Below, piece after piece: positions 1-64,000 of a stretch of 64,000 nucleotides of DNA. The notes below the pieces were generated by a model. It made no database searches, was not told the DNA's origin, and worked only from the letters and a program-made list of their open reading frames with translations. This DNA is from an uncultured Clostridia bacterium (GTDB lineage Bacteria; Bacillota; Clostridia; TANB77; CAG-508). Numbering within the stretch: the first letter of the stretch is position 1; each line of letters opens with the position of its first letter. The stretch spans positions 2,328 to 66,327 of the forward strand of contig CANQHI010000003.1 in the NCBI GenBank assembly GCA_947623725.1. The letters run 5' to 3'. A program made the position numbers and the translations under genes.

Positions 1-434
1 TCTACATAGCGCATATCAATAGCTTTAAACATAGCACATGCTACCATTTCTTCATCAATGTACTCAATAGGCATATACTCAAAATCATTAAGTTCAAACT
101 CAAGGCTATAATAATCTGTTGCAATATGATCTTTAAAGAATTTCCTGTCAAACATTTTCGGATTTTCTTTTACATATTTAACAATATCTTCAAATGCACC
201 TGATAATGTATGTAAGAAAAATCCTCTTGTCCGATAACGCTCAGGAACATCTCTCAATTTGATTTTTCCATACTTAATAGCATCTACATAGTGTCCAGGC
301 ATTAAATTGTCTGGAGAGCATTTTGCACTATCCCAAAAATAAATCCGCATATTATCTTTTTTGCCTCGCGAATACCCTTTCTCCTTGAAACCTTCTTCAA
401 GCCTCTTATAAGCTTGCATTTCTGTGATTTTCAT
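1..434 (-). CDS. hypothetical protein, N-terminal part only (gene runs off the window start); DUF4116-like repeat units
   Basis: Not in the ORF track because it is truncated. ATG is the complement of 432-434, preceded by GGAGG (complement of 440-444, 5-nt spacer). The frame stays open to position 1. My translation is MKITEMQAYKRLEEGFKEKGYSRGKKDNMRIYFWD... The segments LRDVPERYRTRGFF and YMPIEYIDEEMVACAMFKAI resemble DUF4116 repeat units. Confidence 0.5.
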   Translation of the reverse strand, partial: MKITEMQAYKRLEEGFKEKGYSRGKKDNMRIYFWDSAKCSPDNLMPGHYVDAIKYGKIKLRDVPERYRTRGFFLHTLSGAFEDIVKYVKENPKMFDRKFFKDHIATDYYSLEFELNDFEYMPIEYIDEEMVACAMFKAIDMRYV

Positions 435-609
435 TTTTTCCTCCTTAAATAAATTTATTGATGCTTATATATTATCTATGTTCACTCTTTAAAGAGATTA
501 TAAAAAAATAGCTCATTTGCTAGTTAACATAAATTATAGCATAAAAATCTCATTATTGCAATATTAGGTTTATTATGTTATGATTACAAAAATTAATGAG
601 GTTAATTAA

Positions 610-1650
610 ATGAACAAATATTATGATAATGTTAGTAGCGAAATCAAAGAATATTTTAAAATACTAGAACCTGAATTTCCAGTATGGCTAAATGAATATA
701 TAGATACGAAAGAATTATTATCACAACAATACATCTGTGTTACATGTGGTACAATTTATTCTGATTTATTTGAAAGTGATTTTTTCTTTTCAAGTCTAGA
801 TCATTCAGTAGCTGTTGCTTTAATAATATGGCATTTTACACATGATAAAAAACAAACTTTATCTGGATTATTTCATGATATAGCAACACCTGCATTTAAA
901 CATTGTGTAGATTTTCTTAATGGTGATTACATGACTCAAGAAACCACAGAAGATTTAACAACTGAATTGATTAAACAATCAAAAGAAATTATGACTCTTT
1001 TAAAAAGAGATAACATTGATATAACAGAAGTAGATAACTATCATCTTTATCCAATAGCTGATAATGATACTCCAAAGTTATCTGCTGATAGACTAGAATA
1101 TTCTTTATCAAATGCTCTATTTTCTTATAGATTATCAGACTTAGCAATTATTAAAGAAATATATAATGATATAGAAATTCAAAAAAATGAAGAAAACGAA
1201 ATTGAATTAGGATTTAAGACTAAAAAAATAGCTAGAAATTTTATAAAAATTACAAGCAGATTATCAGTTATATATCGTGAAGATAGAACTCGATATTCTA
1301 TGCAATTTATAGCTGATATTTTAAAAAAGTTAAATGAGGAAAATAAAATATCAAAAAAAGATTTATATGAAATGAAAGAAAGTGAAGTAATTAATATTAT
1401 TGAATCTTCTAAATATAAAGAAGTCTTTAATATGTGGAAAAATGCAAAAAAAGTTCAAGTATCAACTGATGAACCAAAAAATGTATATTATGTGCATCAT
1501 GGAGCAAAAATAAGATATATTGATCCTTTATTTAATGGAGAAAGAATGTCTAAATGTTGCAAAATAGCTAGAAAAATGATTGATAATAATTTATCTTATG
1601 ATATGAATAAATTCGTATATCTGAATTTTGATTTTCCAAACACTGTTTGA
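610..1650 (+). CDS. HD-superfamily metal-dependent phosphohydrolase-like protein
   Basis: 346-aa ORF, one of only two plus-strand genes. H...HD pattern: SLDHSVAVALIIWHFTHD and LFHDIATPAFKH. GAGG lies about 11 nt upstream of the ATG. Confidence 0.55.
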   Translation: MNKYYDNVSSEIKEYFKILEPEFPVWLNEYIDTKELLSQQYICVTCGTIYSDLFESDFFFSSLDHSVAVALIIWHFTHDKKQTLSGLFHDIATPAFKHCVDFLNGDYMTQETTEDLTTELIKQSKEIMTLLKRDNIDITEVDNYHLYPIADNDTPKLSADRLEYSLSNALFSYRLSDLAIIKEIYNDIEIQKNEENEIELGFKTKKIARNFIKITSRLSVIYREDRTRYSMQFIADILKKLNEENKISKKDLYEMKESEVINIIESSKYKEVFNMWKNAKKVQVSTDEPKNVYYVHHGAKIRYIDPLFNGERMSKCCKIARKMIDNNLSYDMNKFVYLNFDFPNTV

Positions 1651-2478
1651 AAAGATTTTACTCCATATCTTGGAACATAGTCCTTTTTTACAACTAGCAA
1701 TAGAAGTTTTCCACAATGTTTCTTGCTCCGTATAATGTAACCATCAACACTATCCAAAAACACATTTTGATTAGTTAAATACGGAATGATTACAACATAC
1801 CCCCACGGAGCATCTCCCACAGGAATTTGCCCTTTGAATAGTTTTTTCTGACACCATTTGTCAGTTGTTTTGACAGGTCTTATCTCGCAATCAAGCAAGG
1901 AATACCTATCGGATTGCAATTGCTTGTTCCGTCTGGAGTTGATTAAAAACCTCGTCAACTTTTTTATCATGTTCTAATAGTTTGTATTCCATATTTGTTA
2001 ATCTTTCAAATACTTGTCCATTAATCATTAACAATTTTCTCATTTCAATAAAGGCTTTCATGATATTTACGCTAACACTTACTGCAACATCACTTTTTAG
2101 TAAAGCTGATAACATTGCTATACCTTGTTCAGTAAATACATAAGGCAAATATTTTCTATGTTGTCCTCTTCCATTTCCGTTTAAGGTGACAAATTGGCAC
2201 CTTAAAACTTCAAATTCTTTTTCATTTAATTGAAAACAAAAATCTTCTGGAAATCTCTCAATATTCCTTTTTACTATACGATTTACATATTTAGTCCCAC
2301 AATGATATAACATTGCTACATCACTATCCAACATAACTTTTTTTCCCCTTACTGTATATATTAAATTCTTTATATCTTCATTTGATAACTCATTTGGAAC
2401 TATTAAATTATTTCCTTCCATAAATTCACATCCTTTTTTATTTGTACGCATCGTAAAACATTTGTTTGCAATCGTCAA
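1596..2478 (-). pseudogene. ORF6N-family (KilA-N-like DNA-binding) gene whose C-terminal part is out of frame
   Basis: ORF 1906-2478 (190 aa) carries the ORF6N-type N-terminus (RGKKVMLDSDVAMLY...RNIERFPEDFCFQL...LPYVFTEQGIAMLSALLKS). The overlapping ORF 1596-1970 (124 aa, different frame) contains KKLFKGQI..DA...FLDSVDGYI, which resembles the usual continuation of these proteins (FF.GQ..DAY...LIDNY). The 1650-1970 stretch is visibly less AT-rich than its surroundings. Confidence 0.45.
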
Positions 2479-2724
2479 TACCTTTATAAATATTTTAAGT
2501 TTTGATAAAATATTTTTTTATTAATAGCAAAGGAAAATGTATAACAAGTAAAAATTATTGTGATAAATTTATCTCAAAGTGAAATAAATCATATTGTAAA
2601 ATTGTAATGGGAGAAAACACTAAAGCAGGAAAAAGAAAAAGGTCATATATTAAATACTTATAAGAATAAGCAAATAAAAAATTCACATAAATATTATAAA
2701 AACAATAAACTATTAGCATAATAT

Positions 2725-2773
2725 AAATAAGTATGAATAAATAATTAAAGCTATCTATTCATACTTATTTTTT
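2725..2773 (+). terminator. plus-strand-oriented hairpin with T-run and no annotated plus-strand gene upstream
   Basis: Perfect 15-bp stem aaataagtatgaata (2725-2739) / tattcatacttattt (2756-2770) with a 16-nt loop, followed by a T-run. The stem is AT-only, so stability is modest. Confidence 0.3.
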
Positions 2774-2870
2774 AATGTAATTATTTTTTTAATGTAAATA
2801 TTTTTCTTTTTTAATGTAATTTTTTAACTATTTTATAAAAAATATTAAAATTTTATAAAATAAATTTCTG

Positions 2871-2944
2871 TGGAGCGAATAACGGGAATCGAACCCGTAC
2901 GACCAGGTCGGAAGCATGGCATTCTACCATTAAATTATATTCGC
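2871..2944 (-). tRNA. tRNA-Gly (anticodon UCC)
   Basis: The reverse complement folds as a 74-nt cloverleaf. Acceptor GCGAATA/TATTCGC, D arm ATTT-AATGGTA-GAAT, anticodon loop CTTCCGA, T arm ACGGG-TTCGATT-CCCGT, discriminator U and encoded CCA. There is one T-C mismatch in the anticodon stem (positions 30-40). Confidence 0.85.
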
Positions 2945-2991
2945 ATATTATACAATATAGATTATAATCTATATTGCATTAATTTTTATTA

Positions 2992-3708
2992 TTATTCTAT
3001 ATTATCAATAAAACTCTGATCAATTGTGTCTGCAGTCTCTTGTGTAATATAGTTTTCTTTTACCATAGCATTTATTACTTGTTTTTGTCTTTGTTTGCAA
3101 AACTCTTTGTTTACAGTTGGTGCATATACACTTGGTGCATTTGGAACACCCGCAAGCATTGTGGCTTCTGATAAAGTCATTTCAGATGGTTCTTTTTTCA
3201 AATAGCCATTGCAAGCTTCTTTTATTCCATAATATCCATTGCCAAAATAAATTGTATTTACATATAACTCTAAAATATCATTCTTGTCAGTATATTTTTT
3301 TTCTAAATCAATCGCTGTAAAAACTTCTGCTACTTTTCTTTTTAGTACGTTATTCTCATTTATATAGTATATATTTTTTGCTACTTGCTGAGTAATTGTA
3401 CTTCCACCTTCTCTTAACTCTTGATTTTTTAAATTAGAGAATAATGCTCTTAATATACCAATAAAATCAACTGGTCCATGAGAATAAAATCTTCTATCTT
3501 CGATTGCTACAACAGCATTCAAATAATCTTTTGGTAAATCTTCTTTTTTTACAAAGGTATAGTCATTTCTTATTTCACTAACTCTAGATTCTATTGGAAC
3601 CATTTTTATTGTGTCTTTATAATATTTATATCCATATATAGTTACTCCTGCAACAGCTACTATGACAGTTATTAAAATTAACAAGAAAATTTTTTTTATT
3701 AATTTCAT
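2992..3708 (-). CDS. mtgA: monofunctional peptidoglycan glycosyltransferase (GT51)
   Basis: 238 aa with an N-terminal TM helix followed by GT51 motifs AIEDRRFYSHGPVD and GGSTITQQVAKN. No transpeptidase domain. Confidence 0.8.
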   Translation of the reverse strand: MKLIKKIFLLILITVIVAVAGVTIYGYKYYKDTIKMVPIESRVSEIRNDYTFVKKEDLPKDYLNAVVAIEDRRFYSHGPVDFIGILRALFSNLKNQELREGGSTITQQVAKNIYYINENNVLKRKVAEVFTAIDLEKKYTDKNDILELYVNTIYFGNGYYGIKEACNGYLKKEPSEMTLSEATMLAGVPNAPSVYAPTVNKEFCKQRQKQVINAMVKENYITQETADTIDQSFIDNIE

Positions 3709-3790
3709 CTTTTCTCCATTTCAATAAATAGCTTGACTACTATCTTTTATATAATACTATAATTTTAAATTAATTTCAACTTTTCTATTT

Positions 3791-4201
3791 TTAGTACTCT
3801 TCAATTTTTACATATACCTTTTCTAATTCACCATATTTTTTTTCTATTAATAATTTAGCTACCTGATTATCGTCTTTAAATACAAATTTATTCATCGCAT
3901 CTAATATTGACTTTGCAATATTATCTATATCTGGTTTCCTTGTTGGACTTATATTTCCATTAAGCATTTCTTCTGTCTTTTTTTTGCTTGTATTTTGGGG
4001 AATTTTTATATATGCAATAATTTCAACTGATATTCTATTTGTCAACATCTCAAAATTTTTATATTTTATCTTAAAATATTCTTGTATAAGTGTTTCATAA
4101 TCTTTTGTTTTTGTTGGAGTATAAACAATATTATTATATGTATTTACTCTTGGTCTCTCTTTTCCTATAATATCACCTATTACTTCAAATTCATACTGCA
4201 T
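3791..4201 (-). CDS. rusA: RusA-family crossover junction endodeoxyribonuclease
   Basis: 136 aa. GKERPRV near the N-terminus and KPDIDNIAKSILDAMN..FKDDNQV are typical of RusA resolvases. Confidence 0.75.
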   Translation of the reverse strand: MQYEFEVIGDIIGKERPRVNTYNNIVYTPTKTKDYETLIQEYFKIKYKNFEMLTNRISVEIIAYIKIPQNTSKKKTEEMLNGNISPTRKPDIDNIAKSILDAMNKFVFKDDNQVAKLLIEKKYGELEKVYVKIEEY

Positions 4202-4211
4202 AAAAATCTCC

Positions 4212-5000
4212 TCAAACTTCTATCTTTTCATTATCTTTACTATTTATATTTTTATTAATTTTTATAAAATCTTTAACTGATTGAATTCTAATCTTTAAAA
4301 TCTTTTTAATATTAATCGAATTTTTTCCACCTTGTCTTGGTTTAAATGTAATTGGAATATATTTTACTTTTAACTTTTCTTTTTCAAATAATACTGATAT
4401 AAGTACATTTGATAAATAATAATCCTTTGGTATATATTTTAGTTGTGCTTTTAGGCTATCTGCTTTCATTAGTCTAAATGGTGTATTTGCATCTGTTACA
4501 GTTACTCCAAAACATATTTTTATAACCAATTTTAGAATTTTGGTTACTATTTTCCTTGCTATACCATCTTTTCTATCATTTCGATGTCCTATTACCATAT
4601 CATAATCTTTTCTTTGCTCCCAAAAATTCCAGAATTCTTTTGAAGTAGTCTGTCCGTCAGAATCTGTTTGAAAAATATATTTTGCTCCTTCTTCTATTAC
4701 ATAATTATAACCATATAATAAAGTTGGACCATGTCCACTATTTTCCTTAGTTTTTACTATAAAATTAGGTTTACTTTTTGCACATTCTTTCATTATTTCA
4801 AAAGTATTGTCTTTACTTCCATCATCTATTACTACTAATTTACTTGAGTTTCCTATTTTTTCAACTACCTCATACCACTCTTCTATTACATTTTTTATAT
4901 TTTCTTCCTCATTATATGCTGGAATGACAATATACACATTATCTTCTTGATTATCACTGTGCTTTTTCTTGTATGCAGTTTCATTTTTATCACTTTTCAT
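4212..5000 (-). CDS. family 2 glycosyltransferase (polyprenol-phosphate sugar transferase-like, soluble type)
   Basis: VIPAYNEEENI, VIDDGSKDNT and QTDSDGQ motifs. 262 aa with no C-terminal TM helices. Confidence 0.75.
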   Translation of the reverse strand: MKSDKNETAYKKKHSDNQEDNVYIVIPAYNEEENIKNVIEEWYEVVEKIGNSSKLVVIDDGSKDNTFEIMKECAKSKPNFIVKTKENSGHGPTLLYGYNYVIEEGAKYIFQTDSDGQTTSKEFWNFWEQRKDYDMVIGHRNDRKDGIARKIVTKILKLVIKICFGVTVTDANTPFRLMKADSLKAQLKYIPKDYYLSNVLISVLFEKEKLKVKYIPITFKPRQGGKNSINIKKILKIRIQSVKDFIKINKNINSKDNEKIEV

Positions 5001-5071
5001 TATTTTTATCCTTCCATTCTTATAATTTTTTTTATTATAACAATATATGAGTTTTTTTTCAATACACTAGT

Positions 5072-5130
5072 AAAAAAAGGTTATACTTTGTGAAGTGAAT
5101 ATTTTTGTGGTTCACTTCATGTATAACCTT
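5072..5130 (-). terminator. intrinsic terminator downstream of pyk
   Basis: The minus strand reads AAGGTTATACATGAAGTGAA-CCACAAAAATA-TTCACTTCACAAAGTATAACCTT followed by TTTTTTT. It starts 8 nt after the pyk stop. Confidence 0.7.
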
Positions 5131-5137
5131 CTTTTAT

Positions 5138-6577
5138 TTATATTTTGATTATTCCTCCAATAGTTTTGTTAATAGGGCATTTTGTTAGTGGAACTATTTT
5201 ATCTCCACCTGCTACTACTATTACATCACCTTTTTCAATATATCCTTCCTTTTTTAATCTTTCTATTCCATCTTCTATTGTTTTATTAATAGTTTCTTTA
5301 GCTTCTATAAATATTGGCGTTACTCCCCAAATTAAAGCTAATTGATTAAATGTTCTTCTATTATCTGTTATTGCAAAAATAGGGCAACCTACTCCTACAC
5401 CTGACAAGTATCTTGCTGAACTTCCAGTGTGTGTATAACATACAATTGCTTCAACTTTCATATTCTTAGCTGCAGTTGCAGTTGCATAAGCAACGTTTTG
5501 TTCTAATGATTTTAATGCACTTGTATCATTTTCTGAAAACCTTTTCCAATAGTCAATTTCTTGTTCTATTCTTCTTGCAATTTTATCCATTGTTTTTACA
5601 CATTCTACTGGATAATCTCCTACTGCACATTCTCCTGAAAGCATTATTGCTCCAGTTCTATCATATATTGCATTTGCAACGTCACTAGCTTCTGCTCTTG
5701 TTGGAAGTGGCTCATGTGTCATTGATTCTAGCATTTGTGTTGCAGTTATACTTGGCTTACTTTGCATATTACATAATTTGATAAATTTCTTTTGCATAAT
5801 TGGTGGTTCTGTAAAATCTGTTTCTGTTGCTAAATCACCACGTGCTACCATCTGACCATCTGCATTTTTTATTATTTCATTAGCATTTTCTATACCTTCT
5901 ATATTTTCAATTTTAGTTATAATTTGTATATCTTTTCCACCATTTTCATCTAAAACTTTTCTTACTTGTTCTATATCATCTTTATTTCTTGTAAAAGACA
6001 TTGCTACATAGTCATATTCATGCTCACAAGCTGTTTTTAAATCTTGTATATCTTTTTCTTTTAATGCTGGCAATTTAATTGCAGTTCCCGGAAAATTAAC
6101 TGTTTTTCTACTTCCTAATCCATTTCCATGTACTACAGTACACACTACATCTTTACCTGCAATTTCATCAACTACTAATTCTATTGCTCCGTCATCAATT
6201 AAAACTTTAGCTCCTACTTTTACATCTTTATATAATTCTTTATATGAAATTGATACTCTATCTTTATTTCCAACAATATCTTCATTTACAAATGTAAATT
6301 TTTGTCCATCTTCTAACATTATCTTGTCGTTTCCAGTTTCTAAAACTCCAGTTCTAACTTCCGGACCTTGCATATCAAGTATCAATGATATAGGTAAATC
6401 CATTTCTTTTCTAAGCCTTATTATTTCTTCTGTTTTTTCTTTTTGATCTTCCCAGCTTCCATGTGAATAATTAATTCTTGTTGCATTTAATCCTGCATCA
6501 AATAACTCCTTTAATTTTTTTTCACTAGCTGGTCCTATTGTGCCTACAATTTTTGTTTTTCTTAAAATTTTGTTCAT
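5138..6577 (-). CDS. pyk: pyruvate kinase
   Basis: 479 aa. KIVGTIGPAS, RINYSHGS and MVARGDL motifs with full-length architecture. Confidence 0.95.
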   Translation of the reverse strand: MNKILRKTKIVGTIGPASEKKLKELFDAGLNATRINYSHGSWEDQKEKTEEIIRLRKEMDLPISLILDMQGPEVRTGVLETGNDKIMLEDGQKFTFVNEDIVGNKDRVSISYKELYKDVKVGAKVLIDDGAIELVVDEIAGKDVVCTVVHGNGLGSRKTVNFPGTAIKLPALKEKDIQDLKTACEHEYDYVAMSFTRNKDDIEQVRKVLDENGGKDIQIITKIENIEGIENANEIIKNADGQMVARGDLATETDFTEPPIMQKKFIKLCNMQSKPSITATQMLESMTHEPLPTRAEASDVANAIYDRTGAIMLSGECAVGDYPVECVKTMDKIARRIEQEIDYWKRFSENDTSALKSLEQNVAYATATAAKNMKVEAIVCYTHTGSSARYLSGVGVGCPIFAITDNRRTFNQLALIWGVTPIFIEAKETINKTIEDGIERLKKEGYIEKGDVIVVAGGDKIVPLTKCPINKTIGGIIKI

Positions 6578-6838
6578 TTTAAATTAAAATCCTTTCTTTT
6601 ATCATTTAGTTTTTCTTATATTTTGTATTATTTTTAAACAACATTTATTATTATAACATTATATTCTAGAGGTTGCAATATTTTTTCTTTTAATTAAGTA
6701 GAAATTGCATTTACTTTTTTACCCCTCGATTTAATAAATTGAACCTAACTTATTTTATTATGTTGTATTTCATTAAAAAATATGCTATTATATCAATAAT
6801 TTCGTAATTAGTTCTTAATTACACACAATGAACCACAT

Positions 6839-6874
6839 AGGCCCTACAATTCTTATGTAGGGCCTTTTTCTTTT
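6839..6874 (+). terminator. GC-rich hairpin plus T-run oriented for the plus strand, located 7 nt from the glgP stop
   Basis: 10-bp stem aggccctaca (6839-6848) / tgtagggcct (6856-6865), loop attctta, then ttttctttt (6866-6874). On the minus strand the stem is preceded by the A-run and lacks a clean U-tract. Confidence 0.5.
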
Positions 6875-6880
6875 GATATT

Positions 6881-9454
6881 TTAATCACTTATCCATTGTA
6901 TTAAATTCAAATCTGTAGCATTAATTAACAAATTATTTTTTGGAATTACCCTAAATGTATATCCATAATCTCCACCAGATTTTAGTTCTATTTTCGCACT
7001 AAATTTATATTTTTTATCTTCTTTATTTTTTTCTAATTGCATTGATGTTATCTGTATATCATCTAGTACTCCATCTTTATTAATTTTTCCATAATATACT
7101 TGTACTTCAATATTTTCAATATTAATTAAATCATTAGGTAATTCAACAAAACATTCTACATTAATATTATTTCCTGCATCTACAGTTGTATCATTATAGT
7201 TTTCTTTGCTTTGAGTAATTTTTATGTTTTTCCATTGTTTTGCAACTGTTTTTTTCCAATCTTCAAATTCCATAACATTACTCAATTCTTTATAATATTT
7301 TTTATAAATATCACATAATGGAATATAAAGTTCTTCTAAATAATCTTGTAACATTCTTGCAGTACTGTATTTTCCAGCAATTGAGGCTATACAGTTTTTC
7401 ATAACTTTAAGCCATTCTTTCGAATATACTCTATTTTCTTTTTCATAATACATTGGAATAATTTTACTTTCTAATGTATCATATAAACTCTTTGCATCTT
7501 CTTCATCTTGTTCTTCATAATTTTGATATTTTATATTACTTCCAATTGTCCAGCCGTTTTTTTGGTTATATCCTTCAGCCCACCATCCATCTAAAATACT
7601 AAAATTAATTACACCATTTACTGCTGCTTTTTGTCCACTTGTTCCAGATGCTTCCATTGGTCTTCTAGGAGTGTTTAGCCATACATCTACACCAGATATT
7701 AAATATCTTGACATTCCTATATTATAGTTTTCTAGTATAAATATTTTTCCTTTAAATTGTGGCTTTAATGAAAGTTCATGTATATATTTAACTAATTCTT
7801 GTCCTTCCACATCATTTGGATGTGCCTTTCCAGCAAATATTATCTGAATTGGCATATTTTTTTCATTACATATTTTTGTGATTCTTTCTAAATCTTTAAA
7901 AACCAATTTTGCTCTCTTATATGTTGCAAATCTTCTAGCAAATCCAATTGTTAAAACATTTTCATCAAGATTATCAACTATACTATTTATTTCTTCATAA
8001 GAATAATTATATCTTCTTAATCTATTAGTTGTTGATTCTTTGACTATTGATAGTAATTTCTTCTTTCTTGATTGATGAACTCTCCATAACTTTTCGTCTG
8101 GAATTTTATATATATCTTTCCAAACATCATCATCTTGAATATTATCTTGCCAATACGGTCTTAAATATGAATTATATAATTCTTTCATAGTTGGTGCAAG
8201 CCATGAACAAGTATGTACTCCATTTGTTACATAAGTAATTGGAGTTTCATTTGATGGAATATCTGGCCATACATCACTAAATAATTCTCTTGATACTGCT
8301 CCATGCAATTTACTTACACCATTTTTCTTTCCTGCTATTTTTAATGCTAATATTCCCATATTAAATGATGTTTTTTCATTGTCTCCTGGTTTCATACCTA
8401 ACTTAAAAAATTCTTCTTTTGAAATACCTAGCTTATTCCAATATTTATCAAAATATTTTTCAACTAAACTTACAGGGAATATATCATTTCCTGCTGGAAC
8501 TGGAGTATGCGTTGTAAATATAGTTCTTGATGTAACTATATCTTTTGCAATTTCAAATGATAACTCTTTTTCTTTTATTGTGTCTTTTATTAACTCTAAA
8601 GTTAGAAATGCAGAATGTCCTTCATTCATGTGATATACAGATGGTTTAATTCCAAGCGTATTTAACAGATTTATTCCACCTATACCAAGAATAATTTCTT
8701 GTTTAATTCTCATTTCTTGATCTCCGCCATATAGCATTGATGTTATATTTCTAAATTCTGGATCATTTTCTTCTACATCAGAATCAAGTAAGTATAATGT
8801 AATTCTTCCAACTTCTATCTTCCATACTTTTAAATAAACTTTTTTAGAAAGCATTTTTATTGAAATTAATACATCATTATCTTTTTTATCTTTTACTGGT
8901 TTTATTGGCAAATAATTAACATTTATATCTTTATATAATGTTTCTTGTTCTCCTTTACCATCTATTACTTGATGAAAGTATCCCTTTTTATATAATAACC
9001 CAATTCCAACTAATGGTACTCCCATATCACTAGCAGACTTTAAATAATCTCCTGATAATATTCCTAAACCTCCAGCATATATTGGCAAAGTTTCATCAAG
9101 TCCATATTCCGCTGAAAAATATGCTATTAAGTCATCTCCATTATTTGGATAATGCTTACTAAACCAAGTTGATTTAGTATTCATATAATCTTCATAATTT
9201 TTTACTGCTTTATTGTATTTATTAATAAACTCTTCATTTTGAGCCATCTCTTCTAGTTTTTCTTGAGATACTAACTTTAAGAATTTTATAGGATTCTTTT
9301 CACATTTTTCCCATAAATCTATATCCATTTCCTTAAATAGTTTTAAAAATTCTGTATTCCACGACCACCACAAATTATATGACATATCATATAATTTATC
9401 TATTTTAGCTGGCAATTGTGGTTTTACTGTTATTTTATTAAATATGTAAGACAT
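6881..9454 (-). CDS. glgP: alpha-glucan (glycogen/maltodextrin) phosphorylase, GT35, alpha-glucan-family type
   Basis: GGLGILSGDYLKSASDMGVPLVGIGLLYKKGYFHQ and EASGTSGQKAAVNG (PLP-lysine region). I place the start at the ATG at 9454 (MSYIFNK) because GGAGG sits 6 nt upstream. The ORF-track start at 9499 adds 15 codons. Confidence 0.9.
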   Translation of the reverse strand: MSYIFNKITVKPQLPAKIDKLYDMSYNLWWSWNTEFLKLFKEMDIDLWEKCEKNPIKFLKLVSQEKLEEMAQNEEFINKYNKAVKNYEDYMNTKSTWFSKHYPNNGDDLIAYFSAEYGLDETLPIYAGGLGILSGDYLKSASDMGVPLVGIGLLYKKGYFHQVIDGKGEQETLYKDINVNYLPIKPVKDKKDNDVLISIKMLSKKVYLKVWKIEVGRITLYLLDSDVEENDPEFRNITSMLYGGDQEMRIKQEIILGIGGINLLNTLGIKPSVYHMNEGHSAFLTLELIKDTIKEKELSFEIAKDIVTSRTIFTTHTPVPAGNDIFPVSLVEKYFDKYWNKLGISKEEFFKLGMKPGDNEKTSFNMGILALKIAGKKNGVSKLHGAVSRELFSDVWPDIPSNETPITYVTNGVHTCSWLAPTMKELYNSYLRPYWQDNIQDDDVWKDIYKIPDEKLWRVHQSRKKKLLSIVKESTTNRLRRYNYSYEEINSIVDNLDENVLTIGFARRFATYKRAKLVFKDLERITKICNEKNMPIQIIFAGKAHPNDVEGQELVKYIHELSLKPQFKGKIFILENYNIGMSRYLISGVDVWLNTPRRPMEASGTSGQKAAVNGVINFSILDGWWAEGYNQKNGWTIGSNIKYQNYEEQDEEDAKSLYDTLESKIIPMYYEKENRVYSKEWLKVMKNCIASIAGKYSTARMLQDYLEELYIPLCDIYKKYYKELSNVMEFEDWKKTVAKQWKNIKITQSKENYNDTTVDAGNNINVECFVELPNDLINIENIEVQVYYGKINKDGVLDDIQITSMQLEKNKEDKKYKFSAKIELKSGGDYGYTFRVIPKNNLLINATDLNLIQWISD

Positions 9455-9546
9455 ATTTTTCCTCCCTTGTACTTTAAAACTTTTTTCTATCGTTTTCAAT
9501 TAATATTATCCCTTAACAAAATGTTTTTGTCAATAAAAAATAGATT

Positions 9547-9981
9547 TTATTTTTCCTCTTCTTCTGGTGGATTTAAAATTAAATCTATGTCTTTATCTTT
9601 TAGAATTTCATCTGTTAAATAAATTTTTGCATCTTTGTTTTGAGTTATTGCTGTCATAGCAATATCTTTATCAGATCTTAATTCTTTGCTTGCATATTTT
9701 ATTATAAGCCACTTATTTTTAACTGCTTCTAAAACAACTTCTTTATCATTTCTTAACTCTTTACTTGCGTAATATAATGTTTGTCCATCTTTTTTTACTG
9801 CTTCTAATATAAGTTCTTTATCCGCTAAAAGCTTTTCACTTGCATATGCTAATACCCATGTTGCATTATTTTTTACTGCTTCCATCATAAATTTTTTATC
9901 ATCTGAATGTTCTTCTGCTTCTTCTATTTTATACTCTTTTTCATTTTCTTTATTATCTTGTTCTTTCTCGTTTTCTTCCAT
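9547..9981 (-). CDS. DUF4116 repeat protein
   Basis: Three repeats of the type AYASEKLLADKELILEAVKK / YYASKELRNDKEVVLEAVKN / KYASKELRSDKDIAMTAI after an acidic N-terminus. Confidence 0.7.
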   Translation of the reverse strand: MEENEKEQDNKENEKEYKIEEAEEHSDDKKFMMEAVKNNATWVLAYASEKLLADKELILEAVKKDGQTLYYASKELRNDKEVVLEAVKNKWLIIKYASKELRSDKDIAMTAITQNKDAKIYLTDEILKDKDIDLILNPPEEEEK

Positions 9982-10056
9982 GTTTCACTTTACCCCTTCT
10001 CATCTGCATTTTTATGTTAGCTATGCAATTTTCATTAATTCATATTTAATATATTT

Positions 10057-10311
10057 TTATTTATTACTAGATTCAACTGTAACTCTATATTCAACATCTG
10101 TAATATATGGAAACATTTCTTTTACAGCTTTATAAGTTATCATTGATTTTTCTGGAACAGGATTTCTACTTTTTTGTTCTACTAATTCTTGCATATAGCA
10201 ATTTTCATCTACTTTATATACCATATATCTATTTCTAACATAATCAAATAATATTTTATAGCCATCATCTAAATCTTTTGAAAATTTTTTAAAATTATAG
10301 TTTTCAATCAT
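10057..10311 (-). CDS. hypothetical protein (84 aa)
   Basis: Clean ORF 50 nt downstream of ligA on the same strand. No motif recognised. Confidence 0.45.
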   Translation of the reverse strand: MIENYNFKKFSKDLDDGYKILFDYVRNRYMVYKVDENCYMQELVEQKSRNPVPEKSMITYKAVKEMFPYITDVEYRVTVESSNK

Positions 10312-10361
10312 TTTATTTTACCTTCTCTTTTCATTTAAATAAATTATTCTAATTGAATTTA

Positions 10362-12422
<2,061 letters not shown>

Positions 12423-12434
12423 TTAGTCAATATT

Positions 12435-13070
12435 TTAATCTTTTAATAAATCTTTTCCACCTTTCAAATATTCATATCCAGAAAAGATTGTTGCAATAAC
12501 ACATATTACCATAAATATTGTCATAGCAATATTTATAATAAATTGTGGAATTGTCATATATATACCTGCTGAATTTTCCATCATAGTAGCTACACTATTT
12601 ACTCTAAAAATAAATTTACCAAATCCAAATTTATCTAAGAAAGCTAAAATTACAGCTATCATTTGTGTTACTGTTTTTATTTTACCCCATTTATTTGCTG
12701 CTATTACATTTCCTTTCTTTTCTAGTGCAATTAATCTATATCCTGATACTGCAAATTCTCTTGTAATTATTATTATAGGAATCCAAGATGGAAGATTACC
12801 CATTTCTACTAATATTAGCATTGCTGATATTACTAATATTTTATCTGCAATTGGATCTAAGAATTTTCCAAATGTAGTTACCTGATTATTTTTTCTTGCT
12901 AAATATCCATCAAGCTTATCAGTTATTGAACCAATAATAAAAATTAAATTTATTATCAATGATGTTATTGGAACTCCTAAAACTTCTCCTTGAATATTTA
13001 CTAGATACATTATGACCATTAACGGTACTAGTAAAATTCTAAATATAGTTAATTTGTTTGGGGTATTCAT
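12435..13070 (-). CDS. pgsA: CDP-diacylglycerol--glycerol-3-phosphate 3-phosphatidyltransferase
   Basis: CDP-alcohol phosphatidyltransferase motif DKLDGYLARKNNQVTTFGKFLDPIADK. Multi-TM, 211 aa. Confidence 0.88.
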   Translation of the reverse strand: MNTPNKLTIFRILLVPLMVIMYLVNIQGEVLGVPITSLIINLIFIIGSITDKLDGYLARKNNQVTTFGKFLDPIADKILVISAMLILVEMGNLPSWIPIIIITREFAVSGYRLIALEKKGNVIAANKWGKIKTVTQMIAVILAFLDKFGFGKFIFRVNSVATMMENSAGIYMTIPQFIINIAMTIFMVICVIATIFSGYEYLKGGKDLLKD

Positions 13071-13094
13071 ATAAAATTCCTTTCTTTTTATTTA

Positions 13095-15911
13095 TTAAAT
13101 TAACATAGTTTCATTTAATAAATTATTTCCTACTTCATTGCTTTCATTATTATTAACATCTTTATTTTCTTTTTCATTTTCTTCAACTACTTTTTGTAAT
13201 TCATCAATAAGTCTACTTAATTCTTGCATATCTTCACCAAATAATTTCCAGTCATTATTTTTGCTAGAATTCTTTACATTATCATTAGCTTTTATTATAG
13301 ATTTTACTAAATCTTCTAAATCATCTCTATTCTCTACATCAATATTAACCGCAAATTTAGAACTTAAGTTTTCTAATGCTTCCTCTAAGTTATTACCTAT
13401 TGCTACTTTATTGCCTGATGCAACTACTACTCTCTTTAAGGTTGGTTTTTGAACATCTTCATTTATGTATTGTTGATAATATGTTTCTACATATAAAATT
13501 GTATTATTTACTGGAACTGCAATTAAATTCTTTGTAATTTTTGTTCCACTAACATTTAAGCTTGCTATATCTGATGCTATAGTTTCATCTTGATTTATCT
13601 GAGTTTCAAGTTGCGTTGGAGATAGCACATTACTATCTGCTAAAAACTCACATATCTTTAATTTATTCTGTCCATTCTCTGTTGTTCCTATCATATATGA
13701 TATAATATTTTGTTTTCCATAAGATGAGAAAGGAACAATTAATCCTACCTCTTCAATTCCATTTTTATCTTTTACCATTGTATAATATGAATTTATTTTT
13801 TCATTTTTATTGTTATTTTGTATTGAGGCTGTTTCCCATATATCATTTGCTCTATACAAAGTTTCTGATTCCGCATTATGATATTTTTCAATTATTTTTG
13901 TTTGAATATCATATAAATATTTTGGATATATAAAATGTTTACTTATATCTTGTGGAATATCACTGCTATTTAAGAATACATTTGGATACATTTTATTATA
14001 TGCCATAATTATAGGGTCTGTCCTATCTGTTATGTAGAATTTCATTTCTCCATCATAAGCATTTATTAAAATTTTAACAGAATTTCTTATGTAATTGATT
14101 TGTTTGTCATTTCCAATATCAAGCTTTTGTGCATAAGGATATTCATTTGTAGTTGTATATGCATCTAATACCCATACTTGATTTCCATTATCATCTACCA
14201 CTAAATAAGGGTTTTCATCATACATTAAATATGGCATAATAGTTTTTGCTCTATTTAATATATTTCTATTTGTAATAATTTTACTATCTTCTGTAATTGT
14301 TCCAGAAAATGCAAGATTCATATCCCCTTCTTTTATTCCTAAAATAATTCTGTCAAATATATTTAAGTTTAGTCCAGCATTTCCTGTATATGTATATTCT
14401 TTATTTTCCATTTCTTCAGAAATTGGATAATCTAATTCTGTTTTTTTACTATTTATAACTATTGCATTATTTGTTTCTAAGCCAAAGTATATTCTTGGTT
14501 CTTTTATATCAACTACATTTTCACTTGATTCTAAGTCTTTTTGAATATTAATTAAATTACCATATTCATCAGTTTTTCCAGCCATAGTTATAATACTTCC
14601 ATATCCATGAGTATATTGATATGTTTTATTTGAATATGTTGTATTTTGATTAGATATTTCTCTAGGAGTTATATAAACTAATCTTTGTTTTCCTTCTATA
14701 TTATAAGATGCAATTTGTGTTTGCCTAAATGTATAATATCCTTTAACTGTTTGTGTTGCTGATAAATCTTGAAGTACATTATCTTTACTTACAATTGCAA
14801 TGTTTTCTAATAAATTTTGATTTTGTTTTATTTCTGATTCAGTAAGTGTTCCACTATAATCTATATTTTGTGTTGATATTATATCTTGCGTAATACCATA
14901 GGCTTGCTTTGTTTTTTCTATATTTGCTAATATATATTCTTGATTTCTTTCTAGTTTATTCGATCCTATAAATATTAATTGATAAAAAGCTAATATTAAA
15001 GATAAAGCTATTAAATAAATTGGAACTACCATAATATGTCCTAAAACTCTTCTAGTACTTTTTTCTTTTAATCCTTTATATGCTTTAAATATCGAAAATA
15101 CTGCGAGTATTGCTAATACTATATATCCTACTAATTTTATGGTTTTATCTGCATTTCCAGCACCATAAATAGAATAGCCTGAGCCATCTCCAAGCTCAAT
15201 ATCCATAAATTTTTCATTTCCAATATTAAAAACCATGAAAGCTATTATTATTAGACCAATTAAAACTGCTATTATTTTTACTCTTGAACCAATTTTTCCA
15301 ATTAAATCACATTTTACAATAGATTCCCTAGATACACCATCAAAACTAATATTTAGTACAATAAGTGCATATGCTATTGCATAAACAAGTGTTGCAATCA
15401 TAATAACTAAAAAATATACTAATATAAATTGAATTAGTGGTTTTATAAATACAAAAAAGCTTATGTCTAGATTAAAAATTGAATCTGTCATTCCAAATTG
15501 TGAACCACTAAAACATAACAATATTTTATTTAGTAACATTTTAGAACTTAATATACTTCCTATTAATGATACTATAAAGCAGACTGATTTATTAGGAAAG
15601 TTTGGCATTTCTTTTTTTTCATCATCAAAGAAAACTTTAAGTCCTTTTTTCAAAGTTCTATTTGTTAGATAAAATGCAAGATATAATATTATAAAATTAA
15701 TAATAAATGTAATTGCCATATATATTATATCTGTTTTAAATATTGATAAATAATTTTCGCCTATATCTTTTATTTCTAAATAGTTACCTCTTGCGTATAT
15801 GTACCCTATAACTAAAACTATAAGTGTTATTATAATTACTACTCTAATTCTTAATTTTTTTGATTTTTTATTCTTTTCTGTAACTGAGGTTTTTTTATCC
15901 ATAAAAATCAT
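13095..15911 (-). CDS. UPF0182-family large membrane protein
   Basis: 938 aa. N-terminal polytopic region followed by a large extracytoplasmic part. The C-terminal block LIVPFSS...NLIAVPVNNTILYVETYY...PTLKRVVVASGNKVAIG matches my memory of UPF0182 proteins. The start may be the internal M at residue 4. Confidence 0.75.
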   Translation of the reverse strand: MIFMDKKTSVTEKNKKSKKLRIRVVIIITLIVLVIGYIYARGNYLEIKDIGENYLSIFKTDIIYMAITFIINFIILYLAFYLTNRTLKKGLKVFFDDEKKEMPNFPNKSVCFIVSLIGSILSSKMLLNKILLCFSGSQFGMTDSIFNLDISFFVFIKPLIQFILVYFLVIMIATLVYAIAYALIVLNISFDGVSRESIVKCDLIGKIGSRVKIIAVLIGLIIIAFMVFNIGNEKFMDIELGDGSGYSIYGAGNADKTIKLVGYIVLAILAVFSIFKAYKGLKEKSTRRVLGHIMVVPIYLIALSLILAFYQLIFIGSNKLERNQEYILANIEKTKQAYGITQDIISTQNIDYSGTLTESEIKQNQNLLENIAIVSKDNVLQDLSATQTVKGYYTFRQTQIASYNIEGKQRLVYITPREISNQNTTYSNKTYQYTHGYGSIITMAGKTDEYGNLINIQKDLESSENVVDIKEPRIYFGLETNNAIVINSKKTELDYPISEEMENKEYTYTGNAGLNLNIFDRIILGIKEGDMNLAFSGTITEDSKIITNRNILNRAKTIMPYLMYDENPYLVVDDNGNQVWVLDAYTTTNEYPYAQKLDIGNDKQINYIRNSVKILINAYDGEMKFYITDRTDPIIMAYNKMYPNVFLNSSDIPQDISKHFIYPKYLYDIQTKIIEKYHNAESETLYRANDIWETASIQNNNKNEKINSYYTMVKDKNGIEEVGLIVPFSSYGKQNIISYMIGTTENGQNKLKICEFLADSNVLSPTQLETQINQDETIASDIASLNVSGTKITKNLIAVPVNNTILYVETYYQQYINEDVQKPTLKRVVVASGNKVAIGNNLEEALENLSSKFAVNIDVENRDDLEDLVKSIIKANDNVKNSSKNNDWKLFGEDMQELSRLIDELQKVVEENEKENKDVNNNESNEVGNNLLNETMLI

Positions 15912-15990
15912 TCCTTAAAAGCTTTATTTAGGTTTTTTAACGGCTACCTATAAACCTTAAATACTTAATATTTAATTATTAAGTATTAAG

Positions 15991-16040
15991 TATTTATTAT
16001 TTATTATTTATTATTTATTATTTATTATTTATTATTTATT
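15991..16040. repeat. perfect heptanucleotide tandem repeat (TATTTAT)x7
   Basis: Positions 15991-16040 read tatttat seven times plus one base. It is preceded by two variant units, aagtatt aagtatt. It lies between the ftsY stop (16073) and the UPF0182 start (15911). Confidence 0.9.
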
Positions 16041-16072
16041 GTTTAACTTTTTTGATTTTTATTGCTCATTTT

Positions 16073-16951
16073 TTAAATGATAGCATTTATAAAATCTCTA
16101 CTATTAAAATTTTCCATATCATCTATTTGTTCACCAACTCCAATAAATTTTACTGGTACTTTTTCTTCTTTTGCAAGTCTAATTATTATTCCCCCTTTTG
16201 CAGTTCCATCAAGCTTTGTAAGAACTAATCCTGTTATTCCTGTTGTTTCTTTAAACGCTTTAAGTTGTGATATAGCATTTTGTCCAGTTGATCCATCTAC
16301 TACTAATAGTATTTCTTTTGAAGAATCAGGAAGTTCTCTATCTATAACTTTTTTCATCTTTTCTAATTCATCCATTAAATTCTTTTTATTTTGTAATCTT
16401 CCTGCCGTATCACAAATTAATATATCTGCATTTTCTTCTTTTGCTCTTTTGCAGGCATCAAAAATTACAGAAGATGGATCTTGATTTTCTTTTCCTTTTA
16501 CTAACATACAATTTGCTCTATTTGCCCATACTTCAAGTTGTTCAACTGCTGCTGCTCTAAATGTATCACCCGCTGCTACAATAACTTTTTTTCCTTGATT
16601 ACGATATTTGTTCGCAATTTTTCCAATTGAAGTTGTTTTTCCTGATCCATTTACTCCAACCATTAAAATTACTGCTGGTTTTCTTTCAATATGTAAATTT
16701 TGATCTAAATCATCAAATATTTTACAAATTTCTTCTCTCAAAATATTTTTTACATCTTCTGTTTCTTTAATATTTTGTTTTTTTATTTTTTCTCTAAGGC
16801 TTGATATTATTTCCTCAGTTGTATCAAATCCCACATCTGCCATAATTAATTTTTCCTCAAGCTCTTCAAGTAATTCTTCGTCTACTTTTTTAAAACTAAA
16901 ATTTATTTTTGTTTTACTTAATCCTTGTTTAAGTTTATCAAAAAAACTCAT
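16073..16951 (-). CDS. ftsY: signal recognition particle receptor FtsY (NG domain only)
   Basis: MSFFDKLKQGLSKTK start with GVNGSGKTT, DTAGR and TKLDG motifs. Confidence 0.95.
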   Translation of the reverse strand: MSFFDKLKQGLSKTKINFSFKKVDEELLEELEEKLIMADVGFDTTEEIISSLREKIKKQNIKETEDVKNILREEICKIFDDLDQNLHIERKPAVILMVGVNGSGKTTSIGKIANKYRNQGKKVIVAAGDTFRAAAVEQLEVWANRANCMLVKGKENQDPSSVIFDACKRAKEENADILICDTAGRLQNKKNLMDELEKMKKVIDRELPDSSKEILLVVDGSTGQNAISQLKAFKETTGITGLVLTKLDGTAKGGIIIRLAKEEKVPVKFIGVGEQIDDMENFNSRDFINAII

Positions 16952-17228
16952 AAATATATTATATGGTAACTTATAACCATATTTCTCCTTTCAATTTTTA
17001 TGTAAGCTTATTTTATCATATACATAAAAAAAAAGCTATACTTATTTTATATCTTTTAATTATAATTGTTTTACCTTTCAATTGACGTTATAATTATTTT
17101 TTAAGAGTAATATATTTTTTCATGTAAAAAATATATATAACTAAATTAATAAACTTTTTTATAAAAATTGTAATTAAAATCTAGTAATTATTTATTTTTT
17201 ATGTTAAAATGATTTTGTTATTTTGTAT

Positions 17229-17304
17229 GCCACTATAGCTCAGTTGGTAGAGCAACAGATTCGTAACCTGTAGGTCGTGAGTTCAATTCTCACTGGTGGC
17301 TCCA
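17229..17304 (+). tRNA. tRNA-Thr (anticodon CGU)
   Basis: 76-nt cloverleaf. Acceptor GCCACTA/TGGTGGC, D arm GCTC-AGTTGGTA-GAGC, anticodon loop TTCGTAA, T arm GTGAG-TTCAATT-CTCAC and encoded CCA. There is an A-C mismatch at 31-39. An extended -10 (TGtTAAAAT, 17202-17210) lies upstream. Confidence 0.88.
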
Positions 17305-17345
17305 GATAAATTTATATTATAATTATATTATAGGAGAAACTAATA

Positions 17346-17888
17346 ATGAACACTGATTTTTATAAATTATTTAATCTAAGTTTAGCAAAACAAAAAGGAA
17401 CTTTAACTGATGAAATGGTTAAAGAAAATTATCTAAATAAAAGAAAACAATATTTCCAAATGATAAAAAAATGTGGTGATAAAAAAGAAAAATATTCTAT
17501 CATTGAATTAAAAGAAGTTTTCGATGATGATTATTTAAAATTTTTAGATGAAGCTTATAAAGCTATAAAAACAGAAAATGATAGACAAAAATATGACGAG
17601 TCTATTGCAAATTCAAAAAAAGAGTCTAAAAATCAAGATTCAATTAAAAAGAAAGATTCAGATATCAACTCAGTTAATGTTAATGCAGACTCTCAAGATA
17701 ATAAAAGTGATACTAGTACGGCAACCTCTACTAATACTACTTCAAAAGATCTTTCTTTTGTTCCAATATATAAAGGTAATTTTGGAAAAATTCCACCAAA
17801 AAAGGATACTTCTACAAATAGTAAAGATATATCCGAAGATAAACGTAAGGTTGTTTCAAAAAATAATCATGATGACATAGATATATAA
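17346..17888 (+). CDS. hypothetical protein with low-complexity S/T/N/D/K-rich C-terminal half
   Basis: 180-aa ORF with AGGAG 8 nt upstream and a strong terminator right after the stop. Confidence 0.55.
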   Translation: MNTDFYKLFNLSLAKQKGTLTDEMVKENYLNKRKQYFQMIKKCGDKKEKYSIIELKEVFDDDYLKFLDEAYKAIKTENDRQKYDESIANSKKESKNQDSIKKKDSDINSVNVNADSQDNKSDTSTATSTNTTSKDLSFVPIYKGNFGKIPPKKDTSTNSKDISEDKRKVVSKNNHDDIDI

Positions 17889-17897
17889 AAATTATTT

Positions 17898-17933
17898 AGC
17901 ATTTAGAAAAAATTACTTTCTAAATGCTTTTTT
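17898..17933 (+). terminator. intrinsic terminator between convergent genes
   Basis: Perfect 12-bp stem agcatttagaaa / tttctaaatgct with a 7-nt loop, followed by ttttt. Confidence 0.7.
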
Positions 17934-17962
17934 ACTTTCTCTAATACATTTTTTATAGTTTG

Positions 17963-19846
17963 CTATCTATCATGTGAAAATCCATCATCTATATTTTTAT
18001 CTTGTTCAACACTAAAATCACTTTCTTTTTCTACTTTATGAGTAAATTTTTGTAATTCGTTTTTTTGCATTAATGGTGTTTTTATTATGTTTCCATAATT
18101 TTCTTCTATTTCTTCATCATCATAATCAATTCCTCTGTAATCTTGCCTATTTTTATCAGTCATATATTCAATATAAGTTTCTCCTGATATACCTGTAATT
18201 AAATCTTTTTTTCGAGGTACAGGCACGGTAACGCCTTGTTCGTATTGTGCTTGAAATTTCTTATCCATATTTTTTTCTAATATAAATGAATCTCCATAGA
18301 ATTTAGCATTTTCAGGAGTGAGTTCTACAAATCCATTTGATAAAATCTCTTCTGCAAACTTCTTACCACCTTGTAAATTAATACACCAATATCCCGCCAT
18401 TGGAGTAGCTTTTCCTCCAAATCTCTTATCTTTAATAAATCTTCCAGATATACTAATATTATCTCTTTTAAAAAATTGCCTATAAGTAGCATCAATTAAA
18501 AAGTTTTTTTCTATATAAGTTCCATCTTGTTGTTTAACTGGTATTGCAACACTATTGAATGCATGTCCTCCTAAATTTTCACCCGTTATAGTTGGATTTA
18601 TATTAGAAACTCTAGCTTCTAATCCCATTTTTTTAAGAATAGTGTATACTATTCCTTGTGATAGGCCACAATATCCCATTAAATCGCTTTCTTTTATATC
18701 ACCTTTTAACTCATTATTCAGACATTTTCTATCTGCTTGCACAACCCATTCTAAAATTTTATTAGCCTCTTCAATAGTTAATCCATCAACCATTTCTTTA
18801 CTATTTAAATTTTTTTCTAATATATTTTTTAACTTTCCCTCTATATTTGCAATATTAGCAAGTTCTATTTCATTATATTTTTTTATATACGGCTGTGTAT
18901 CAATCAAAAATTCTTTTCCTTCTTTATACCCCAATAATTCTTTTAATGACTTTTTTATTTTATCCCATTTTGAAATTGTTTTCAAAGAATTATTTTCACT
19001 CTTTTCTTCCTCTCTAATTTTCTGTTGTTGCGAAACAATTTTATCTTTTGAATTTAATCTCTCTATTAACTCAATTCTTTTGAATAATTGCGACATAATT
19101 GAATTTCTCGATTCTTCCGAGAGTCCATCAAAAGAGTCTTTTAATATTTCTTCAATATCTTTTTTGTTCAATTTTTCTTGAATATTTTTTCCAAATGGAA
19201 CAATTTGTGATGGATATAATTCATATAATTGTTCTATTACTTGCTCTGCAGAGAATTTGTGAAAAAAACTTCTATAATCACATTCTATAAATGCCACTCC
19301 CATATCGTAATATTCTGGATTTCTAAATTTTCCCGTCTCACTATTCTTAATAATAAGCATATTATCCATCTTTATGTCAGTATTGCCTATCAATGCTGAT
19401 ACAAAGATATATTTTTGTAAGTATTCTTTCCTTAATCTTAAATCTTCTAAAGTTATACCTGGAATCGTTGAAATTTTTTCTAAATCATTCTCTATAAAAT
19501 CATCTACTCTATTAATTGGCCTGTATTCAACTAATCCTTCATCTAGTTCCACAAACTGTTCATTTTCATTTAATATATTTACAGATAAACATCCATTACT
19601 TTTTTCATTATCATTTGCAAGTAGAATATCAGCATGAGGAAATCCTATTTTATCCATTAATTTAGCAGATATTAATTCTCTAAAATCTTCATCTTTATCT
19701 CCTCCCATCATGCAACCATTCATTTTATAAAATCCTGTTTTTCCTATTTGAGGAATATAATATTCACCTCTTACAGATGTGAAATTTCCTAGTATATCAT
19801 CTTCGTCTTTTACAAGTGTTAAATCTGATAGTTTAATTCTATCCAT
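17963..19846 (-). CDS. fusion protein: N-terminal protein-kinase/HipA-like domain, coiled-coil linker, C-terminal transglutaminase-like cysteine-protease domain
   Basis: 627 aa. Catalytic-loop-like NTDIKMDNMLI (D157..K159..N162) and YYDMGVAF (DxG, 181-183). GYCGLSQG (C393), GGHAFNS (H428) and LIDATY (D452) have the C..H..D spacing of the transglutaminase core. No signal peptide or TM helix seen. AAGGAGA RBS. Confidence 0.6.
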   Translation of the reverse strand: MDRIKLSDLTLVKDEDDILGNFTSVRGEYYIPQIGKTGFYKMNGCMMGGDKDEDFRELISAKLMDKIGFPHADILLANDNEKSNGCLSVNILNENEQFVELDEGLVEYRPINRVDDFIENDLEKISTIPGITLEDLRLRKEYLQKYIFVSALIGNTDIKMDNMLIIKNSETGKFRNPEYYDMGVAFIECDYRSFFHKFSAEQVIEQLYELYPSQIVPFGKNIQEKLNKKDIEEILKDSFDGLSEESRNSIMSQLFKRIELIERLNSKDKIVSQQQKIREEEKSENNSLKTISKWDKIKKSLKELLGYKEGKEFLIDTQPYIKKYNEIELANIANIEGKLKNILEKNLNSKEMVDGLTIEEANKILEWVVQADRKCLNNELKGDIKESDLMGYCGLSQGIVYTILKKMGLEARVSNINPTITGENLGGHAFNSVAIPVKQQDGTYIEKNFLIDATYRQFFKRDNISISGRFIKDKRFGGKATPMAGYWCINLQGGKKFAEEILSNGFVELTPENAKFYGDSFILEKNMDKKFQAQYEQGVTVPVPRKKDLITGISGETYIEYMTDKNRQDYRGIDYDDEEIEENYGNIIKTPLMQKNELQKFTHKVEKESDFSVEQDKNIDDGFSHDR

Positions 19847-19891
19847 GTTTTCTCCTTCTTTTGTTTTAATACTTTGTTCTCATTCAAGAAG

Positions 19892-19948
19892 AATATATCA
19901 TATTTTATAAAATTTTTCTATAATTTATAAATAATAATATAAAAATAA
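19892..19948 (-). promoter_or_regulatory. promoter-like conserved motif, copy A (upstream of the kinase/transglutaminase gene)
   Basis: 57 nt, nearly identical to 26536-26591 (exact blocks of 27, 13 and 10 nt). The minus strand ends in TGATATATT (extended -10-like, 19900-19892), 46 nt upstream of the ATG at 19846. Confidence 0.45.
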
Positions 19949-20015
19949 ATAGAAACTTAGCTTATAATTTAGAAGAATAGCTCTACTTATGAAGCTTGTT
20001 ATAAATATTAATTAT

Positions 20016-20052
20016 AAAAAAACTATGTGGAATGTTATTTCATTTCACATAG
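20016..20052 (-). terminator. intrinsic terminator downstream of greA
   Basis: The minus strand reads CTATGTGAAATG-AAATAA-CATTCCACATAG (12 bp, one G-U) followed by TTTTTTT. Confidence 0.75.
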
Positions 20053-20108
20053 CTTTTCAGATTTCTAATAAGATTCCTGATTTTTAATACAAATAATTTA
20101 AAAGTTAT

Positions 20109-20591
20109 TTACTCGACTTTTAGAACTTTAATTTTAATAATATTTCCATTAACACTATATTTTCCTTCAAATCCAACTGTTTTTCCTAAAATACATTCTC
20201 CAATCGGTGAATTTATAGAAACTTTATTTTCATCAAATTTTCCTTGTCCACCGGTTAAAATGAATGTATCTTCTTCGCCATATCCATCAGATTCTTCCAT
20301 ATATACCCTAATTTTAGACCCAACTTTGATAACACTTTCATCTTCATCAGGATCAGTCTCAATAAGTTCAGCTGTTTCAATTTGATGTTTTAATTGGTTA
20401 ATTTCATAAATTAGCCCTCTTTCTTTAATTTCAGTTTGCTCGAATGCAAAATTATCATGCCATGCATCACCTTCATTTTCAGCTGCTTGATTTTTATACT
20501 TTCCTAGTTGCCGAAGTTCTTTTTGTTTTAGTTCTAATTCTTTGTTAAGTTCTTCAAACCCTGCCTTTGTAAATTTTAGTTTTTGTGTCAT
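20109..20591 (-). CDS. greA: transcription elongation factor GreA family
   Basis: 160 aa. N-terminal coiled coil (FTKAGFEELNKELELKQKELRQL) and the C-terminal globular domain typical of GreA/GreB. Confidence 0.85.
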   Translation of the reverse strand: MTQKLKFTKAGFEELNKELELKQKELRQLGKYKNQAAENEGDAWHDNFAFEQTEIKERGLIYEINQLKHQIETAELIETDPDEDESVIKVGSKIRVYMEESDGYGEEDTFILTGGQGKFDENKVSINSPIGECILGKTVGFEGKYSVNGNIIKIKVLKVE

Positions 20592-20640
20592 AGTATAGTC
20601 TCCTCCTTAAATTATGTGTATTATAATATATATATAAGCA

Positions 20641-21240
20641 TTATTGCTTTTTAGCTAAATAATTATTTATATACCAACTTGCAAATTGATCTTTTGCATC
20701 TCCCCAAAATGTTGCCTCTTTTTCATAGTCTATATCTCTTAATTCACTTAAAGTTTTTGTTTCTCCATCTGGTATATAAAATTTGTCATGCCATCTGCCT
20801 CTTGTTCCTCTTGCTTCATATGCTATAGTTCCTGTGCCTCCTCCAGAAAAAACTATTGCTTTTTTGCCTGGTTCACAGAAAGCAAAACAATGTTCTAATC
20901 TTGCTTTTCTATTTTTTTCATTTTTAAACAATTCCAAGAATTTTTCAACACCTATTTGTTTATCAAAATAATGATTATATGGTCCAGGAAGTCCTCCTAA
21001 TGCATCAATATATAATCCACTATCTGATTTCAATACTGGTAAATTTAATTTATTTGCTCCATATTCAGCACTAAATGCTGCTACGTCTATACAACTTTCT
21101 GCCTGAATTTCTAATATTTCAAAATCCGGATTTACAATTTCTAAATTAAATCCATATTTTTTCCCAAAGAATTCATTTGCTTCGTTTACCTTATTAGGAT
21201 TTGTCGTTAAATAAATTAATTTTTCCATATTTTCCTCCAT
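20641..21240 (-). CDS. Ham1/RdgB-family non-canonical NTP pyrophosphatase-like protein
   Basis: LIYLTTNPNKVNEA (T.N..K..E), SDSGLYIDALGGLPGPY and RGTRG..DKFYIP. The start codon abuts the stop of the upstream gene (21240/21241). Confidence 0.75.
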   Translation of the reverse strand: MEENMEKLIYLTTNPNKVNEANEFFGKKYGFNLEIVNPDFEILEIQAESCIDVAAFSAEYGANKLNLPVLKSDSGLYIDALGGLPGPYNHYFDKQIGVEKFLELFKNEKNRKARLEHCFAFCEPGKKAIVFSGGGTGTIAYEARGTRGRWHDKFYIPDGETKTLSELRDIDYEKEATFWGDAKDQFASWYINNYLAKKQ

Positions 21241-28828: not shown

Positions 28829-29581
28829 TTAATTATTTTTTATGTCTTTTGATTCGATTAAAAGCTCATCAAAGTCAGAAATATATTTTTTGTCTTGCAC
28901 AACTCTATATTTCTTATATTCATCTAAGGCTAACTTATCTGCTATTTCTCTTTTTATTTTACCATTATCCTTTAAAATATTGTACTCGTTTATTTTTAAA
29001 AATACTTCTAATTTTTCTTTCCATTCTTTCATTGAAATAATTTTGCCTAATTTTACTTGTCTTTCTGCATAGTCTAAATACATTGAAACTAGATTATTTA
29101 ATTCTTCTATTTCTTCTTTGTCTAGATAATTTTTTGCAATAGTTACATCTGTTTTAAGTATTTTTCCATTTGGTCCATTTTTTAATAGCTCACTATTTAA
29201 TACAAAGCCTTTTTTTATATACTCTTTTAATGTTTTAGTTGCCCATATTCTAAAATCTGTTGCTTCTTTTGAGTTTACTCTATAACCAACTGCTATTATT
29301 GCATCTAAGCTATAAAATGTGATTTGTCTTGAAACCTTTCTATTTCCTTCGTTTTGAACTACTCTAATTTTTTGAATAGTTCGATTTTCTTCTAATTCTC
29401 CAGTTTTAAATATATTTTGTAAATGATAAGTAATGTTATTTTCTGCAACATTAAATAGTTCTCCCATAGATTTTTGTGTTAACCAAAAATCTTCATCATT
29501 ATATAAAACTTCTACTGATATGTTTTCATTGTTTTGACTTTGATATATGATTAAATCTTTTAAGTTTTCTACATTGTTCAA
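28829..29581 (-). CDS. RhuM-family protein (short form)
   Basis: WLTQKSMGELFNV..NITYHLQNIFKTGEL, FYSLDAIIAVGYRVNSKEATDFRIWATKTLKEYIKKGF, and the C-terminal IAKNYL..EEIEELN.LVSMYLDYAE. At 250 aa it lacks a central segment I expect in typical RhuM proteins. Confidence 0.75.
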   Translation of the reverse strand: MNNVENLKDLIIYQSQNNENISVEVLYNDEDFWLTQKSMGELFNVAENNITYHLQNIFKTGELEENRTIQKIRVVQNEGNRKVSRQITFYSLDAIIAVGYRVNSKEATDFRIWATKTLKEYIKKGFVLNSELLKNGPNGKILKTDVTIAKNYLDKEEIEELNNLVSMYLDYAERQVKLGKIISMKEWKEKLEVFLKINEYNILKDNGKIKREIADKLALDEYKKYRVVQDKKYISDFDELLIESKDIKNN

Positions 29582-29626
29582 TAAACATTCCTCCTTTTCA
29601 ACTTTTAAGTATTTCTTAACAATTAA

Positions 29627-32407
29627 TTATTGTTCTTTTACATATTCTTGTTCTTTCATTTTTGTTTTTTCTATACTTTTAATCAGCTGTACTTGTTCGT
29701 TAATTTCTCCAGTTCTTGTTGTTTCTTTTGTTAATTCTACTGTTTCTTGAATTAACCCTTTTGTTCTATCTTTTGCTCTAAATATTAATTCTGTTCTTTT
29801 GTCTAAATCACTAACAGCATCTTTTATTTTAAATACTTCAATATCTCTCTTCGTTTCACTTTTGCCTTTTTCCATATAAAACATTTGAGTCCAATCGCTT
29901 AGCCCCTTAATACCTCTCTCATCCCATATAGATTTCCACAATTCATCGCTAAAATATTGTCCATTTCCTTTAAAATTATTTCCAAATTTCTGTACTATTG
30001 CTTGTAAAGTTTTATTATCTCTCGTCTCAGCATATTCATCTGCCATCATTTGTATCTTTTGCATTTCTGCTTCAGCACATTTTTGTTTGTCTACTATAAC
30101 TATAGGTATATTAAAGTCTTCAGCTGCTTTTAAGCTATTTTGCCATATTTTTTTATCTTCCTGCTCATTTCCTGTTTTTATAAAAACAACATAGCTTGGT
30201 TGTTTTCTTGTTCCATCTTTATTGTTTCTATTAAATAGCATCTCATTGTAATTTCCTTGAAGACACCCTTCTGATTCATTTATCATTGTGTTCTCTGTTA
30301 AAAATTTTACTTCTCTTTTAGCAATCGGTCTGAATCTAGCTGCATCTGAACTCATATCTTTAGGACTTGCTGCCATTAATGTCCCTCTATCATAATCTGT
30401 AAATCCATACACCACATTCTTAATATGTGCTGTCGCAAGCATATCATTTCTTATATAACTAGTACAAAATCCTTGTGAAGCTATTTGTGGTCTATTCCAA
30501 TCTTCTCTATACTCTTCTCTTTCATTATTAGTATGATAAGCTCCAATTGATGATAAAGATATGCTAAATTCTGTTCCTGCATCATACACTTTCACCTCTC
30601 CATTTTCTGTCTTTGTAACACCTAGAAAGTTCTTTTCATCAGTTTTAAAGAGTTTCTTATTATACGTCTCTAAATATGCATCATTTAACCCTTCTGCTAT
30701 TCTATCAAGATTTTCCATCTCCATTTTAGGCATAGTTTTACTATCCTCATATATTTGTCTTAAAATATCTAAATCGTCGGTTTCTAATATAGTTCTTAAG
30801 CTGTAAATATATTTTACAAACTGTTCATTTTGCTCAGTTATTTCAAGATTATTGATGTCCATTGCATACTGTTCTACCAATTTTTTAGCATCTGTTAACG
30901 ATTGTCCATAAACGCTCATTAAAACTGCGAACTTAACCCTCTCATCATCTTTCATTTCCATTATTTTTTGATATTGTTTTAATTGTTCCTGAGAAGTTTT
31001 ATTTATAATATTGTCTAATACGCTTCGTTCAATTTCTTCATACTTATCTACTTCTTCCAAATTAGATATATTAAAATAGTTCTTTTTACTTAGTATTTTA
31101 CATACTTGTTCAAGTTGTTCTTCTGATAGCTTCTTTTTGCTTATATCATTAGATAAGTCTTTATATTCTTCACTATATAAATTATTAACAATTTTATCTG
31201 TAATACTAATCCAATCTATATCTTTTTCATCATAAATTTTTAATGTCTTAAAAAGGACTTGTAATGAGTTGTCATCTAGCTCACATATTCTTTCTTGTAT
31301 ATCTGGATAACAAGTAATTAATGATAATTTTTCATTCAAATTAGAGTATTTTTTATCTAATATTTTATATTTGATAGTTCTTAGCAAATCATTATTTTTT
31401 TTGTATAAATCTTTTACTGCTAATTGTTGATTTTTATCCAACGAATAAGTATTTGCTATAATTTCTAATATCTGATCATCTAATGACGCATATTTTAATA
31501 AAGTTTTAACATCGTCACATTTTGAATTTTCTTTTATAAATGATGTAACACTATTTGTACTAATAGTCTCTAAAACCATATTTTTATAAACATCACTTTG
31601 CAATGTGCTTAATAAATCTAATTTTGCATTTTCATCTTGCATACTTTCTATAATTAGGCCTCTTGCTCTATCATCTTTAATTTCTTTGAGGAAATCAGCT
31701 TTTTGTTCCTCATAGTCTGGAGATAAAGAACTTATTATACTAGCTTTATCAATATCACTGTCTAATTTATCTATAGCTTTTATCCTGATATTTTCATGTA
31801 GTCTTGGGATAATATCCATTTTTGTCACAATATAGTCTAATGCTTCTAAAACATATGATTCTTCCATACCTAATATAATTTTGCTTTTAAATGCATCATC
31901 AAATATAGAGAATTCATTCATAGGCCATTTTCTTAAGAACGCAATTTTTTGCTCATCTGTTTCTAATCTTTCCATTATTACATTTAATGTTGGAGAATTC
32001 ATTTGAAAGGTTCTTTCATCACTATTTAATTTTAAAAACTGTTGCATCAAAATATCTGAATTTTTTATATTAATTAATGCTCTCATTTTTAAATCATCAT
32101 TAGGTAATTGGCTAATTAATTCAGCAATTTTCATATCATCTACATTTTTTAAACTACCTAATATTCTCAATTTTAAATAATCAACATTAATTTTACTGAA
32201 ATATTTAATTTTATTTTCATCACTGTCATTTAAAATGCTTGCTGTTATATCTTCTAAAATATGAGTGATTTCTTCTTTTTCCTGTTCTACACCTGTTTGA
32301 TTTAATACCTCCATATAATGCTTATATAATTCCTGCTTTTTTTCTATGCTTCCAATAGATAAATACAATTTTAATTTAAACTGTTTGACCACACCTATAT
32401 TTTTCAT
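29627..32407 (-). CDS. large hypothetical protein: helical-repeat N-terminal ~560 aa plus globular C-terminal domain of unknown function
   Basis: 926-aa uninterrupted ORF. No P-loop, TM helix or signal peptide seen. The C-terminal domain (about residues 600-775, nt 30083-30610) contains AYH625TNN, CTSY651I and GNYNE722MLF....QPSYVVF. Confidence 0.7.
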   Translation of the reverse strand: MKNIGVVKQFKLKLYLSIGSIEKKQELYKHYMEVLNQTGVEQEKEEITHILEDITASILNDSDENKIKYFSKINVDYLKLRILGSLKNVDDMKIAELISQLPNDDLKMRALINIKNSDILMQQFLKLNSDERTFQMNSPTLNVIMERLETDEQKIAFLRKWPMNEFSIFDDAFKSKIILGMEESYVLEALDYIVTKMDIIPRLHENIRIKAIDKLDSDIDKASIISSLSPDYEEQKADFLKEIKDDRARGLIIESMQDENAKLDLLSTLQSDVYKNMVLETISTNSVTSFIKENSKCDDVKTLLKYASLDDQILEIIANTYSLDKNQQLAVKDLYKKNNDLLRTIKYKILDKKYSNLNEKLSLITCYPDIQERICELDDNSLQVLFKTLKIYDEKDIDWISITDKIVNNLYSEEYKDLSNDISKKKLSEEQLEQVCKILSKKNYFNISNLEEVDKYEEIERSVLDNIINKTSQEQLKQYQKIMEMKDDERVKFAVLMSVYGQSLTDAKKLVEQYAMDINNLEITEQNEQFVKYIYSLRTILETDDLDILRQIYEDSKTMPKMEMENLDRIAEGLNDAYLETYNKKLFKTDEKNFLGVTKTENGEVKVYDAGTEFSISLSSIGAYHTNNEREEYREDWNRPQIASQGFCTSYIRNDMLATAHIKNVVYGFTDYDRGTLMAASPKDMSSDAARFRPIAKREVKFLTENTMINESEGCLQGNYNEMLFNRNNKDGTRKQPSYVVFIKTGNEQEDKKIWQNSLKAAEDFNIPIVIVDKQKCAEAEMQKIQMMADEYAETRDNKTLQAIVQKFGNNFKGNGQYFSDELWKSIWDERGIKGLSDWTQMFYMEKGKSETKRDIEVFKIKDAVSDLDKRTELIFRAKDRTKGLIQETVELTKETTRTGEINEQVQLIKSIEKTKMKEQEYVKEQ

Positions 32408-32472
32408 GTTTACTCCTTAAGATATTATTTTCTATATAAATCTTTTTACATTGTCATGTGAATCATAATGCT

Positions 32473-32931
32473 TTATCTTATATGTAAAATCTTTAATATT
32501 TCATTTAAAATTCTTTTAAATATTGGCTCTTTATATTCTATCATTTGCATACTTTCTTTTGTTTTATTATTGGTTTGTAATATGGATTTTTCTTTCTTGA
32601 ATATATCATTAGGGTTATACTTTTCATATAACATATCTTGATACTTTTTTTCATTTTGAGCATAAATTTCCTGTAATCTCCTTTTTTCTTCTTTATCTTT
32701 GCACCAATACTGTAAATTAAGTAATGCAATAATAGCTAAAGTTTCTTCTTTTAAATTTTGGTCTTTTATTGGAATATCTTTATCAATAATTTTAAAATAA
32801 TCTTTGTCTTTTTCTTCTTTAAAGAATTCTCTTAATTTTTTTGGAATTTCATTTTTTTGTTTTTCACTTAATAATTCTAAAAACTCATCTATTTCTGCAT
32901 ATGCTTGTCTTGTTTTTATTGATATACTCAT
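32473..32931 (-). CDS. hypothetical protein (152 aa), helical
   Basis: ORF directly upstream of the 926-aa gene. IPKKLREFF...ETLAIIALLNLQYW resembles C-terminal modules seen attached to XRE-type regulators, but no HTH is present here. Confidence 0.55.
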   Translation of the reverse strand: MSISIKTRQAYAEIDEFLELLSEKQKNEIPKKLREFFKEEKDKDYFKIIDKDIPIKDQNLKEETLAIIALLNLQYWCKDKEEKRRLQEIYAQNEKKYQDMLYEKYNPNDIFKKEKSILQTNNKTKESMQMIEYKEPIFKRILNEILKILHIR

Positions 32932-33044
32932 ATTTAAACCTCATTAATTATATTTTTCCTATGTAAATTACCTATTCTTGGTGTGTGTCGATAAATAGTT
33001 TATTCCTATATTGCTTCATTATTCAAATGACTTCTACTGTAAGA

Positions 33045-33605
33045 TTATACTTTATTGTGTCGTAAATATCTTTCCTCCTCCGAAAAAATACAGCCACAAT
33101 ATTTTTGCATATATAGTCCTAGTTCTTTTGCCTTCTTTTTTCCTTCCCAAAATCCTTCTCTAAAATCTCTATAAACAAACTCAATTCCATATTTTTTACT
33201 TAAATTTTCCATATAAGATTTTATAAAATCATGTTTTTGATAAATACTATAAAGAAGTGTTGTTGAAACAGCATCATATCCATTTTCTTTTGCATATTCA
33301 AATGTTTTTATAAATCTTACTGGATAGCAATAATTTATACATCTTGCATTTAAATCTTTTACCGCTTCTTTACAAAATTCATCTAAGCCATAATTGTCAT
33401 CAATTATGGCATTTACATTTATATTTTTTGCATATTCTATTAAGCAATCTCTCCTTGCTTTATATTCTGTATAAGGATGAATATTTGGATTAAACCAAAA
33501 TAACGTAGGTTCTATTCCTTCCTCTCTTAACTTGTCTATACAATATACACTACAAGGTGCACAACAAGTATGTAATAATAATTTCATTTTATCTTGTTTT
33601 ATCAA
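33045..33605 (-). CDS. queH: epoxyqueuosine reductase QueH (DUF208)
   Basis: LLLHTCCAPCS near the N-terminus and YCGCIFSE near the C-terminus. 186 aa. Confidence 0.88.
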   Translation of the reverse strand: MIKQDKMKLLLHTCCAPCSVYCIDKLREEGIEPTLFWFNPNIHPYTEYKARRDCLIEYAKNINVNAIIDDNYGLDEFCKEAVKDLNARCINYCYPVRFIKTFEYAKENGYDAVSTTLLYSIYQKHDFIKSYMENLSKKYGIEFVYRDFREGFWEGKKKAKELGLYMQKYCGCIFSEEERYLRHNKV

Positions 33606-33660
33606 TTATATAGAAATATTAATCTATTTAATTGATTAATTCCCTTCTTTTATATTTTAA

Positions 33661-35517
33661 TTAATCTTCTTGATTGTTATATTTTAAAATTCCTCCAAAT
33701 TCGTTTTCATAAACAAGTTCTGCATTCTCCCATAATTTATCTTTTTCTTGTATGTAAAAATTTCCATTATTAAAGTAAAGAACATAATCTACCTTTCCTG
33801 CTTTTTCGCCTACAGACATTGCCTTCTTTTCTAAGCAGACCTGTCCACTATCAGGAATATCTTTATTTATTATTCTTGTTAAAGAGTATGTCCAAAAAAC
33901 TTGCTCGAAACTTCCTGCAACTTCTACTTTTGCTTCCTCTGGAATATTATCCTTTACATATTTAATAAGTTCTATTTCTTCTTTTGTTACATCTTTTGAT
34001 GGTAGTTGTAATATTGTCTTATTAGCTCCATAAATATCTGCTACTTGCCAAAATCTCTCACCTTTATCTATTATTCCAGGAGAAATATTTGTATTAAAGA
34101 ATATTAGTGTAATTAGTATAGCTAATATATATACTCCTAAATATATACTTGGTAAAACTTTACCTTCTTTATTAGCTACTATCAAGCCACCTTTAAAACT
34201 TAAATAATAAAGTAATACCCATAATGCATAATAGTTCTTATTTAAGTAATACATTGATACTTTTCCAAAGTTATATCCTATAAATAATAATACTATGTAA
34301 AAAATTGTAAAAATTGCTATTAATGACTGACCTTTATTCTCTTTCCAACCTTTAAATATTGCTATAATTGTAAATGGTAACAACATTATCATATTTGAAA
34401 ATAAATTAACGTATATATATCCATAAGCTTTTAATCCTTTTCCAATTATATTTTCTTGTTGTTCTATTGCATTAGAAATATTTAATTTTTTATTGATAAT
34501 TACCCCATATACTTCTGGTGTAATATGATAAATATATCCAAAGAAAAATGGCATTAACAATGACACAAATAATAATATAAATAATTTTTTAGAAAATATT
34601 TTTTTATTTTTCTTATAATTGTCAATGCAGAAATATATCCATAATCCACTATATACATAGGGAACAAACATAAAATATGAAGCAAATAATCCATAATTCA
34701 ATAAGAAGAAAACTAGTACATTATGTTTAAATCCTATTTCTTCATTTTGGTAAACATCTATAGATGCAATTATTGCTGTTAAAACCAATATTCCCATACT
34801 TAGATATTCAAAACCAAATAACATACTGTCTGCTGGGTATCCCATTAAATACAATAATGAAACTACAAATGCAAAAAGTTTTCCCCAGTTACTTTTTGTA
34901 AATCTCGAAATCGTACTATAAAAAAGCCATCCAGTTAAGAATAAAGTAAATATTCCAAATAAAATGAAAATAATATAATTATTAAATGGATCGATTATCT
35001 TCTGCAAGCATTTCATAATTAATCCAGAATTTACATATGATACTGTTTTTCTTGTCGAAAGTCTTCCGAATACAGTATCTTTTTTTCCTCCTGGAAGTAA
35101 TGAATTTCCCTCTGCAAACATTTCAGATGTTAAATAATGTGCAGATGAATCTCCTGATTGATATTTTAATTCAAATGGAAATCCAAAATTAAGATATGAA
35201 ACTATTGCAACTGCAATTCCTAAAAGAATAATATATATTAAGTCAATTAACTTAAAATTAAATTGTTGTATCTTTTTAGTTTTTACAATATATATTATCA
35301 TTAGTGAACTAAAGAATAAATTTATTCCACTTAATCCTAAAAGATTCAATGGAATACAAAAAAATGTTGTCACATAATAAACAAAAGCATTATAACAAAA
35401 ATAAATTACTATATTTAGCGCAATTTGTTTTAATATATCTACTTTCTTTTCATTTTTCTTTATTAATAAATAACTCACAAAAAGAGTTATCGATGATAAA
35501 ATATATACTACTTCCAT
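33661..35517 (-). CDS. polytopic integral membrane protein (12 or more predicted helices) with C-terminal soluble domain
   Basis: Long hydrophobic ORF. I prefer the ATG at 35517 (MEVVYIL) behind GAGGTGGG. The ORF-track start at 35562 adds 15 codons. Confidence 0.65.
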   Translation of the reverse strand: MEVVYILSSITLFVSYLLIKKNEKKVDILKQIALNIVIYFCYNAFVYYVTTFFCIPLNLLGLSGINLFFSSLMIIYIVKTKKIQQFNFKLIDLIYIILLGIAVAIVSYLNFGFPFELKYQSGDSSAHYLTSEMFAEGNSLLPGGKKDTVFGRLSTRKTVSYVNSGLIMKCLQKIIDPFNNYIIFILFGIFTLFLTGWLFYSTISRFTKSNWGKLFAFVVSLLYLMGYPADSMLFGFEYLSMGILVLTAIIASIDVYQNEEIGFKHNVLVFFLLNYGLFASYFMFVPYVYSGLWIYFCIDNYKKNKKIFSKKLFILLFVSLLMPFFFGYIYHITPEVYGVIINKKLNISNAIEQQENIIGKGLKAYGYIYVNLFSNMIMLLPFTIIAIFKGWKENKGQSLIAIFTIFYIVLLFIGYNFGKVSMYYLNKNYYALWVLLYYLSFKGGLIVANKEGKVLPSIYLGVYILAILITLIFFNTNISPGIIDKGERFWQVADIYGANKTILQLPSKDVTKEEIELIKYVKDNIPEEAKVEVAGSFEQVFWTYSLTRIINKDIPDSGQVCLEKKAMSVGEKAGKVDYVLYFNNGNFYIQEKDKLWENAELVYENEFGGILKYNNQED

Positions 35518-35626
35518 ATTGTTTTCCCACCTCAATAATTTTATAGTACAAATTTTTTTCAAAATTTCAACTTTTTATATTTTTAATTTCTAAATTTTTA
35601 TACTTTATATTTTTTATTTTGTTTTT

Positions 35627-36628
35627 TTACATATCAATTCCTAAATGCTTATATGCTGCTGGAAGTGCAATTCTTCCCCTTGTTGTCCTTGCCACAAATC
35701 CTATTTGAATTAAATATGGCTCATACACATCTTCTATTGTTGATACTTCCTCTCCAAGTGTAGTTGCTAATGCATCAACTCCAACAGGTCTACCTTGATA
35801 TTTATTTATCAATGTATCTAGTAATCTTTTATCTATTGCATCTAGTCCTATTTCATCTATGTCTAATTTATTTAATGAAATCCTTGCTATTTCTAATGTG
35901 ATTTTTCCATCTCCTAAAACTGATGCATAATCTCTTACTCTTTTTAATAATCTATTTGCGATTCTTGGTGTTCCTCTTGATCTTTTCGCAATTTCAACTG
36001 CTGCCGTTTCATCTATATCTATATTTAAAATATTTGCTGATCTATTTACTATTGTTGTTAAATCTTCTGTATCATAAAGTTCTAGCCTTTCTACAATTCC
36101 AAATCTATCTCTAAGTGGTGTAGTGAGTGAACCTGCTTTTGTAGTTGCCCCAATTAATGTAAACTTTGGAAGATCTAAACGGATTGATTTTGCCGTTGGT
36201 CCTTTTCCTATAATAATATCTAATGTATAATCTTCTAATGCCGGATATAAAATTTCTTCTACATTTTTATTTAATCTATGTATTTCATCTATAAAAAGCA
36301 CATCAAATTGAGAAAGATTTGTAAGTAATGCTGCTAAATCTCCTGCTTTTTCTATCGCTGGTCCCGATGTTATTTTTATATTTGATTCCATCTCATTTGA
36401 AATAATATTTGCAAGAGTTGTTTTTCCAAGTCCTGGAGGGCCATATAATAAAACATGGTCGAGAGGTTCTCCTCTTTTTTTTGCTGCTTCTATATATACT
36501 TTCATATTTTCTTTTACTTTGGTTTGTCCAATATATTCGCTTAATTTCTGCGGTCTTAATACATTTTCTTGCTTTTCTTCTATACTATTTTCTATATTTG
36601 GATTAATTAAGTTTCTATTTTCTTCCAT
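35627..36628 (-). CDS. ruvB: Holliday junction branch-migration ATPase RuvB
   Basis: [30 protein letters not shown] and [12 protein letters not shown]. No ruvA is adjacent. Confidence 0.97.
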
Positions 36629-36700
36629 AGATAAATCCCTTTCTATAGCATTTTATGTTCTTATCACAATATATTTTAATTATAGCAAAAACTACAACTT

Positions 36701-37810
36701 TTATTTATTTTTCTCTTCTAAAAGTCTTTCTTTTTCTTTATTTTGCTTTAATATTTCTCTATTATATTTTCTTATTTCTTTACTTCCAACCGCTAACATA
36801 ACCGCAGTTAATAATATAAGTGATAAAGCTTTCCATATTCCATCATTAATAAGTATCAATGTAAATAATCCTATTGATGCACTTAAACAATATAAAATAT
36901 AAACAGCTTGTTTTTGAGTATATCCCATTTTCATTATTCTATGATGTAAGTGCCCTCTATCTGCGCTGAATACCGCCTTTAGTGATTTTCCTTTTATCAA
37001 TCTTCTAATTATTGCAAAAAGTGTATCAAATATTGGCAATCCTAATACTAAAACTGGTGCAATTAAAACTACTAAAGTTACTGTTTTAGCTACTCCTAAT
37101 ATTGCAATTACAGATAATGAAAATCCCAAAAATTGTGCTCCAACATCTCCTATAAATGTTTTTGCTGGATTTGCATTATATGGCAAAAATCCTAAAATTG
37201 AACCTGCTAATGCTGTAATCAATACTATTGATATTACTGGTGAATTATTTGTTGCAAATATCAGCAATAAGAATATACATGATATTAAGGTTATTCCTGA
37301 TGATAAACCATCTAATCCATCAATCAAATTAATTGCATTTGTAATTCCTATTATCCATCCAACGGTTAAAATAAAACTTATAGGTTCTGGCAATATAACT
37401 CCATTTATTTCATCAATTCTTATTCCAAAACTAAATATTATTATTGCAGATACAATTTGTGCAATTAATTTTTGAATTGGTTTTAAATTTTTTATATCAT
37501 CTATTAATGCAAATATTCCTAAAAATATAATTCCTATCAAAAATCCGATTAATTTTACTTTATAATTTTCAGTGTCATTTAAGTCTAATTTTCCCTCTAT
37601 CGACATACTTATAACTAAATAGATTGCAGACACTAAAAAGCCTGTTATTACTGCTAGTCCACCTATTCTTGGAATTGGCTTCTTATTTACTCTCCTGTCA
37701 CTTGGATAATCTATTGCACCAACTTTTTTTGCTAACTTTATTGTATATGGTGTTACTACAAAGGCTGTTATTGTTGCCAATAAAAATGCTATTGCAATAT
37801 CCCCCCACAT
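36701..37810 (-). CDS. polyprenyl-phosphate N-acetylhexosamine-1-phosphate transferase (MraY/WecA/TagO family)
   Basis: Multi-TM, 369 aa. NAINLIDGLDGL motif, PIPRIGG and HLHHR. Confidence 0.85.
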   Translation of the reverse strand: MWGDIAIAFLLATITAFVVTPYTIKLAKKVGAIDYPSDRRVNKKPIPRIGGLAVITGFLVSAIYLVISMSIEGKLDLNDTENYKVKLIGFLIGIIFLGIFALIDDIKNLKPIQKLIAQIVSAIIIFSFGIRIDEINGVILPEPISFILTVGWIIGITNAINLIDGLDGLSSGITLISCIFLLLIFATNNSPVISIVLITALAGSILGFLPYNANPAKTFIGDVGAQFLGFSLSVIAILGVAKTVTLVVLIAPVLVLGLPIFDTLFAIIRRLIKGKSLKAVFSADRGHLHHRIMKMGYTQKQAVYILYCLSASIGLFTLILINDGIWKALSLILLTAVMLAVGSKEIRKYNREILKQNKEKERLLEEKNK

Positions 37811-37831
37811 AGGCTTGCCTCCTTCAATTTA

Positions 37832-38800
37832 TTACAATTCATTCATTTCTTTTTTTTCATTATACTCATTTACTAAATATAATGGTCTATTTTTAGTTTC
37901 ATTAAATATTCTTCCTAAGTATTCTCCAACAATTCCAAATAAAAGTATTTGAATTCCTGAAAAGAATAATATCAACAAAATTATTGCTTGATACGCTTGA
38001 ATTATAATACCTGTAATACAACATTTTACAATAACATATATGAAATATACAAATAGTGCAATGAATGTTGGTATTGCTATATAAGTAGATATTCTTAGTG
38101 GCGATGTTGTAAATGATGTTATTCCATCTATTGCAAGATTGACTAATTTCATATAATTCCACTTTGTTCTTCCTGCAACTCTTGGATCTCTATCATATAA
38201 TATAGCTTTCTTTTTATATCCTATCCAGCTAAACATACTTTTTGAGCATCTTTGTGATTCTCTTAATTTTTTTAAAGCATTTACACATCTTCTATCTAGA
38301 AGTCTAAAATCACCTGTGTCTTTTTGTATTTCGACATTTGTTAATGTTTGTAATATTCTATAGTATAGCTTTGATGTAAATTTCTTTAAAAAAGTTTCTC
38401 CTTTTCTTGATTTTCTTTGTGCATATACATCATCATATCCTTCTTCCCAGTATTTTAGCATTTCTGGAATAAGTTCTGGAGGATCTTGAAGGTCTGCGTC
38501 CATCAATATTACGCAATCTCCAGTCGCATAATCAAGACCTGCTATCATTGCTATTTCTTTTCCAAAATTTCTTGAAAAATCTACATAAGAAATCCTTTTA
38601 TCTTCTTTTCTATATTGTTTTATTAATTCTAAAGTTTTATCTTTAGAACCATCATTCACAAAAAGAATCTCAAATTCATATTGTTTCATTTCTTTTATCA
38701 ACTTTTCTAATCTTTCGTATAAAAATGGTAATGACTCTTGTTCATTATAAGCTGGTATAATTATAGTAACTTTTTTCACTTTAGTAATACTCCTTCCCAC
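37832..38800 (-). CDS. GtrB/CsbB-like GT2 polyprenol-phosphate glycosyltransferase
   Basis: IIIPAYNEQESL, VNDGSKDKT, MDADLQDPPELI and two C-terminal TM helices. Confidence 0.85.
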   Translation of the reverse strand: MGRSITKVKKVTIIIPAYNEQESLPFLYERLEKLIKEMKQYEFEILFVNDGSKDKTLELIKQYRKEDKRISYVDFSRNFGKEIAMIAGLDYATGDCVILMDADLQDPPELIPEMLKYWEEGYDDVYAQRKSRKGETFLKKFTSKLYYRILQTLTNVEIQKDTGDFRLLDRRCVNALKKLRESQRCSKSMFSWIGYKKKAILYDRDPRVAGRTKWNYMKLVNLAIDGITSFTTSPLRISTYIAIPTFIALFVYFIYVIVKCCITGIIIQAYQAIILLILFFSGIQILLFGIVGEYLGRIFNETKNRPLYLVNEYNEKKEMNEL

Positions 38801-38819
38801 AGTATATTTTTATATACCA

Positions 38820-40397
38820 TTATTTTTTTATAACATTTTTTATTTTTTGTATATATTTTTTTACATTAATCTTATTTAATTCCATTGAGGCAATTGGAAT
38901 AAGTACTATTATATATGGTATTATATATCTAGATTTTGCTTCCCACAATATGTGAAATAAAAATCCTCCTATAAATATTGTTAGTAATAATATTACCTCA
39001 TTTGATAATTTTTTTCTATTTTGTAATAAGGCTACAATTGTACATCCAAATATTATAAATACTAATGCTTTTTGATATAATCTTATAATTTCTGTTTCAG
39101 TTTGATTTTCTAATCCTTCATCTTCATCATATACTTTATTATAAAATGTTGAGGCATACGTATTTTCTGCCCACATTGAACATATTTTCTTTGTATAAAA
39201 TTCTACCGCATCTTTAGGATTATGCAAAAAATAACTCACTCTCTCTTTTAATCCATCTTTAAATTCTTGATTTGCCTGTTCGTAATTGGTAAATGATGAT
39301 TTAGCATAATCATATCTATACCATCCAGGGCCAAGAGCTGATTCACTCATTCCCATATATAAAAATCCAGTTAATTGGAACGACTTATTACTACTTAAAT
39401 TTAGTTTTTTACAATAATAATTTTCTATTATACTTGTTGGTACAAATGTTATTACACAAAAGCATAACATTACTACTATTCTTTTTATTATTTCCTTCAT
39501 ATTAATATTTTTTGCATCTTTGCTTTCATTATCAGCATAACTACTTTTATCTATTAAATTTAAAAATAAATAAATTAATATTGCTAAAATAAATATTAAA
39601 TAATTCATTCTGAGCATATATGCTAAGCAACAACATAATGCTGAGCTTAATGCAAAATACCATTTTTTGCTAGAAGCATATTTCATAATGAAATAAACTC
39701 CTAACATTGAAAATCCGAGTCCTAATATATCTCCATAAACAAATGTTATAAGATATATTAAACTAACAAATGTTCCTGTCAGTATAATCGCTAGATATTT
39801 ATTTATATTATATTTTTTAGAAAATTCTTTACATATAAAAACAATTGAGAATAGAGTTAAAAAATTTCCTAACACATTAAATACTTCAATTAGCACAAAT
39901 TTATCTGTGTTAAATATTCTAAATAATATTTGCCACACAAATGCAAGAGTTAATTGTTGTTTATATCTTTCAGCATATTCTCTATTTGTCGACTCTCCAT
40001 CAAACATTTTCCCGTTATTAATTTCTTGTTCTATTGTACCATTTTTCATCGCAACTGCAAAAATATAAGTATTTGATTGATCTGCTTGAGGTTCTATCTC
40101 TTGTTTTGCACATATAAATACAACTTGTACAACTAAATATATAAAAAGAAATATTCCAAATAAAATTTGCTTAGCTCTTATTTTTATTTGTTTTCCCTTT
40201 AATATACTGCAAACTAAATATATTGCTACAGCAACTAATACTGTTGCTAATAATGATATAAAACTATTTAAGCCTACAGAAATAAATTCATCTCTAGAAA
40301 GTTTTGCAGTAAAGATAATATTTGCCAAAAGTACAATAAATACCATTACTAACCCTATTATTAATATTACCCTTTTTATAAATTTAAGCATTTTCAT
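38820..40397 (-). CDS. GT-C-fold polytopic glycosyltransferase (ArnT/PMT_2-like), paralogue 1
   Basis: 525 aa with about 11-13 TM helices. Acidic first loop (EPQADQSNTYIF), YKQQLTLAFVW and GDILGLGFSMLGVYFIMKY. The C-terminus is nearly identical to the other two paralogues. Confidence 0.65.
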   Translation of the reverse strand: MKMLKFIKRVILIIGLVMVFIVLLANIIFTAKLSRDEFISVGLNSFISLLATVLVAVAIYLVCSILKGKQIKIRAKQILFGIFLFIYLVVQVVFICAKQEIEPQADQSNTYIFAVAMKNGTIEQEINNGKMFDGESTNREYAERYKQQLTLAFVWQILFRIFNTDKFVLIEVFNVLGNFLTLFSIVFICKEFSKKYNINKYLAIILTGTFVSLIYLITFVYGDILGLGFSMLGVYFIMKYASSKKWYFALSSALCCCLAYMLRMNYLIFILAILIYLFLNLIDKSSYADNESKDAKNINMKEIIKRIVVMLCFCVITFVPTSIIENYYCKKLNLSSNKSFQLTGFLYMGMSESALGPGWYRYDYAKSSFTNYEQANQEFKDGLKERVSYFLHNPKDAVEFYTKKICSMWAENTYASTFYNKVYDEDEGLENQTETEIIRLYQKALVFIIFGCTIVALLQNRKKLSNEVILLLTIFIGGFLFHILWEAKSRYIIPYIIVLIPIASMELNKINVKKYIQKIKNVIKK

Positions 40398-42028
40398 TCC
40401 TCTTCTTTATATTTTTTAAAAGTTTTTCAAATTTTTGTTTATTCATTTTTATTTCAAGTGAAGCAATTGGAATAAGTGGTACTATATATGGAATTACATA
40501 TCTAGATTTTGCCTCCCACAATACATGAAATAAAAATCCACCTATAAATATTGTTAATAACAATAATATTTCATTTGATAAATTTTTTCTATTTTGTATT
40601 ATAACAAAAACACTACACCCAAAAATCAATAAAATTAATGCTTTTTGATAGAATAAAACTATACGATTTTCATTTTTGCTTGCATCATTATATTCTATAT
40701 AATTTCTTTCAATATCATAATTTATATTTTCTAATGCTACATTCATTTGTATCCCAGTATATGTATTTTCTGTCCACATCGATGCTATTTTCTTAAAATA
40801 AAATTCCAATGCATATTTTGGATTATGAAAAAATGTACTTAATCTTTCATTTATTCCATCTCTATATTGTTCTTTAGCTTTTTCATAATCTTTATATGAA
40901 TATTGTGTATATTCTTCATTATACCATCCGAGGTGAATATGCTGCTTCGCTCATTCCCATATATAAATATCCTGTTAATATAAATGGTTTATTTTTGTCT
41001 AATCCCATTTTATTGCAATAATATGTTTTTATTATACTTGAAGGTACAAGCACTATTCCTAAAAACACTATCATAACTATTATTTTTGTAATAATTTTAT
41101 TAATAGTATCTTTATTTCTTTTATATGTTCCTATTATTTTTTCCCCATTATTTATTTCTTGAGATACTTGTCCTTTTTTATAATTATTTTTATCTATCAA
41201 ATCTAAAAATAAATAAATTAATATTGCTAATACAAATATTACATAATTCATTCTAAGTAAATATGCCATTGACATTAATAAGCTAGATAATAATGCAAAT
41301 CTTATTTTCTTTTCCGATACATATTTCATTATAAAGTATATACCCATCATTGAAAATCCTAAACCTAGTGCATCACCATATATAAATGTTACTAAATAAA
41401 TTAAACTCACAAAGGTGCAACTTATTATGAATCCTAAATATGAATTTACCTTATATTTTTTTGATAACTCTTTACATATAAGAATTATTGATGATATTGT
41501 TAAAATATTTCCAAATAAATTAAAAAATCTAATAATTATATAATTTGAATTGTTAAATATTTTAAATAATATGTTCCAAACAAAAGCAAGTGTTAACTGT
41601 TGCTGGTATCTTTCAAAATATTGTCCATTTTTGGCATCATTTACAATAGCTTTTTCTTCCGAGGCAATATCGTCTAATTCATTGTTATGCATTGCTATTG
41701 CAAGCCTATAAACACTCAATTGATCATATACAGGAGATCTATTAGCTTTTACATTTATATAAAAAATATTTACACCAATGTATATAATAATAAGTAATCC
41801 ATAAAAAATATATTTTCCTTTTACAAGCTTTTTATCTAAAAATTTTCCAAATACATATATAACAATTGCTACTAATACAGAAGAAAATATAAAAGCAATA
41901 CTATTAGGTTTTACCTTTACCCATTCATTTATTTGCATATCTCCTGTTACAAATATATTTAATATAAATACTATTAACAATGATATTATTCCAACTATGA
42001 ATATAATTTTCTTTATTAATTCTTTCAT
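40384..42028 (-). pseudogene. GT-C-fold glycosyltransferase paralogue 2, split by a +1 frameshift near 40930
   Basis: ORFs 40919-42028 (369 aa, N-terminal part) and 40384-40809 (141 aa, C-terminal part) together align along the length of paralogue 1. The minus strand reads tca cct c gga tgg tat aat gaa. Removing the single c (plus-strand G at 40930) restores SPGWYNEEYTQYSYKDYEKAKEQYRDGINERLSTFFHNPKYALEFYFKK, matching GPGWYRYDYAKSS...HNPKDAVEFYTKK in paralogue 1. Confidence 0.8.
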
Positions 42029-42077
42029 TTGTTAGTCCTTTTTTATTCTTTAGATTTTTATATTATTTTTAACTTTT

Positions 42078-43016
42078 TTATTTTATATTAATTTTTTTAT
42101 CAATTATATATTCTGGTCTATGTCTTACCTCATCATAAATTCTTGCAATATACTCACCTATCATATAAAGAGAAATTAATATAACTCCTCCTAAAAAAGT
42201 TGTTACACACATTATTGAAGTCCAGCCTGGAATTAAGTTGTTCCATTTCAAAGCAAACGATAAGATAGAATAAATAAGTATAAGTATTGATACAATTACT
42301 GAAAAGATCCCAAGTCCTCCAACAAGTTTAAGTGGTTTTGTTGAAAAACTCATTATTCCATCTGATGCTAGCTTCATCATTTTCTTAAATGGATATTTTG
42401 TTTTACCTGCTAATCTTTCTTTTCTTTCATATTCATAAGCATATTGTTTAAATCCTACCCAACTAAATAGTCCTCTTAAAAATTTATTATGTTCAGGAAG
42501 AGTATTTATAACATCAACAACTTTTTTATCTACTAATCTAAAGTCACCAGTGTTTTTTGGAATTTCTATATCACTTAGTTTATTGATTGTTGCATAAAAA
42601 GCTTTTGCTGTAAATAGCTTAAATGCTGATTCCCCTTCTCTTGATTTTCTTTTTCCATAAATTACTTCATAACCTTCTTCCCATTTTTTTAACATATCTG
42701 GAATAAGTTCAGGAGGATCTTGTAAATCTGCATCCATTATAACAATTGCATCTCCTGTTACAAATTTCAATCCTGCAGTCACTGCTGCTTGATGTCCAAA
42801 GTTTCTAGAAAATGATATAACTTTAACATTCTTATCTTCCTTAGCAATTTTTTCTAATATTTCTTGAGTTCTATCTTGTGAACCATCATTTATAAAAATT
42901 ATTTCGTATTCATAATTATCTTTTAAGTTCTCTAATACTTCAGATACTCTTTTATAACAATCCTCTGCTACTTCTTCTTCATAATACATTGGTATAACAA
43001 GTGATATTTTTTTCAT
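42078..43016 (-). CDS. GtrB/CsbB-like GT2 polyprenol-phosphate glycosyltransferase, second copy
   Basis: LVIPMYYEEEV, INDGSQDRT, MDADLQDPPELI and two C-terminal TM helices. Confidence 0.85.
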   Translation of the reverse strand: MKKISLVIPMYYEEEVAEDCYKRVSEVLENLKDNYEYEIIFINDGSQDRTQEILEKIAKEDKNVKVISFSRNFGHQAAVTAGLKFVTGDAIVIMDADLQDPPELIPDMLKKWEEGYEVIYGKRKSREGESAFKLFTAKAFYATINKLSDIEIPKNTGDFRLVDKKVVDVINTLPEHNKFLRGLFSWVGFKQYAYEYERKERLAGKTKYPFKKMMKLASDGIMSFSTKPLKLVGGLGIFSVIVSILILIYSILSFALKWNNLIPGWTSIMCVTTFLGGVILISLYMIGEYIARIYDEVRHRPEYIIDKKINIK

Positions 43017-43048
43017 TTTTATTTGCCTTTCTATTTTATCTTTCTATT

Positions 43049-44641
43049 TTAGTCATTTGATTTTTCCTTTTTTAACTCATTTTTATTATTTTTCTTATTT
43101 TTAAATTTTATCTTTATTAACTCTGTATTCATTGATGCAATTGGTATTAATACTACAATATATGGTATTATATATCTAGATTTAGTTTCCCATAATATAT
43201 GAAATAGAAATCCACCTATAAAAATTACTAATAAAAGAACAACTTCATTAGATAAATTCTTTCTATTCTTAATAAGAAATATTGCACTACTTATAAATAT
43301 TAATAACACTACACCTTTTTGAATTACCTTTATTATATCTTCATTATTTAATACTTGTTCATCTTTACCAATATCTTTTTCTAAAGTCTCATCAGAAAAA
43401 TTAAAGGTTTGATTATGCCAAATTGCTGAATATGAATTTTCTGCCCAAGTTGAAATTATTTTTCTTGCATAAAAATCTAAAATTTCCATTGGATTATTTT
43501 TAAAATATTCTAATCTATTTAGTATTATTTGTTTATAAATTTCAATCTTTTGTTTCTCACCGCAATCATTAATTTTAAACATATCGTCATCATACCAACC
43601 GGCTTCTCTATCACTCTCCGATATTCCCATAGCAAGATAACCTATAACAGGAAATTTAGTTCCTGTATCTATGTTATATTTACTTATCATAATGTTTTTA
43701 ACTAAACTATTTGGAGTAAATATAATTATTAAAAATAATAATATAAATCCTACTTTATCAAAAATCTTTAATAATCCTTTTTTTAAATCATTTTTTAGAT
43801 TATATTTTTGCTTTAATATATCAAGTAATAAATAAACTAGAATTGCAATTATAATTATCAAATTATTCATTCTAAACATATAGCCAAAGCACATTAGTAT
43901 TGCTGAAAAACTCAAATATTTTCTTTTATTTTCTAATGAATATCGCATTATATAATATATACTAAATAATGCAAATGATAATCCTATTTCATCGCCATAT
44001 ATAAATGTTGATAGCATTGGAATAGCAATAAAACCACAAAACAATAATATTGCAAGCGGATTATTAGATGATTTTTTATTTTCACCTTTATTTTTACCTA
44101 AATAATCTGTTATTAAATATATAGCAAGCAAACTTAATGTATTTGCTAAAGCATTTGCTAATTTAACTATTATTATACTATTAATTCTAATAATATTAAA
44201 CAACAAATTAAACATAAATGCTAAAGTAAGTTGCTGTGGATATACTCCAAAATAATCCGGAGCACTTATTTCCTTCATATTACTATCATAAAGCTCACTT
44301 GCTCCACCATACACATATCTTTGATCTGCAACTGGTGATGAATTTCTATAAATTATCCATATTATTTGTATAATATAAAATGCTATAAGTACCAATATTA
44401 GCATTCTCTTCTTTAATTTCTTATTGTCAATTTTTTGAATATTAATACTTAAATAATACATAAATATAGCTATTATTATTGATACAATTAATTTTAATAT
44501 ACTATTAGTTGTTATACTTATATTTTCATTTATATTATTTGAAATACTTGCTGTAAAAAATAAATTACTAAGTATAACTGTAAAAAGTATTATAATTCCA
44601 ATATAAAAAATAATCTTTTTTAATAAATTTCCAACTTTCAT
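43049..44641 (-). CDS. GT-C-fold polytopic glycosyltransferase (ArnT/PMT_2-like), paralogue 3
   Basis: 530 aa. PVADQRYVYGG first loop, YPQQLTLAFMF, GDEIGLSFALFSIYYIMRY and the conserved C-terminus LSNEVVLLLVIFIGGFLFHILWETKSRYIIPYIVVLIPIAS. Confidence 0.65.
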   Translation of the reverse strand: MKVGNLLKKIIFYIGIIILFTVILSNLFFTASISNNINENISITTNSILKLIVSIIIAIFMYYLSINIQKIDNKKLKKRMLILVLIAFYIIQIIWIIYRNSSPVADQRYVYGGASELYDSNMKEISAPDYFGVYPQQLTLAFMFNLLFNIIRINSIIIVKLANALANTLSLLAIYLITDYLGKNKGENKKSSNNPLAILLFCGFIAIPMLSTFIYGDEIGLSFALFSIYYIMRYSLENKRKYLSFSAILMCFGYMFRMNNLIIIIAILVYLLLDILKQKYNLKNDLKKGLLKIFDKVGFILLFLIIIFTPNSLVKNIMISKYNIDTGTKFPVIGYLAMGISESDREAGWYDDDMFKINDCGEKQKIEIYKQIILNRLEYFKNNPMEILDFYARKIISTWAENSYSAIWHNQTFNFSDETLEKDIGKDEQVLNNEDIIKVIQKGVVLLIFISSAIFLIKNRKNLSNEVVLLLVIFIGGFLFHILWETKSRYIIPYIVVLIPIASMNTELIKIKFKNKKNNKNELKKEKSND

Positions 44642-44696
44642 TTTTTACCCCTATAATTTTCTTTAGTATTTTATACTCATAGAAAATCATATTGAA

Positions 44697-46958
44697 TTAA
44701 ACAATATGCTTTATTAATTTAATTACCCCTATTTTTTGTAAGAATCTGATAAATACTCTGTATGGACCAAATTTCCACATTGTATCTTTAAACAATTCTC
44801 TTCTATAATTTACTATTTTATATCCCATTTTTTCACAATATTGCATACATTCCCATGAATATTTCGCTTCCATTTCTAAGAATGTTTTTGTAATTAAATC
44901 TTTACATAAATCTTTTTGTTTCTCTAAATCTTTACCATTTTCTATTTTTTCTTTATTAGGATTCTTCTTTACTTCTTCAAATATTTTCGTCATGTTTTCA
45001 GTCATTTTATCTAAAGTAAATCCATTTAAAATTTTCTTTCTAGAATTTTCTTTATATTTATCTAAATCTTTAATAATTTTATTTATTGCTGATACATATT
45101 CATCGATTTCTTCTTGTTCATAATTAAAATCTAAAATTTCACTTTCTTCTTGTTTGCATTGAACAGTTATTCCTACTTCTTCATCAATTAATTCTTTTTG
45201 CCCTCCTACATCACTTGATATAACAGGCACTCCCATCGAAAGTGATTCATAAGATGTTAGTGCTAAACCTTCTTTTATTGAACAATTAATCGTCATGTCA
45301 CTAATTTTGTAAATTTCTTGAGTAGCTTCATTATTTCCTAAAAACATTATGCAATCATTTATTCCTAACTTTTTAGCTTTTGACTTCATCTTATTTAATA
45401 AATTTCCATCGCCAACTATTAAAAACACAAAATCATTTCTCTGCTCTTTTAATTTTTTTATAATTTGCAATAATAAAAATGGCCTTTTTTGTTCAGTAAT
45501 TCTGCATATATAACTTATTATATATTTATTTTCAGGAATCTTATATTTTTCCATTAACTCATCTTTATTATATTTTTCAGGATCAAACTCTTTTTCATCA
45601 ACACCTATATAAACTGTTTGTATCTCATCAGGATTTCTTTTAAAATAATCTATTAATACTTTTTTACTATTTTCATTACAAGTTAAAGTTTTATCTATTA
45701 CAGATGATACACCACTTGAATCTCTTGAATATCCACCATTTCTATTATACCACTCTTCCATATGCACATAGTCTATTATAGGAAGCTCATTATGTTTAGC
45801 TTTAATTAATGGTAAAAATGCATATCCAATTTCACTATTACTATTAAATACAATATCAATATTATTTTTATCAATAATATAATCTATAAATGCAAACCAA
45901 TATTTTTGATCTAAGAATGATGTTAAATCATACACCGTGCAATAATTTTCAAAAGTTTGTCTATATGTATTTATGGTTGGTTCTGTTAAAATCATTGTAA
46001 CATCAAATTTATCTTTATCTAATCTTTTTACTAAATCAAGATTAAATTTATCTGCTCCGCCTGTAATCATCCATGGAACTATCATTAATATTTTCGTTTT
46101 ATCTTTATCATTTTCATTTTTTAATTTTGGTATTGTTTCGACTTTTTCAACAATTTGATCCCAGTCATAGTCAAACTTTGGATATTGAATTGCTTCTACT
46201 TTTTTAGTTATCCCTTTTCCTGTTTCCCTAACTATCTTTAATGCTCTTTTTTTATTTTCCCTTGCTTTTGCAAGTTCTCCAGAATTTCCTTTTCTTCTAT
46301 ACCATATTTGATAATAACTTATTTTAACAGGGAACTTTCCTTTTGCTATAAGTTTTAGCCAAAAATTCCAATCTTCAAATACTGCTTTTTCTTTAAGCCC
46401 CATTCCGCCTACTTCAAGATAGGCTTCTTTTCTTATTAATGATGCAGTAACTAAATCATTTCTTTTTTTCATTTTATCGGAATCAAAATATTTATTCCAA
46501 GTATATTCTAAAGCATCAAATCCAATAGAATCAGAGTATGCCCATGCTGCATCTTTATTAGTTTCTAATGCCCAGAAAAAGCATTCTAAACTAGTAGGCT
46601 CTAGCAAATCATCAGAATCTAAAATACATACATATTTAGATCTTTCATCCATTTTGCTTACGCCAAAATCTCTTGTAGCAGATAATCCCTCATTTTCTTT
46701 ATGAAATACTTTTATTCTATCATCTAATTTACTTACTTCTTCTAACTTTTTTAAACTCTCTTTATCAGTTGATCCATCATCTAATATCAAAATTTCGTAA
46801 TCTGTAAAAGTTTGATTTAATACAGATGTAACTGATTGCTCAATATAATCCTTATCATTATGAAAAGGCATTATTATTGATATTAAAGGTTCATAGCTTT
46901 CTGTTTTTTTATATATTTTTTTTATCTTACCTGGTTCTTTTGAAAAATCAAAATCCAT
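44697..46958 (-). CDS. bifunctional glycosyltransferase (N-terminal GT2, C-terminal GT4/GT-B)
   Basis: ISIIMPFHNDKDYI...ILILDDGSTD...ILDSDD, then EGLALTSYESLSMGVPVISSDVGGQKELI. Confidence 0.8.
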   Translation of the reverse strand: MDFDFSKEPGKIKKIYKKTESYEPLISIIMPFHNDKDYIEQSVTSVLNQTFTDYEILILDDGSTDKESLKKLEEVSKLDDRIKVFHKENEGLSATRDFGVSKMDERSKYVCILDSDDLLEPTSLECFFWALETNKDAAWAYSDSIGFDALEYTWNKYFDSDKMKKRNDLVTASLIRKEAYLEVGGMGLKEKAVFEDWNFWLKLIAKGKFPVKISYYQIWYRRKGNSGELAKARENKKRALKIVRETGKGITKKVEAIQYPKFDYDWDQIVEKVETIPKLKNENDKDKTKILMIVPWMITGGADKFNLDLVKRLDKDKFDVTMILTEPTINTYRQTFENYCTVYDLTSFLDQKYWFAFIDYIIDKNNIDIVFNSNSEIGYAFLPLIKAKHNELPIIDYVHMEEWYNRNGGYSRDSSGVSSVIDKTLTCNENSKKVLIDYFKRNPDEIQTVYIGVDEKEFDPEKYNKDELMEKYKIPENKYIISYICRITEQKRPFLLLQIIKKLKEQRNDFVFLIVGDGNLLNKMKSKAKKLGINDCIMFLGNNEATQEIYKISDMTINCSIKEGLALTSYESLSMGVPVISSDVGGQKELIDEEVGITVQCKQEESEILDFNYEQEEIDEYVSAINKIIKDLDKYKENSRKKILNGFTLDKMTENMTKIFEEVKKNPNKEKIENGKDLEKQKDLCKDLITKTFLEMEAKYSWECMQYCEKMGYKIVNYRRELFKDTMWKFGPYRVFIRFLQKIGVIKLIKHIV

Positions 46959-47054
46959 TAGTAATCCTCCCTAAGTATTATTTTTCTATTATATCATTAC
47001 GTCAATTTAAACCAAAATGTAAAGATATTTATATTTCTTTTGCTCTTATTAAAC

Positions 47055-47828
47055 TTATAATTCTTCTGCAAATCTTTTTTGTAGTTTATTAAATATCATA
47101 TATCCTATTACTATTACCACTAGCCCAATTCCAATAATTCCAAATATTTCTTGTAAATTAGGCATTTGTTTGTAATAAAAGATATCTCTATATCCTTCTA
47201 TGATATATGTCATTGGATTAAGTTTTAATATCCATCTAAATTGTTCTGGTATTGTTTCTAATGAATAAACAATTGGAGTTCCATAGAACAATAACTGTAA
47301 AAACACTCCTATGAAATGCTGTAAGTCTCTAAAATATACAGTTATACTTGATACAATAAACGATATACCTATTAGCAAAACATATTGTGCAAGCAATAAT
47401 AATGGATAAAATAAAATATGTGCACTAATTCCGACTCCTGTTGCAACAACAAATCCTATTATTATCAAAGTAGAAATCATAAAAGTTATTGCTTCACTTG
47501 TAACTATAGATATTGGTAAGATTTCTCGTGGAAAGTATACTTTTTTTAATATATTTCCATTTTCAATCATTACGAAAGAGCTTCTGTTTATTACTGTTGA
47601 AAAGAATGTCCATGGAATTAAACCACATACCATAAATACTGTATAGTTTTCCATTTTGTTTCTCATAATTAATGGGAAAACAATTGCATATACACATATT
47701 TGAAGTAGTGGATTAATAAATGACCATATTACTCCTAAAAAAGAGTTTTTATATTTTCCACCTACATCTTTTTTTATACTTGTTTTTAATAATTCTCTAT
47801 ATTGATATAATCTTTTAAAAATACTCAT
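47055..47828 (-). CDS. ABC-2-type polysaccharide/teichoic-acid export permease (TagG/Wzm-like)
   Basis: 257 aa with six TM helices. The N-terminal YRELLKTSIKKDVGGKYKNSFLGVIWSFINPLL is typical of the family. Confidence 0.85.
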   Translation of the reverse strand: MSIFKRLYQYRELLKTSIKKDVGGKYKNSFLGVIWSFINPLLQICVYAIVFPLIMRNKMENYTVFMVCGLIPWTFFSTVINRSSFVMIENGNILKKVYFPREILPISIVTSEAITFMISTLIIIGFVVATGVGISAHILFYPLLLLAQYVLLIGISFIVSSITVYFRDLQHFIGVFLQLLFYGTPIVYSLETIPEQFRWILKLNPMTYIIEGYRDIFYYKQMPNLQEIFGIIGIGLVVIVIGYMIFNKLQKRFAEEL

Positions 47829-47943
47829 CTTTCTTTCCTTTTATAATGAATTAATTTTTCATTATTAGATTTTTTACTTATTTATTACTTTTATCTTTTT
47901 CTTTGTAAATTTATTTTGTTTATTTCATAAATTTAGCTTAACT

Positions 47944-48681
47944 TTATGTTGTTTGTTTTATATATTCATCTATAACTTCATCTGTTTTTCCGTCCATTCT
48001 AATTACTCCGTTGTCAAGCCATACTGCTCTGTCACATAATTCTCTAGCAGAACTTAAATTATGAGTTACAAATACCATTGTTTTTCCTTGATTTTTAAGT
48101 TCCTTCATTTTATTTAAACATTTTTCTTGGAAATGTTGATCACCAACAGATAAGATTTCATCAACTAGTAAAATATCTGCATCAACATTAATTGCTACTG
48201 CAAAAGCTAGTCTCATATACATTCCAGAAGAATAAGTTCTAATTGGGTTATCTATATATGAACCTAATTCTGAAAAATCAATAATACTTTCAAGTCTTTT
48301 GTCTATTTCTTTTTTAGTTAATCCAAATATTGAAGCATTAAAATAAATATTTTCTCTTCCTGAAAAATCTGGGTGGAATCCTGCTCCTAATTCTAAAAGT
48401 GATGTTAGCTTTCCATTAGTAGTAACCCTTCCTTTATTAGGATAAATTATTTTTGTCATTAATTTTAATAAAGTTGATTTTCCGCTTCCATTAACTCCTA
48501 TTAAAGCTACTGCTTCACCATTTTTTACAGTAAGACTTATATCTTTTAATACTTCTCTTTTTTCTTTTCTATTTCTTTTCCAGAATAATACTTTTTCTTT
48601 TATACTATTAGCCTTATCAAGATACACATTAAATGTTTTATAAACATTCTCGACTATTATTCTATCTTCTTCTTTTTGCAT
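47944..48681 (-). CDS. ABC polysaccharide/teichoic-acid export ATP-binding protein (TagH/Wzt-like, no C-terminal extension)
   Basis: Walker A GVNGSGKST, signature YSSGMYMRLAFA, Walker B ILLVDE. Confidence 0.9.
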   Translation of the reverse strand: MQKEEDRIIVENVYKTFNVYLDKANSIKEKVLFWKRNRKEKREVLKDISLTVKNGEAVALIGVNGSGKSTLLKLMTKIIYPNKGRVTTNGKLTSLLELGAGFHPDFSGRENIYFNASIFGLTKKEIDKRLESIIDFSELGSYIDNPIRTYSSGMYMRLAFAVAINVDADILLVDEILSVGDQHFQEKCLNKMKELKNQGKTMVFVTHNLSSARELCDRAVWLDNGVIRMDGKTDEVIDEYIKQTT

Positions 48682-48754
48682 TTTACTATAATTCCTTTCT
48701 AAAGCAAAAACTTATTTTAACTTTAGCATTATTTTTTAGTCATTATAAAATAAC

Positions 48755-49684
48755 CTAATATCCTTCATCCATAAAATCATTTGCTACATGATTCTTTTTA
48801 AACTTCCTTTTAGTAGCTATACTTCCTGGTATCCATAAAATAGTAATCATTATTTTATTAAATAAGCCATGAACATTACTAATTGCTTTATCTCTTGCTG
48901 CTAAATTTGCAAATAATATATAATGCTTATAAATATACATTTTTTTACTAAATGAAACTCCCTTTAAATTCATTTGCAACAATTCTTTAAAATATTCATA
49001 ATATCCAAGAGGTGCTGTTTCAAATACTCTTTTTATATTTTTAGTATAACCATCATTTTTATAATCCCCTATGATTATTGCCTCATTTATGCAAATAATA
49101 TCATAATCTTGATCCATTTTATTATACATTCTTGCTTCTGTTACAAACTTTTCATCTGCTTCTAGTATGTGCTTGTACTTTTTTCTAATCTCAGTTTTAA
49201 AAACTAATATTTTTTCTCCTGTCATTTTTTCTCTAAAATACAAACTAAACATATCACTTCTATGCTGATCTTCTGTAAATTCTTCTCCACTAATTTTTCC
49301 TTTTTCATTTTTCTTTAAAAATGCTAATGCATAAACTGTATCATCATTTAATAATAAATCTTCATATTTTTTTATAATATCAAATGCACCTGTAGCAAAA
49401 TAATCATCTGAATCACAATCCATTACTAGGTCACCTGTTACATATTGCATTAAATTATTGATTGCACTCATTTTGCCTTGATTTTCTTGATAATGATATT
49501 CTATTTTTATTATATTTTGTTTTTTAAAATTATCAATTATTAATTTTGTTTTATCTGTTGAACCATCATCCATTATCAACCATTCATATTCAACATTTGA
49601 ATTGCTATTTACTACTAAACTTGTATATAATCTTTCTAAGTCTTCAGCTCTATTGTATGTAGCCGTTAGTATTGATATTTTCAT
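48755..49684 (-). CDS. family 2 glycosyltransferase
   Basis: ISILTATYNRAEDL, LIMDDGSTDKT and MDCDSDD. Confidence 0.8.
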   Translation of the reverse strand: MKISILTATYNRAEDLERLYTSLVVNSNSNVEYEWLIMDDGSTDKTKLIIDNFKKQNIIKIEYHYQENQGKMSAINNLMQYVTGDLVMDCDSDDYFATGAFDIIKKYEDLLLNDDTVYALAFLKKNEKGKISGEEFTEDQHRSDMFSLYFREKMTGEKILVFKTEIRKKYKHILEADEKFVTEARMYNKMDQDYDIICINEAIIIGDYKNDGYTKNIKRVFETAPLGYYEYFKELLQMNLKGVSFSKKMYIYKHYILFANLAARDKAISNVHGLFNKIMITILWIPGSIATKRKFKKNHVANDFMDEGY

Positions 49685-49750
49685 TAAGTTTATTCCTTTC
49701 TTACCTTTGCTAGTAAGCTTTTTATCATTTTACTACTTATTTTGAACTTT

Positions 49751-49786
49751 TATTTTCATATTTACATTTATTTTCATATTTACATT
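49751..49786. repeat. 18-nt tandem duplication in an intergenic spacer
   Basis: tattttcatatttacatt occurs twice in tandem (49751-49768, 49769-49786), followed by a partial third unit, between two glycosyltransferase genes. Confidence 0.85.
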
Positions 49787-49790
49787 TATT

Positions 49791-50879
49791 TTAAAAAATA
49801 CTTTTTACTTTTTCTATAATTTCTTCATAACTTTCAGTATTTATTTTTTCTTCGTTTTCTTCTTTATTTTTAATGTTATCTCCTGCAAGAATCTTTTTTA
49901 ATCCTAAATAAATTTCTTTTTCTGTATTTTTTAGTATCACTGAATTTTCATAATTACTTACACATTCTCTTGTAGCTGTATCAGTAGTTATTATTGTTTT
50001 ATTAAGAATTTTAGCTTCTTCTAGTGACATACCATATCCTTCAAAATATGATAATAAGCAGAAATAATCAGCTTTTTTTATGTATGGATATGGATTCTCT
50101 TTTGCTCCTAGCAAATAAAAATTCTCTGTTTCGTCTAATTTATCAATTTGTTTTTGCAATGAATATCTAAGCGGTCCATCTCCTATAATATACACTTTGC
50201 TATGAATTCCGTCTTTTTCTAATTTAGCATGAATATTTATAAATCTGTCTATTGCTTTTTGTTGAACTAATCTGCATACACTTACTAAATTTATATCTTT
50301 TTCATTATATGGAATATCAACTTTTTCTTTAGATTTTTCAACAACATTATTATAATCAATGTAATTTCTAATAACTATTTCATCAAAATCGTTTCCATAT
50401 ACTTTATTAAAATCCTTCTTATTTTCTTCACTAACAAAAACTATTTTATCATATTTTTTATATATTTTTTTATCAAATTTCTTTTTTATTTTAGATTTAA
50501 AATTATCCCCAAAAACTTGAGCAATATCATTATGAATCCATGCAATTTTCTTAGCCTCTGATTTTTTTGAAAATAATCTTGTAATTGGGCCTTCTAGAAA
50601 AGCTACCCTTATATCATACTTATCTTCTATCTTTGTACTAAATAAAAGTTTTAGTGAAATTTTTATATGTTGTAGTTTGTTGTATTCATTAGATGGTTTA
50701 TTATATAAGCTTAATATTTTTATTTTAGAATTTAATTGTTTTTTTAGTTCTCCACCATCATATATAGTAAAAACCGTAATTTCATAATCTGAAGCAAGTC
50801 TATTGCTCAAATCTACTAAAACTCTTTCTGCTCCACCAAGTGTCAAACTTGTAATTCCAAATAAAATTTTCTTTTTCAC
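49791..50879 (-). CDS. family 4 (GT-B) glycosyltransferase
   Basis: ITSLTLGGAERV at the N-terminus and FEGYGMSLEEAKILNKTIITTD (E-x7-E). Confidence 0.85.
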   Translation of the reverse strand: MKKKILFGITSLTLGGAERVLVDLSNRLASDYEITVFTIYDGGELKKQLNSKIKILSLYNKPSNEYNKLQHIKISLKLLFSTKIEDKYDIRVAFLEGPITRLFSKKSEAKKIAWIHNDIAQVFGDNFKSKIKKKFDKKIYKKYDKIVFVSEENKKDFNKVYGNDFDEIVIRNYIDYNNVVEKSKEKVDIPYNEKDINLVSVCRLVQQKAIDRFINIHAKLEKDGIHSKVYIIGDGPLRYSLQKQIDKLDETENFYLLGAKENPYPYIKKADYFCLLSYFEGYGMSLEEAKILNKTIITTDTATRECVSNYENSVILKNTEKEIYLGLKKILAGDNIKNKEENEEKINTESYEEIIEKVKSIF

Positions 50880-51014
50880 TAAAATTTCCTTTCATTTTTT
50901 TGATTTTTATAAATATTTAATAAGATTTTATAAATTTTATATTCTTTTCACAACTTTTCATAATTATTAAACATCTTTCATAATTTTTTAAAATCTTTTA
51001 TATTTTTTATACTT

Positions 51015-52058
51015 TTATAAAATTTTAAATATTTTTGAATACATATTTAATGTAAATTTGTTTACGCTCTTTATATAAAAATTCTTTCCTGATTTTCTTG
51101 ACAAAATACTATTTTTCTTCCAATTTGGAAACTTTGTGTTTAAATTTTGCCAAGTTTCATCAATCAGCCTTTCTCTTGCAACCTTATCTTTAATTTTAGC
51201 CATTCTTTTTAAAGAACTGCATAGTAATATTCTTGTATATGTATACTCTAACTCATCTTTATATTCATCATATAAATCATTTTTTTTATAATAATCAAAT
51301 ACATTATTAAACACATTAAAAATCTGGCCTGTCCTATAATCTTGCTTATTTACTATTGAGTTTTCTCTTTGTATATAATAAACTAAAGGTTCTTTTACAA
51401 AACTAAATTTATTTATATTAGGAATCAATTTATAAAAAAATTCTACATCTTCATAATTAAGTGATACTGGAAACTTTTCTGTAATTATCTCTCTTTTTAT
51501 AAGTTTATTCCATGCTACAACTCTTCCATAAGTCATCATTTCTTTTTTGTTTTTGTATATGTATCCATTATCTAGTTTTAACTTTGAATAATGATTTGCT
51601 TTTTTTAAATTTGTATATGAATTATCATTTTCTAATTTTGAGAATGAATTCTTTATTTTTTTAGGATATGCCCAATAAAAGTCACATTCAACATAGTCAG
51701 AATTTTCTGCAATTGCCTTATTATACATTTTTTCATAAATGCTTATATCGACATAGTCATCTGAATCTAGAAAAGCAACATATTCTCCTTTTGCATAATT
51801 TAATCCATAATTTCTAGCATCAGAAAGACCACCATTTTCTTTTTCAAGATAAACAATATTATCATACTTTTCTATGTACTCATCTATAATGCTTTTTGAA
51901 GAATCTGTTGATCCATCATTTACAATTATTATTTCTATATCTTTTAATGTTTGATTAACTAAAGATTCTAAACAATTTTTTATATATTTTTCCACATTAT
52001 AAACAGGTACAATAACACTTACTTTAGGCATTTTTATCTCCTTAGAAAATATATCCAT
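51015..52058 (-). CDS. family 2 glycosyltransferase (first gene of the glycopolymer block)
   Basis: VSVIVPVYNVEKYI, IIIVNDGSTDSS and FLDSDDYV. Confidence 0.85.
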   Translation of the reverse strand: MDIFSKEIKMPKVSVIVPVYNVEKYIKNCLESLVNQTLKDIEIIIVNDGSTDSSKSIIDEYIEKYDNIVYLEKENGGLSDARNYGLNYAKGEYVAFLDSDDYVDISIYEKMYNKAIAENSDYVECDFYWAYPKKIKNSFSKLENDNSYTNLKKANHYSKLKLDNGYIYKNKKEMMTYGRVVAWNKLIKREIITEKFPVSLNYEDVEFFYKLIPNINKFSFVKEPLVYYIQRENSIVNKQDYRTGQIFNVFNNVFDYYKKNDLYDEYKDELEYTYTRILLCSSLKRMAKIKDKVARERLIDETWQNLNTKFPNWKKNSILSRKSGKNFYIKSVNKFTLNMYSKIFKIL

Positions 52059-52276
52059 ATAATATCATACTTTGCTAGTATAAACAACATTTTTTGCAAA
52101 TTTTACTATGTTTTTAACAAAAATTTTATTTAATTTTTATCATGTATTTTTTATTTTATCATTTGAAAAAAATAATTTGTGAACATAAAATATTTCAAAT
52201 TAATTATTTAATTTCCATAATAACTCTATATTTTTTTATCAACAAAAAATCGTATTTTGAAATTAAGTAAATAAAG

Positions 52277-52306
52277 TTATTCACAGAGTTATCCACAGTT
52301 TCCACA
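52277..52306 (+). promoter_or_regulatory. cluster of three head-to-tail DnaA-box-like 9-mers
   Basis: TTATTCACA (52277-52285, one mismatch), TTATCCACA (52289-52297, perfect consensus) and gTTTCCACA (52298-52306). They lie about 220-250 nt upstream of the glycosyltransferase gene start at 52058. Confidence 0.5.
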
Positions 52307-52597
52307 TTTTTATTTTTTGTCACATTTTGTCGATTGAACTATACATAATATTTTTTCATGTAATATTTTTGTAAACTTGTTATTTATATTTTGTAATATT
52401 ATTATTATTAATGTATGCCTGTTTTTCCTCTATTTGTAGCTTTTTCGAGTGTTTTTTATTTTTATTATTTTTTAAATTTTCAATTTCCAATTTTTACTAA
52501 AATATTACAATTATGTATTTATAGGTAATTTGCGGGCATAAAAAAAAATATTTAAAATTTTCTTTTTAATAGATAAACTTTAAATATTTTTTTTTAA

Positions 52598-53554
52598 TTA
52601 TTTATTCTTTTTAATTATTTCTTTTATCTCTTCTTCTGTCATTTTTGATATTTTTACTATTTGTTCTATTGGTATTCCCATTAAAGACATATTTTTTATC
52701 ATTTCTTTTTTAGCAGCTTTTTTTCCTTTTATTTCTCCTTCTATTGTTCCTTCACTATATCCATCATCATATCCTGCTTCTCTTATTGCTGTTGCATCCA
52801 TTCTTGCCTTTTCTCTTAAAAATTCTAACCTCTCCTCTTTTTCTTCCTCTGTCATTTTCTTTACTGTTATTACCGCTTCTTTGATTTCTTCATTTTCTTT
52901 CATAATCTCTTTTACCTCCTCTGAGTTTGGATTATCTATGAATAATATCCATTGCGCTTTTCTGTTTCTTTTATCTCTTTTATATTCCTCTTTTGCTCTA
53001 TTTATATTTATTATACGAACTTCTATTTCGTCTGTCAAGATTTTTTTATGTTTTTTCGTTTCTGCTAATCTCCATACTGTTTCCATTTCTTCTATTTCTT
53101 TTACTTCTTCTATTTCAAAATCTATTATTGCTACTAACACTACTCTCTTTAATTTATTATACTCCTCTCCCTTTTTTAATTGACTTCCATACATTCTACT
53201 TAAATACCATATTAATCTTTTTATAAAATCTTTTTTCTTTACTAATTGTATTTCTACATCTACTTTTTCTTTATTATTTATATCCAATTGCAAATCTAAT
53301 ATTCCCAATTTATCTTCTGGTCTTTCTCTTATTAGCTCTTTATCATCATTTATTACTATTGACTCTATTTTTTCTTCTAAGATCGCCTCTGCAAATGATT
53401 TTGTTATTCCCATATTATTTTTATTAAATAAACTTTGAAATACGATATCTACTTTTGGTTGTAATAATTTTTCTTCTTTAACATCTAAAACATTTTTATC
53501 TTTTTTGTCTAATTTTACTTTTTCTTCATTAATAAAAAATTCTTTATCACCCAT
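52598..53554 (-). CDS. Rpn/YhgA-like PD-(D/E)XK nuclease-family putative transposase (PDDEXK_2)
   Basis: PKVDIVFQSLF, DKLGILDLQLDINNKEKVDVEIQL..K.DF.KR..WYLSRMY and a C-terminal charged helical tail. Confidence 0.75.
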   Translation of the reverse strand: MGDKEFFINEEKVKLDKKDKNVLDVKEEKLLQPKVDIVFQSLFNKNNMGITKSFAEAILEEKIESIVINDDKELIRERPEDKLGILDLQLDINNKEKVDVEIQLVKKKDFIKRLIWYLSRMYGSQLKKGEEYNKLKRVVLVAIIDFEIEEVKEIEEMETVWRLAETKKHKKILTDEIEVRIININRAKEEYKRDKRNRKAQWILFIDNPNSEEVKEIMKENEEIKEAVITVKKMTEEEKEERLEFLREKARMDATAIREAGYDDGYSEGTIEGEIKGKKAAKKEMIKNMSLMGIPIEQIVKISKMTEEEIKEIIKKNK

Positions 53555-53803
53555 ATAATGTCCTCCCTTTTTATTTTTTTATACTACTTTCTTATGGAAA
53601 AATTATAGAAAAAATTTTTATGAATAAAATTTAGTTTTTTATATTATATAACAAATATTACCAATTATCAACAAAAATCGTATTACAAATTTCGACCTTT
53701 TTCGATTATTAATTTATTAAATTCAAATAAAAAATATAAACCCTATAATTTTCTTTATAAAAAATTATAAGATTTATATTTATTTTAATAGTTTAAGTTA
53801 TTT

Positions 53804-55459
<1,656 letters not shown>

Positions 55460-55606
55460 TTAATTTTATTGTTACAAAACATTTTTTCACTTATTAAAAA
55501 TAGATTTTCAATATTTAAAATCTATTATTTTTATACTTTAATATACTTTTAACATATTTAATTTCTTATAAATATACTTAGAACTTTTATAAGATTATAC
55601 TACAAA

Positions 55607-55891
<285 letters not shown>

Positions 55892-55960
55892 TTAATACCT
55901 CCTTGTATTATTAAAAGTTTTAACGTCAATTACTATTTATTATATGTTAATATTTTTATT

Positions 55961-55987
55961 TTAGCACTCTTATTTATTGACTGCTAG
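55961..55987. promoter_or_regulatory. CIRCE operator (HrcA site), proximal copy
   Basis: TTAGCACTC-ttatttatt-GACTGCTAG versus the consensus TTAGCACTC-N9-GAGTGCTAA. The left arm is perfect and the right arm has two mismatches. Confidence 0.7.
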
Positions 55988-55988
55988 A

Positions 55989-56017
55989 ATTCTATATCTT
56001 TTTTTAGCAATTGTCAA
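55989..56017 (-). promoter_or_regulatory. sigma-A-type promoter of groES-groEL
   Basis: The minus strand reads TTGACA (56017-56012), a 17-nt spacer, then TAGAAT (55994-55989). It is flanked by or overlaps both CIRCE-like elements. Confidence 0.6.
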
Positions 56018-56030
56018 TATAGATTGCTAA
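56004..56030. promoter_or_regulatory. second, degenerate CIRCE-like inverted repeat overlapping the -35 box
   Basis: TTAGCAATT-gtcaatata-GATTGCTAA has the same 9-9-9 geometry. Its arms form a perfect 8-bp inverted repeat and carry three mismatches to the CIRCE consensus. Confidence 0.5.
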
Positions 56031-56068
56031 ATTTCACAAAATGTTCACATTAAATTATTTTTTTAGCT

Positions 56069-56347
56069 TTAAGTTCTAATCTTATATATAACATACAATA
56101 TAATACAAACCTCTATAAATATTACAAGAGGTATCCACCTTTTAAATATCTTCTCATTTTTTCCATAGTTAAACATTTCAGCAGCTACAATAACACCTAC
56201 AAATCCACCTAAAATTGAAAGAGCTAAATAAATTGTATCTACCCATTTTTTATCCATTTTTATATATTTTGTTCTAACATTCAACCATAAAAACAAATAT
56301 GAAATTAAGTTAATACAAATTATATATCCTACAATAAAACTTATCAT
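56069..56347 (-). CDS. small membrane protein, DUF1294-like
   Basis: 92 aa with three hydrophobic helices. LSILGGFVGVIVAAEMFNYGKNEKIFK resembles the DUF1294 core. Confidence 0.5.
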   Translation of the reverse strand: MISFIVGYIICINLISYLFLWLNVRTKYIKMDKKWVDTIYLALSILGGFVGVIVAAEMFNYGKNEKIFKRWIPLVIFIEVCIILYVIYKIRT

Positions 56348-56475
56348 TTCTTTAATATAATATACTTAAAGGTTTAAATATATTAAAACTCCCTTCTAAT
56401 ATTTTAAATTCACATCATATATTTTTATATCATAACTTTGTATATAAATATATTGTTATATATAAATATACTCAT

Positions 56476-59400
56476 TTATCCAAACAAACTCATTTGGTTG
56501 CTTTGGCTCATTCCATCTAAGCAACCTGCTTTTTTCAAAAGTTCTATACCACTTTCTCCAAGTTTAGCTCTAATCTTTAAATCATCTATAGACATAAACT
56601 CTCCATCTTTTCTTGCTTCTTCAATTCCCTGTGCAGCAACTGAGCCAAATCCCGGAATACTATTAAGTGGAGGCCTTATTCCATCATCTTCAAACTTAAA
56701 CTTTGTTGCTCCTGATTCATATAAATCTATTGGTAAGAAATTTATCTTTCTTTCATACATTTCATTTACAATCTCTAAAGTTTCATACATTGCTGTATCT
56801 TTTTGAGTTGCATTATTTGCTAATAATTCTATTTCCTTCATTTTATTTTTTACTTTTTCTTGTCCATGACACATTATATCACTATCAAATGCATCTGCTC
56901 TTATAGTAAAATATGCTGTATAATATGCTTTAGGAATATGAACTTTAAACCATGCAATTCTAAATGCATTTGTTACATAAGCTGCAGCATGTGCTTTAGG
57001 GAATAGATATTTTATTTTATTACACGAGTCAATGTACCAAGTTGGAACATTATATTCTTCCATTGTTTTCTTAAATGCTTGCCATTTTTCTGGTTCTTTT
57101 GCAACTTTTCCTTTACGTACAAGTTCCATAATTTTAAATGATGTATTTGGTGGAAGTCCTTGTTTTATCAAATATAACATAATATCATCACGAGTACAAA
57201 TTACTTCACTTAATGTTGCCGTACCATTATTTATTAAATCTTGTGCATTTCCAAGCCACACATCAGTACCATGTGAAAGTCCTGATATTCTGATTAATTC
57301 CTCAAATGTTGTTGGTCTAGTATCTTTAAGCATTCCTCTAACAAACTTTGTTCCTGACTCTGGAATACCAAATGTACCTACTTCTGATTTTATTGCTTCA
57401 GGTGTTACTCCTAAAGCTTTAGTTGATGAGAAAATAGACATTGTTTCTTTATCATCAAGTGGAATTTTAGTAGGATCTAATCCAGTTAAATCATATAACA
57501 TACGAATTACAGTTGGATCATCATGTCCTAGTATATCAAGTTTTAGTAAGTTTTGATCAATTGAGTGATAATCAAAGTGTGTTGTTATAATATCTGACTC
57601 TGGATCATCTGCTGGGTGTTGCACTGGTGTAAATTCGTAAATTTCTCTACCTTTTGGAACAACTATAATTCCTCCTGGATGTTGACCTGTTGTTCTTTTT
57701 ATTCCTGTGCATCCTTTTGAAATTCTTGCTACTTCTGCATTACTTGTTGGTTCGCCTTTTTCTTCAAAATATTTTTTTACATATCCAAATGCTGTTTTAT
57801 CTGCAACTGTACCAACTGTTCCAGCTTTAAAAGTTGTTCCTTTTCCGAAAATAACCTCAGTATATCTTTTGCTTGATATTCTCCTGAGAAGTTTAAGTCA
57901 ATATCAGGCTCTTTATCCCCATTGAATCCTAAGAATGTTTCAAATGGTATATCTATTCCATCTTTATCAAGTCTGTGTCCGCATTTTGGACAATTCTTAT
58001 CAGGCAAATCTATTCCATTTTTTATTCCATAATCAGTAAAATCAGAATACTTACAATTTGGACATCTATAATGTGGTGGAAGTGAATTTACTTCTGTAAT
58101 TCCTGTCATATTTGCAACAAATGATGAACCAACAGAACCTCTTGAACCAACTATATATCCATCTTCATTTGATTTCCATACAAGTTTTTGTGCAATAATA
58201 TACATTACAGAGAATCCATTTTTTATAATAGAATCAAGTTCTCTATCAAGTCTTTCTTGAACTACTTCAGGAAGTGGATCTCCATATAATTCATGAGCCT
58301 TACTATATGCGATTTGCTTAATTGTTTCTTCACAACCTGGAATATGAGGAGGACATTTTTCTGGCGAAATTGGTCTAATTGCCTCACATTCATCTGATAT
58401 TTTGTTAGTGTTTGTTACAACTACCTCATAAGCTTTTTCTTTTCCTAAATATTCAAACTCTTTAAGCATTTCTTCAGTAGTCCTTAAATACAATGGTGCT
58501 TGAAAATCTGCATCATCATATTTTTGGCCCGCTTGAATTATCCTTCTATATATTTCATCTTGTGGATCTAAGAAATGAACATCACAAGTTGCACATACTG
58601 GCTTTCCTAATTTTTCACCTAAATCAACTATTTTTCTTACAATATTTCTTAAATCTTCATCACTTTGAAGAACACCATTTCTTACTAAATACTCATCATT
58701 TCCTATTGGCTGAATTTCTAAATAATCATAAAATTTCGCAATTTCTTCAATATCTTCATCAGATTTTCCATTTAAAATTGCTTGATACAATTCACCTTGA
58801 TCACAAGCACTTCCTATAATTAAACCTTCTTGATATTTTTTTAGCAATGACTTAAGTATTAAAGGTCTTTTGTGAAAATATTTTACATGTGAAATAGAGA
58901 CTAACTTGTATAAATTTTTTAGTCCTACATAATCTTTTGCTAAAATTATAATATGATATGGTTTAAGCTTTTTGTAATTTGCTTTTCCTGATTCCTTGCT
59001 ATCTATATCTGCTAGTTTTTTCACGCCTTGTTCTTCTAGCATTTTGCACATTACATTAAATACTTTTACTGTTGTATCAACATCATCTAAAGCTCTATGT
59101 GCAACTTCTACTTTTATTCCAAGATTCTCTGCAATAATTCCTAACTTATATTTTTTATAATCTGGGAATAAATCTTTTGCAAGCCTTAAAGTATCTAAAT
59201 ATGTATAATCAAATTTTAATCCTAATTGTTCACAATTATATCTTAAAAAGCCTGTATCAAAGTCGGCATTATGTGCAACTAAAACAGAATCTCCAAAAAA
59301 CTCTAATATCTTAGGCATTAGCTTTTCTATTGTTGGAGCATCTTTTACCATATCATCTGTAATATTTGTTATTTCTTGTACCCTATATGGTATAGGTTTT

Positions 59401-61064
59401 TCAGGGTTTACAAAAGATGAAAAAGTATCAATTACTTCTCCATTTCTAATTTTCATAATACCTATTTCAGTAATTTTTTCAGTTCTAAATGAAATACCTG
59501 TTGTTTCTAAGTCAAATACACAATATGTAGTGTCTTTTAAGGTTTGGCCTTTATCTTTTGTTATAACTGGATCTTTATCTAAAACTAAATATCCTTCAAC
59601 CCCATATATTATTTTTATTCCTGCTTTATCATATCCAACTTTTTCCATTAAATGATGTGCATCTGGAAAAGCTTGGACAACACCATGATCAGTAATTGCT
59701 ATCGATTTCATTCCCCATTTCATTGCTCTTTTTATAAGGTCAGTTGCAGATGACACTGCATCCATTTGACTCATTTGAGTATGCATATGAAGTTCTACTC
59801 TCTTTTCTTCTGAATTGTCGGTTCTTTCTTCCTTCTTTAACTTTTCTCCTTCAACAACTGTATTTGCTATGATTGTAATTTCTTTTGCATAATTATCAAA
59901 TCCAGCTCTTCCTCCTACCTTTACTCCAATACCTTCTTTAATTCTTTTCATAACAGGACCTTTTTGCTCTGGAGTAACAAATATTTTACAAGTAATTGTG
60001 TTAGTTCCATCATAAACATCAAATGACACTAAAAATTTGCCTGTCTTTTTTAGTTCTGTTGGATCTGGTACATTTACAATTTCTCCTACAATTTGTAAAC
60101 TCGTTGTATCCATTCCAATATCTTCAATTTTCATTACTTCTTCTTTTATATTAGAATTTCTACCATAAATTAAATTTGGATCTTTCTCTTCTTCACTAGC
60201 TTCTGCTTTTAATTTTGAATTATTGTTTTTATAATTTGCTGAATTTTCCACATTATTATATTCATTTTTTGAATATCCATTATTAGCATTATTATATCCA
60301 TTCTTTGAATATCCATTTCCATTGTATGATTTTTTCCACTGAGATTTATCTTTCCAATTAGAGGCTTTACTTTTTTCATCAGATGCCTCTTTATTTACTT
60401 GATCATCTTTATGGCTTTCTTTTATAATTGCTTCTGCTTTAATTGAATTCTCAGAATATTTTTTTACAATATTTTTCTTTTCTTCTAAAAAATCTTCTTC
60501 TGATTTTTTATTATTGTCCTCAATAAAATTAATTGGATACCTTTTTCCATAAACATTATCTATAAAGTCAGAAATATATGTATTAATTCCTTGCTTTTCA
60601 AGTAATACTTTTCCTTTTAATCCTAAATGAACATCTATCTTATTTTCAATTATATCTATATTGCTATTTTTCAAGAATGCTTTAATAACTGGAACTTTCT
60701 TTGATGTATACATCAAAATTTCTTTCCAGTCATCTTCTATTTTTTTATTTAGAAATTGATAATCAACTTTATTTTCTTTTACGCTAGTATCATTATTTTT
60801 TATATCTATAATTTCTTCTTTAGCTAACATATTTTTATCATAATCAAATTTAAGACTAACCTCATTTAAGTTAAATCTTTTCTTTGCATAACTTTCAAAT
60901 TTCTCTATTTCAGAAATTGGAACTAGTTCTTCTGGTTGTAAAAAAAGCTCTAACCTATTAGTCTTTTTATACATATTGATATTAGCAATTTTTGCATTTG
61001 CTAATGCAAAACTTTCTCCACTATAATCACCAAATACTACTTTTAATTCCTTAAATTGATCCAA
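56476..61064 (-). CDS. polC: DNA polymerase III PolC-type, reading frame interrupted near 57867-57870 as assembled
   Basis: ORF 57777-61064 (1095 aa) covers the N-terminal domain, OB fold, PHP, the DEDD exonuclease (FDLETTG, HNADFD, HRALDD) and the Zn module, up to PDIDLNFSGEYQAK. The polymerase core continues in another frame that is open from 57897: (K)RYTEVIFGKGTTFKAGTVGTVADKTAFGYVKKYFEEKGEPTSNAEVARISKGCTGIKRTTGQHPGGIIVVPKGREIYEFTPVQHPADDPESDIITTHFDYH..., running to the stop at 56476. The ORF track shows only its GTG-initiated tail (56476-57624). Confidence 0.9.
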
Positions 61065-61098
61065 AATTTGCCCCCATTATAACTTAATTTTTTAATTA

Positions 61099-61848
61099 TT
61101 AAACTATTCTTGAAATATCATTAAATGCTACTACTATTGAAAATACTATTAAGGCTATAAAGCTAAAAGATTGAATGCTAGCTTCTAAATTTCTATCTAA
61201 TGGCTTTTTGCGTATTGCCTCTATTATAAGTAAAACTATTTTTCCACCATCAAGTGGAACTATTGGAAGTAAATTAGTTACTCCTAAAGAAACTGAAATA
61301 ATTGAAAGTAAATTAATAAATTCTGTTAAATCTGATGTTTGTGCTACCATTTGTGAAATGCCTACTGGTCCAACCATATCATTAAGCCCAACATTTCCAG
61401 AAAATAATTGCACAATTCCAAGCCACATGCTTTTTATAAGCACACCACTTGCTTCAAAAGAATGTTGCAATCCTTCTATAAAATTTCCTTGTTTTTCTAT
61501 AAAAAACTTTATCAGAACTAGAATCATGTAAGCAATAATTCCAAATATAATATTTACCAAAGCTCCAGCGGCAACAACTGCTATTCTTTTTGGAATACTC
61601 GCTTTATTAAAAGAGCCTTCTTTATCAGACTCTTCTTCTTCTCCCTCCAGATTGACAAATCCTCCTAGAGGAATTAGCCTTAATTCATATTCTGTATCTT
61701 TTATTTTTTTATGCCATATTTTTGGTCCAAATCCAACTCCAAATTCATTTACTCTTATCTTACATAGTCTGGCAACTAAAAAATGCCCTGTTTCATGTAT
61801 TATAACTAAAAAGCCAAGTAAAAAAATAATTTTTATCGCTGTAATCAA
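61099..61848 (-). CDS. rseP: RseP/RasP-family M50 site-2 protease, short form without recognisable PDZ domain
   Basis: HETGHFLVA (HExxH), GFGP, IPLGGFV and NLLPIVPLDGG. Only 249 aa. Confidence 0.85.
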   Translation of the reverse strand: MITAIKIIFLLGFLVIIHETGHFLVARLCKIRVNEFGVGFGPKIWHKKIKDTEYELRLIPLGGFVNLEGEEEESDKEGSFNKASIPKRIAVVAAGALVNIIFGIIAYMILVLIKFFIEKQGNFIEGLQHSFEASGVLIKSMWLGIVQLFSGNVGLNDMVGPVGISQMVAQTSDLTEFINLLSIISVSLGVTNLLPIVPLDGGKIVLLIIEAIRKKPLDRNLEASIQSFSFIALIVFSIVVAFNDISRIV

Positions 61849-61863
61849 TATATAGAATCCTCC

Positions 61864-64000: not shown

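Follow-up and report, generated by a model that had tools for sequence, protein, structure and literature searches.

A HipA/CtkA-type kinase joined in frame to a Cys-His-Asp protein in a gut Clostridia genome, probably by a recent gene fusion

CtkA of Helicobacter pylori (JHP0940; PDB 3AKJ/3AKK/3AKL) is a kinase encoded on a mobile element, an ICE, that acts on host cells via a type IV secretion system (PMC5536186). It is the best structural match (TM 0.62-0.70) to the N-terminal half of the protein described here, has about the same size (~300 aa) and likewise consists of a HipA-like core without the HipA N-terminal subdomain. However, the two share only 11-12% sequence identity, and CtkA stands alone, with no second enzyme attached and no known ~150-aa partner, and relies on type IV secretion, of which there is no sign at the fused gene. 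HipA and HipT, from the hipBA and hipBST modules, have the same fold, and in the alignment the N half matches them at the catalytic Asp, the Asn and the Mg-binding Asp. Ten Hip gene organisations have been catalogued, and the overlapping, bicistronic small partner found in either order beside relatives of the kinase is as described for Hip families (PMC8262856); in contrast, the partner gene is absent from the fusion locus and Pfam HipA_C remains below threshold in the N half (a single match among 61 family members, at E 0.034 only). For the C-terminal half, the order and spacing of Cys, His and Asp are those of arylamine N-acetyltransferases (NATs; PF00797), the transglutaminase core (PF01841) and Tox-PLDMTX (PF15645). 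As in members of this papain-like clan, a G-x-C motif that opens a helix contains the Cys, and the His and Asp lie on a beta-hairpin, the Asp in a hydrophobic h-h-D motif, whereas the family has invariant residues of its own (T454, Q457, G505 and Y517) and ~150 extra helical residues. Closest in architecture are four uncharacterised MAG proteins of the same kinase family (55-61% identity), the kinase-Fic fusions P0010/P0011 and the fusions P0013/P0014 with another domain, in which a second domain occupies the same C-terminal position, but has a Fic or other fold and follows a kinase that has kept its own tail.

The fused gene lies in the window, that is, the whole stretch of 64,000 nucleotides that was analysed, which comes from the genome of a gut Clostridia bacterium (25% GC) assembled from a rabbit metagenome at low coverage (about 4x; 3-5x word depth). 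The open reading frame is real, AAGGAGAAAAC stands directly before its ATG, and the motifs quoted for it in the original prediction are found at the residues listed in Table 1; those short motifs, in both halves, mean more than chance because they are kept among homologues. Its neighbours are greA (upstream), ftsY and a Ham1-family gene, and the downstream neighbour is convergent. The predicted bidirectional terminator was borne out by a hairpin, common to the fused gene and the convergent ORF 17346..17888, which is scored as a terminator whichever strand is read (2 sites, with 0.5 +/- 0.6 expected from shuffled sequences). Promoter-like hexamers, in contrast, are not enriched (20 observed against 24.7 +/- 6.0 in shuffles), therefore the promoter of its own once ascribed to the gene is without evidence. 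No hydrophobic N-terminal segment was seen when the translation was inspected by eye, in agreement with the claimed lack of a signal peptide or TM segment.

Table 1. Features of the fused gene and its surroundings; positions refer to the window and residues to the fused protein.
Feature	Position	Strand	Residues	Basis or remark
Whole fused ORF	17963..19846	-	1-627	ATG to stop, 627 aa plus stop
HipA/CtkA-family Ser/Thr kinase core	19040..19846	-	1-269	AF2, Foldseek, PADLOC, DNA comparison
GNFTSVRGEY, candidate Gly-rich/nucleotide loop	19760..19789	-	20-29	Conservation
Lys41, candidate ATP-binding lysine	19724..19726	-	41	Invariant in 61 sequences
Glu57, candidate pair of Lys41	19676-19678	-	57	Invariant in 61 sequences
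NTDIKMDN, catalytic loop with Asp157 and Asn162	19361..19384	-	155-162	hhalign to HipA D309/N314; both invariant
YYDMG, predicted Mg-binding Asp181	19298..19312	-	179-183	hhalign to HipA D332; invariant
Fusion junction and linker (IVSQQQKIREEEK)	19001..19039	-	270-282	blastn breakpoints and three-way DNA alignment
Bridge of 18 bp matching neither parent	19022-19039	-		DNA alignment
Former 5' leader and RBS of C gene	19004-19021	-		Now linker codons
AAG, former ATG of C gene	19001-19003	-	K282	Three-way DNA alignment
Complete former standalone Cys-His-Asp protein	17966..19000	-	283-627	DNA match to P0002 gene, AF2
Cationic amphipathic helix LKTISKWDKIKKSLKELLGY	18926..18985	-	288-307	From N-terminus of standalone C gene
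Motif YCGLSQG			392-398	
Cys393, candidate nucleophile	18668..18670	-	393	N-terminus of predicted helix; aligned to NAT Cys69
Motif GGHAFNS			426-432	
His428	18563..18565	-	428	Start of predicted beta-strand; aligned to NAT His107
Motif LIDATY			450-455	
Asp452 (LIDATYRQFF motif)	18491..18493	-	452	End of next predicted beta-strand; aligned to NAT Asp122
Bidirectional terminator-like hairpin	17898..17928			Common to fused gene and convergent ORF
Distant paralogue of ~150-aa partner (context, outside fused gene)	32473..32931	-		28-31% identity; 12.6 kb away

Codons 1-269 encode a Ser/Thr kinase catalytic core that belongs to the HipA family and is of the short type represented by CtkA. The AF2 model of this half (pLDDT 89.2) has the bilobal protein-kinase-like fold of the HipA family, and Foldseek against the PDB places CtkA first (3akk/3akl, E 1e-9), followed by HipA and HipT; the top 31 matches, with E values from 1e-9 to 2e-4, are all CtkA, HipA, HipT or related bacterial Ser/Thr kinases. 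Together with the motifs and a match to the PADLOC HipA-like model PDC-M03A (E 6.8e-12), which is described as HipA + HIRAN (PMC13245101), these results uphold the kinase assignment of the original prediction, including the fold expected from structure prediction. Aligned by hhalign with Escherichia coli HipA, D157, N162 and D181 correspond to D309, N314 and D332, and among 61 sequences of the family G27, K41, E57, N155, D157, N162 and D181 are invariant. K159 and D161, in contrast, are variable, K159 being Arg in one homologue; thus, of the residues that had been proposed as catalytic, D157 and C393 are conserved, but K159 has to be replaced by the set K41/E57/D157/N162/D181. The GNFTSVRGEY loop (G27 invariant; G20, T23, S24, V25 and Y29 at least 90% conserved in the 61 sequences) may be the equivalent of the HipA P-loop, and K41 and E57 may likewise correspond to HipA residues, as judged by conservation and not by alignment to the HipA P-loop or K181; their role as an ATP-binding pair is read from kinase-fold convention and is therefore putative.

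The two halves of the gene have different sources. Homology to the kinase gene stops at 19039 and homology to the C gene begins at 19021, according to blastn; the kinase half is 89.9% identical in DNA to the standalone kinase gene of locus L010 (window 19875-19039) and the C half 88.6% identical to the P0002 gene of locus L001 (window 19021-17948). The old RBS and start codon of the C gene, the latter now AAG, are read through as a linker, and this RBS relic suggests a recent origin of the fusion. The supposed charged coiled-coil linker is really this former intergenic relic, and behind it comes the cationic amphipathic helix with which the former standalone C protein began. The orthologous L010 locus, which has the downstream boundary gene in common with the fusion locus, contains a large serine recombinase, the kinase, its partner and three more genes, of which the partner and the three more genes are missing at the fusion locus; two relatives of the kinase gene adjoin large serine recombinases. 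The join swapped the C-terminal amphipathic tail of the kinase, the ~150-aa partner gene and three further genes for the C gene. Both halves occur together only in this protein among the 282 relatives retrieved from several billion proteins, and the databases searched contain no second example of this architecture, in keeping with its having been called unusual; no other copy of the fusion was found in JGI metagenome contigs, and the identical protein is encoded on no other contig on record. The explanation that we favour, and that we consider probable together with the mechanism proposed below, is that the gene is a genuine and recent joining of two genes, which all other genomes found carry apart.

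The original prediction saw no adjacent antitoxin-like ORF. This holds at the fusion locus, which lacks the adjacent, co-oriented antitoxin gene of a type II hip-type module; however, an adjacent gene for a ~150-aa partner accompanies almost all standalone relatives of the kinase, and a distant paralogue of the partner lies elsewhere in the window (Table 1). Of the 13 kinase loci read, 11 have the partner gene directly next to that of the kinase, the other two being kinase-Fic fusions, and the paired genes are bicistronic, in either order, with an overlap of 8 bp in the loci with gene calls read. The partner looks intracellular, and its pairing with the kinase is typical of toxin-antitoxin-like modules; it gave no informative match against Pfam, PADLOC, PHROGs or the PDB, and no search revealed a resemblance to HipB, HipS or HIRAN. 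The large unannotated proteins encoded next to paralogues of the partner, from a 926-aa ORF of the window and a 612-aa ORF of locus L002, are not homologous to each other.

The loss of the tail and the partner raises the question of whether the fused state serves any function. It is possible, though on balance doubtful, that the fusion is a neutral accident or a first step of decay, in which a deletion or replacement within a degenerating mobile-element remnant left an open frame without a selected joint function and with a kinase that may be disabled by the loss of its tail and partner. The single instance in all databases searched, the absence of the partner and three further genes present at L010, and the recent origin suggested by the relic are all in keeping with this. 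Nevertheless, a frame of 627 codons has stayed intact in a genome of 25% GC, where stops arise easily, and both active sites, judged by their sequence, are complete, with all catalytic residues kept. The dN/dS of 0.18-0.32 indicates purifying selection in both halves, although these values mostly mirror the history before the fusion. Moreover, in some relatives of the kinase an enzyme domain follows in frame at the C-terminus (Fic in P0010/P0011 and another domain in P0013/P0014), so C-terminal fusions seem to be tolerated and recurrent. Since the fusion is carried by one genome only, at ~4x coverage, selection for the fused state cannot be demonstrated.

A cytoplasmic protein of ~340 aa is present in full in codons 283-627. 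It belongs to a large family without annotation, which comprises 772 representative clusters at 50% identity and has no Pfam or NCBIfam model. The Cys...His...Asp triad claimed for this half is well conserved: among 119 representatives, position 393 is Cys in 107 and Ser in six, His428 is present in 118, Asp452 in all 119 and Gln457 in 116. Its order, its spacing (35 residues from Cys393 to His428 and 24 from His428 to Asp452) and the predicted secondary structure fit papain, transglutaminase and NAT-like enzymes. In the AF2 model of this half (pLDDT 86.5), DSSP assigns, in the numbering of the sub-sequence, a helix at 118-131 that begins at the Cys, a strand at 154-163 that follows His 153 and a strand at 169-176 that ends at Asp 177, so that the His and the Asp flank a beta-hairpin. 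A comparison of the family with the single sequence of E. coli NhoA by hhalign was not significant, with the Cys motifs aligned, and was replaced by one with a profile of 10 NAT sequences, which co-aligned the triad over 94 columns at P=0.0048 (controls, P=0.086 and 0.62), with a probability of only 7%. A papain/transglutaminase/NAT-like fold is thus likely from sequence and profile comparisons, whereas Foldseek brought no structural match (best E 0.47 in the PDB and 0.17 in BFVD, with no clan CA member among the matches). Separate searches of the halves by HMM and structure, which had been recommended, placed the N half with HipA and CtkA, and gave the C half the modest profile match to NATs but none by structure. 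The C half itself has no clan-CA match in Pfam; profiles of either half found nothing among PDB sequences, and the full-length protein gave nothing significant against Pfam, NCBIfam and PDB sequences, LepB_N reaching E 0.047 only.

The missing structural match leaves some room for the C half not being a thiol enzyme of clan CA, but either a nuclease resembling PD-(D/E)XK enzymes or a helical scaffold without catalysis, in which the conserved Cys, His and Asp serve to bind a metal or ligand; we regard this as unlikely. Three close members of the family show weak Pfam matches to PDDEXK_6 (best E 4.8e-4), and 12 of the 119 representatives, including the six with Ser, lack the Cys. However, the conserved Lys and Glu typical of PD-(D/E)XK are absent, the invariant set being C/H/D/T/Q; the Cys stands at a helix N-terminus and the triad co-aligns with that of NATs. 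Moreover, the family member P0208 exceeds the Pfam gathering score of Acetyltransf_2 (33.3 against 22.8 bits) and also matches Tox-PLDMTX (E 4.8e-5); the Tox-PLDMTX matches of P0208 and P0138 are weak and lie over the His-Asp hairpin, and P0208 found only irrelevant matches among PDB sequences.

The helix that follows the junction is conserved at the head of the C-family proteins, is predicted at residues 18-29 of the C-half model and has a hydrophobic moment of 0.55, against a mean of 0.26 for the protein, with a net charge of +3. A similar cationic amphipathic helix occurs at one terminus of kinase, partner and C proteins alike. Homology between the kinase tail and the head of the C family was not borne out: an HMM of kinase tails scored C proteins at no more than 6.0 bits, against 3.6 on shuffles, which is not significant although for 20 of 35 C proteins its best match fell within residues 1-30, and the likeness is called a resemblance of cationic amphipathic helices.

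In the mechanism that we propose, the kinase half would bind ATP-Mg through K41, E57, N162 and D181 and, with D157 as the catalytic base, would phosphorylate Ser/Thr residues of a cellular protein. By analogy with HipA and HipT, this activity may be toxin-like and arrest growth, and in relatives it would normally be controlled by the adjacent partner. Cys393, activated by His428 and Asp452, could form a thio-acyl intermediate leading to acyl transfer or amide hydrolysis, and the cationic amphipathic helix between the halves could hold the fused protein against the membrane on its cytoplasmic side, a role that similar helices probably have in the kinase, partner and C proteins that occur on their own. 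Finding the two families fused in one gene suggests, without proving it, that they act in the same place or pathway. A bolder and rather speculative extension is that the fusion is a 'Rosetta stone' for an undescribed membrane-associated system of gut Clostridia made up of a CtkA/HipA-like kinase, its ~150-aa partner and a Cys-His-Asp enzyme. Such a system might be a hip-like toxin-antitoxin or defence module with the thiol enzyme as a second effector or as a regulator of the kinase, and the C family might form a branch of its own, new to the NAT/transglutaminase superfamily and with a new chemistry.

The original prediction pictured a dual-activity effector or toxin-like protein. That the protein is secreted and modifies foreign targets of host or competitor cells, by phosphorylation and by deamidation or cross-linking, appears quite improbable. 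The action of CtkA, its closest structural relative, on host cells, the occurrence of the C domain at the ends of giant, effector-like-looking proteins of 900-2300 aa in other bacteria and the weak LepB_N match speak for it, whereas the lack of a signal peptide, the neighbouring greA, ftsY and Ham1-family genes, and the absence of secretion-system genes from the neighbourhood that was read speak against it. So do the housekeeping neighbourhoods of the standalone C genes, which sit among ribosomal, sporulation and biosynthetic genes, and the pairing of the kinase genes with the partner described above. A polymorphic toxin was given little weight, as the N-terminus is an enzyme and not a trafficking domain, and no co-oriented (immunity) gene lies downstream; the only resemblance to that class is that one kinase scaffold bears differing C-terminal domains (Fic, other, Cys-His-Asp). 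A phage origin was set aside, neither half having relatives in IMG/VR.

A chimera of the metagenome assembly, with the kinase part and the C-family part taken from separate loci or strains, could be suspected from the low coverage and from the standalone occurrence of both parent gene types in related organisms, but is very unlikely: independent Logan contigs of three runs from the source sample, X1, X2 and X3, cross the joint (18900-19462, 18784-19228 and 18936-19125) and show 0 differences, nor does any end loosely at 19021-19039, the unique 18-bp bridge and the change of ATG to AAG are not expected from a join at a shared repeat, and the shared microhomology of only ~12 nt is below the word length of the assembler. 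Hardly any more credit can be given to a spore-coat pair of a CotH-like kinase and a Tgl-like transglutaminase, because the fold matches HipA/CtkA and not CotH, and the gene contexts vary. In its favour, 7 of the 61 kinases match CotH weakly, and sipL-yunB lies upstream of one C gene.

The locus offers a clean and datable example of gene fusion, in which a former RBS and start codon are still legible inside the new ORF. It also sets apart, within the HipA/CtkA-like kinases, a subfamily specific to Clostridia that has a conserved partner, a pair that is a candidate for a new Hip-type gene organisation beyond the ten already catalogued, and brings to light a large Cys-His-Asp family whose members in other bacteria include parts of giant proteins. 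Should the halves cooperate, the fusion shows which proteins should be studied together; if they do not, the locus is still useful as a marker of the decay of a mobile element in an uncultured gut lineage.

The fused ORF, ATG-started and 627 codons long, is preceded by the ribosome-binding site AAGGAGAAAAC and is flanked upstream by greA and a Ham1-family gene and downstream by a convergent 180-aa ORF and then ftsY, in a window of ~25% G+C where almost every gene lies on the minus strand and the GC skew is negative throughout. The original prediction is confirmed in its description of a fusion of a kinase/HipA-like and a transglutaminase-like domain, its domain calls being largely right, and all five motifs that it quoted occur in the ORF; its reading of the protein as a dual-activity effector or toxin is a hypothesis. 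The bidirectional terminator that it proposed also stands, since the downstream hairpin scores in either direction (2 sites vs. 0.5 ± 0.6 expected). The gene's own promoter is unsupported, since promoter-like hexamers show no excess over shuffled sequence (20 vs. 24.7 ± 6.0).

Coordinates of the motifs of the fused protein and of features in the window and in relatives' loci
Feature	Position	Strand	Remark
Fused ORF	17963..19846	-	627 aa
NTDIKMDN	aa 155-162	-	as first quoted
YYDMG	aa 179-183	-	as first quoted
YCGLSQG	aa 392-398	-	as first quoted
GGHAFNS	aa 426-432	-	as first quoted
LIDATY	aa 450-455	-	as first quoted
Convergent ORF	17346..17888	+	180 aa
Terminator hairpin	17898-17928		either direction
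TTG-started ORF	21241..22362	-
GHMP-kinase/methyltransferase ORF	22292..24010	-	572 aa
Prepilin-like ORF	26634..27722	-	362 aa
RhuM-family gene	28829..29581	-
Unannotated large ORF	29627..32407	-	926 aa
Partner paralogue	32473..32931	-	152 aa
Disrupted RhuM-like gene	L001:2-368		two short ORFs
Large serine recombinase	L010:1-1404		just upstream of kinase gene
Large serine recombinase	L007:1449-4800		upstream of kinase-Fic gene, one 167-aa ORF between

The convergent ORF lacks a Pfam match and ends in a low-complexity tail rich in Ser/Thr/Asp/Lys; in this region, higher-depth contigs of the same sample, a rabbit gut metagenome, have only ~22-bp words in common with the window (joint 17588/17883) and are probably from another organism. 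Elsewhere in the window, in the 572-aa ORF a GHMP-kinase domain at the N-terminus is joined to a SAM-methyltransferase domain. This ORF overlaps the one that follows by 71 bp, and the TTG start of the latter is therefore probably mis-called. The 362-aa ORF is without Pfam match, its N-terminus (KGITLIALVITIIILLILAG) resembles a type IV pilin/pseudopilin prepilin signal, and a matching segment lies in L011, a locus of a relative, beside a protein with a faint Glug match.

The whole protein matched nothing significantly in curated libraries, and a search of 5.8 billion proteins returned only 17 relatives, each spanning one half only. Profile searches with the N half (aa 1-269) and the C half (aa 283-627) yielded ~80 and 53 clusters, respectively, nearly all of standalone proteins (~312 and ~340 aa), with P0019 (87% identity) and P0002 (84%) as the closest relatives. 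When 1.84 billion representatives were scanned exhaustively with an HMM, 772 C-half clusters came out, mostly of ~300-aa proteins and some of giant ones (900-2300 aa). In the domain-architecture census, both modules occur together in one of 282 retrieved proteins, the window's own, in line with the original prediction, which did not recognise the architecture as a characterised one; neither an identical protein on any other contig nor a close relative in JGI metagenome contigs was found, and no published account of either the fusion or the C family turned up in the literature searched. The architecture is a novel variant, which pairs a domain of a known kind with one that is unannotated yet recognisable. 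Fic is a further fusion partner of the kinase module, in P0010 and P0011 (703-704 aa), as is another, unassigned domain in P0013 and P0014, where aa ~300-550 make up a third, unannotated C-terminal domain on the same scaffold; P0018 looks like a kinase of the latter type with this domain removed. The relatives' genomes are MAGs from rumen and gut labelled uncultured Clostridiales/Clostridia.

The AF2 model of the N half (61-sequence alignment; pLDDT 89.2, pTM 0.87) retrieves H. pylori CtkA first from the PDB with Foldseek (E 1e-9, TM 0.62-0.70), followed by HipA (Shewanella, E. coli), HipT (Legionella, E. coli) and a related bacterial Ser/Thr kinase, with eukaryotic-type kinases far behind the Hip-type matches. 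At the sequence level, the PADLOC model PDC-M03A, which a published annotation gives as the HipA member of a pair with HIRAN (PMC13245101), finds aa 36-182 at E 6.8e-12. Alignment with E. coli HipA by hhalign places LIGNTDIKMDN...PEYYDMG opposite LIGATDGHAKN...TPFYDII, with D157, N162 and D181 at catalytic D309 and N314 and Mg-binding D332, respectively. These three residues, together with G27, K41, E57 and N155, are invariant in the 61 homologues, which bears out the kinase/HipA-like call; of the two kinase residues proposed for mutation, D157 is in this set and K159 is not. The N half does not match Pfam HipA_C itself, and its homologues give only scattered weak Pfam matches to kinase-fold families (CotH, IPK, LepB_N, HipA_C). 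It is concluded that the N half belongs to the HipA superfamily as a short 'core kinase' type, nearest to CtkA in shape. Short core-kinase Hip families have been documented previously (PMC8262856).

Among 119 C-family representatives, Cys393 is Cys in 107 and Ser in six, and His428, Asp452 and Gln457 are kept in 118, 119 and 116, respectively. In the confident AF2 model of the C half (pLDDT 86.5), the Cys starts a helix, the His lies directly before a beta-strand, and the strand after that one closes with the Asp. A Cys at a helix start with His and Asp on neighbouring strands is the classic papain-like, transglutaminase and arylamine N-acetyltransferase (NAT) arrangement. The proposed transglutaminase/papain-like domain fits in triad conservation and predicted secondary-structure setting, but not in structural matches: Foldseek found nothing similar to the model in the PDB (best E 0.47) or BFVD, a genuine negative that has to be set against this fit. 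P0208, a tandem-domain member of the family, exceeds the Pfam gathering score for NAT (33.3 vs. 22.8 bits) and also matches the papain-fold toxin model Tox-PLDMTX over the His-Asp hairpin (E 4.8e-5), as P0138 does more weakly. When the C family is compared by hhalign with ten aligned NATs, E. coli NhoA plus nine that are plasmid-borne, Cys393/His428/Asp452 stand opposite NAT Cys69/His107/Asp122 within one alignment; this match spans 94 columns (P=0.0048), and two control comparisons span 12 (P=0.086) and 3 (P=0.62). The C half is quite likely a clan-CA-type thiol enzyme, and probably a NAT/transglutaminase-like one, with acyl transfer, transglutamination, deamidation or proteolysis as candidate reactions. 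A nuclease-like C half, to which weak PDDEXK_6 matches in three members would point, has a low probability.

Standalone C genes occupy varied, mostly housekeeping settings (after a sortase gene, after sipL-yunB, beside ubiA and ribosomal genes), and no relatives were found in viral contigs. The domain also occurs in tandem within 535-587-aa proteins and, in other, apparently higher-GC organisms, at one end (N- or C-terminal) of giant proteins of 900-2300 aa (examples of both forms: P0208, P0239, P0167, P0211, P0270, P0272); P0272 additionally has a canonical Transglut_core/EDR1-type peptidase-like domain and DUF4116.

Standalone kinase genes match the window DNA with 90% (L010) and 86% (L011) identity only down to 19039, and the standalone C gene of L001, which encodes P0002, matches it from 19021 to 17948 (88.6%), including 19 nt before its start codon. 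In a three-way alignment, the former AAGGAG ribosome-binding site of the C gene is now translated as Glu-Glu-Glu and AAG (K282, 19001-19003) stands in place of its ATG; the 18-nt stretch 19022-19039 has no match in either parent gene, and the breakpoint has a short TCAAAAGATA(A/T)AA microhomology. The convergent ORF is 45% identical to the gene bounding the L010 locus, so the window locus is the kinase locus, with the C gene standing where the kinase's tail, its partner gene and three more genes used to be. In three runs of a single rabbit-gut sample, Logan contigs assembled per run cross the joint without mismatch, which argues against an assembly chimera. The fusion is recent, real and intact; it unites a HipA-family kinase core and an entire protein of the Cys-His-Asp family, and both catalytic residue sets are kept. 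For both halves, dN/dS relative to the nearest standalone genes is 0.18-0.32. In L001, the disrupted RhuM-like gene immediately upstream of the C gene has a 3' end with 87% DNA identity to window 28821-28912; this marker adjoins the C gene there and lies elsewhere in the window, so the C gene has moved relative to it.

In 11 of the 13 kinase loci read, a gene for a ~150-aa partner directly adjoins that of the kinase, downstream in most and upstream in L008 and L009, with an 8-bp overlap where gene calls were read; the other two loci encode kinase-Fic fusions. The partner has no detectable homologue of known function. Two adjacent genes in either order, kinship with HipA and the match to PADLOC would all be expected of a hip-type pair in toxin-antitoxin action or defence, for which this is a candidate only. 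The window has only a partner paralogue (28-31% identity) with a C-terminal amphipathic helix, directly upstream of the 926-aa ORF, which matches neither Pfam nor PADLOC, and in L002-L006 another paralogue follows a different unannotated 612-aa ORF; thus, the partner family may occur alongside several large proteins that are unrelated to one another. Large serine recombinases, 81% identical to each other, upstream of two kinase loci suggest that an integrative element inserted beside, or carries, the kinase gene of L010 and the kinase-Fic gene of L007.

Kinase tails, partner tails and C-family heads each carry a cationic amphipathic segment (e.g., SLKDKVSNFINNLKNKIIGKD, EKSFFEKILEKIKSFFRKH, SKWDKIKKSLKAFFGYKEGK), with a hydrophobic moment of 0.55-0.80 vs. 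a protein mean of 0.26 and a net charge of +2 to +4; homology among the three was not established by an HMM test. These segments recall the membrane-targeting helices of MinD and FtsA, which we take as a lead only. The inter-domain linker of the fusion is the C gene's own helix (aa 288-307), which could act as a membrane tether. The kinase half would use ATP to phosphorylate a cellular target on Ser/Thr, with effects like those of a toxin, and the C half would carry out thiol-based acyl chemistry. In this scheme, 'effector/toxin' is a hypothetical label for the fused protein, and a functional link between the kinase and C families is possible.
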